From Myxococcota bacterium (GTDB lineage Bacteria > Myxococcota_A > UBA9160 > PR03): a DNA stretch of 44,086 bases. How positions within the stretch are numbered: position 1 is the first letter of the stretch; the number at the start of each line of letters is the position of its first letter. The stretch is from NCBI GenBank assembly GCA_041577015.1, contig JBFGJV010000001.1, positions 1 through 44,086 of the forward strand. Reading direction: 5' to 3'. This document shows positions 1 through 44,086 of the stretch, piece after piece. The position numbers and the translations under genes were made by a program. The notes beneath the pieces were generated by a model. The model was given only the letters and a program-made list of their open reading frames with translations, made no database searches and was not told where the DNA came from.

Positions 1-620
1 AAGCCCGGGCTGGAGAGGATCTCCTCGTGCACGAAGCGTGGCACCTTGTAGCGGGCCCCGCGCAGGCGGCGTTCGGCGCGCTCGAGCGCCAGCGCCGCCT
101 GGCGCGCCACGAACTCAGACAGGCCGGTGGTCTCGGCCCCGTCGACGCCACATGCGGCCTGCCAGCGTCCGCGCAGCTCGGAGAGCGGCGCCGGCTCGCC
201 GGACACCACCTGGCAACGCTCGGGCGAGCGGGCTCGGATCCAGCGCTGGCGCAGTCGACCCGGGTCGCGGGGATCTCCCAGCAGCAGCAGCTCCCAGAAG
301 CCCAGGCGCTCGCCCCCGTCGCGGCGTCGCGCCGGCAGCCAGGCCACCCGCAGCGGAGCCAGCAGCGGATCGTCGCCCGCGGCGAGCAGCACCTGGAGCC
401 GCTTCTCGGGTGTTGCGTTTCGCCGGCGCCGGCGGGAGGGTGGGATCGCCGCGGCGTCGAAGCCGGCGTGCTCCGGTGCCTCCCGCTCGATCCACGCCTG
501 GAGCACGCGCCGCTCGAGACCGCTCGACGCGTCGAGCAGGAACACGATCCGCCGCCCTTCTGCGGCGGGCCACGAGGCGGCGTCCGTACCCCGCGTGTCG
601 CTAGCCTCCGCCCGAGCCAT
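1..620 (-). CDS. 5' part of a PlsB-like glycerol-3-phosphate acyltransferase; the gene runs off the left edge
   Basis: Edge-truncated, so absent from the ORF track. The reverse strand from ATG at 620-618 reads MARAEASDTRGTDAASWPAAEGRRIVFLLDASSGLERRVLQAWIEREAPE...LLAAGDDPLLAPLRVAWLPARRRDG...ALERAERRLRGARYKVPRFVHEEILSSPG, with GC-rich third positions. These blocks resemble the PlsB N-terminal region as I recall it. The listed ORFs at 27-717 are Arg/Pro/Ala-rich off-frame artefacts. Confidence 0.55.
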   Translation of the reverse strand, partial: MARAEASDTRGTDAASWPAAEGRRIVFLLDASSGLERRVLQAWIEREAPEHAGFDAAAIPPSRRRRRNATPEKRLQVLLAAGDDPLLAPLRVAWLPARRRDGGERLGFWELLLLGDPRDPGRLRQRWIRARSPERCQVVSGEPAPLSELRGRWQAACGVDGAETTGLSEFVARQAALALERAERRLRGARYKVPRFVHEEILSSPG

Positions 621-713
621 CCCCGCGATTGTATCCCGATTCCGCGCCGGCCTTGGCGGCCGATCGCAAGAGCAGGGTAGGATCGGGCCCTTGCGCGTCG
701 GGGAGGGTGTCGG

Positions 714-2030
714 GTGACCGGCGTGTTGGGTAGGCGGCGCTGCACCCCGGAGCAGGCGGCCGGGCACGTGCGATCGGAGGACGTCCTCGCGATTCCGGTG
801 GGCACCGGGCAGCCGTCGGCGTTCCTCCACGCCCTTGGCGAGCGTGACGACTTCCGACGCCTGGTGGTCTTCTCGGCGCTGGTGACCGAGCCCTACCGCC
901 TCTTCACCCGTCCGGGCGTGCGGCTGCTCTCGGGCTTCTTCGGTCCCCTGGAGCGGGCCTGGGCGGCGGCGGGGCACGACGTGCACTTCGTTCCCGCGGA
1001 CTTCCGCCGCTTCCACGCCATCGCCCGTCGTCTCGCTCCGCGGGTGATGGCCACGCTCGCCACACCCCCGGACGCCGAGGGACGCATGAGTCTCTCCCTG
1101 CACGCCGGAGCGACGGTGGAGGCGCTGCACGCCGCCGGACGCGACCCGGAGCGGCTGCTCGTGGTGGAGGCGAACCCCAGGCTGCCGCGTACGCTCGGGC
1201 TTCCGCCCGACCATCCCCATGCGCTCCACGTGGACGAGGTGGACCTCCTGGTGGAGAGCGAGCGGCCGCTCTTCGAGATCCTGGACCCCGAGCCCACTTC
1301 GGTGCAGCGTGCCATCGCCGAGCACGTGCTCGAGCTGGTGCCCGACGGCGCCACGCTACAGACCGGCATCGGCGGCGTTCCCTCGGAGGTCGCCGAGCTT
1401 CTGGCCCAGGGACCCGGCACCGACTTCGGCATCCACACCGAGATGTTCACCACCGGGCTGATGCGGCTCCACCAGGCCGGCAAGATCACCAACCGCAAGG
1501 GCATCCACGACGGGTACTCCGTCACCACCTTCGCGGCCGGGCCCGCAGAACTCTACGCATGGCTGGACGGGTGCGAGAGCGTGCGGTTCCTGCCCGTGTC
1601 GCTCGTGAACGATCCGTCGGTAATCGCACGCAACCGGCGCATGGTTTCCATCAACGCCGCGCTCGCCGTGGACCTGCTGGGCCAGGTGATGGCGGACACG
1701 ATCGACGGCCGACAGCACTCCGGCATCGGCGGTCACGAGGACTTCGTCACGGGCCCTGCCTTCTCCGAGGGCGGCCGCTCGCTGGTGTGCCTGCCGTCCA
1801 CCGTCGAGGTGGACGGCAGGACCCTCTCGCGCATCGTCGCGACGCTTCCCGCCGGGGCGGCGGTGACCACCCCTCGACACCAGGTGGACGTGGTGGTGAC
1901 GGAGTGGGGCGCCGCAGAGCTCGCCGGACGCAGCGTGGAGGAGCGTGCGCGGGCGCTCTTGCGCGTGGCGCATCCGGACTTCCGCGACGAGCTGCACGCG
2001 GAGGCGGCGCGTCGCTTCGGGTTGAGCTAA
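714..2030 (+). CDS. Acetyl-CoA hydrolase/transferase family protein (4-hydroxybutyrate CoA-transferase-like)
   Basis: 438-aa ORF with a GTG start preceded by GGGGAGGG at 6-nt spacing. Family-typical blocks are present: LQTGIGGVPSEV, HTEMFTTG, VSINAALAVDLLGQV, SGIGGHEDF, VVTEWG. Confidence 0.8.
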   Translation: MTGVLGRRRCTPEQAAGHVRSEDVLAIPVGTGQPSAFLHALGERDDFRRLVVFSALVTEPYRLFTRPGVRLLSGFFGPLERAWAAAGHDVHFVPADFRRFHAIARRLAPRVMATLATPPDAEGRMSLSLHAGATVEALHAAGRDPERLLVVEANPRLPRTLGLPPDHPHALHVDEVDLLVESERPLFEILDPEPTSVQRAIAEHVLELVPDGATLQTGIGGVPSEVAELLAQGPGTDFGIHTEMFTTGLMRLHQAGKITNRKGIHDGYSVTTFAAGPAELYAWLDGCESVRFLPVSLVNDPSVIARNRRMVSINAALAVDLLGQVMADTIDGRQHSGIGGHEDFVTGPAFSEGGRSLVCLPSTVEVDGRTLSRIVATLPAGAAVTTPRHQVDVVVTEWGAAELAGRSVEERARALLRVAHPDFRDELHAEAARRFGLS

Positions 2031-2039
2031 CCAGCCTCC

Positions 2040-3500
2040 ATGTCGCGCGGCACCCGGTGGCTGCACGAGGCCTGGATCCTGGTGGTGGCCGGGCTGGCCT
2101 GGTTCGCCTCGGCCTCCTCGGGCGGCTGGGTGGCGTACCTGTTCGCGGCGCTTCCGGGCTCGATGCTGCTCTCGGCCGGCGTGGCCACCGGCCTCTGGCC
2201 GGCCGATCCTCGCGCCATTCACTTCGGCGCCCTGGGCGGCGCGGCCGGCACGCTGATCGGTCTGTTCTCTTTCCTGTGGGCCGGCCCGTTGTGGGCCGTG
2301 GCGCTGACCGCGCTCTCGGCGGCGTCCTTCCTGCTCGTGGGCCACCTGGGGGCGCGGGCGATTCCCGAGGCGGAGGAGGTGCCTGCGTCGCGGCGCTCCC
2401 CCCTCTTCGCCGCCGAGGTGGCGGTGGACGAGGGTCTGCTCGGCGCCATGAACATGCACCTGCTCGGCACCATGAACCTGGCGCTCCCCATGGCGCTGCG
2501 GGCCCGACGCCAGGGCATCCTGGACGAGGCGCGCGAGGCCGTGGATCTGTTCCGCGAGCGCGGCTGGCTGGAGGATCCCGCCGCCTACCACCCGGCGCCG
2601 CCCCCGCTGGAGAAGGTGGAGCTACGCGGACGCCGTGCGCGCGGGCTCTCGTTCGAGCACCTGACCTTCGAGAGCGGCTACGAGCCGCGCCCGGAGGAGC
2701 CGGGACGCGAACGCTGGCTCTCCTACCAGCCCTGTCGCACGGCCCACGCCTGGCTGCTGCGACACCCGGAGCCCGGCCGTCCCTGGCTGGTGTGCATCCA
2801 CGGCTATCAGATGGGCCGTCCGCTGGTGGACCTGCCGGCCTTCCGCGCGGCCTGGCTCTACCGGCGCATGGGGCTGAACCTGGCCTTCCCCGTGCTTCCG
2901 CTTCACGGGCCGCGCATGGTCGGCATGGTGAGCGGCGACGGCTTCCTCTCCGGCGATCTGTTGGACACCGTGCACGCCGAGGCGCAGGCCATGTGGGACA
3001 TTCGGCGTCTGATCGCGTGGATCCGCGCCCAGGGCGCCACCGCGGTGGGCGTGGCCGGCCTCTCCCTGGGCGGCTACAACGCCGCGCTGCTGGCCTCCCT
3101 GGAGGACGGCCTGGCCTGTGCCATTCCGGGCATCCCTCTGGCGGACGTGGCGCGCATGTACTGGTGGCACGGTCCGCCCCGGGACATGATCGAGGCGGAG
3201 CGCGCCGGGCTCGGTCGCGCGGTGATGGAGCAGGTGCTGCGCCCGGTGGCGCCGCTGGCGCTCACGCCGCGCGTGCCCAAGGAGCGTCGCTACATCTTCG
3301 GCGGCACCGCCGACCGGCTGGTCCCGCCCGAGCAGGTTCGTGACCTGTGGCGTCACTGGGGGCGGCCCAAGATCCTCTGGTACCCGGGCGCGCACGTCAC
3401 CTTCCTGCTGCACGCCTCCGTGCGCCGCTTCATCGCGCAGGCCCTCTACGAGTCGGGTCTCGCGGCCAGCGAGCCGCCGCGACGCGTCGCCAGCGCGTGA
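2040..3500 (+). CDS. Membrane-anchored alpha/beta hydrolase
   Basis: 486 aa. The N-terminal ~110 aa are hydrophobic with several predicted TM helices. They are followed by an alpha/beta-hydrolase fold with the nucleophile elbow GVAGLSLGGYNAA. Confidence 0.7.
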   Translation: MSRGTRWLHEAWILVVAGLAWFASASSGGWVAYLFAALPGSMLLSAGVATGLWPADPRAIHFGALGGAAGTLIGLFSFLWAGPLWAVALTALSAASFLLVGHLGARAIPEAEEVPASRRSPLFAAEVAVDEGLLGAMNMHLLGTMNLALPMALRARRQGILDEAREAVDLFRERGWLEDPAAYHPAPPPLEKVELRGRRARGLSFEHLTFESGYEPRPEEPGRERWLSYQPCRTAHAWLLRHPEPGRPWLVCIHGYQMGRPLVDLPAFRAAWLYRRMGLNLAFPVLPLHGPRMVGMVSGDGFLSGDLLDTVHAEAQAMWDIRRLIAWIRAQGATAVGVAGLSLGGYNAALLASLEDGLACAIPGIPLADVARMYWWHGPPRDMIEAERAGLGRAVMEQVLRPVAPLALTPRVPKERRYIFGGTADRLVPPEQVRDLWRHWGRPKILWYPGAHVTFLLHASVRRFIAQALYESGLAASEPPRRVASA

Positions 3501-4852
3501 AGGATGCGCGCGTGGGCTGCGCGGGAGAGCGGGTAGTCCCGGGCGGCCCACGCTCCCAAGGCCACGAAGGCCAGCGGCGCCACCGCGGTGAGCGCCCGGA
3601 TCGCCTGCACCGCGCTCTCCGGCTGCGCCGCGCCCTCGCCCCGGAAGTCCGCCGCCTCCAGCACCACGCCGGCCAGCAGCACGCCGGTGGGTCCGCTGAT
3701 CTTCCGGAGCAGCATGAACGAGCCCGCGTAGAGCCCCTCGCGCCGCTCGCCGCTCTCGACCTCGTCTTCGTCCACCACGTCCCCGAGCATCGACCAGGGC
3801 ATCATCTCGATCGCCGCGTACGCCACGCCGGCGAAGGCGGCCATGGCGAAGACCAGCAGGCGAGGCCAGGAGGGGTTGGCTGCCAGGAACGCGATCTGGA
3901 GCACCATCCACATCACGCACGCCGCCAGGAACAGGCTCCGCTTGTCCGTGCGATGCGAGACCTTCACCCACGCCGGCAGCGAGACCAGCACGAAGACCAG
4001 CAGCAGGCCCATGCTGATCTCGAAGTCGCCCGGCCGGCGTAGCCAGTACTCGAAGTAGAAGATCAGCATGGCCATGGCCAGATCCACGGCCATGCGCGAG
4101 AAGAGGTACAGCATCGCGACGGCGCGGTAGGCGTGGTGGTGGAAGAGCTCCCGAACCGCGCGGAAGAAGGGCGCGTGCTTCGGGCGCCGAAAGCCCTCCC
4201 GCTCGAAGCTGGCCGCGTACACGGCGATCCAAGGCAGGGCGCACCAGATGCCGTAGACGAGCCCGGCGCCCGCGAACCCGCGCGAGCCGCCGCCCAGAAG
4301 GTCGGCCAGCGGACGCAGCCCCACCGCCACGACCAGGGCTCCCGCCATGGCGCCGGCGCCCCGGAAGCTGTTCAGGCTGGTGCGCTCCTGGTAGTCGAAG
4401 GCCATCTCGGGGATCAACGCCAGGTAGGGCACCGAGAGCACGGTCACCGTCAGGCTGAATCCCAGGTAGGCCAGCGAGTAGTAGACGAAGAGCGCCGTCT
4501 GGCTCTGGAAGGGCACGTCCAGCCACATGAGCGCGTAGGCGGCGCCGTAGGGAAGGGCGCCGAGCAGGAAGTACGGGCGCCGTCGCCCCAGCCTCCAGTT
4601 CGTGTTGTCGGAGATGCGGCCCATCAACGGGTCGGTGAAGGCGTCCGCCAGCCGACCCACCCACAACACCAGACCGGCCAGGCTCGGCCGCATGCCCACC
4701 ACCTCGGTCAGGAAGAACAGGTAGTGGAAGGCGAGCGCGGCGAAGCCGATGTTGACGGTGTGATCGCCGAGGGCGTAGACGGCCTTCTGCAGCGTCGGCA
4801 GCGTGCGCGTGGACGGGGAGGGCGCCGGACCGGCGTCGCGGATCGTCTCCAC
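3446..4852 (-). CDS. GPH-family (MFS_2, MelB-like) cation symporter
   Basis: Matches the GPH N-terminal signature: YALGDHTVNIGFAALAFHYLFFLTEVVGM...LVLWVGRLADAFTDPLMGRISDNT..GRRRPY. I trimmed the start from the listed 5191 to GTG 4852, which is preceded by GGAGGG at 6-nt spacing. GTG 4873 is an alternative start. Confidence 0.75.
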   Translation of the reverse strand: METIRDAGPAPSPSTRTLPTLQKAVYALGDHTVNIGFAALAFHYLFFLTEVVGMRPSLAGLVLWVGRLADAFTDPLMGRISDNTNWRLGRRRPYFLLGALPYGAAYALMWLDVPFQSQTALFVYYSLAYLGFSLTVTVLSVPYLALIPEMAFDYQERTSLNSFRGAGAMAGALVVAVGLRPLADLLGGGSRGFAGAGLVYGIWCALPWIAVYAASFEREGFRRPKHAPFFRAVRELFHHHAYRAVAMLYLFSRMAVDLAMAMLIFYFEYWLRRPGDFEISMGLLLVFVLVSLPAWVKVSHRTDKRSLFLAACVMWMVLQIAFLAANPSWPRLLVFAMAAFAGVAYAAIEMMPWSMLGDVVDEDEVESGERREGLYAGSFMLLRKISGPTGVLLAGVVLEAADFRGEGAAQPESAVQAIRALTAVAPLAFVALGAWAARDYPLSRAAHARILHALATRRGGSLAARPDS

Positions 4853-5002
4853 CGTCGTCCCTCCGTCGCCCACGGGCGAGCCGCTGATTCTACCCTGGGG
4901 CCGCCCGTGGCCGCCGTTGACCGGCTCCGCGCACCTCTCTAGCCTCGTGCGGCCTTCCCTCGCCTCCCCGACGCGTGCCTCCGGAACGGGGAATCGGAAG
5001 AC

Positions 5003-6541
5003 GTGACGGACCTTCTCGAGCGGCTCTCGGGCTTCGTGTGGGGCCCGTGGCTCCTCATCCCGCTCCTGGTCGGGACCGGCCTCTACCTGACGGTGCTGCT
5101 CCGCGGGCTCCAGTTCCGCGAGCTCGGACACTCCCTGTGGCTGGGGCTGGTGGTCCGCCGCGAGCGGGGTGCCGAGGGCGACATCTCGCACTTCCAGGCG
5201 CTCATGACCGCGCTGGCGGCGACCGTGGGCACGGGCAACATCGCCGGCGTGGCCACCGCCATCGCCGCGGGAGGCCCGGGCGCACTGTTCTGGATGTGGG
5301 TCACGGGGCTCGTCGGCATGGCCACCAAGTACGCCGAGGCCCTGCTATCGGTGCGCTTCCGCGAGGTGGACGCGCGCGGGCACATGTCGGGGGGGCCCAT
5401 GTACTTCCTGGCGCGCGGCATCCGCTGGCGAGGTGTGGGGCGCGCGCTGGGGGTCTTCTTCGCGGCCGCCGCCGCCGTTGCCGCCTTCGGCATCGGCAAC
5501 GGCGTCCAGTCCCAGGAGGTGGGGAGTGCACTGCGCGCCACCTTCGGCCTGAACCCGCTGCACACGAGCCTGGTCATCGCGGTGCTCGTGGCCGCGGTGA
5601 TCCTGGGCGGCATCAAGGCGATCGGTCGCTTCGCCGCGCTCTTCGTGCCCGCCATGATGCTGCTCTACGGAGTCGGCGCGCTGGTGATCCTGGCGCGCAA
5701 CGCCGAGCTGATCCCGTCCGCGCTGGCCACGGTGTTCCAGGGCGCCCTGGGCCCCACGGCCCTGGCGGGCGGAGCGCTGGGGGCATCGGTCTCGGCGGCG
5801 GTGCGCTTCGGCGTGGCGCGCGGGATCTTCTCCAACGAGAGCGGGCTCGGGTCGGCGGGGATCGCGGCCGCCGCGGCCGCCACGCGCTCTCCCGTGCGCC
5901 AGGCGCTGGTGTCGATGACACAGACCTTCATCGACACCATCGTGATCTGCACGCTGACGGGTCTGGTGATCCTGACCACGCTCCTGGGCGACCTGCGCCG
6001 CGCCGGCGAGGTGGATCCGGCCGAGCTGGAGCGCGTCACCGCCCGTCTGGAGCAGGCGCGGGAGACCGGACTCCTCGACCCGATGGACCGCGCCTTCGAC
6101 GAGCGCGTGGCCGAGGTGGCACCCGAGGCCGGGGCGCTGGCGAACGTGGCGCGCTGGAAGCTGGTGAGCGGCGCCGAGTGGACGACCCTGGCCTTCCGCG
6201 AGAGCCTGCCCGGCAACACCGGCGGCGTGATCGTCTCGCTGGGGCTGGCGCTCTTCGCCTTCTCCACGATCCTCGGCTGGAGCTACTACGGGGAGAAGTC
6301 GCTCCAGTACCTGTTCGGGCTGGGCGTCGTGATTCCCTACCGGCTGCTCTTCGCCGCCATGGTGGTGATCGGGCCGCTCGTCTTCGGCCGTGCCATCTGG
6401 CTGTTCTCGGACCTGATGAACGGTCTCATGGCGCTGCCGAACCTGATCGGCCTTCTCGTTCTCTCGGGTCTCGTGGCCGCGGACACGCGCGCCTATCTGG
6501 GTACCCGCACCCGCGAGCAGGAGTCGCTCGAGGTGCGGTAG
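5003..6541 (+). CDS. Alanine/glycine:cation symporter (AGCS family)
   Basis: 512 aa. Family blocks present: [69 protein letters not shown]. It carries an extra hydrophilic segment (see findings). Confidence 0.8.
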
Positions 6542-6556
6542 GCCGCCGGCGCGCGG

Positions 6557-7441
6557 CTAGGTTCGATCCAGGAGCAGGAGCGCGACGCCTGCGCCCATCA
6601 GGCAGGCAGCGAGCAGGCGTCGCGGAAGGTCCTTCTCCGCGAAGAAGGCGACGCCGATCAGGACGGCGAGGACGTTGCCGCCGGCGCGCTTCACGGCGTC
6701 CACGTAGGCCACGTAGAGGTAGCGGTAGCTGGCGAACTGGAGCAGCAGGGCGAGGGCGCCCGCCGCGCCGGCCAGGAGCAGCCACGTCGCCAGCGTCCGC
6801 CGCGTGGCCAGCTCGCGCCGCACGGAGGGCAGGGCGAGCAGCACGGACGCGATGGTACCGGTCAGAAGCAGGGCGTAGACCGGCTCGGAGGCGCGCAGGA
6901 TCGCGAGCCGGTCCAGCGCGTTGGTGAGCGCGAAGAGACCGGCCACGCCCAGCATGAGGCGGCTGCCGCGCTCCCGCGCCAGTGCGCGCCAGGGCGTGCG
7001 CCAGGCCTCCCGGGTCGGGAGCCCGAGCAGGAGCGCGCCCGCGGCCACCGCCGCCACGCCCACGACGCCGAGGCGACCCGGAAGTTGCCCCAGCAGCAGC
7101 GCTCCGACGGCGAGCGTCGCCACCGGGGTGAAGCTCAGGTAGGGGACCGTCAGCGAGAGCGGCGAGACGCGCACCGCCGCCACGAAGAGCAGGTTCGCGG
7201 CGGCCGTGAGCGCCGCGGCGAGGAGCGTGAGCGGTACGAAGCCCGGCGCGATCTCCGGCCATCCCGTACCCCAGGCGAGCGACGCGTGGATCGGGAGCTG
7301 CGGCAGCGTGATGCCCAGCAGGATCGCGGACGCCGAGAGACCATCGGCCAGGCGCTTGCGCAGCGCGTCCAGCACGGACCAGGCCAGCGCGGACCCGAGC
7401 GCCAGCGCGGCCCCGATCAGCGCGGGAGCGGGGGCCTCCAT
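6557..7441 (-). CDS. EamA/DMT-family transporter
   Basis: About 10 hydrophobic helices with an EamA-like repeat. I trimmed the listed ORF (to 7570) to ATG 7441 (MEAPAPALIGAALALGSALAWS...), because the upstream part is Arg/Ser-rich and overlaps the divergent gene. Confidence 0.65.
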   Translation of the reverse strand: MEAPAPALIGAALALGSALAWSVLDALRKRLADGLSASAILLGITLPQLPIHASLAWGTGWPEIAPGFVPLTLLAAALTAAANLLFVAAVRVSPLSLTVPYLSFTPVATLAVGALLLGQLPGRLGVVGVAAVAAGALLLGLPTREAWRTPWRALARERGSRLMLGVAGLFALTNALDRLAILRASEPVYALLLTGTIASVLLALPSVRRELATRRTLATWLLLAGAAGALALLLQFASYRYLYVAYVDAVKRAGGNVLAVLIGVAFFAEKDLPRRLLAACLMGAGVALLLLDRT

Positions 7442-8018
7442 GGTGGTCGCGCACGCTAGCTGCGGGCTAGGCTCGCTGCAAAGAGGCCCGAAGCTGCAGA
7501 CCAACCTCGAGATCAAGGCGCGCACCGCGGACCCGGCGCGGCTGCGCGAGCGCGCCCGCCGGCTGGCCACGGCCCGGGTCGGCCTCGAGGCCCAGACGGA
7601 TACCTACTTCCGCACCGCCGCCGGGCGGCTCAAGCTCCGCGAGTCGTCGCGAGCGGGAGCCGAGCTCGTGGCCTACGAGCGGCCCGACGTCCCGGATGCC
7701 CGTTGGTCTCGCTACGTGGTGGTCCCGGTGGAGGATCCCAAGGGCCTGGGCGAGCTGCTCTCGCGGATCCTGGGCGTGCACCGCGTGGTGCGCAAGCAGC
7801 GGGAGGTGCTGCTGTACCGGAACGTGCGCATCCACCTGGATCGCGTGGATGGACTCGGGAGCTTCGTGGAGCTGGAGGCCGTGCAGGAGGAGCAGCTGTC
7901 CGACGAGGTGCAGCGGGAGCGCGTGGCCTACCTGATGCGCGAGCTCGGGATCCGCCGGGCGGACCTCGTCGCCTCGTCCTACGAGGCGCTCCTGGAGCCG
8001 GAGCCCGGTGACGGCTGA
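7440..8018 (+). CDS. CYTH-domain protein / class IV adenylate cyclase-like (CyaB family)
   Basis: NLEIKAR...QTDTYF..AAGRLKLRE....ELVAYERPD....S.Y...V.DP..L..LL...LGV...V.K.REVLLYRNVRIHLDRVDGLGSFVELE matches the CyaB/CYTH pattern. The start is uncertain. ATG 7440 and GTG 7443/7446 are the only canonical in-frame starts before the NLEIKAR block. Confidence 0.7.
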   Translation: MVVAHASCGLGSLQRGPKLQTNLEIKARTADPARLRERARRLATARVGLEAQTDTYFRTAAGRLKLRESSRAGAELVAYERPDVPDARWSRYVVVPVEDPKGLGELLSRILGVHRVVRKQREVLLYRNVRIHLDRVDGLGSFVELEAVQEEQLSDEVQRERVAYLMRELGIRRADLVASSYEALLEPEPGDG

Positions 8019-8461
8019 GGTGCAGGGCTCTCCAGCGCCACCTCGTCCTTCTCCGCGATCTCCGGATCCACCTCGAGCTCCGGGAGCGGCTCCAGGTCCT
8101 CGAGGCTCACGCCGCCCGCTCCCGCCTCGAGCGGCAGCGGGGCCTCCTCCAGGCCGCCGGCCAAGGCGCTCGAGCCATCGGGAGAGAACGAGCGGGCGCC
8201 CTCGGCCAGGTGGTCGTAGACGGCGCGGTACTGCAGGGTCATGCGGCGCAGCAGGTCGGACGTGCGTCCGAAGTGCTCGCCGACCTGAGCGCGATAGCGT
8301 CCGTGCTCCTCGCGGGCGGACTCGAGCTCCCGCTGCAGGGCCCGCACGCGCGCCGCGTGCTCGCCACTGCGTCGGCCGAAGAGCCATCCCAGGAGCGCCC
8401 CGAGCGCCAGGCCACCGGCGACGGCCCCCACGAGCTGCCAGGAAATCGTCGAGAGATCCAC
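7979..8461 (-). CDS. YhcB/ZapG-like (DUF1043) inner-membrane protein
   Basis: 160 aa with an N-terminal TM helix followed by a coiled region. HFGRTSDLLRRMTLQYRAVYDHLAEGARSF resembles E. coli YhcB (HFARSAELLDTMAHDYRQLYQHMA). The C-terminal tail is acidic. Confidence 0.65.
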   Translation of the reverse strand: MDLSTISWQLVGAVAGGLALGALLGWLFGRRSGEHAARVRALQRELESAREEHGRYRAQVGEHFGRTSDLLRRMTLQYRAVYDHLAEGARSFSPDGSSALAGGLEEAPLPLEAGAGGVSLEDLEPLPELEVDPEIAEKDEVALESPAPQPSPGSGSRSAS

Positions 8462-8537
8462 GAGCTCCCCCTCCCGGGCCGCAGGGCCGTCGGACCGTGG
8501 ACCCCGGCATTCTACGCGATTCGCCTAGACTCCCGCC

Positions 8538-10325
8538 ATGGCCCGGCGCACGCGGCGAGCCGCCAGCAACGAGGAGGTCGGCCAGACGCTGCGCGAGATG
8601 GCGCTCTTCCTCGAGATGGAAGACGTCGCCTTCAAGCCGCGCGCCTACGAGAAGGCGGCGTGGTCCGTCGCCTCGTGCGACCGGCCCGTGCGCGAGCTCT
8701 GGGCCGAGGGCGGAGTCAAGGCGGTCCAGACGCTCCCCCACGTCGGCAAGGGCATCGCCGAGAAGATCGGCGAGCTGCTGGAGACCGGGCGCATCCCGGA
8801 GCTCGAGGCGTTGCGCAAGCAGACGCCGGTGGATGTCCTCCAGCTCACCGCCGTGGAGGGGCTCGGCGCCAAGCTCGTGAAGGCGCTGTACGAGGCGCTC
8901 CGTGTGCGCACCCTCGACCAGCTGGAGAAGGCCGCTCGCGCCGGCAAGATCCGCTCGCTGCCGCACTTCGGCGAGAAGAGCGAGCAGAAGATCCTGCGCG
9001 GGATCGCCTTCCTGAGGCAGTCCGGTGGGCGCTTCCCCATCGGTCGGGTGCTGGATCTCGCGCACGACATCCAGGCGCGGCTCGCGAAGCCGAAGCACGT
9101 CACGCACGCCGTGGTGGCGGGCTCCCTGCGCCGCCACCGCGAGACCGTGGGCGATCTCGACTTCCTGGTGGTCTCGAGCGACCCGGAGGCGGTGATGAAG
9201 GCCTTCGTGTCCCTGCCCGAGGTCGCGCACGTCCACGCGCGAGGGCCCACGAAATCGATGGTGCGTCTCTCGATCGGAATCGACGCCGACCTGCGCGTGG
9301 TGCCCGAGGAGAGCTACGGCGCAGCACTCCACTACTTCACCGGCAGCAAGGACCACAACGTGGCGCTGCGACGCATCGCCATGGAGAAGGGCCTCAAGCT
9401 GAACGAGTACGGCGTCTTCCGCGGCCGCAAGCGCATTGCCGGCGCCACCGAGGAGGAGGTATACGATGCGCTCGGACTGGCCTTCATTCCTCCCGAGCTT
9501 CGGGAGGATCGCGGCGAGATCGAGGCGGCGCGGGCGGGGAAGCTGCCCAAGCTGATCGAGCCGGGCAGCCTGCGCGGGGACCTGCAGATCCAGACCGACT
9601 GGACCGACGGCGCGGACTCCATCGAGGCCATGGCCCGCGCCGCGAAGCAGCTCGGCCTGGAGTACATCGCCATCACGGACCACACGCGCGACCTCCCCAT
9701 GGCGCGAGGCTGCGACGAGGCGAAGCTGCTCGAGCAGCGCGAGGCGATCCGCAAGGTCAACGAGCGCATGAAAGGCTTCCGGGTGCTGTCCGGAGCGGAG
9801 GTGAACATCCGCGCCGACGGCAGCCTCGACGTGGAGGACGAGGCGCTGGCTCGGCTCGATCTGGTGGGTGCCGCGGTCCATCACCACTTCGGACAGTCGC
9901 GCACCCAGATGACGAAGCGCCTGATCCGCGCCATGGAGAACCCGCACGTGGACGTCCTGTTCCATCCCACGGGTCGCGCGCTCGGCAGGCGCGAGGCGGT
10001 GAAGCTCGACATCGACGCCGTGATCGAGGCGGCGCGGCGCACCGGGACGGCCCTCGAGATCGACGCCCAGCCGGAACGGCTGGACTTGAAGGACGAGCAC
10101 GTGCGCAAGGCGGTCGAGGCGGGCGTGGCGCTGGTGATCGACTCGGACGCGCACGCCGCAAAGGGGCTGCGCTACCCGGAGCTCTACGGCGTGCCGCTGG
10201 CGCGCCGGGGCTGGGCCAGCGCCGCGGACGTGCTCAACACGCGACCGGTCTCGAAGCTGCTGGCCGCGCTGAAGGACGGGCGCCGCGGCGCGAGACGCGC
10301 GCGCAAGAAGAAGACGAAGCGTTAG
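8538..10325 (+). CDS. polX: DNA polymerase X family protein with C-terminal PHP phosphoesterase domain
   Basis: 595 aa. It has HhH motifs (LPHVGKGIAEKI, LPHFGEKSEQKI), a Pol-beta nucleotidyltransferase core (VAGSLRRHRETVGDLDFLV, DLRVVPEESYGAALHYFTGSKDHN), and then PHP His/Asp blocks (ITDHTRD..., IDSDAH). Confidence 0.9.
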   Translation: MARRTRRAASNEEVGQTLREMALFLEMEDVAFKPRAYEKAAWSVASCDRPVRELWAEGGVKAVQTLPHVGKGIAEKIGELLETGRIPELEALRKQTPVDVLQLTAVEGLGAKLVKALYEALRVRTLDQLEKAARAGKIRSLPHFGEKSEQKILRGIAFLRQSGGRFPIGRVLDLAHDIQARLAKPKHVTHAVVAGSLRRHRETVGDLDFLVVSSDPEAVMKAFVSLPEVAHVHARGPTKSMVRLSIGIDADLRVVPEESYGAALHYFTGSKDHNVALRRIAMEKGLKLNEYGVFRGRKRIAGATEEEVYDALGLAFIPPELREDRGEIEAARAGKLPKLIEPGSLRGDLQIQTDWTDGADSIEAMARAAKQLGLEYIAITDHTRDLPMARGCDEAKLLEQREAIRKVNERMKGFRVLSGAEVNIRADGSLDVEDEALARLDLVGAAVHHHFGQSRTQMTKRLIRAMENPHVDVLFHPTGRALGRREAVKLDIDAVIEAARRTGTALEIDAQPERLDLKDEHVRKAVEAGVALVIDSDAHAAKGLRYPELYGVPLARRGWASAADVLNTRPVSKLLAALKDGRRGARRARKKKTKR

Positions 10326-11095
10326 TCGAGCGCCTCGCCCAGGAACGACACGATGCGGGGCACGAGCTCGCGGCGGCTCGCGAACAGATGGGTTCCGTGG
10401 CCTCCGGACTCGTAGACCGTCAGCTCGTCCGGCCCCGCGTGGACCTCCGTCAGGCGGCGCGCGCTCGCGGCCGAGCGGGGGTCGTCCTCCGCCGCCACGG
10501 CCAGCAAGGGGCCCGGAAACTTCGCCGCAGCCTCCACCACGTCCACGTCGAAGTAGGCCGTGCCCGGCGAGAGCAGGACGAGTCCCCCCACGTCCTCCAC
10601 CCGACCCGCGGAGAGCAGCGCCACCGAGCAGCCGTAGGAGGCTCCGATCAGGAAGATCCGTCGCGGGGCGAGGCCCAGCGTCGCCAGGTGGGCGCGCGCG
10701 GCGGCGACGTCCCGAGGACCGTCGCGCACGAAGGCTCCGAAGCGCTCGCGGGGAATCTCGGCGACCCGCACCGTTCGCTCGCCCTGGCGGGTCGATTCAC
10801 CGTGGGCGCGCTGGTCCAGGGCCAGCACCGTGAGGCCCGCCTCGGCCAGGTCCGGGAGCAGCGGCGCCCAGGCGCTGCGATCGGAGTGGTACATGTGCAG
10901 CAGGATGACCGCCGGCGCGCTCGGGTCCCGAGCGCGAAGCAGGTCACCGCGGAGGACGAAGCCGTCCTCGGTCTCGAAGCGGACGGGCGTGCGCTCCTCC
11001 CGAGCCGGAGCGGACTCCGCGCAGGCCGCGCCGGCCGCGAGCCCGAGCGCGAGCGCCAGCACCGCGCCCGCAGCTTGCTCCGGGATCCGCCTCAC
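10322..11095 (-). CDS. Secreted alpha/beta hydrolase (dienelactone-hydrolase-like)
   Basis: I trimmed the listed 524-aa ORF to GTG 11095. That start overlaps the upstream stop in a GTGA arrangement (11092-11095). Signal-like N-terminus VRRIPEQAAGAVLALALGLAAGAACA. Nucleophile elbow FLIGASYGCSVAL, and GGHGTH near the C-terminus. Confidence 0.7.
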   Translation of the reverse strand: MRRIPEQAAGAVLALALGLAAGAACAESAPAREERTPVRFETEDGFVLRGDLLRARDPSAPAVILLHMYHSDRSAWAPLLPDLAEAGLTVLALDQRAHGESTRQGERTVRVAEIPRERFGAFVRDGPRDVAAARAHLATLGLAPRRIFLIGASYGCSVALLSAGRVEDVGGLVLLSPGTAYFDVDVVEAAAKFPGPLLAVAAEDDPRSAASARRLTEVHAGPDELTVYESGGHGTHLFASRRELVPRIVSFLGEALD

Positions 11096-11958
11096 GCGGC
11101 GGCGCCCCGCGCTGGCTGTACGAGGTCGGGCCGTCCCGACCAGCTCCATGCGAACGACGTGCGACTCACGCCCAGCATCACCCCCTCGAGCGCGTTCGGA
11201 TGGATGAAGAGGTTGTCGGGCGTCCCGGTCCCGTGCGGTCCGGTCCAGTCCCGGGGAGCCTCGTCGCGCAGCCGTTCGCGGACCGCGTCCGTGGCATCCG
11301 ACTCTGCATAGGCCATGTACAGGCATGGACCGCGGCGGGCGAAGTAGCGGCCCATCGTCTTGGAGCGGTCGAAGGGCGTCACCGTCTCCACGCGATCGAG
11401 CCGATCTGGCCGCAGGAGGGTGAGCGTCCCCTGGTACCCGTACGGCTCGGAGCGGATCGGGACGAAGCGGGAGGGGTCGAGATCGAACGCGTGCGCGAGG
11501 CGGGCGGCCGCGGCCGCCTGGTCGTGGCAGAGGTGGGTGACCTCGTAGAGGTGCGTGAGGAGACCCTTCGGCTCCGGCTCGGCGGCGGGGGAGAGCACCA
11601 CGTGGAGCCCGGGCAGGTCCAGCCAGTCGTGGTGGAGGAAGATCTGCCGCTCCAGGGCGACGTGGTGGATGCCGCGGCTCTCCAGGTGCGCCCGCGCCGC
11701 CTCGGCGTCGGCCACGGAGAACCCCACGGCGAACAGGCCCGGACCGAAGCGCGCCAGATGGTGGGCGACGGTTCCGATGCCCTCCATCTGCAGGATCTCC
11801 ACCTCGCTGCTCCCCAGCCGGAGCACGCTGCGGCTGGCGGCCAGGGCGGGAACCCGGTCCTCGCGCACGAGCTCCGCGCCGAGCAGCCGTCTCCACGCGC
11901 CCGCCGCACGGCCACGCTCCAGCGAGACGACCTGGATCCGATCCACACCCCCCAGCAC
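11092..11958 (-). CDS. Two-domain VOC/glyoxalase-fold protein
   Basis: 288 aa. GTG 11958 is preceded by GGAGGGAAGG. Repeated beta-alpha-beta-beta-beta-like segments (IQVVSLE..., LFAVGFSVADAEAARAHLESRG, LTHLYEVTHLCHD). Translationally coupled to the downstream hydrolase. Confidence 0.5.
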   Translation of the reverse strand: MLGGVDRIQVVSLERGRAAGAWRRLLGAELVREDRVPALAASRSVLRLGSSEVEILQMEGIGTVAHHLARFGPGLFAVGFSVADAEAARAHLESRGIHHVALERQIFLHHDWLDLPGLHVVLSPAAEPEPKGLLTHLYEVTHLCHDQAAAAARLAHAFDLDPSRFVPIRSEPYGYQGTLTLLRPDRLDRVETVTPFDRSKTMGRYFARRGPCLYMAYAESDATDAVRERLRDEAPRDWTGPHGTGTPDNLFIHPNALEGVMLGVSRTSFAWSWSGRPDLVQPARGAAA

Positions 11959-12020
11959 GCTACCTTCCCTCCGTTTGGCGGCCGGAGGCTAACGCAGCCG
12001 GCCCCGCCGCGGGGAGGCCC

Positions 12021-13169
12021 ATGCGTCGCGACATCTTCACGCCGGAGCACGAGCTGTTCCGGGAGCAGTTCCGCCGCTTCGTGGCCAAGGAGATCGAGCC
12101 CAAGGTGGCGGAATGGAACGCAAAGGGCAGCAGCGACCGCGAGACCTGGCGACGCATGGGGCAGGAGGGCTTCCTGGGCGCGTGCGCGCCCGAGGCCTAC
12201 GGCGGCGCGGGCGGGGACTTCCTCTACGACGCCATCGTGATGGAGGAGATGGCCCGGGTGCGCGCCCACGGCCTCATGATGTCGCTGCACTCGGACATCT
12301 GCATGCCCTACCTCGTCCGCTACGGCACCGAGGAGCACAAGCGTCGCTTCCTGCCCGGCGCCATCGCCGGGGAGATCCTGCTCGGCATCGCGATGACCGA
12401 GCCCGGCACGGGGTCCGACCTGGCGAACGTGCAGACCCGCGCCGTGCGCGACGGCGACGACTGGGTGCTCAACGGCTCCAAGACCTTCATCTCCAACGGG
12501 CAGATCGGCGATCTCTTCATCGTCGTGGCCAAGACCGATCCGGGGGCGGATCCGCCCCACGACGGCATCAGCCTGTTCCTGGTGGAGGCAGATCGACCGG
12601 GCTTCGTGCGCGGGCGCAAGCTGGACAAGCTCGGCCTGCGGGGTCAGGACACCAGCGAGCTGTTCTTCCAGGACTGCCGGATCCCGGCGGAGAACCTGCT
12701 CGGGTCGCCGGGGCGCGGCTTCCGCATGCTGATGGAGCAGCTCCAGCAGGAGCGGCTCTGCATCGCGGTGGCCTCCGTCGCCTCGTGCCGGCGCGCCCTG
12801 GAGGACACCATGCAGTACGTGCGCGAACGCCAGGCCTTCGGGCGTCCGATCGCGGCCTTCCAGAACACCCAGTTCAAGCTGGCCGAGCTGGCGACCGAGG
12901 TGGAGCTGGGTCAGGCCTTCGTGGACAAGCTGCTGGTGGCGCACGTGCGGGGCGACGACCTGGTCACCGAGGTGAGCATGGCCAAGTGGTGGACGACCGA
13001 CCTCCAGAAGCGGCTCACCAGCGAGTGCCTGCAGCTGCACGGGGGCTACGGCTTCATGCTCGAGTACCCGATCTCCATGGACCACGCGGACGCGGCGGTC
13101 CAGTCCATCTACGCCGGCACGAACGAGATCATGAAGGTGATCATCGCGCGGCGGCTCGGCCTGGGCTGA
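12021..13169 (+). CDS. Acyl-CoA dehydrogenase
   Basis: 382 aa. Typical ACAD blocks: GIAMTEPGTGSDLANVQTRAVRDGDDWVLNGSKTFISNG, ERQAFGRPIAAFQNTQFKLAE, LQLHGGYGFMLEYPI, IYAGTNEIMKVIIAR. Confidence 0.9.
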   Translation: MRRDIFTPEHELFREQFRRFVAKEIEPKVAEWNAKGSSDRETWRRMGQEGFLGACAPEAYGGAGGDFLYDAIVMEEMARVRAHGLMMSLHSDICMPYLVRYGTEEHKRRFLPGAIAGEILLGIAMTEPGTGSDLANVQTRAVRDGDDWVLNGSKTFISNGQIGDLFIVVAKTDPGADPPHDGISLFLVEADRPGFVRGRKLDKLGLRGQDTSELFFQDCRIPAENLLGSPGRGFRMLMEQLQQERLCIAVASVASCRRALEDTMQYVRERQAFGRPIAAFQNTQFKLAELATEVELGQAFVDKLLVAHVRGDDLVTEVSMAKWWTTDLQKRLTSECLQLHGGYGFMLEYPISMDHADAAVQSIYAGTNEIMKVIIARRLGLG

Positions 13170-13174
13170 GGCGC

Positions 13175-13771
13175 GTGCGCCGTTTCGGCACGGAGACCTG
13201 GATCTTCGGCTACGGCTCGCTCACGTGGCGGCCGGACTTTCCGCACCGGGAGCGCCGGCCGGCCTGGGTGTCCGGCCGGGCGCGCCGCTTCTGGCAGGGA
13301 TCCACCGACCACCGGGGCGTGCCCGGGGCGCCCGGCCGCGTGGTGACGCTGGTGGAGGAGCCGGGTGCACGCTGCTTCGGCATGGCCTACCGCGTCGATG
13401 CGGCGGGCGCCGACGCGGTGGTGGCGGCGCTCGACCATCGCGAGCGCGGGGGGTACGAGCGCGTGGAGATCGAGCTCCGCTTCGGAGCCGCGGTGGGGCG
13501 CGTCGCGCGAGCCCTCACCTGGGTGGCGACGCCCGCGAACCCCAACTACCTGGGCGAGGCGCCGCTCGCGGCGATCGCGGACCAGGTCCGCCGGGCATAC
13601 GGGCCGAGCGGTGCGAACCTGGAATACGTGCACCGCCTGGCCGAGTTCCTGCGGGCTCACGGCGCCGACGACCCCCACGTCTTCGCCCTCGCCCGCCTGC
13701 TCCCGGCTCTTCACCCCGAACACGCGCCCCGCAGCAGCGACGCCAGCAAGATCCCCGGGGCGAGCGCGTAG
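13175..13771 (+). CDS. ChaC-family gamma-glutamylcyclotransferase
   Basis: C-terminal part of listed ORF 12113-13771, taken from in-frame GTG 13175. WIFGYGSLTWRPDF, GRVVTLVEEPG..CFGMAY and LDHRERGGYERVEI are ChaC hallmarks. Confidence 0.8.
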   Translation: MRRFGTETWIFGYGSLTWRPDFPHRERRPAWVSGRARRFWQGSTDHRGVPGAPGRVVTLVEEPGARCFGMAYRVDAAGADAVVAALDHRERGGYERVEIELRFGAAVGRVARALTWVATPANPNYLGEAPLAAIADQVRRAYGPSGANLEYVHRLAEFLRAHGADDPHVFALARLLPALHPEHAPRSSDASKIPGASA

Positions 13772-14286
13772 ACCAGGCCGATCGCCACCCAGCAGGCGAA
13801 CCAGGCGCGGTCTCGGCTCGTGGCGCCGCGTGAGGGGGTGCGCAGGCCCAGGCGGTCGCGCAGCTCCCCCACCCGCCAGGTCAGCAACTCCTCCCGGAAC
13901 TCGCCCTCGGTCCGATACAGGCTCGTGGCGTGCCGCCCGCGCACGAAGGCCCGGAAGGTGCGGCCCGGAGCGATGACGAGGCCGATCACGAAGGCCCCGA
14001 GATTCAGCCACCAGGCCCACAGGTGGCGTCCGCAGCCGGCGGCGATCTCCCAGGCACCGATCTCCGCCTCGCCGGTCCAGCTGGTGTCGTAGCTGGTCGC
14101 CACGTGGTGGAGGTCGTGAAGCTTCACGGCGCGCACGCGCCCCGGCCGGTTCGGAAAGCGGATCGGCAGCGGACCCGCCCGCAGCACCACCCAGCGCTCG
14201 CTGTAGCCGCCGATCCCAAGCCCGCTCCGCGCGAAGTAGCGCTCGCGCGCCTCGCCGACGCGGAGGGCGTCGCCGTAGGCCGACAC
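13711..14286 (-). CDS. Coq4-family-like membrane protein with an HDxxH-x11-E motif
   Basis: I trimmed to GTG 14286, which lies 11 nt after the upstream stop. VKLHDLHHVATSYDTSWTGEAEI fits the Coq4 motif HDxxH-(x)11-E. Two hydrophobic helices follow it. Confidence 0.55.
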   Translation of the reverse strand: MSAYGDALRVGEARERYFARSGLGIGGYSERWVVLRAGPLPIRFPNRPGRVRAVKLHDLHHVATSYDTSWTGEAEIGAWEIAAGCGRHLWAWWLNLGAFVIGLVIAPGRTFRAFVRGRHATSLYRTEGEFREELLTWRVGELRDRLGLRTPSRGATSRDRAWFACWVAIGLVYALAPGILLASLLRGACSG

Positions 14287-14297
14287 CGCGCCGGGGC

Positions 14298-14939
14298 CTA
14301 GCTCTCGTCCGCGTAGAGGGCGAGGGCCTCGGGGAGGGGCGCCGATTCCACGCCAGGCTCCGCCACCACCGCCCGCAGCCAGTCGGGCCGCTCTCGGGCG
14401 CAGACGCAGACCGGGTGCGGCAGGCCCGCGAGCTGGTTGGCCTGACGCACGAAGCTCGTGGCGTAGTCCGGCGGCCGCACGTCCCGGGCGAGCTCCACCA
14501 GGACGAAGGGATCCGGCGGCGAGGAGCCCGGCGCGGGCAGCGCCACGTGGGGCGTGCCGGGGCGGTCGCCGCCTCCCGCGAGGCCAGGTCCGTCGCACAG
14601 GATCGCGCCCCGGACCTGCCGCGGCCGCGCCCCGGCCAGGAGCAGCGCCACGTAGGCGCCGAGCCCGCGTCCCAGCAGCGTGGCGGCCTCCAGCTGCGTC
14701 AAGGCCGCGTCGGCGTCGCCCATCAGGATCTCGGCCGTGTAGCCGCCGCTGGCCGGCACCGAGGAGCGCCCGTGCCCGGTGAAGTCCAGGGCGAACACCG
14801 GCCCCGGCCAGGGGGACGCCGACTCCGGCACGGCGTCCGGGGAGCGCTCGCCGAGTCCGTGCAGGAGGAGCAACGGCCGCCCCGATCCCTTCCGCAGCGC
14901 GTGCAGCGCCAGCTCCACCTTGGCGTGCTGGAGCCTCAC
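14298..14939 (-). CDS. Alpha/beta-hydrolase-fold protein lacking the nucleophile serine
   Basis: GTG 14939 overlaps the upstream stop in a GTGA arrangement (14936-14939). It has LLLLHGLGERS and FTGHGRS blocks, but the elbow reads LLGRGLGAYVAL, with Gly where Ser is expected. Confidence 0.6.
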   Translation of the reverse strand: MRLQHAKVELALHALRKGSGRPLLLLHGLGERSPDAVPESASPWPGPVFALDFTGHGRSSVPASGGYTAEILMGDADAALTQLEAATLLGRGLGAYVALLLAGARPRQVRGAILCDGPGLAGGGDRPGTPHVALPAPGSSPPDPFVLVELARDVRPPDYATSFVRQANQLAGLPHPVCVCARERPDWLRAVVAEPGVESAPLPEALALYADES

Positions 14940-15874
14940 GACAGGAACTCCAGCACGAGCTTCGTCACCGGCTCGGGCTGCTCGATGTGGATGAAGTGCC
15001 CGGCGTCCTCGAAGCGCTCGACGCGCGCGCCGGGCGGAAGGTGGGGCCGCAGCACCTCCGGCGTGGTGTCCCAGCCCATGGGCTCCTGCTGGCCGCCCAG
15101 CAGCCCCAGCAGGGGAGCCGCGAGGCCGGGAAGGCGCTCCAGGTGCCACTCCGGGCGGAAGGGACCGAAACCCCCGAAGCGCAGCGCGGGGTCGATCTTC
15201 CAGCGCCAGCCGTCGGGATCGCGCCGCGCCCCGAGCGTCACCAGGTAGCGCAGCCACTCCAGCGGGAGGCGCGGGTTCATGCGCCCGCGGCGGCGCGCCA
15301 GGTCGTCCAGGGTGCCCGGCTTGCGCACCAGGTGCGCGGCCCGCCGCCGGTGGTCGAGCCAGCCCGCCAGGTCCTCGGCCAGCAGCCGCGTGCGCTCGTG
15401 GTCCGCCACGTCCGGATGCGCGCGGCGCGACGGCATGCCGTCGATGCTCACCAGGCGCCGTACCCGGTGCGGCATGGTGAGCGCCAGCTGCGTCAGCACC
15501 GCGCCCCCCTTCGAGTGCCCGATCAGGTGCACGGGCTCCCGCGTGGTGGACTCGAGCACCAGCAGCGCGTCCCGGACGTCCGCCTCCCAGGAGTAGAGCG
15601 CCGCATGCGCGGAGTCGCCGTGCCCGCGGTGATCCCAGCTCACCACGCGGTACCCCGCCGCGGCCAGCAGCGGGGCGAAGACGTCGAAGGTGCGGGCGAA
15701 GTCGAAGCCGCCGTGGGCGAGCAGGATCACCGGCGCGCCCGTCTCGCCCCACTCGTAGACGGCCAGGCGCAGCCCGAAGGAGTCGACGCTGCGCAGGCGG
15801 TCCGGCGTCCGAGCGCCGGGGTAGGAGGGCGCTCCGGGCTCGCCCTTCGCATCCGCGCTGGTCACCTCGCGCAT
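14936..15874 (-). CDS. Alpha/beta hydrolase
   Basis: I trimmed to ATG 15874 (MREVTSADAKG...). VILLAHGGFDFARTF, WDHRGHGDS, nucleophile elbow LIGHSKGGAV, and AGHFIHIEQPE near the C-terminus. Confidence 0.8.
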   Translation of the reverse strand: MREVTSADAKGEPGAPSYPGARTPDRLRSVDSFGLRLAVYEWGETGAPVILLAHGGFDFARTFDVFAPLLAAAGYRVVSWDHRGHGDSAHAALYSWEADVRDALLVLESTTREPVHLIGHSKGGAVLTQLALTMPHRVRRLVSIDGMPSRRAHPDVADHERTRLLAEDLAGWLDHRRRAAHLVRKPGTLDDLARRRGRMNPRLPLEWLRYLVTLGARRDPDGWRWKIDPALRFGGFGPFRPEWHLERLPGLAAPLLGLLGGQQEPMGWDTTPEVLRPHLPPGARVERFEDAGHFIHIEQPEPVTKLVLEFLS

Positions 15875-15985
15875 CAGGTCTCCTCGGGCGCGGGGCCAGT
15901 CTAGGCGGAAGCGGCCTTCGCGGCCGCCCCGGCGTCTGGAGGGAAGACCCGAGGGCCGAGACGGGCGGCAGGCCGATGAGGGGGC

Positions 15986-17256
15986 GTGTCCCGGCAAGCC
16001 CTCGCGCCGTCCACCTCCCGCATCTTCGTGGCCCGCCAGCCCATCCTGGACCGGCGCCAGCGCATCTCGGGCTACGAGCTGCTCTACCGCGGCTCCGCCG
16101 ACGCCACGCGGGCGGAGTTCCCCGACGTGCGCAGCGCCTGCGTCCGGACGCTGGTGAACGTCTTCGTCGACATGGGCCCGGATGCGCTGCTCGGCTCCCA
16201 CCGCGGTTTCCTCAACGTGTCGGGTGAGCTGCTGCGCAGCGATCTGGTGGAGGCACTCCCGAAGGACCGCGTGGTGATCGAGATCCTCGAGTCGGAGGCG
16301 GTGGACGTCGAGCTCGAGCGGCGCTGCCGGGAGCTGGTCCAGCTCGGCTTCGCCCTGGCGCTGGACGACTTCGTCCCGGGTGACGGGCGAGAGGCCCTGC
16401 TGCCGGTGGTGGACTACGTGAAGGTGGATCTCGCCGGGACGTCCGGCAGCGCCCTGCGTCGTCTCGTCCCGCTCCTGCGCCGTCATCCCCCGCGCGTCTC
16501 CTGGCCGAGAAGGTGGAGACGCGCGAGCAGTACCGGGCTTGCCGGGAGCTCGGCTTCGACCTGTTCCAGGGCTTCCACTTCGCCCGGCCGGTGACCGTGT
16601 CGGGCAACGCGGTCGATCCGGCGCGCGCGGCGCTGCTGGAGCTTCTGCGTCGGCTGCGTCAGGGCGCGGAGCTCGACCGCCTGGAGGAGCTTCTCAAGCA
16701 GCACGCCTCCCTGGGCCTGAACCTGCTGCGCCTGGTCAACTCGGTGGGCATGGCGCGCAGCCAGCGCATCTCCACGGTGCGCCAATCCCTCGTCCTGATC
16801 GGCAGACGTCGCCTGGAGCGCTGGCTCGTGATGCTGCTGTTCGCCGGCTCGGATCCCGCCGGGGCCGCGAGCCCGCTGCTGCAGGTGGCCGCCATGCGGG
16901 GCCGTCTGATGGAGCTCCTGGCCGGCCGCGGTGGGGAGGGCCGCGACGTGGGCGAGCGCGCCTTCCTGGCGGGAATGCTGTCGCTCGTGGATGCGGTGCT
17001 GGGTCTCTCCAAGCTCGAAGTCATGGACCAGCTGCACGTGGACGAGGGCATCCGCCTCGCCGTGCTGGAGCGGCGGGAAGCCCTGGGCCGTCTGCTCGCC
17101 CTGGCGGAGGCGGTGGAACGCGCCGACTTCGCCCGCGTGGAGGAGCCCCTGCGCGAGCTCGCTCTCGACCCCGGCGACCTGTTCCAGGCCGGTCTCGATG
17201 CGGCCGCCTGGGTGGGTCGGCTCGAGGCGGGCGCCGCCGCCCCGACCGACGCCTGA
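15986..17256 (+). pseudogene. EAL-like + HDOD domain signalling protein, split by a 1-nt frameshift near 16487-16497
   Basis: ORF 15986-16594 carries the EAL-like N-terminus (FVARQPILDRRQRISGYELLYR, VIEILESE, DYVKVDL). ORF 16513-17256 carries (LLAEK)VETREQYRACRELGFDLFQGFHFARP plus the HDOD region. The frames join if one base is added at the C5/GC run. Total length is 1271 nt, which is 3n-1. Confidence 0.75.
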
Positions 17257-17285
17257 GCGTCGGCCTCTCTGCTACGCTCGCCGCC

Positions 17286-25237: not shown

Positions 25238-25353
25238 GTCCTTGCGGTCCGCCGGTGCCTCGCCGTATGCCGTGATAAGCTGCCCCCGCCGAGGATGGGA
25301 ACGGTCGCGCGCCGCTCGCGTTCGGACCGTAGCTCCGGCGCGTCGGGGGAGCC

Positions 25354-26202
25354 ATGCGAGAGCTTCGGGATCGGGTGGCGGTGGTGACGGGTGCGGCCAG
25401 CGGCATCGGCCGCGCCCTGGCCGAGCGCTTTGCGGCGGAGGGCATGAGGGTCGCGCTGGCGGACGTGGAGGAGCCGGCGCTCGAGGCCGTCCGCAAGGAG
25501 TTGGAGGGCCGCGGCGCGCGGGTGGTGGCGGTGCCCACGGACGTCTCCCGCGCCGAGGCGGTGGACGCCTTGGCGCGCCGCACCCTGGAGGCCTTTGGCG
25601 CGGTGCACGTCGTGTGCAACAACGCCGGCGTGAGCGGCGGCCTGGCTGCCACGTGGGAGCGCAGCCTGGCGGAATGGCAGTGGGTGCTGGGCGTGAACCT
25701 GTGGGGCGTGATTCACGGCATCCGGAGCTTCGTGCCGATCCTGCTGGAGCAGGGCGAGGGCCACGTGGTGAACACCGCCTCCGTGGCCGGTCTGGTCACG
25801 TTCCCGGGCGCCTCCGACTACACGGTGTCGAAGCACGGCGTGGTGGCGCTGACCGAGACCCTGCACCACGAGCTCGAGGCTCGGGACAGCCGCGTGCGGG
25901 CCTCGGTCCTGTGTCCGGCCTGGGTGAACACCCGCATCCTCGAGGCCGACCGCAACCGTCCTCACGAGCTGCGCGACGTCGAGCCCGTCGTCTCCGACGC
26001 CGAGCGCGAGGAGGTGGAGGGCATGGTCCGGGATCTGCTGGCCAACAGCCTCGCGCCCGAGCGGGTGGCCGACGCCGTGTTGGAGGCGATTCGCGAGGAG
26101 CGCTTCTACGTGCTCACGCACCCGGACTGGAAGCCGCGCATGCAGGAGCGCTTCGACGCGATCCTGGGCGAGCGCGACCCGAGCCTGACCCAGGTCCTCT
26201 GA
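25354..26202 (+). CDS. Short-chain dehydrogenase/reductase (SDR)
   Basis: VAVVTGAASGIGRALA (TGxxxGxG), NNAGV, and SVAG...YTVSKHGVVALTE (YxxxK). Confidence 0.9.
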   Translation: MRELRDRVAVVTGAASGIGRALAERFAAEGMRVALADVEEPALEAVRKELEGRGARVVAVPTDVSRAEAVDALARRTLEAFGAVHVVCNNAGVSGGLAATWERSLAEWQWVLGVNLWGVIHGIRSFVPILLEQGEGHVVNTASVAGLVTFPGASDYTVSKHGVVALTETLHHELEARDSRVRASVLCPAWVNTRILEADRNRPHELRDVEPVVSDAEREEVEGMVRDLLANSLAPERVADAVLEAIREERFYVLTHPDWKPRMQERFDAILGERDPSLTQVL

Positions 26203-26215
26203 CGCCGCGCGGCGC

Positions 26216-27241
26216 TCAGGCCGGGCCGGAATCCTCCCGCGGGCGCGGCGGCGGGAAGTGCACGTACTCGTCGATGAGCAGCAGCGCCAGCGCGGTCTCG
26301 TCCGGGAGCGGGCCCTCCAGCCGACCGCGGCCGCGGAGATCCTCGATCAGCCGCTCCAGCACCGCCGCACGGGACAGGTCGTCGCGGTGCTCGCGGACCG
26401 CGCGCTGCTCGGCCTCGTCGGCGTGGACGTACGCCTTCCAGGAGATCGAGAAGCGCAGCTCGCCCCAGCGGTAGCGGGCCACGGTCTCCCGGTCGCGCCC
26501 CACCACGCGCCAACCCTCGCCGTCCCCGAAGACCAGCTCCATGCCGGGTCGGAAGGGCGGCATCGGCTCGGAGGGCAGCACGGGGTCCACGCCGTGGAAG
26601 ACCGAGTCGGTGTCGAGCAGCACGGCCGTGTCGTGCTTGACCGGCAGCGTCCGCGGCGGCCCCTGGGCGCCCTCCGGATAGAACGCGAACTCGCCGCCCT
26701 GGCACTCGTGGAAGTACGCGACGCCCGTGGCGATGCGCATGCGCCAGCGCTCGAAGAGGCCGGAGTGGTGCATGACGACGAGCAGCCACTCCGGGTCCCG
26801 CGTGCGATTCAGGCCGCGGAACTCCGGCACGTCGGTGTGGACCGCCAGCTCCTGGCCCGGCACCAGGATGTTGGCGTACACGATCGAGGGCTCGACCACG
26901 CGAGCGTCGTAGATCTTGCGTGCCGCCTCGGTGAAGCCTTCGAAGTCGCGGAAGGTCTCGATCCCGGGCAGCTGCACCTCGTCTCCGTAGGCATAGGTCT
27001 CGCGGAAGTAGTTGGTGCGCGCGGCGAGGATCTGGGGTGCCTCCCGCCTTCCGAAGCGACCGCCGGTTCGCACGAAGTTGGCGGCGGCATCATGGCGCTG
27101 GGCGAGGCCCTTGCCGAGCCCCTCGCCGATCGGCTCGCGACCGTACATGCCGTAGCGTCCGAAACGCTCGCAGAGCTCGATCATGCGCCGAGCCAGGGGC
27201 TCCGAGAGCAGCGGATCGAAGATCTCGTGGCGTGCGCTCAT
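26216..27241 (-). CDS. Hypothetical protein with an Fe(II)/2-oxoglutarate-oxygenase-like HxD...H...RxS pattern
   Basis: 341 aa with coding-like GC3. ELAVHTDVPEF (HxD), DSVFHGVD (distal His) and LRFSISWK (RxS) are spaced as in double-stranded beta-helix oxygenases. I do not recognise a family. Confidence 0.4.
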   Translation of the reverse strand: MSARHEIFDPLLSEPLARRMIELCERFGRYGMYGREPIGEGLGKGLAQRHDAAANFVRTGGRFGRREAPQILAARTNYFRETYAYGDEVQLPGIETFRDFEGFTEAARKIYDARVVEPSIVYANILVPGQELAVHTDVPEFRGLNRTRDPEWLLVVMHHSGLFERWRMRIATGVAYFHECQGGEFAFYPEGAQGPPRTLPVKHDTAVLLDTDSVFHGVDPVLPSEPMPPFRPGMELVFGDGEGWRVVGRDRETVARYRWGELRFSISWKAYVHADEAEQRAVREHRDDLSRAAVLERLIEDLRGRGRLEGPLPDETALALLLIDEYVHFPPPRPREDSGPA

Positions 27242-27318
27242 GGGGCCTCCGGGTTGCGCACCAGTATACCCCGGTGGTCGTGGTCGGTTCGTGGCCTCGC
27301 GTTCGGTATCGTCCGGAC

Positions 27319-28371
27319 GTGGCGGACGCGTGGGCGGAGGGCGGCAACGACGGAACGGAGACCCCGCGCTGGTTGGAGCGGGTGCCGCTCCCCTCGCTGA
27401 GCCTCGGGTTCCTGACCCTGGGGCTTCTCGGCTTGATCTACCTGGCGAGCGCGCTGGCGACCGGCTTCCAGGACGCCCTGATCCAGCCCGGCGCGCGCCT
27501 CGGCCTTTCCCAGCAGGCCCGCTACGACTTGGTCATGGCCACCCTGGTGGCCTACACAATCGGGGTCTCGCGCTTCGGCAGGCGCCGCATCCTGCTGGAC
27601 CTGGAGCAGCTGCGCCCCCGGCTGCGGCTGTCGGAACCGGAGCTGGAAGGTCTCATGGGGGCGGCGGGTCGCCGCGGTTTGCGTCCGCACGCGCTCTCCC
27701 TCCTGGCCGGAGCGTCGTTCGGGATCGCCCTCGAGCTGTGGGTCCGCGGCTTGTCTGGCGACCAGCTGGAGCTCAACGCGTTCTTCTCGGCGTGGGGGTT
27801 CGTGCTGAACGTGGCTCTGTTCGGTCTGCTCGGACGCATGAGCCACCTGAGCCTCAAGTCCGCACGCCTGCTCTCGCGGCTGGGGCGTGAGCACACCGAG
27901 GTCCGCCTGCTCGATCCGGAATCGCGCCAGGTCTTCGCCCGCTCCGGGCTGCGCGGCGCGGCCTTCTGGTTCGTGGGCAGCTCCATCGCCTCGCTCCTCG
28001 TGCTGGAGGCGGTGGCGCCCTGGATGGTGCTCTTCGTGATCGGCCTGACGCTCACGTTGGGCATCGTGGCGCTGCTGCTTCCGGCACGCGGCATCCACCA
28101 CGCCGTGCGCGAGGCCAAGCGGGCCGAGCTCGCCTGGGTGCGGCGCGCCGTGGAGGAGGAGCGCGAGCAGCTGGCCCGGCCGGACGGCACGCCGGAGCGG
28201 GCCGCGCGACTGCCGGCGCTGCTGGCCTACGAGGGTCGCATCGAGGCCGTGCGCGAGTGGCCCTTCGACTCCCACCTGCTGCTGCGCTTCTCGCTGTTCC
28301 TGCTGCTGCCGCTGGGCTCCTGGGTGGGCGGCGCCCTGGTCGAGCGTGTGGTGGACGTGCTGCTGGGATGA
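27319..28371 (+). CDS. Hypothetical polytopic membrane protein
   Basis: Trimmed from listed ORF 27037-28371 to in-frame GTG 27319, downstream of the divergent gene start at 27241. Several hydrophobic helices plus a charged helical segment (REAKRAELAWVRRAVEEEREQL). The start is uncertain. Its stop overlaps the next start (ATGA). Confidence 0.5.
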   Translation: MADAWAEGGNDGTETPRWLERVPLPSLSLGFLTLGLLGLIYLASALATGFQDALIQPGARLGLSQQARYDLVMATLVAYTIGVSRFGRRRILLDLEQLRPRLRLSEPELEGLMGAAGRRGLRPHALSLLAGASFGIALELWVRGLSGDQLELNAFFSAWGFVLNVALFGLLGRMSHLSLKSARLLSRLGREHTEVRLLDPESRQVFARSGLRGAAFWFVGSSIASLLVLEAVAPWMVLFVIGLTLTLGIVALLLPARGIHHAVREAKRAELAWVRRAVEEEREQLARPDGTPERAARLPALLAYEGRIEAVREWPFDSHLLLRFSLFLLLPLGSWVGGALVERVVDVLLG

Positions 28372-29804
28372 GCCGACGCTCGGGGCTCGTCGTGCTGATC
28401 CTCCGCGTGCTGCTGGCGGTGGTGGTCCTCGTCGCCCTGGCCGGCGCCACCGTGTGGTGGGCGCTGCGGCCCGGCCCGGCGCTCGCCGTGCCCCCCCCCG
28501 ACGCGGTGCTGGAGGACGTCACCCTCGTCGAGCCGGGTGAGCCGCGGCGCCCTCGCCGCACCGTGCACGTCGTGGCCGGCCGCATCGCCCGTATCGAGCC
28601 CGGGTCGGGCGGCGCCTCGAAGGCTCCCTTCGCGGGACGCTTCGTCCTGCCGGGCTTGATCGATCTCCACGTCCACCATCCACCGTCTCTCGCGGCCGGG
28701 GAGAGGGCGCTCTTCGCCGTGCTCTTCCTGGCGCACGGCGTGACGAGCGTGCGCGACGCCGGAAGCTTCGGACGCGACGTCTTCGCCCACCGCGACCGGA
28801 TCGCCGCGGGCGAGCTCGCCGGCCCCCGTGTCTTCGCCTGCGGGCCGTTCCTGGATGGCGATCCCCCCGGCTGGCCGGGTGCCGTGGTCGTGAGGGACGT
28901 GGACGAGGCTCGCGCGGCGGTGGAAGAGCTGGCGAAGGCGGGCGCGGACTGCGTGAAGGTCTACAACAGCCTGTTCCCCGCCGTCCTGGCCGAGATCCGT
29001 CGCAGCGCAAGTCGGCTCGGCGTCCCCGTGGTGGCGCACGTGCCCTGGAGCGCGACCCTGCGCGACCTGGCCGGCGTGGAGGTGCAGCACCTGATGGGTC
29101 TGGCGGACCGGAGGAGCGATCCGCCGCTCAACCTGCGGCTCCGGTACGTCGACACGTCGCGCAGGCTGGGCATCTCCCACACACCGACGCTGGTGGTCTT
29201 CGCCCGCGCCGCGCGTCTGGAGGATCTCGATGGCCTGCAAGGGGACCCCGAGGCCCGCCTGCTGCCGCGCCACTACCCCGAGCTGCTCTGGGACCCGGTC
29301 AAGAACCCGCTGGTGCTGGACATGGTGCCCGGCACGCCGCGCGAGCTCGCTCATCGGCTGGAGCTGATGCAGGACGTGGTCGCGCGCCTGCACCGGGTCG
29401 GCGTTCCGGTCCTGACCGGAAGCGACACCATGAACCCGTTCGTGGTGCCGGGCGCCAGCCTGCACGAAGAGCTGGAGCTGCTGGTGCAGGCCGGACTCAC
29501 ACCCGAGCAGGCCTGGGACGCGGCCAGCCGCGCCGCCGGGGAGGCCCTGGGCGTTCCGGATCTGGGGCGCCTCCGTGAAGGCGCACCGGCGGACCTGCTC
29601 GTCTTCCGCGAGGATCCCACCCGAGAGCTGGCCGCCCTCGCCACCCTGGAGGCGGTGATGGCCGGTGGGCGGCTGTATCCCCGCTCCGAGCTGGAGGAGG
29701 CGGTCCGCCACCAGCGCGAGCACTTCGCGCAGCCGCTCCGCGAGCTCGTCTTGGGGCTGGTGGCGCGCACCGCACTGGCCGTGCTGCGGGGCTTCCAGTC
29801 GTGA
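28368..29804 (+). CDS. Membrane-anchored amidohydrolase-superfamily protein
   Basis: ATG 28368 (ATGA overlap). N-terminal TM LVVLILRVLLAVVVLVALAG. LPGLIDLHVHHPP is the HxH metal site. LTGSDT and DLLVFREDP are typical amidohydrolase C-terminal blocks. Confidence 0.75.
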   Translation: MSRRSGLVVLILRVLLAVVVLVALAGATVWWALRPGPALAVPPPDAVLEDVTLVEPGEPRRPRRTVHVVAGRIARIEPGSGGASKAPFAGRFVLPGLIDLHVHHPPSLAAGERALFAVLFLAHGVTSVRDAGSFGRDVFAHRDRIAAGELAGPRVFACGPFLDGDPPGWPGAVVVRDVDEARAAVEELAKAGADCVKVYNSLFPAVLAEIRRSASRLGVPVVAHVPWSATLRDLAGVEVQHLMGLADRRSDPPLNLRLRYVDTSRRLGISHTPTLVVFARAARLEDLDGLQGDPEARLLPRHYPELLWDPVKNPLVLDMVPGTPRELAHRLELMQDVVARLHRVGVPVLTGSDTMNPFVVPGASLHEELELLVQAGLTPEQAWDAASRAAGEALGVPDLGRLREGAPADLLVFREDPTRELAALATLEAVMAGGRLYPRSELEEAVRHQREHFAQPLRELVLGLVARTALAVLRGFQS

Positions 29805-31138
29805 GCCGGCCCGGCCTGGCGGCGCTGCTGCTCACCGCCTGCACTGCGGGCTGCGCCTTCTGGCGTCCTGCGTTCCCGGAGACGGTTCCCATCGAGCATG
29901 CGTGGGCGAGCTCGGGAGCGCTGCGCGCCGGGGCCGCCGCGGTGGACGTGACGCCCGCGGAGCCGGTCTGGATGGGCGGCTACGCACCCTGGCGCCGGAG
30001 CGAGGGCGTGCACGACCCGCTCTACGCGCGCGCGTTGGTGCTGGAGCGGGGCGCGCTCCGCCTCGCCCTGGTGGCAGTGGACGTGGTGGGGCTGCAGCGC
30101 GGCACGCTGCTGCCCCTGCACGAGCGCTTTCGGGCGGCGGGCTTCGATCCGCGACACGTGGTCGTGGCCTCCACCCACAACCACAGCGGGCCGGACAGCG
30201 TGGGCCTGTGGGGTCTCCCGCCCTTCTACTCCGGCCGAAGCGACGCGGCCATGCGTCGCCTGGAGGATGGGATCGTCGCAGCGCTCGAGCGGGCAAGCGC
30301 GGCGCTGCGACCCGCGGAGCTCGCCGCCGTCGGGGTGCCCATCGACCCGGCGGGTGTGATGAAGAACCTGCGTCGCCCGGGCATGGTGGATGCCGAGCTC
30401 GTGGTCCTCCACGTGCGGGCCATGGGAGGTGGCGAGACGGTGGCGACGCTGGTCGAGCTGGGCTGCCACCCGGAGGTGCTGGGCAACGAGAACCGGCTGC
30501 TCACCGCCGACTTCCCCGGCTGGACCGTGGCGCGTCTGGAGAAGGCGCTCGGAGGCGTCGGCCTCTACGTCTCTGGAGCGCTGGGCGGGCTCGTGACCCC
30601 CGACGTGCAGGGAGGACATCCCGACGGTGAGGGCGGCAGCTATCTCGAGGCGCAGCGCGTGGGAGAGCGGGTGGCGGAGGCGGCGCTCGGCGCCCTCGCA
30701 GGTCCGGGGCGCTACCAGCGCGCTCCGCATCTAGCCGCCTGGCATGCGCCCTTGTTCCTGCCCAACCGCAACTTCCGCTACGACCTCGTGCGCTGGACGG
30801 GGGTCCTGGAGCGCCGTCTCTACCGCGGTGGCTTCCTGCGCACCGAGGTGAACGTGTGGGAGCTGGGCGCGCTGCGCATCGCCACCGTTCCCGGGGAGAT
30901 CACCCCGGACCTGGGACTTCGCATCAAGCGGGTGGTGGGAGGTCGACCGACGCTGCTCGTGGGACTGGCCAACGACGAGCTCGGCTACCTGCTCCCTGAG
31001 GCCGAGTTCGAGCTGCCGATCTACGACTACGAGCGCACGCTCTCGCCCGGACGCGATGCCGGGGAACGCATCCTGCGCAGGTTGGAGGACGTGGGGCTGC
31101 TGATCGACGCCGCATCTCCGAGCACGTCGTCGAGATGA
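29801..31138 (+). CDS. Lipoprotein with a neutral/alkaline ceramidase N-terminal-like domain
   Basis: GTG 29801 (GTGA overlap). Lipobox LLLTAC. AAAVDVTPAEPVWMGGYA...GVHDPLYARALVLE...VAVDVVG...VVASTHNHSGPD resembles the ceramidase-N family. Assigned by eye. Confidence 0.6.
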   Translation: MSRPGLAALLLTACTAGCAFWRPAFPETVPIEHAWASSGALRAGAAAVDVTPAEPVWMGGYAPWRRSEGVHDPLYARALVLERGALRLALVAVDVVGLQRGTLLPLHERFRAAGFDPRHVVVASTHNHSGPDSVGLWGLPPFYSGRSDAAMRRLEDGIVAALERASAALRPAELAAVGVPIDPAGVMKNLRRPGMVDAELVVLHVRAMGGGETVATLVELGCHPEVLGNENRLLTADFPGWTVARLEKALGGVGLYVSGALGGLVTPDVQGGHPDGEGGSYLEAQRVGERVAEAALGALAGPGRYQRAPHLAAWHAPLFLPNRNFRYDLVRWTGVLERRLYRGGFLRTEVNVWELGALRIATVPGEITPDLGLRIKRVVGGRPTLLVGLANDELGYLLPEAEFELPIYDYERTLSPGRDAGERILRRLEDVGLLIDAASPSTSSR

Positions 31139-32121
31139 TCGGCACCGCGTCCCATCGCCCACCAGAAGAAGGGCGCGATCTCGTAGTGGCCGGCCGGAAA
31201 CCGGACCCAGCTGGGCCGACCCAGGGCCTCCCAGAGCGCCTTGGTCCGCTCGGGCGGGATCACGCGGTCGAAGCGGCCCGAGACGAGCAGCACCGTGCGT
31301 GGGTCGACGCGATGGGCCCAGGTGAGCGGGTCGAGCATCTCCGTGTGGCGTCGCGCGCGGAGCAGGAACTCCTCGCGATCCCCGATGCCTGCGGACTCCA
31401 GTGTACGCTGGCGAAAACGGCGTAGCGGACGCTCCGTAGATTCGTAGAGGATCTCCGCAAGGCCCCCACCCGCCATCACGAAGAAGCCGGCCCGGACGCG
31501 CTCGTCCAGGCCCATCAACGTCGCGGCCACGACGCCTCCGACGCTGACGCCCGCGGCGGCGATGCGTTCGGGATCGATCTCGGGCCGCGTCTCCAGCCAA
31601 TCGAGCAAACGACGCGCGTCGAGCACGGCCCGGCGCAGGCGGGCTGCGGGCACCGAGAAGTCGCCGGCGGGATCATCGTCGCGGAACAGCCGGCGTCGCT
31701 CCACGCGAAGCGTGGCGTAGCCGCGGTTCGTGAGCGCCTTCGCCGCCGCCTCCGATACCACGTGGGACCCGCCGAGGATCGGAAACACCAGGACGGCCGC
31801 GTGCGGTCCCCCGCCGCGGGGCAGCAGCCAGTGCGCCCGGCCCGTCTCCCCGTCCACGGTGGGGAAGTCCACGCGGAAGGCGCGGTAGTCGCCCGGGCGC
31901 AGTCGGTCGTACACGCCGAGCAGCCAGTGGTCCTCCACCGTCCGCGGACCGGGCTCGACCCGCACCGCGGTGGGATCGAGCGGGGGAGGGGCGAGCGAGG
32001 CGACCGCAGGATGGAGCGGGGCCGGGGCGGGTGCCCGGGACGGCGTGGCCGCAAGCGTGGTGCAGCCCAGGGCCGCGGAGAGACCGATCCCCAGGGCCAG
32101 GGCGAACCGAAGCGACGGCAC
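31027..32121 (-). CDS. Alpha/beta-hydrolase lipoprotein
   Basis: Trimmed to GTG 32121, giving (M)PSLRFALALGIGLSAALGC with a lipobox. Nucleophile elbow AAAGVSVGGVVAA, and AGHYE near the C-terminus. The low-complexity tail overlaps the convergent ceramidase-like gene by 112 nt. Confidence 0.65.
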   Translation of the reverse strand: MPSLRFALALGIGLSAALGCTTLAATPSRAPAPAPLHPAVASLAPPPLDPTAVRVEPGPRTVEDHWLLGVYDRLRPGDYRAFRVDFPTVDGETGRAHWLLPRGGGPHAAVLVFPILGGSHVVSEAAAKALTNRGYATLRVERRRLFRDDDPAGDFSVPAARLRRAVLDARRLLDWLETRPEIDPERIAAAGVSVGGVVAATLMGLDERVRAGFFVMAGGGLAEILYESTERPLRRFRQRTLESAGIGDREEFLLRARRHTEMLDPLTWAHRVDPRTVLLVSGRFDRVIPPERTKALWEALGRPSWVRFPAGHYEIAPFFWWAMGRGADHLDDVLGDAASISSPTSSNLRRMRSPASRPGESVRS

Positions 32122-32144
32122 GGCGGGAATGGACTCGGATCCCG

Positions 32145-32687
32145 CTACTTGGCGGCCTTCTTCACGATGCCGGCGGCGCGGCCCGTCACGTCCAGGAAGG
32201 TATCGAATCCCTCGGACTCCAGGAAGCTGCCCGAGCCGTGCGTGGTGGAGTAGACCACGTAGTCCTGCAGGTTCGGGTCCCAGATGCTGAGGGCGACCGC
32301 GAGCTGGCAGCGGGGCACCAGGATCATCTCCTGCAAGCCGTCGCAGAGCGGTCCGTACACGTAGACCGGGTGGTTGCGTCCGTCCTCCAGGTAGCGCTCC
32401 GCGATGCGCTGGAGCAGGGACTTCTTGTCCGCCTCCACCATTGCGAGCACGCGCAGGCTGTCGTCCGCGCACACCGGGCCACTCAGGTCGGCGTCCTCGC
32501 AGATCTGCAGGTAGACGCGCAGCCGATGGCTGGTATCGAGCTGGGCGGTGACGAGACGGCCGACGGTGATGGGGTAGGCCGCCTCCAGATCGGCGACCAC
32601 GTGGCTACCGGTTCCGAGGTTGGTGGCGCATCCTCCGAGCATCGGGATGCCGAAAAAGAGCGCGAGCAGAGCTGTCGCCCTGAGCAT
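32145..32687 (-). CDS. Hypothetical lipoprotein
   Basis: ATG 32687 is preceded by GAGGTGG. MLRATALLALFFGIPMLGGC carries a lipobox. The mature part has four further Cys residues. I do not recognise a family. Confidence 0.6.
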   Translation of the reverse strand: MLRATALLALFFGIPMLGGCATNLGTGSHVVADLEAAYPITVGRLVTAQLDTSHRLRVYLQICEDADLSGPVCADDSLRVLAMVEADKKSLLQRIAERYLEDGRNHPVYVYGPLCDGLQEMILVPRCQLAVALSIWDPNLQDYVVYSTTHGSGSFLESEGFDTFLDVTGRAAGIVKKAAK

Positions 32688-32751
32688 GATTCCACCTCTT
32701 CGTCCCCTCGACTTCGACTCGTGACTCCCGTTCATTTCGCGATCTGGTTGG

Positions 32752-32757
32752 ATTATA
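32752..32757 (-). promoter_or_regulatory. Candidate -10 box (perfect TATAAT) for the lipoprotein / hydrolase operon
   Basis: Plus-strand ATTATA at 32752-32757 is TATAAT on the minus strand. It lies in the only visibly AT-richer patch of the window, ~65 nt upstream of ATG 32687. I found no convincing -35. Confidence 0.3.
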
Positions 32758-32880
32758 CCTCATGTAGGTGCCGTTCCTCGCGGGTGCGGTGACGTTCGGG
32801 CACGGAGAAGGCAGCCGGTGCGCAACGGGTGGTCTCAACTGCGGGAGCCGCGTGGCCGATTCGGCGAAAGGGAGGGGCCA

Positions 32881-33981
32881 ATGCGGTCGATCCTTCGCGT
32901 CCTCGTCCCCGGCGCGGTCCTGCTGGCGCTGGCGTGCGCCCCGGGGCCGCCCGGCCCGAAGCCTTCTGTCTGGCCGACGCCCCAGGCGATCCGCTTTTCG
33001 ATCCTCGCGGTGGGAGACACCGGACGCGCGCCCCGGCTCTCGCACCGCTTCCATCGTCAGCTGGCGGTGGGCCTGGGGCTGGCGGCGGAGGACCGACGCC
33101 ACCCGGTGGACGCCCTGCTGCTGCTCGGGGACAACTTCTACTGGCGTGGACTCGAGCAAGGCGAGCTCGTCGCGCGCCTGAAGCAGAACGTGGTGCGGCC
33201 CTACTGCCGCTTCGTGGCGCTCTCGGGGCCTCGCTCGAACGAGGTCCGCGACGCCTGCCCGCTCTCCGCGGTGGAGCGACGTCCGGTTCCCATCCACGCC
33301 GTGCTCGGCAACCACGACTACAAGGCTCCGGAGAGCCCGCGACTGCAGCGCGAGGTGCTGCCGGACTTCGTGCCGAACTGGCGCGTTCCCGACGGTCTGG
33401 CCGAGGTGGCGGAGTTTCCGGCCGGGGTGAGCCTCGTCCTGCTCCAGTCGGTGGAGCTTCGGGAACGGGCGGACGCGGCGCCCCTGCGTGCGGCACTCGC
33501 CCGCTCGCGCGGACCCTGGCGCATCCTGGTGGCCCACCATCCCGTGGCCGCTGCCTACGACGGCCCGGAGGGCACACCGCACGCTCCGGAGCCCTACCGG
33601 AGCCTCGTGCTTCGGGCGATCCGGGACGCCGGCGTCCCGGTGCAGCTGGCGCTGGGGGGCGACGAGCACAACCTGCAGGTGATCGAGATGGAGACGTCCG
33701 CGCTGCCCGTCCAGGTGGTATCGGGCTCGGGGTCTCGCGTACGCAAGCTGCGGACCTCCAACCCGAGGCTGCGCTTCGCCGTCGCGCGACCGGGCTTCGT
33801 CCGCGTGGACCTGGTCGAGGGTGCGACCGGCCAGGAGCTGGTGCTGTCGGTCTTCACCACCGGGAGCGTGCCGCTCTTCGCAGTCGATCCGCCGGAGCTG
33901 GTGGCGCGCTGGGCGCTGGGCCGCGACGGCGCGCTGCGCGACGTGCTGGCAGGAACGGCACGGGACCGTGCCTCGCGCTGA
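32881..33981 (+). CDS. Calcineurin-like metallophosphoesterase lipoprotein
   Basis: ATG 32881 is preceded by GGGAGGGG. Signal with lipobox VLLALAC. Motifs ILAVGDTG, LLLGDNFY, VLGNHDY, VAHHP, GGDEHNLQ. Confidence 0.75.
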   Translation: MRSILRVLVPGAVLLALACAPGPPGPKPSVWPTPQAIRFSILAVGDTGRAPRLSHRFHRQLAVGLGLAAEDRRHPVDALLLLGDNFYWRGLEQGELVARLKQNVVRPYCRFVALSGPRSNEVRDACPLSAVERRPVPIHAVLGNHDYKAPESPRLQREVLPDFVPNWRVPDGLAEVAEFPAGVSLVLLQSVELRERADAAPLRAALARSRGPWRILVAHHPVAAAYDGPEGTPHAPEPYRSLVLRAIRDAGVPVQLALGGDEHNLQVIEMETSALPVQVVSGSGSRVRKLRTSNPRLRFAVARPGFVRVDLVEGATGQELVLSVFTTGSVPLFAVDPPELVARWALGRDGALRDVLAGTARDRASR

Positions 33982-35515
33982 GCGAAGCAGACGCCTGGGA
34001 CGCGGGCTCGGCTGCGGGCTCGTCGCTCTTGCCGTCCTGGCTGCCCCGCCCGCGGTGGCCTTCGCGCCCGTCGGGCGCTGCGGCCCCGAGCTCCACGCGA
34101 GCCGTCCCGCGTCCGGCGACCAGTCCGCCACCGCGCTCCGCGCCTACCAGGCGCGGCTCGTCCGCTGTCACGGGGGCCACGCCTATCACGTACCGCTGGC
34201 CGTCAAGGCCGAGCACTACGTGTGGATGCTGTGGCGCTACCACCTTGCGCCGCATCGCCAGGTCATGCCGCGCATCACGCTTCCGGCGCGGCCGGGCGAG
34301 CCCGTCGTCTACGAGGCGGGCGCGGACGTCTCCACCTGGAACGGGGCGCTGCTGGCCGCGCTCGCGCATGCATGGGCCGCGACGCGGGATCCCGCCCAGA
34401 TGGAGCGCATCGTCGCGCTCCTGGAGGGCATGCATCTGTTCCTGCGCGTGACGGGCGTGCCGGGCCTGCCCGCCCGCTACGTGCTCCCGAGCGAAACCCC
34501 GGTGGGCAAGGCGGTGCACCTCTGGCTGGCCCCGGACGGGACGCGCCTGTTCTACCGCGACGAGCCGGCCAAGGGCACCGTGAACCAGCTCGTCCTGGGC
34601 TACGCGACGCTGCTCGCGCTCGCCGGGCCGGACCTTCCGGAGGCGGCCCGGCAGCGTGCGCGCTCGGACCTGGGCGCGCTCGTCATGCACCTGGTCCGCA
34701 ACGACTGGCGCCTCACGCGCGCCGACGGCCGCGCCACGCGCTACGGCGACCTCCGACCCCTCGTGTTCGGGGTCCCGCTTCCCTTCAACGCGCAGGTGGC
34801 CACCATGATCGCCGCCGCGGGACGGCACTTCCCGCCCCCGGATCCCGAGGACCGGGGCCTCGCCCGGGCGTCGTGGGACGAGCTGCGCCGCCGCGAGCCC
34901 TGGTACCGCTCGCCCTGGAGGCCTCCCTTCTACACGCCCCAAGGCGTGGGCCGCAGCCGCTTCCTGAGCGTGAACGACCTCAACCATCTCGCGAACGCCA
35001 CCTTCACGGCGCTCTTCCTGGAGCTCGATGCCGCCCGGCGCGAGCAGCGCAAGCCCGACCGGGAGCTCGTGGCCGGGCTCGCGCGCACCCTCGAGGGGAG
35101 CGAGGAGCGGCTGCTGGCGGTGCGCAATGCGCTGGGCGCCCTGATGTGGGCGGCCCTGCTGCGCGAGGAGACCGTGCGGGAGGCGCTCGGTGTGGACGCC
35201 GACGACGCCGGACGCCGCGTGGCCCGACTGCTCGCCATGAGCGTGGAGCAGCTGCGACGCTTCCCGGTGGACCGCTTCCGCCACGAGGGATTCCAGACGC
35301 GTGTGGCGGAGGTCCAGTGGGTCGATGCCTATCGCCCCGACAGCTACCACTGGAAGACCCGGCCCCGCCTCGTCTGGCTCGCCACCGGGCCTCCCACCCG
35401 CCTGCTCACCAGCGCCATCGACTACCTGCACGCCTACTGGCTGCTCCGGAGCCTGTCCCTGGAGCGCCACCCGAGCCTCTCCGCCCGCCACTTCCCCATC
35501 CTCGAGCCGCGTTAA
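33968..35515 (+). CDS. Hypothetical secreted protein, 515 aa
   Basis: In-frame GTG 33968 overlaps the upstream gene by 14 nt. Signal-like N-terminus RRLGRGLGCGLVALAVLAAPPAVAFA. Long and Trp/Arg/Leu-rich, with coding-like GC3. No recognisable motif. Confidence 0.5.
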   Translation: MPRAERSRRLGRGLGCGLVALAVLAAPPAVAFAPVGRCGPELHASRPASGDQSATALRAYQARLVRCHGGHAYHVPLAVKAEHYVWMLWRYHLAPHRQVMPRITLPARPGEPVVYEAGADVSTWNGALLAALAHAWAATRDPAQMERIVALLEGMHLFLRVTGVPGLPARYVLPSETPVGKAVHLWLAPDGTRLFYRDEPAKGTVNQLVLGYATLLALAGPDLPEAARQRARSDLGALVMHLVRNDWRLTRADGRATRYGDLRPLVFGVPLPFNAQVATMIAAAGRHFPPPDPEDRGLARASWDELRRREPWYRSPWRPPFYTPQGVGRSRFLSVNDLNHLANATFTALFLELDAARREQRKPDRELVAGLARTLEGSEERLLAVRNALGALMWAALLREETVREALGVDADDAGRRVARLLAMSVEQLRRFPVDRFRHEGFQTRVAEVQWVDAYRPDSYHWKTRPRLVWLATGPPTRLLTSAIDYLHAYWLLRSLSLERHPSLSARHFPILEPR

Positions 35516-35547
35516 AGGAGCTCCCGTCGTCTCGCGATAGTCCCCGC

Positions 35548-36294
35548 ATGGGCGGGATCGAGCGGCAGGGCTGGCTCGCGGCGGGGGGCGGCGCCATGGG
35601 CGCTGCGCTGGTGCTCGGAACTTTGCCCTTCGTGAGCGGGGTCCTGTCCTACTTCCTGGTCCTGGTGCACGAGATGGGCCACGCGGCCGTGGGCTGGCTC
35701 TACGGCTATCCCTCGCTCCCCGCCTTCGACTTCGTGTACGGCGGCGGCGTCACGACCCACCAGGACCGCCTGCCGCTGATCGCCTTCCTGGTGCAGGCGG
35801 TGCTCCTCGCGCTCGCCTGGGTCTTCCGTCGCAATGCCGCGAGCCTGGGCCTGACCCTCGGGCTCGCCGCGGCGTACGGACTCACCGCCTGGAGCGACGG
35901 GCACGAGGTCGTGATCCTGGCGATGGGGCACGGCTTCGAGCTGGTGATCGCCGGCATCTTCGTCCACCGCGCCCTGAGTGGAAACGCGTGTCACCACGAG
36001 GCCGAGCGCATGCTCTACGGATTCGTGGGCTTCTTCGTCACGTTCTACGATCTGCGCTTCGCGCACGGTCTCGTGACCAGCTCGTTCCGACGCGAGGTCT
36101 ACCAGGTGGCCAAGGGAGGCGGGCACTGGATGGACTTCTCGCAGCTGGCCGAGCGGCACCTGCACGTCTCCCTCGAGGCGGTGGCGGCCGGCTTCCTGGT
36201 GCTCTGTCTGGTGCCGCCGCTCGTGGCTCTCGGGGTGAATCTGCGCCGGGAGGAGACCGCAGCCCTGATGCTGCGACTGCGCCGGGTCGAGTAG
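35548..36294 (+). CDS. Polytopic membrane protein with an HExxH motif (M50/site-2-protease-like)
   Basis: From ATG 35548 within listed ORF 34222-36294. LVLVHEMGHAAVGWLYG sits in a TM helix, and about six hydrophobic segments are present. ATG 35596 is an alternative start. Confidence 0.55.
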   Translation: MGGIERQGWLAAGGGAMGAALVLGTLPFVSGVLSYFLVLVHEMGHAAVGWLYGYPSLPAFDFVYGGGVTTHQDRLPLIAFLVQAVLLALAWVFRRNAASLGLTLGLAAAYGLTAWSDGHEVVILAMGHGFELVIAGIFVHRALSGNACHHEAERMLYGFVGFFVTFYDLRFAHGLVTSSFRREVYQVAKGGGHWMDFSQLAERHLHVSLEAVAAGFLVLCLVPPLVALGVNLRREETAALMLRLRRVE

Positions 36295-36334
36295 CCCGCC
36301 TCGGAACCGGTATGCTCCCACCGGGGAGGAGGCC

Positions 36335-36751
36335 GTGGTCCGCATCGACGTCGTCTACGAGGGGGACCTCCACACCGAGTGCCGGCACGGGCCCTCGGGC
36401 ACGAAGCTCGCCACCGACGCACCGCGTGACAACGAAGGGCGCGGGGAGAGCTATTCGCCCACGGATCTGGTGGCCACGGCGCTCGGGAGCTGCATGCTCA
36501 CCGTGATGGGCATCCTGGCCCGACGCCGCGGCTGGGCGCTCGAAGGCGCGCGCGCCGCGGTGGAGAAGCACATGACGGCACATCCGGAGCGACGCATCGG
36601 CCGTCTCCAGGTGCGCATCAGCCTGCCGCCGGGACTCCCCGTCGAGGCGCGCGCGGCGCTGGAGCGCGCCGCGCTCTCGTGCCCGGTGCACCGGAGCCTC
36701 CACCCGGACGTGGCGGTGGAGGTCGGCTTCGAGGTGCCGGACTCCGGCTGA
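36335..36751 (+). CDS. OsmC/Ohr-family peroxiredoxin-like protein
   Basis: 138 aa. SPTDLVATALGSCMLTVM and LSCPVHRSL carry the two conserved Cys positions of the OsmC family. Confidence 0.8.
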   Translation: MVRIDVVYEGDLHTECRHGPSGTKLATDAPRDNEGRGESYSPTDLVATALGSCMLTVMGILARRRGWALEGARAAVEKHMTAHPERRIGRLQVRISLPPGLPVEARAALERAALSCPVHRSLHPDVAVEVGFEVPDSG

Positions 36752-36758
36752 GGCGAGC

Positions 36759-37199
36759 TCAATCGTCGCGGGCCGGTCGACCGCGCTGCCTCTTGAGCGT
36801 GGCCCGGCGTCGCTTCCCGGCCAGTCGCTGCTCGCGGCTTGCGCGGCTGGGACGCGTGGGCCGACGCGGGCGCGGGCGGCGCAGCGCATCGCCCAGCAGC
36901 CGCTCCAGGCGCGCCAGCGCCGCCTCCAGGTTGCGCCTGCGCTCGCGGTGCTCGTCCGCCACCACGCGCAGCGCGCCCTCCGCATCCAGACGGTTGGGGA
37001 GCTTGCGTCGGATGCGGGCCACGTTCGCCTCACCCAGCACCTCGACGGCCCCGTCCAGGTCCAGGCGCAGGTCCACCTTCGTGGCGACCTTGTTGACGTT
37101 CTGGCCACCGGGGCCGCCCGAGCGCGCAAAGCGCACCGAGAGCAGACGGGCCGGGATCACCCGACGCGGGGAGATGCGCAGGTCGCGAAGGGCTCCCAT
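36759..37199 (-). CDS. arfB: Alternative ribosome-rescue factor ArfB (peptidyl-tRNA hydrolase, GGQ domain)
   Basis: 146 aa. RSGGPGGQNVNKVATKV carries the GGQ motif. The basic C-terminal tail (KRRRATLKRQRGR) is typical of ArfB/YaeJ. Confidence 0.85.
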   Translation of the reverse strand: MGALRDLRISPRRVIPARLLSVRFARSGGPGGQNVNKVATKVDLRLDLDGAVEVLGEANVARIRRKLPNRLDAEGALRVVADEHRERRRNLEAALARLERLLGDALRRPRPRRPTRPSRASREQRLAGKRRRATLKRQRGRPARDD

Positions 37200-37221
37200 G
37201 GGTCCGGAGCTTCCACCCGCT

Positions 37222-38598
37222 TCACGAGCCGCGCGCCCGCTTCGGGGCCGGCAGGCGCGCGAAGGCCGGATGCTCGGGATCCGCCCGGGCGAGCACGAGC
37301 GCCTCCAGGAGCGGCGGGAAGTGGGCGGCGCGCCGGCCGTTCACCAGCACCAGGGGCGTTCCCTCGATGCCGAGCTCTGCCGCCCAGGCGATGTCCGCGC
37401 GCAGGCGTTCCGCGGTCTCGGGCGCTGCCACGCACGCCTCCAGGCGCTCCCGGGGCAGATACGGCTCCGCCAACGCGAACACGCGTTCGGCATCCAGATT
37501 GCGCTGGTTCTCGAAGAGCGCCCCGGCATAGGCGAAGGCGTCCTCGGGGCGCTCCTCCAGGCAGACGCGCGCCCGCGCCGCGAGGCAGCGCAAGCCGTCC
37601 TCGGAGCGGTGGCTGACGAGGGGGTTGCAGGCGGCGTCCAGGGGGAACTGGCGCGAGTCCAGGGAGAAGGAGCCCTTGGGCAGCCGACGCCGCAGCGCCT
37701 CCAGGGCCTCGTGCAGCTGGGCGCAGTGCCCGCACAAGACGTCGGAGAACTCGGTGATGCGCACCTGCGCCGTGGCCGGGCCGAGCGGGGCGCGGGCGGG
37801 CCGCGGGTTCGCAGGCGCGCGGCGCCAGGCCTCGAGGGCGTCGCTCAGCACCTGGCGGGTGGCGGGCGGGAGAGCGGCCAGCCGCCGGGCCAGGTCGCCG
37901 TCGGCGGGCATCGCGGTCGCTCCCGAGGTCGAGCGCGCCTCGGACGGCGAGGCCCCGGGCGTGCGCCGGCCCAGCGGGAGCAGCGCCAGGAAGGCCACGC
38001 CGGTGAGCGCCGCCGCAAGTGCCGCGCCGCGCAGCGCGGCCGGGCCTCGCATCCGCGTCGTGCCCGCGAAGATGGCGCCCGCGTAGCTCAGGACCAACGC
38101 ATAGGTGACGGCGCAGGTGGTGCAGAGCCCACCCAGACCCAGCGAGGTGGCCGCCAGGCCGACGACCGCCGCCACGCCGGCGAGGGCGGTCCACTGGGCG
38201 GCGGCCAGCGCCACGCTCGCCTGCGCCGTGCCGTGGCGGCGTGCCAGGGCGGCGAGGGGGGGGCCGAAGGCTGCCACGCTCCAGACCAGTCCCCAGGCCG
38301 CCAGCGGGAGCCCGGTCGCGCGCTGGACCGCCACGGCGAGGTCGGAGTCCCAGAGCGTGGCGCAGGCTCCGCCTCCCAGGCCGCAGAAGGCATCGCCCCC
38401 CCCGCGCGCCGCGACGAGCTCCGTCCACTGGAACAGTGCCCAGAGCGCGTGCAGGGCGGCGAGCGTCACCGCGGCCGCGAGCGCACCGGTGCGCTCGCCG
38501 CCCGTCGACGCTGCGGCGGGGCGGTCCGTACCCCGTGCGGGGCGCGAACGCGTGCGGGATCGGGTCAAGGCGTGGACTCGAACCGAGGCGGCTACCAT
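37222..38598 (-). CDS. VKOR-domain / DsbA-like thioredoxin-fold fusion protein
   Basis: The N-terminal membrane domain has a loop Cys pair (FCGLGGGAC) and an intramembrane CTTC, as in VKOR. The C-terminal domain has FSDVLCGHCAQL (CxxC) and GTPLVLVNG, as in DsbA. The start is uncertain because only 8 bp separate it from the divergent helicase start. Confidence 0.7.
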   Translation of the reverse strand: MVAASVRVHALTRSRTRSRPARGTDRPAAASTGGERTGALAAAVTLAALHALWALFQWTELVAARGGGDAFCGLGGGACATLWDSDLAVAVQRATGLPLAAWGLVWSVAAFGPPLAALARRHGTAQASVALAAAQWTALAGVAAVVGLAATSLGLGGLCTTCAVTYALVLSYAGAIFAGTTRMRGPAALRGAALAAALTGVAFLALLPLGRRTPGASPSEARSTSGATAMPADGDLARRLAALPPATRQVLSDALEAWRRAPANPRPARAPLGPATAQVRITEFSDVLCGHCAQLHEALEALRRRLPKGSFSLDSRQFPLDAACNPLVSHRSEDGLRCLAARARVCLEERPEDAFAYAGALFENQRNLDAERVFALAEPYLPRERLEACVAAPETAERLRADIAWAAELGIEGTPLVLVNGRRAAHFPPLLEALVLARADPEHPAFARLPAPKRARGS

Positions 38599-38606
38599 AG
38601 CCCACG

Positions 38607-41123
38607 GTGCTGCGCGATCACCTGCCCGAGGAGCCTCTTCAAGACGCCGAGCAGATCCTGGATCGCTTCCTGGCCTGGGTGGCCGAGGTCGGTCTCACCC
38701 CCTATCGCGCCCAGGAGGAGGCGCTGCTCGAGCTCGCCTCGGGACGTCACGTGGTGCTGGCCACGCCCACCGGCTCGGGCAAGTCGCTCGTGGCGCTGGC
38801 GCTGCACTTCAAGGCGCTCTGCGAGGGTCGGCGCTCGTTCTACACCGCGCCCGTGAAGGCGCTCGTCAACGAGAAGTTCTTCGCCCTGTGCGAGCAGCTC
38901 GGTCCCCGACAGGTGGGAATGCTCACGGGGGACGCCAGCATCAACTGGAGTGCACCGGTCGTGTGCTGCACGGCGGAGGTGCTCTCCAACATGGCGCTGC
39001 GCCAGGGGGAGGCCGTGGACGCCCCCTACGTGGTGATGGACGAGTTCCACTTCTACGCCGACCGGGAGCGCGGCGCCGCCTGGCAGATCCCGCTCCTCGC
39101 GCTGCCTCACACCACGTTCCTGCTGATGTCGGCCACGCTCGGCAATACCGACCCGATCGAGCGCGCCCTGAGGGCGCGCACCGGACGCCAGGTGGCTCAC
39201 GTCCACTCGGACGAGCGTCCGGTGCCCCTGGACTGGGAGTATCGGGAGACGCCGCTGCACGAGAGCGTCGAGGATCTGCTGGAGCGAGGCCTCGCCCCCG
39301 TGTACATCGTGCACTTCACCCAACGCGAGGCCACCGAGCAGGCCCAGGCGCTCACCAGCGCCCGAATCTGCGGCCGCGACCACCGCCGGGCCATCGCCCG
39401 TGCGCTGACCGACGTCCGTTTCGACACCCCCTTCGGCAAGGACGCGCAGCGCTTCCTCAGGCACGGCGTGGGACTGCACCATGCGGGGCTGCTCCCCAAG
39501 TACCGTCTGCTCGTGGAGCAGCTGGCGCAGAAGGGTCTGCTGCGAGTGATCTGCGGCACCGACACCCTGGGTGTCGGCGTCAACATCCCGATCCGCACCG
39601 TGCTCTTCTCGAAGCTCTGCAAGTTCGACGGCGAGAAGATGCGCATCCTCTCCGTGCGGGATTTCAAGCAGATCGCCGGGCGGGCCGGTCGCAAGGGCTT
39701 CGACGAGCGCGGCAGCGTGGTGTGCCAGGCTCCCGAACACGTGATCGAGAACCGCCGGGCGGCGGCCCGTGCCAGGCGGAGCGGTCGCCGCCGCACCGTC
39801 CGGCGCCCCTCGCCGCGCGATCTGCCCACCTGGAACAAGGACACCTTCGAGCGCCTGATCGCGCGCCCGTCCGAGCCGCTCGAGTCGCGTTTTCGTGTCA
39901 CCCACGGCATGGTGCTCAACGTCCTCCAGCGCCAGCGCGCACCCAGCGACCGCGCGGAGGGCTACCGGAAGCTCCTGGAGCTGATCGACCTCTGCCACGA
40001 GAGCCGCAGCGAAAAGCGCCGGCTGCGGCGCCGCGCGGCTTCGGTGCTGCGGACCCTGCGCGGCGCGGGCATCGTGGACGTGGCGCCGCACCCCCAGAGC
40101 CGTCTTCCGACGCTGCGCGTCAGCGGCGAGCTCCAGCAGGACTTCTCCCTCCACCACACGCTCTCGCTCTACCTGGTGGACACGGTGCCGCTGCTGGACC
40201 GCGACTCGGACACCTACGCCCTCGACGTGCTGGGGCTCGTGGAGGCGATCCTCGACAATCCCGCGGCCATCCTGGAGGCCCAGCGGCGCAAGGCGCGCCA
40301 GGAGCTGCTGGCCCGCCTCAAGGCCGAGCGCGTCCCCTACGAGGAACGCATGGCGCGGCTGGAGAAGGTCACCCATCCCAAGCCGAACGCCGAGTTCATC
40401 TACGCCAGCTTCCACCTCTTCGCGGAGAGGCATCCGTGGGTGCGCGATGAGAACATCCGGCCCAAGTCCATCGCGCGCGAGATGCTGGAGCGCTACGAGG
40501 GCTTCCACGAGTTCGTGCGCCGCTATGGGATCCAGCGCAGCGAGGGTCTCCTGCTGCGTCACCTGAGCCAGGTGCACAACACCCTGGACCAGACGGTTCC
40601 CGAGGCGGCGCGCAGCGAGGAGGTGCACGAGATCCTGGGGTTCCTGCGGGCGATGCTGGCGCGCGTGGATTCCAGCCTGATCGAGGCGTGGGAGAGCCGC
40701 GCCCGCCCGGTGGCCGCGGAGGCCGGTGCGGCGGCGCGTCCGGAGGCGGGCGTCCACCCGCGCGCCTTCCGTGCCCGCGTCCGCGCCGAGATGGCGCAGC
40801 TGGTGCGCGCCCTCGCCCGCGGCGAGTGGGAGGAGGCGGCCGCGTGCGTGCGTCAGGACCTCGACGACGCCTGGGACGCGGCGCGCTTCGAGGCCGCCCT
40901 GGCGCCCTTCCTGGCCGAGTACGGTCGCGTCGTGTTCGACCCGCGTGCGTTGCGTGCCCACCGCACGCTGATCAAGCCGTCCGGCCCCCGGCGCTGGGAC
41001 GTGCACCAGGTGCTGCTGGACACGCGGGACGACAATCTCTGGAACGTGGAGGGCGAGGTGACGCTCGCGGAGGGCCGCCTGCCCCAAGGGCCCCTGGTGC
41101 GCGTGCGTCGCGTCGGCACCTGA
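38607..41123 (+). CDS. Ski2-like DEAD/DEAH-box helicase with a long C-terminal extension (DUF3516-type architecture)
   Basis: 838 aa. Motif I ATPTGSGKS, motif II MDEFH, SAT (MSATLGN), HHAGLLP, GTDTLGVGVNIP, QIAGRAGRKG. A ~400-aa helical C-terminal region follows. Confidence 0.8.
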   Translation: MLRDHLPEEPLQDAEQILDRFLAWVAEVGLTPYRAQEEALLELASGRHVVLATPTGSGKSLVALALHFKALCEGRRSFYTAPVKALVNEKFFALCEQLGPRQVGMLTGDASINWSAPVVCCTAEVLSNMALRQGEAVDAPYVVMDEFHFYADRERGAAWQIPLLALPHTTFLLMSATLGNTDPIERALRARTGRQVAHVHSDERPVPLDWEYRETPLHESVEDLLERGLAPVYIVHFTQREATEQAQALTSARICGRDHRRAIARALTDVRFDTPFGKDAQRFLRHGVGLHHAGLLPKYRLLVEQLAQKGLLRVICGTDTLGVGVNIPIRTVLFSKLCKFDGEKMRILSVRDFKQIAGRAGRKGFDERGSVVCQAPEHVIENRRAAARARRSGRRRTVRRPSPRDLPTWNKDTFERLIARPSEPLESRFRVTHGMVLNVLQRQRAPSDRAEGYRKLLELIDLCHESRSEKRRLRRRAASVLRTLRGAGIVDVAPHPQSRLPTLRVSGELQQDFSLHHTLSLYLVDTVPLLDRDSDTYALDVLGLVEAILDNPAAILEAQRRKARQELLARLKAERVPYEERMARLEKVTHPKPNAEFIYASFHLFAERHPWVRDENIRPKSIAREMLERYEGFHEFVRRYGIQRSEGLLLRHLSQVHNTLDQTVPEAARSEEVHEILGFLRAMLARVDSSLIEAWESRARPVAAEAGAAARPEAGVHPRAFRARVRAEMAQLVRALARGEWEEAAACVRQDLDDAWDAARFEAALAPFLAEYGRVVFDPRALRAHRTLIKPSGPRRWDVHQVLLDTRDDNLWNVEGEVTLAEGRLPQGPLVRVRRVGT

Positions 41124-41139
41124 GCGCGGGCCGCGCCTC

Positions 41140-41337
41140 CTAGGGGGTCTCCTCGGCCTCTTCGTCGTCCTGAGCGCCGATGCCGTAGCCGGCGAGGTCG
41201 TCGGCGGTGGCGACGCGCGAGGCCTCTCCTTCGTCCTCCTGGCGCTGCTCACGCTTCTCGCGCTTGAGCGCGGCCTTCTCCTGCTTGCGCACCTCGCGCT
41301 GTCGCTTCAGGACGGACATTCGACTCTTCTTGCCCAT
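41140..41337 (-). CDS. Small, highly charged hypothetical protein (65 aa)
   Basis: I trimmed to ATG 41337. MGKKSRMSVLKRQREVRKQEKAALKREKREQRQEDEGE...GAQDDEEAEETP. GC-rich third positions support coding. I do not recognise a family. Confidence 0.45.
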   Translation of the reverse strand: MGKKSRMSVLKRQREVRKQEKAALKREKREQRQEDEGEASRVATADDLAGYGIGAQDDEEAEETP

Positions 41338-41500
41338 AGGCTCTTCATGGCTCTTCGGAGTGGCTGGGGCGTCCGGGAGAGACCGCATGGCCGCGTCGCG
41401 GGCGGTCTACTGCGATCCCGCGGACCCCATCGCGACGCAGGATACCATAGCGCCGCGTCGTCACAAGGCCGCACGACGGCGATCGGGAGGGAGGAACGAC

Positions 41501-43097
41501 ATGTCCCTGAGCGCACTGGGCGACGTCTTGATTCTCGTGATCTTCGCGGTGCTCTTCGTCATGTTCGCCGTGCCGCCCCTGGTGTTCGCCTACCTCTACT
41601 GGGTGGACCGTCGCCAGGATCAGCACGCGGTCCTGCGCAACTATCCCATCCTCGGCCGCCTGCGGTACCTCTTCGAGCACGTCGGCCCCGAGCTGCGCCA
41701 ATACTTGTTCAACGCCGACCTCGAGGGGAAGCCCTTCGCCCGCGACGAGTATCGGAACATGGTGCTCGCGGGAAAGTATCTGAATACGCTGATCTCCTTC
41801 GGCTCCAAGCGGGATTTCGAGGCGCCAGGCTGGTACGTGCGCAACGCCCTCCTCCCCGTGCAGCTCTCGGACATGGCCGTCGTGCGGGAGCCGCGCATCG
41901 AGACGCGTCGTTACGTGACCGACGACGAGGGACTGTTCTCCCGCAAGGAGCATCTCGAGATGGCCCAGGTGTCACCGTGGACGCTGGCCGACGCCGTGGC
42001 GCCGGTGGTGGGAGCCGATCTCCCCCATCCCTGGACGTGGCGAGGTCTCGTGGGCATGAGCGGCATGTCCTACGGCTCGCTGGGACGCCGCGCCATCCTG
42101 GCCATCGGTCGAGGCCTGGGCCGGGCCGGGGGCACGTGGATGAACACCGGGGAGGGCGGTCTGGCGCCCCACCACCTGGAGGGTGGGGGGGGACGTCGTG
42201 TTCCAGATCGGTCCCGGCCTGTTCGGCGTGCGCGACGAGAGCGGGCGCTGGGACTGGGACGAGTTCCGGCGCAAGGCGGAGCTCCCCCAGGTGGTGGGCT
42301 TCGAGCTGAAGTTCCACCAGGGCGCGAAGATCCGCGGCGGACACGTGGAGGGTGCCAAGGTCACGCCGGAGATCGCCGAGATCCGACGCGTGCCCGTGGG
42401 CCGCTCCATCGATTCCCCCAATCGCTTCCCCATGTTCGAGACCCTGGACGACGTGCTCGACTGGGTCTCCCGCATGCGCCGGGAAGGGGGCAAGCCGGTC
42501 GGGATCAAGCTCGTCATGGGCGGTCCGGGATCCGCGGATCCCCTGGCCCAGGCCCTGGCGCAGCGGGGCGACGGCCCGGACTGGATCGCGGTGGACGGGG
42601 GCGAGGGCGGCTCCGGCGCCACCTACCAGGAGATGGCGGACGGCATGGGGCTTCCGATCCGCTCGGGGATCGTGGAGCTGGACGATGCCCTGCGCCGCTT
42701 CGGCGTCCGTGATCGGGTCCGGCTGCTCGCGTCCGGAAAGCTCTTCTCCCCCGACCGGCTGGCGATCGCGCTCGCCCTGGGTGCCGACGCCGTCACCGTC
42801 GCGCGCGGCTTCATGATCTCCGTGGGCTGCATCCAGGCTCAGCGCTGCCACGCCAACACCTGTCCCGTGGGCGTGGCCACCACCGACGAGGAGCTCATGC
42901 GGGCCCTCGTCGTGGAGGAGAAGCAGTACCGGGTCCTGAACTACGTGGTGGCCCTGCGCGCCGGGCTTACCTCTCTGGCCGCCGCCGCCGGCCTCGCTTC
43001 ACCCACCCAGTTCGAGCGGCGCCACGCGGTCTACCGCGACGCCCTGGGGCGCACCTGGTCGGCGGAGGAGCTCTTCCCGTACCCCGTCGCGGGCTGA
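41501..43097 (+). pseudogene. FMN-binding glutamate-synthase-domain (GltB domain 2-like) protein, frameshifted in a G8 run
   Basis: ATG 41501 is preceded by GGGAGGGAGG. It has an N-terminal TM helix and then MSGMSYGSLG, NTGEGGLAPHHLEGGG. The frame changes at G8 (42185-42192) to ...DVVFQIGPGLFGVR...GFELKFHQGAKIRGG...DGGEGGSGA...CHANTCPVGVATTD. Length is 1597 nt, which is 3n+1. Confidence 0.75.
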
Positions 43098-43214
43098 CCC
43101 GGGCCGGCCGCCCCTATCGGGGGTTTCCCCCACGGGAGAATACGGTCTCGGCGACGAGCCCCGGCCTCAGTCCGCGGGCCGATCGACCGATGCATAGGCG
43201 GGGAGACCACGGCC

Positions 43215-43862
43215 ATGCTGGTGCGTCACTTCATGACCCGGGACATCGTGGCGCTGGAGGAGAGCGAGCGCTGCGTGGACGCCTACGAGCTCTTCCGCGC
43301 CAAGCGCATGCGGCGCGCTCCCGTCGTTCGCGACGGCAGGGTCGTCGGGATGATCTCCGACCGCGACCTGCTGCGGGCCCTGCCGTGGAGCCTCGCCGAG
43401 AAGAAGGAGGTGGACGCCAGCCGCGACCTCTCCCACACCGTGGGCGAGTACATGGCTCGCAACATCGTCTCGGTGACGCCGCGCACTCACCTCGAGGATG
43501 TCGCCCGCCTGATGCTGGAGCACAAGATCGGCGGCCTCCCCGTGATCGACGACGGCAAGCTGGTGGGGATCATCACCGAGTCGGACATCTTCCGGATCTT
43601 CGTGCGCATGAGCCTCCAGGCGCACGGCACGCGTATCACCCTGCAAGCCCCCGGCGGCGCCGAGGAGGGACCCGACCCGCTCGAGGCATGTCGGGACCCG
43701 GGCCAGCACCTGAGCGGGCTCGCGCGCTACACGAGCCCGGCCGGCACGACGATGATGACGCTCCACGTCACCGGACCCGGGTCGGAGGGGCTGCCCGAGC
43801 GCCTGCGCGACATGGGCTTCGTGCTGATCGACGTGCAGCGCCCCGGGCGCGAAGAGGCCTAG
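43215..43862 (+). CDS. CBS-domain pair protein with a C-terminal ACT-like extension (AcuB-like)
   Basis: 215 aa. It has two CBS repeats: MTRDIVAL...APVVRDGRVVGMISDRDLL, and MARNIVSVTP...GGLPVIDDGKLVGIITESDIF. Confidence 0.8.
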   Translation: MLVRHFMTRDIVALEESERCVDAYELFRAKRMRRAPVVRDGRVVGMISDRDLLRALPWSLAEKKEVDASRDLSHTVGEYMARNIVSVTPRTHLEDVARLMLEHKIGGLPVIDDGKLVGIITESDIFRIFVRMSLQAHGTRITLQAPGGAEEGPDPLEACRDPGQHLSGLARYTSPAGTTMMTLHVTGPGSEGLPERLRDMGFVLIDVQRPGREEA

Positions 43863-44026
43863 GAGCCCGACCCGAGACGGGCGCGCCGTCCGGACGCCGA
43901 TCCATCGCCGTTGCCTGCGTTGCGCTCCCTGCGCCATAGCCCTGCTATGGCTCGGTCGCGCGCCTGGGCAACGGCGCGTCTCGGCGCCCGGGCCTTCCCG
44001 CGCCCGTCTCGGGTCAGGCTCCTAGG
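43858..44026. repeat. 169-bp imperfect palindrome (REP/MITE-like or giant hairpin) at a probable convergent gene junction
   Basis: The outer arms are 43858-43885 (CCTAGGAGCCCGACCCGAGACGGGCGCG) and 43999-44026, complementary at 27 of 28 positions. Inner arms: CGCCGTTGCC (43906-43915) with GGCAACGGCG (43967-43976), and GCCATAGC (43933-43940) with GCTATGGC (43944-43951). The element is centred at 43942. Confidence 0.7.
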
Positions 44027-44086
44027 ACGCGCCGGCGTCGCGCCGGGTGCGCCGGCGCCGACGCGCGGAGGCGGGCCCCTCCGTGG

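What the first reader, a model, noticed from the sequence alone, without database searches (positions are those of the whole stretch)
13711..15874. Bacterial Coq4-like HDxxH-x11-E protein in a coupled operon with two alpha/beta-fold proteins
Three minus-strand genes are tightly linked: a GTGA overlap at 14936-14939, then an 11-nt gap. The last gene encodes a ~191-aa protein with VKLHDLHHVATSYDTSWTGEAEI. This fits the zinc-binding HDxxH-(x)11-E signature of the eukaryotic ubiquinone-biosynthesis factor Coq4. Here it is followed by two hydrophobic helices.

I see no other ubiquinone biosynthesis genes in the window. The partners are instead an intact alpha/beta hydrolase and a nucleophile-less alpha/beta-fold protein. 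This suggests a role for the Coq4 fold outside canonical CoQ synthesis, or an undescribed bacterial quinone or lipid-head-group modifying trio. Both readings are inference.
Basis: partly seen in the sequence, partly recalled or inferred. Interest (0 to 1): 0.6.

Follow-up and report, generated by a model that had tools for sequence, protein, structure and literature searches.

The report
Membrane-anchored distant Coq4 relative, local operon
The 191-residue protein belongs to a large, unnamed bacterial family distantly related to the ubiquinone enzyme Coq4, but its host makes menaquinone rather than ubiquinone, and its link to the two hydrolase-fold genes is a recent local arrangement.

Summary
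Three minus-strand genes sit at the stated coordinates, with a GTGA overlap and then an 11-nt gap. The last gene encodes a 191-aa protein carrying HDLHH-x11-E.

The Coq4 link is real but remote:
- Pfam Coq4 is far below threshold (10.7 bits against a cut-off of 22.9).
- A profile-profile comparison with diverse canonical Coq4 proteins gives 98.3% probability (E 1.3e-14) over residues 1-152.
- A confident AlphaFold model matches only the Coq4 homologue 6E12.

The family has about 1,260 clusters at 50% identity and no Pfam or NCBIfam model. It lacks the first ~65 residues of the Coq4 domain and adds a C-terminal membrane helix. H57, D58, H60, H61 and E73 are invariant.

The host, a Myxococcota MAG, has MenA and MenD. 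No UbiG, UbiD or UbiA scores above cut-off, so a ubiquinone role is unlikely.

The "trio" is not a conserved module. The two hydrolase-fold genes are adjacent in every related locus where the upstream flank was recovered (27 of 27). The Coq4-like gene follows them in only two lineages; elsewhere that slot holds an SDR, a secreted protein or other genes. Across 80 species the family has no constant neighbour.

A Verrucomicrobiota clade independently couples the family to, and once fuses it with, a different esterase. Earlier scan notes record other short Coq4-like families outside quinone contexts. Interest is moderate.

The parts
14936..15874 (-). ABH1: a 312-aa alpha/beta hydrolase that looks catalytically intact.
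   Evidence: Abhydrolase_1 scores 78.7 bits. GHSKGG is invariant in 28/28 orthologues and His293 in all 27 rows with a residue there; Glu264, a candidate acid residue, is likewise conserved (27/27). Nearest solved relatives are generic epoxide hydrolases and esterases.
14298..14939 (-). ABH2: a 213-aa alpha/beta-fold protein without a nucleophile. It is the conserved partner of ABH1.
   Evidence: Abhydrolase_6 scores 28.4 bits against a 26.3 cut-off. The elbow reads G-R-G-L-G, with Gly at the nucleophile position in 30/30 orthologues. It lies next to ABH1 in all 27 related loci where the upstream flank was recovered.
14936..14939 (-). GTGA stop/start overlap between ABH1 and ABH2.
   Evidence: Read directly from the sequence.
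14287..14297 (-). 11-nt spacer between the ABH2 stop (TAG) and the Coq4-like start (GTG). No clear Shine-Dalgarno sequence.
   Evidence: Read directly from the sequence. No promoter-like or terminator-like site was found in 13400-16200.
13711..14286 (-). Coq4-like protein of 191 aa. It is an N-terminally short, tail-anchored member of the Coq4 superfamily.
   Evidence: hhalign against canonical Coq4 gives 98.3%, E 1.3e-14, residues 1-152 against Coq4 68-220. The family profile hits 3MSQ and 6E12. The AF2 model has pLDDT 94.2. Foldseek finds only 6E12, probability 0.99-1.0, TM 0.43-0.46. The family has 1,262 representatives at 50% identity.
14068..14118 (-). Metal-ligand motif HDLHH-x11-E (residues 57-73).
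   Evidence: Invariant in 31 homologues. It aligns with the invariant H, D, H and E of canonical Coq4. It is the only hit in six frames, against 0.04 expected.
13969..14025 (-). Moderately hydrophobic helix (residues 88-106), part of the Coq4 core. By analogy with 6E12 it probably lines the lipid tunnel.
   Evidence: Kyte-Doolittle peak 1.5. It is helical in the model and aligns with a core helix of Coq4. The tunnel role is inferred from the description of 6E12 in Pelosi et al..
13729..13806 (-). C-terminal transmembrane helix (residues ~161-186), a tail anchor. It has no counterpart in canonical Coq4.
   Evidence: Hydrophobic in all 31 homologues although the sequence varies. The model shows a helix over 157-190. 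The Coq4 alignment ends at residue 152.
13175..13771 (+). Convergent ChaC-family gene whose 3' end overlaps the Coq4-like 3' end by 61 nt. It is not part of the unit and is absent at this spot in the 72%-identical relative.
   Evidence: Gene calls with Pfam on near-identical contigs. Absent in L004. Coordinates.

Best explanation
The window carries a conserved two-gene unit: a catalytic alpha/beta hydrolase plus a nucleophile-less paralogue-like partner. In this genus-level lineage only, a third gene has come to lie 11 nt downstream.

That third gene encodes a member of a large, unannotated bacterial family that is a divergent branch of the Coq4 superfamily. It keeps the C-terminal two-thirds of the Coq4 domain, including the HDxxH-x11-E metal site. 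It lacks the first ~65 residues. It has gained a C-terminal transmembrane helix that tethers a cytoplasmic catalytic domain to the inner membrane.

The host is a menaquinone organism with no ubiquinone pathway, so the protein does not make CoQ.

Inferred mechanism: the conserved His/Asp/His/Glu residues, together with family-specific H60, E80 and C85, hold one or two divalent metal ions beside a hydrophobic channel that opens toward the bilayer. The enzyme would then act on a membrane-resident lipophilic substrate. By analogy with COQ4 this is most likely a metal-dependent, possibly O2-dependent, decarboxylation of a lipid-tailed aromatic or other carboxylic acid.

Shown here: gene structure, homology, family conservation, membrane anchor, absence of Ubi genes, and lineage-restricted synteny.

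Inferred: metal binding, topology, substrate class and reaction.
For: - Gene structure.
- Homology to Coq4:
  - 26 of 31 family members give weak Pfam Coq4 hits.
  - The family profile hits the two solved cyanobacterial Coq4 homologues.
  - It also hits the genome's own canonical Coq4 paralogue.
  - hhalign gives 90.8% against a narrow Coq4 alignment and 98.3% (E 1.3e-14) against a diverse one.
  - Foldseek finds only 6E12 with high probability.
- Conservation: H57, D58, H60, H61, E73, W79, E80 and C85 are invariant.
- Tail anchor: present in all 31 homologues.
- Quinone pathway: MenA 188 bits and MenD 458 bits are above cut-off. UbiG, UbiD, UbiA_proteo and MqnA are not.
- Lineage-restricted linkage. 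The tree places the window's copy with G003 (98/96), apart from other copies in the same taxonomic family.
- COQ4 chemistry:
  - Zn-dependent decarboxylase in vitro; mutants of the motif residues were made and assayed (PMC7615680).
  - O2-dependent oxidative decarboxylation.
  - About 2 Zn per protein.
  - D164A is inactive.
  - There is a hydrophobic tunnel in 6E12 (bioRxiv 10.1101/2023.11.13.566839).
Against: - Pfam PF05019 is not reached (10.7 bits against 22.9).
- The structural match is partial (TM 0.43-0.46).
- The N-terminal third of the Coq4 domain is missing, so the active-site pocket may differ.
- No experiment, metal analysis or model coordinates were available to check ligand geometry.
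- Gene context gives no consistent clue to the substrate.
- The genome is 88% complete, so the absence of Ubi genes is not proof.
Confidence: 0.7

Rival explanations
1. The three genes form a working pathway in this lineage. ABH1, assisted by its non-catalytic partner ABH2, hydrolyses a lipophilic ester or lactone. The membrane-anchored Coq4-like enzyme then decarboxylates or otherwise modifies the released acid.
For: - The 4-nt overlap and 11-nt gap, with no terminator-like site found, fit one transcript.
- The arrangement is kept in two genus-level lineages at 72% identity.
- A separate Verrucomicrobiota clade (100/100 support) places the family directly after an Abhydrolase_3 esterase. In one genome the two read as a single in-frame 491-aa protein.
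- In 61 relatives the two occur together more often than apart: both 20, ABH2 only 14, Coq4-like only 7, neither 20.
Against: - The other 28 ABH2 loci from relatives carry no Coq4-like gene after ABH2. The slot holds an SDR, a secreted protein or other genes instead.
- Only about 5 of 80 family loci have any alpha/beta hydrolase next door. That is close to what such an abundant family would give by chance.
- The single fusion is in a MAG and could be an assembly error.
- Related genomes are not independent, and genome size confounds the co-occurrence count.
Confidence: 0.25
2. The protein takes part in making ubiquinone or another, undescribed benzoquinone or phenolic lipid, doing the Coq4-type C1 decarboxylation in bacteria that lack UbiD/UbiX.
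For: - It is homologous to COQ4 with an intact motif.
- UbiD is absent from the genome.
- COQ4 can replace UbiD and UbiH in E. coli.
Against: - No UbiG or proteobacterial UbiA above cut-off, and a classical Men pathway is present.
- No prenyltransferase or methyltransferase recurs beside the family in 80 loci.
- The family is patchy, present in 27 of 61 relatives, which does not fit a core respiratory cofactor.
- The phyla concerned are, to my knowledge, menaquinone users.
Confidence: 0.06
3. The protein is not an enzyme. It is a metal-stabilised lipid-binding or scaffold protein at the membrane, the role first proposed for Coq4. It might, for example, recruit soluble partners such as the ABH pair.
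For: - Coq4 was long regarded as a scaffold, and 6E12 binds oleic acid.
- ABH2 is a conserved pseudo-enzyme that could serve as an adaptor.
- A tail anchor suits a recruiting role.
Against: - The metal ligands are strictly invariant, along with additional polar residues (H60, E80, C85, R118, R143). This looks more like a catalytic site.
- COQ4 itself has since been shown to be catalytic.
- The family has no constant partner to scaffold.
Confidence: 0.1

Closest known systems
Coq4/COQ4 family (Pfam PF05019): eukaryotic COQ4 and the solved cyanobacterial homologues Alr8543 (PDB 6E12) and PDB 3MSQ
   Same: - The HDxxH-x11-E motif is shared, and a following aromatic residue (W79 here against a near-invariant Phe in Coq4) is conserved in type.
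- A Gly-Arg block and an E-(L/V)-R-x-x-L block are conserved near the C-terminus.
- The core is helical with a hydrophobic helix after the motif.
   Different: - It falls below the Pfam threshold.
- It lacks the first ~65 residues of the domain.
- The model shows a beta-hairpin at residues 32-45, in a stretch aligned with gaps to Coq4.
- It has an extra invariant His (HDxHH), Glu80 and Cys85.
- It carries a C-terminal transmembrane helix.
- It occurs in an organism with no ubiquinone pathway.
Bacterial 'Coq4 family proteins' of Myxococcota, including this genome's own copy at G000:C17:13596-14144
   Same: They share the superfamily, the host phylum and the absence of a ubiquinone context. They are often multi-copy and sit next to SDRs or other tailoring-type enzymes.
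   Different: Those proteins are full-length (~220 aa), have no C-terminal hydrophobic extension in the alignment and score 50-150 bits on PF05019. Pairwise similarity to the window's protein is confined to the 31-residue motif region.
Generic alpha/beta hydrolases of the Abhydrolase_1/6 type (nearest solved: 5CW2 EphA, 7AL5)
   Same: ABH1 has the fold, the GxSxG elbow and a C-terminal His. ABH2 has the fold.
   Different: Neither reaches any NCBIfam cut-off, so no specific function is assigned. ABH2 has Gly at the nucleophile position in all 30 orthologues and always accompanies ABH1.

Membership tests
Coq4 family (Pfam PF05019) | HDxxH-x11-E metal-ligand motif | tested here: met
   HDLHH-x11-E at residues 57-73. 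It is invariant in 31 homologues and aligns to the invariant H, D, H and E of canonical Coq4.
Coq4 family (Pfam PF05019) | Score at or above the Pfam gathering threshold | tested here: not met
   10.7 bits, E 0.32, against a cut-off of 22.9. Across the family, 26 of 31 members give hits, the best at E 0.0011.
Coq4 family (Pfam PF05019) | Homology to the Coq4 domain detectable by profile-profile comparison | tested here: met
   hhalign 98.3%, E 1.3e-14, 145 columns. 90.8% against a narrower alignment.
Coq4 family (Pfam PF05019) | Full-length domain of about 220 residues, including the N-terminal helices | tested here: not met
   The alignment covers only Coq4 positions 68-220, and the protein starts there.
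Coq4 family (Pfam PF05019) | Fold like the solved homologues | tested here: inconclusive
   6E12 is the only high-probability Foldseek hit (0.99-1.0), but TM is 0.43-0.46 and rmsd 6-7 A.
Coq4 family (Pfam PF05019) | Role in ubiquinone biosynthesis, or co-occurrence with Ubi/Coq genes | tested here: not met
   No UbiG, UbiD or UbiA_proteo above cut-off; MenA and MenD are present. There are no quinone genes among the neighbours in 80 loci.
Coq4 family (Pfam PF05019) | Binds divalent metal through the motif | not testable with these tools
   Needs purified protein and metal analysis.
Alpha/beta hydrolase, catalytic (ABH1) | Fold plus a Ser nucleophile in GxSxG and a catalytic His | tested here: met
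   Abhydrolase_1 78.7 bits. GHSKGG is conserved in 28/28 and His293 in 27/27.
Alpha/beta hydrolase, catalytic (ABH2) | Ser, Cys or Asp nucleophile at the elbow | tested here: not met
   G-R-G-L-G, with Gly in 30/30 orthologues. The fold itself passes Abhydrolase_6 (28.4 against 26.3).
Conserved three-gene operon ('trio') | The same three genes adjacent in related genomes | tested here: not met
   The ABH1-ABH2 pair is present in all 27 related loci where the upstream flank was recovered. The Coq4-like gene lies downstream in only 2 of 30 ABH2 loci, counting the window's own. Among 80 family loci the trio occurs in 1.

The most novel reading that the evidence does not exclude
This tail-anchored, short Coq4-like family is a new class of membrane-bound, metal-dependent and possibly O2-dependent decarboxylases. 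It would act on lipophilic carboxylic acids that partner esterases release. The local operon here and the independent esterase fusion in Verrucomicrobiota would then mark a two-step ester-to-acid-to-decarboxylated-product route. That route could serve lipid or aromatic catabolism, or the synthesis of an unknown phenolic lipid, in phyla that make no ubiquinone.
Probability: 0.12. Interest if true: 0.7.

Novelty: new variant of a known kind. Interest (0 to 1): 0.38.

Why it matters
COQ4 was assigned a catalytic role only in 2023-2024, and its mechanism and physiological metal are still unsettled. According to the cited paper, the human protein is hard to handle in vitro.

A compact bacterial relative could offer a simpler system for studying Coq4-type chemistry. 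It keeps only the metal-binding core plus a membrane anchor, and it works in organisms without ubiquinone. It would also show what else this fold does.

The family is large (about 1,260 clusters at 50% identity), has no model in Pfam or NCBIfam, and is annotated almost everywhere as hypothetical. A family definition alone would improve annotation.

The negative result also matters. Tight spacing in one genome suggested a module that comparative data do not support.

Tried and rejected
- Chance motif: rejected. There is 1 hit against 0.04 expected, the residues are invariant, and the profile-profile E-value is 1.3e-14.
- Direct family assignment by Pfam or NCBIfam: nothing reached threshold.
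- Single-sequence PDB search: only 3MSQ, at E 1.7.
- A Tetrahymena respiratory-complex membrane protein (8B6G chain CF) was the top hit of the profile PDB search, at E 0.026 over a hydrophobic stretch. I treated it as compositional and did not follow it up.
- Conserved operon partner: all-against-all clustering of neighbours, plus Pfam scans of the immediate upstream (65) and downstream (61) genes, found none. The counts were:
  - upstream: AsnC-like 8, TetR 6, LysR 4, Abhydrolase_3 3
  - within 3 kb: SDR 8
  - downstream: nothing above 4
- Domain fusions as functional hints: rare and mixed (Ser/Thr kinase, glutaredoxin-like, RCC1 repeats), so not informative.
- Remnant of a Coq4-like gene downstream of ABH2 in relatives: none, even with unfiltered hmmsearch.
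- Recent foreign origin judged from composition: the gene's GC (0.738) and GC3 (0.932) match its neighbours, so this gives no signal.
- Promoter and terminator scans: nothing found, which is uninformative at 72% GC.
- My first two ORF callers mis-called genes in high-GC loci. Only the third, which reproduced the database gene calls on L009, was used for neighbour counts.
Full report
**What is in the sequence**

Three co-oriented minus-strand genes occupy 15874..13711.
- ABH1 (15874..14936, 312 aa) is an alpha/beta hydrolase. Abhydrolase_1 scores 78.7 bits, and the elbow reads GHSKGG.
- Its TGA stop overlaps the GTG start of ABH2 (14939..14298, 213 aa). The overlap is the GTGA at 14936-14939.
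- ABH2 passes the Abhydrolase_6 threshold only narrowly (28.4 against 26.3 bits). It reads GRGLG at the nucleophile elbow.
- Eleven nucleotides after the ABH2 TAG stop, a GTG at 14286 opens a 191-aa frame that ends at 13711.

NCBI gene calls on near-identical MAG contigs give the same three products. Homologues begin at the same alignment column, which supports this start over the longer 295-aa ORF. The 3' end overlaps the 3' end of a convergent ChaC-family gene by 61 nt. No promoter-like or terminator-like site was found. At 72% GC that result says little.

**Is the motif more than chance?**

HDxxH-x11-E occurs once in all six frames of the window, against 0.04 expected from shuffles. The stronger argument is conservation. 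In 31 homologues of 50-72% identity, these residues are invariant: H57, D58, H60, H61, W70, G72, E73, W79, E80, C85, R118 and R143.

**The family**

- A word-indexed search found 848 clusters at 90% identity. Almost all are named 'hypothetical protein', and none has a precomputed Pfam domain.
- An exhaustive profile search of 1.84 billion cluster representatives found 1,262 proteins at E <= 1e-3 and 907 at E <= 1e-10.
- A pattern scan of 185,579 species genomes confirmed 256 carriers. Among the 80 loci kept, they are mostly MAGs of Myxococcota, Binatia, Thermoanaerobaculia and other Acidobacteriota, Verrucomicrobiota, Gemmatimonadota and Planctomycetota.
- The nearest records name the host lineage as an uncultured Myxococcota bacterium.

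**Relation to Coq4**

Direct assignment fails. Pfam Coq4 gives 10.7 bits (E 0.32) against a cut-off of 22.9, matching only residues 52-82, and NCBIfam gives nothing relevant. Every more sensitive test points the same way:
- 26 of 31 family members give weak Coq4 hits, and no other family recurs.
- A family profile searched against all PDB sequences hits 3MSQ and 6E12, the two solved cyanobacterial Coq4 homologues.
- The same profile finds the genome's own canonical Coq4-family gene at E 3.8e-4. That gene lies at G000:C17:13596-14144 and scores 82.5 bits on PF05019.
- Profile-profile comparison gives 90.8% against a narrow alignment of that paralogue's close relatives.
- Against a diverse alignment of 29 canonical Coq4 proteins from Myxococcota genomes it gives 98.3%, E 1.3e-14. 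This spans 145 columns, residues 1-152 against Coq4 positions 68-220.

Three blocks line up: the metal motif with a following aromatic residue, a Gly-Arg block, and an E-(L/V)-R-x-x-L block near the end of the domain.

An AlphaFold2 model built on the family alignment is confident (mean pLDDT 94.2, pTM 0.87). Foldseek against the PDB returns 6E12 chains A and B with probability 0.99-1.0, and nothing else above 0.12. The TM-score is only 0.43-0.46, as expected for a partial match.

I conclude that the protein is a true but divergent member of the Coq4 superfamily. It is not a member of PF05019 as currently defined.

**How it differs from Coq4**

- The protein begins where Coq4 position ~68 aligns, so the N-terminal third of the domain is absent.
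- The model shows a beta-hairpin at residues 32-45, where the Coq4 alignment is gapped.
- The motif carries an extra invariant His (HDxHH). Glu80 and Cys85 are also invariant in this family.
- After the Coq4-homologous part ends at residue ~152, all 31 homologues carry a hydrophobic segment of variable sequence. Its 19-residue Kyte-Doolittle mean is 1.7-2.9, and only 1-22 residues follow it. This is a C-terminal membrane anchor.
- There is no N-terminal signal sequence, and the stretch before the anchor is Arg-rich in this protein. I infer that the domain faces the cytoplasm.
By analogy with the lipid tunnel described for 6E12, it probably lines a substrate channel rather than crossing the membrane.

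**Not ubiquinone**

The genome is 3.2 Mb in 368 contigs and 88% complete.
- MenA (188 bits) and MenD (458 bits) are above their cut-offs.
- No UbiG, UbiD, proteobacterial UbiA or MqnA reaches cut-off.
- Canonical Coq4-family genes occur in 38 of 151 Myxococcota genomes, with up to 7 copies per genome. This also does not fit a single housekeeping step in CoQ synthesis.
- No quinone-pathway family appears among the family's neighbours in 80 loci.

**Is the trio a module?**

No.
- I searched 61 genomes of the same order for ABH2 and recovered 30 loci with strong matches.
- In all 27 related loci where the upstream flank was recovered, ABH1 lies directly upstream in the same direction. The elbow Gly of ABH2 is conserved in 30/30 orthologues and the Ser of ABH1 in 28/28. 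The conserved unit is therefore a hydrolase plus a pseudo-hydrolase.
- The Coq4-like gene follows ABH2 only in the window's genome and in one 72%-identical relative, G003. This holds even with an unfiltered HMM search of the downstream 1.5 kb.
- In other relatives the same slot holds a classical SDR, a ~215-aa protein with a signal-peptide-like N-terminus, or other genes.
- The Coq4-like family is present in 27 of the 61 genomes, but elsewhere in them. It lies 5-8 kb upstream of the pair in three genomes of the same family, and more than 100 kb away in two others.
- A maximum-likelihood tree groups the window's copy with G003 (98/96 support). It places them with sequences from other phyla rather than with the other copies from the same taxonomic family. 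The copy beside the ABH pair therefore has its own history.
- Looking outward from the Coq4-like gene, only 1 of 80 species-level loci has the trio.
- The commonest neighbours are regulators and common tailoring enzymes. None exceeds 8 loci, and several belong to single clades: AsnC-like 8, TetR 6, LysR 4, SDR 8 within 3 kb.

**What remains of the hydrolase link**

A well-supported Verrucomicrobiota clade (100/100) places the family immediately after an Abhydrolase_3 esterase of the GDSAGG type.
- In three loci the two genes overlap by 4 nt or are separated by 4-8 nt.
- In one MAG they read as a single in-frame 491-aa protein.

Because the partner is a different hydrolase family, this is an independent event. 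Together with the 20/14/7/20 co-occurrence table, it keeps a lineage-specific esterase-then-Coq4-like pathway alive as a rival, at about 0.25. Three cautions apply. Alpha/beta hydrolases are very abundant. Related genomes are not independent. The fusion could be an assembly error.

**Mechanism proposed**

COQ4 has been shown to be a Zn-dependent decarboxylase of a prenylated 4-hydroxybenzoate analogue in vitro (PMC7615680). That study made and assayed double mutants of the motif residues.

In cells it is required for O2-dependent oxidative decarboxylation. It binds about two Zn per protein, and the motif Asp is essential (10.1101/2023.11.13.566839). That paper also describes a hydrophobic tunnel beside the metal site in 6E12.

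By analogy, I propose that this family is a membrane-tethered metalloenzyme. It would take a lipophilic carboxylic acid from the bilayer and most likely decarboxylate it. Metal binding, topology, substrate and reaction are all inferences; none was tested here.

**Comparison with the rest of the scan**

A word search of earlier notes shows that other short or divergent Coq4-like families outside quinone contexts have been reported repeatedly on other DNA. These include one judged a local accident of gene order and one strictly paired with an amidohydrolase. No look-alike of this particular protein had been recorded. Those notes are unchecked leads, and I did not use them as evidence.

**Verdict**

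- The Coq4 relationship and the non-CoQ context are supported.
- The trio is a local arrangement.
- The family is a new variant within a known superfamily, of moderate interest.

The tool for finding sequencing runs was closed, so co-transcription could not be examined.

Noticed in passing
window 14298-15874; L099-L127: The catalytic hydrolase (GHSKGG) and the nucleophile-less partner (GRGLG, Gly in 30/30 orthologues) form a conserved adjacent pair across an order of Myxococcota. The gene downstream of the pair varies: SDR, a ~215-aa protein with a signal-peptide-like N-terminus, the Coq4-like gene, or others. The pair itself looks like an uncharacterised enzyme/pseudo-enzyme unit.
   Followed up: partly
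G000:C17:13596-14144 (L089:1393-2052): The same genome has a canonical Coq4-family gene (PF05019, 82.5 bits) that starts 5 nt after an SDR gene. Canonical Coq4 genes occur in 38 of 151 Myxococcota genomes, with up to 7 copies per genome, although ubiquinone genes were not found in this one.
   Followed up: partly
L029:5095-6570: In a Verrucomicrobiota MAG, an Abhydrolase_3 esterase (GDSAGG) and the Coq4-like domain read as one in-frame 491-aa protein. In three related loci they are separate genes that overlap by 4 nt or lie 4-8 nt apart. This could be a real fusion or an assembly error.
   Followed up: partly
window 15986-17256: The EAL and HDOD halves are called as two genes (202 and 221 aa) on two near-identical MAG contigs, but as one 422-aa EAL-HDOD gene on a third (L003).
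   Followed up: partly
window 13711-13771: The Coq4-like gene and the convergent ChaC-family gene overlap by 61 nt at their 3' ends. ChaC is absent at this position in the 72%-identical relative (L004).
   Followed up: no
P0001 residues 83-140: In the profile search of the PDB, the top hit was a 'transmembrane protein, putative' of the Tetrahymena respiratory supercomplex (8B6G chain CF, E 0.026). The match covers the hydrophobic helix and the Gly-Arg block. I could not tell whether it is compositional or a distant Coq4-like subunit.
   Followed up: no
L110, L111, L118 (downstream of ABH2): A conserved ~215-aa open frame with a signal-peptide-like N-terminus and a Y/W-S-G-T-Y-(D/Q)-V motif fills the slot after ABH2 in genera g2 and g6. 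I did not run it against Pfam or any other family library.
   Followed up: no
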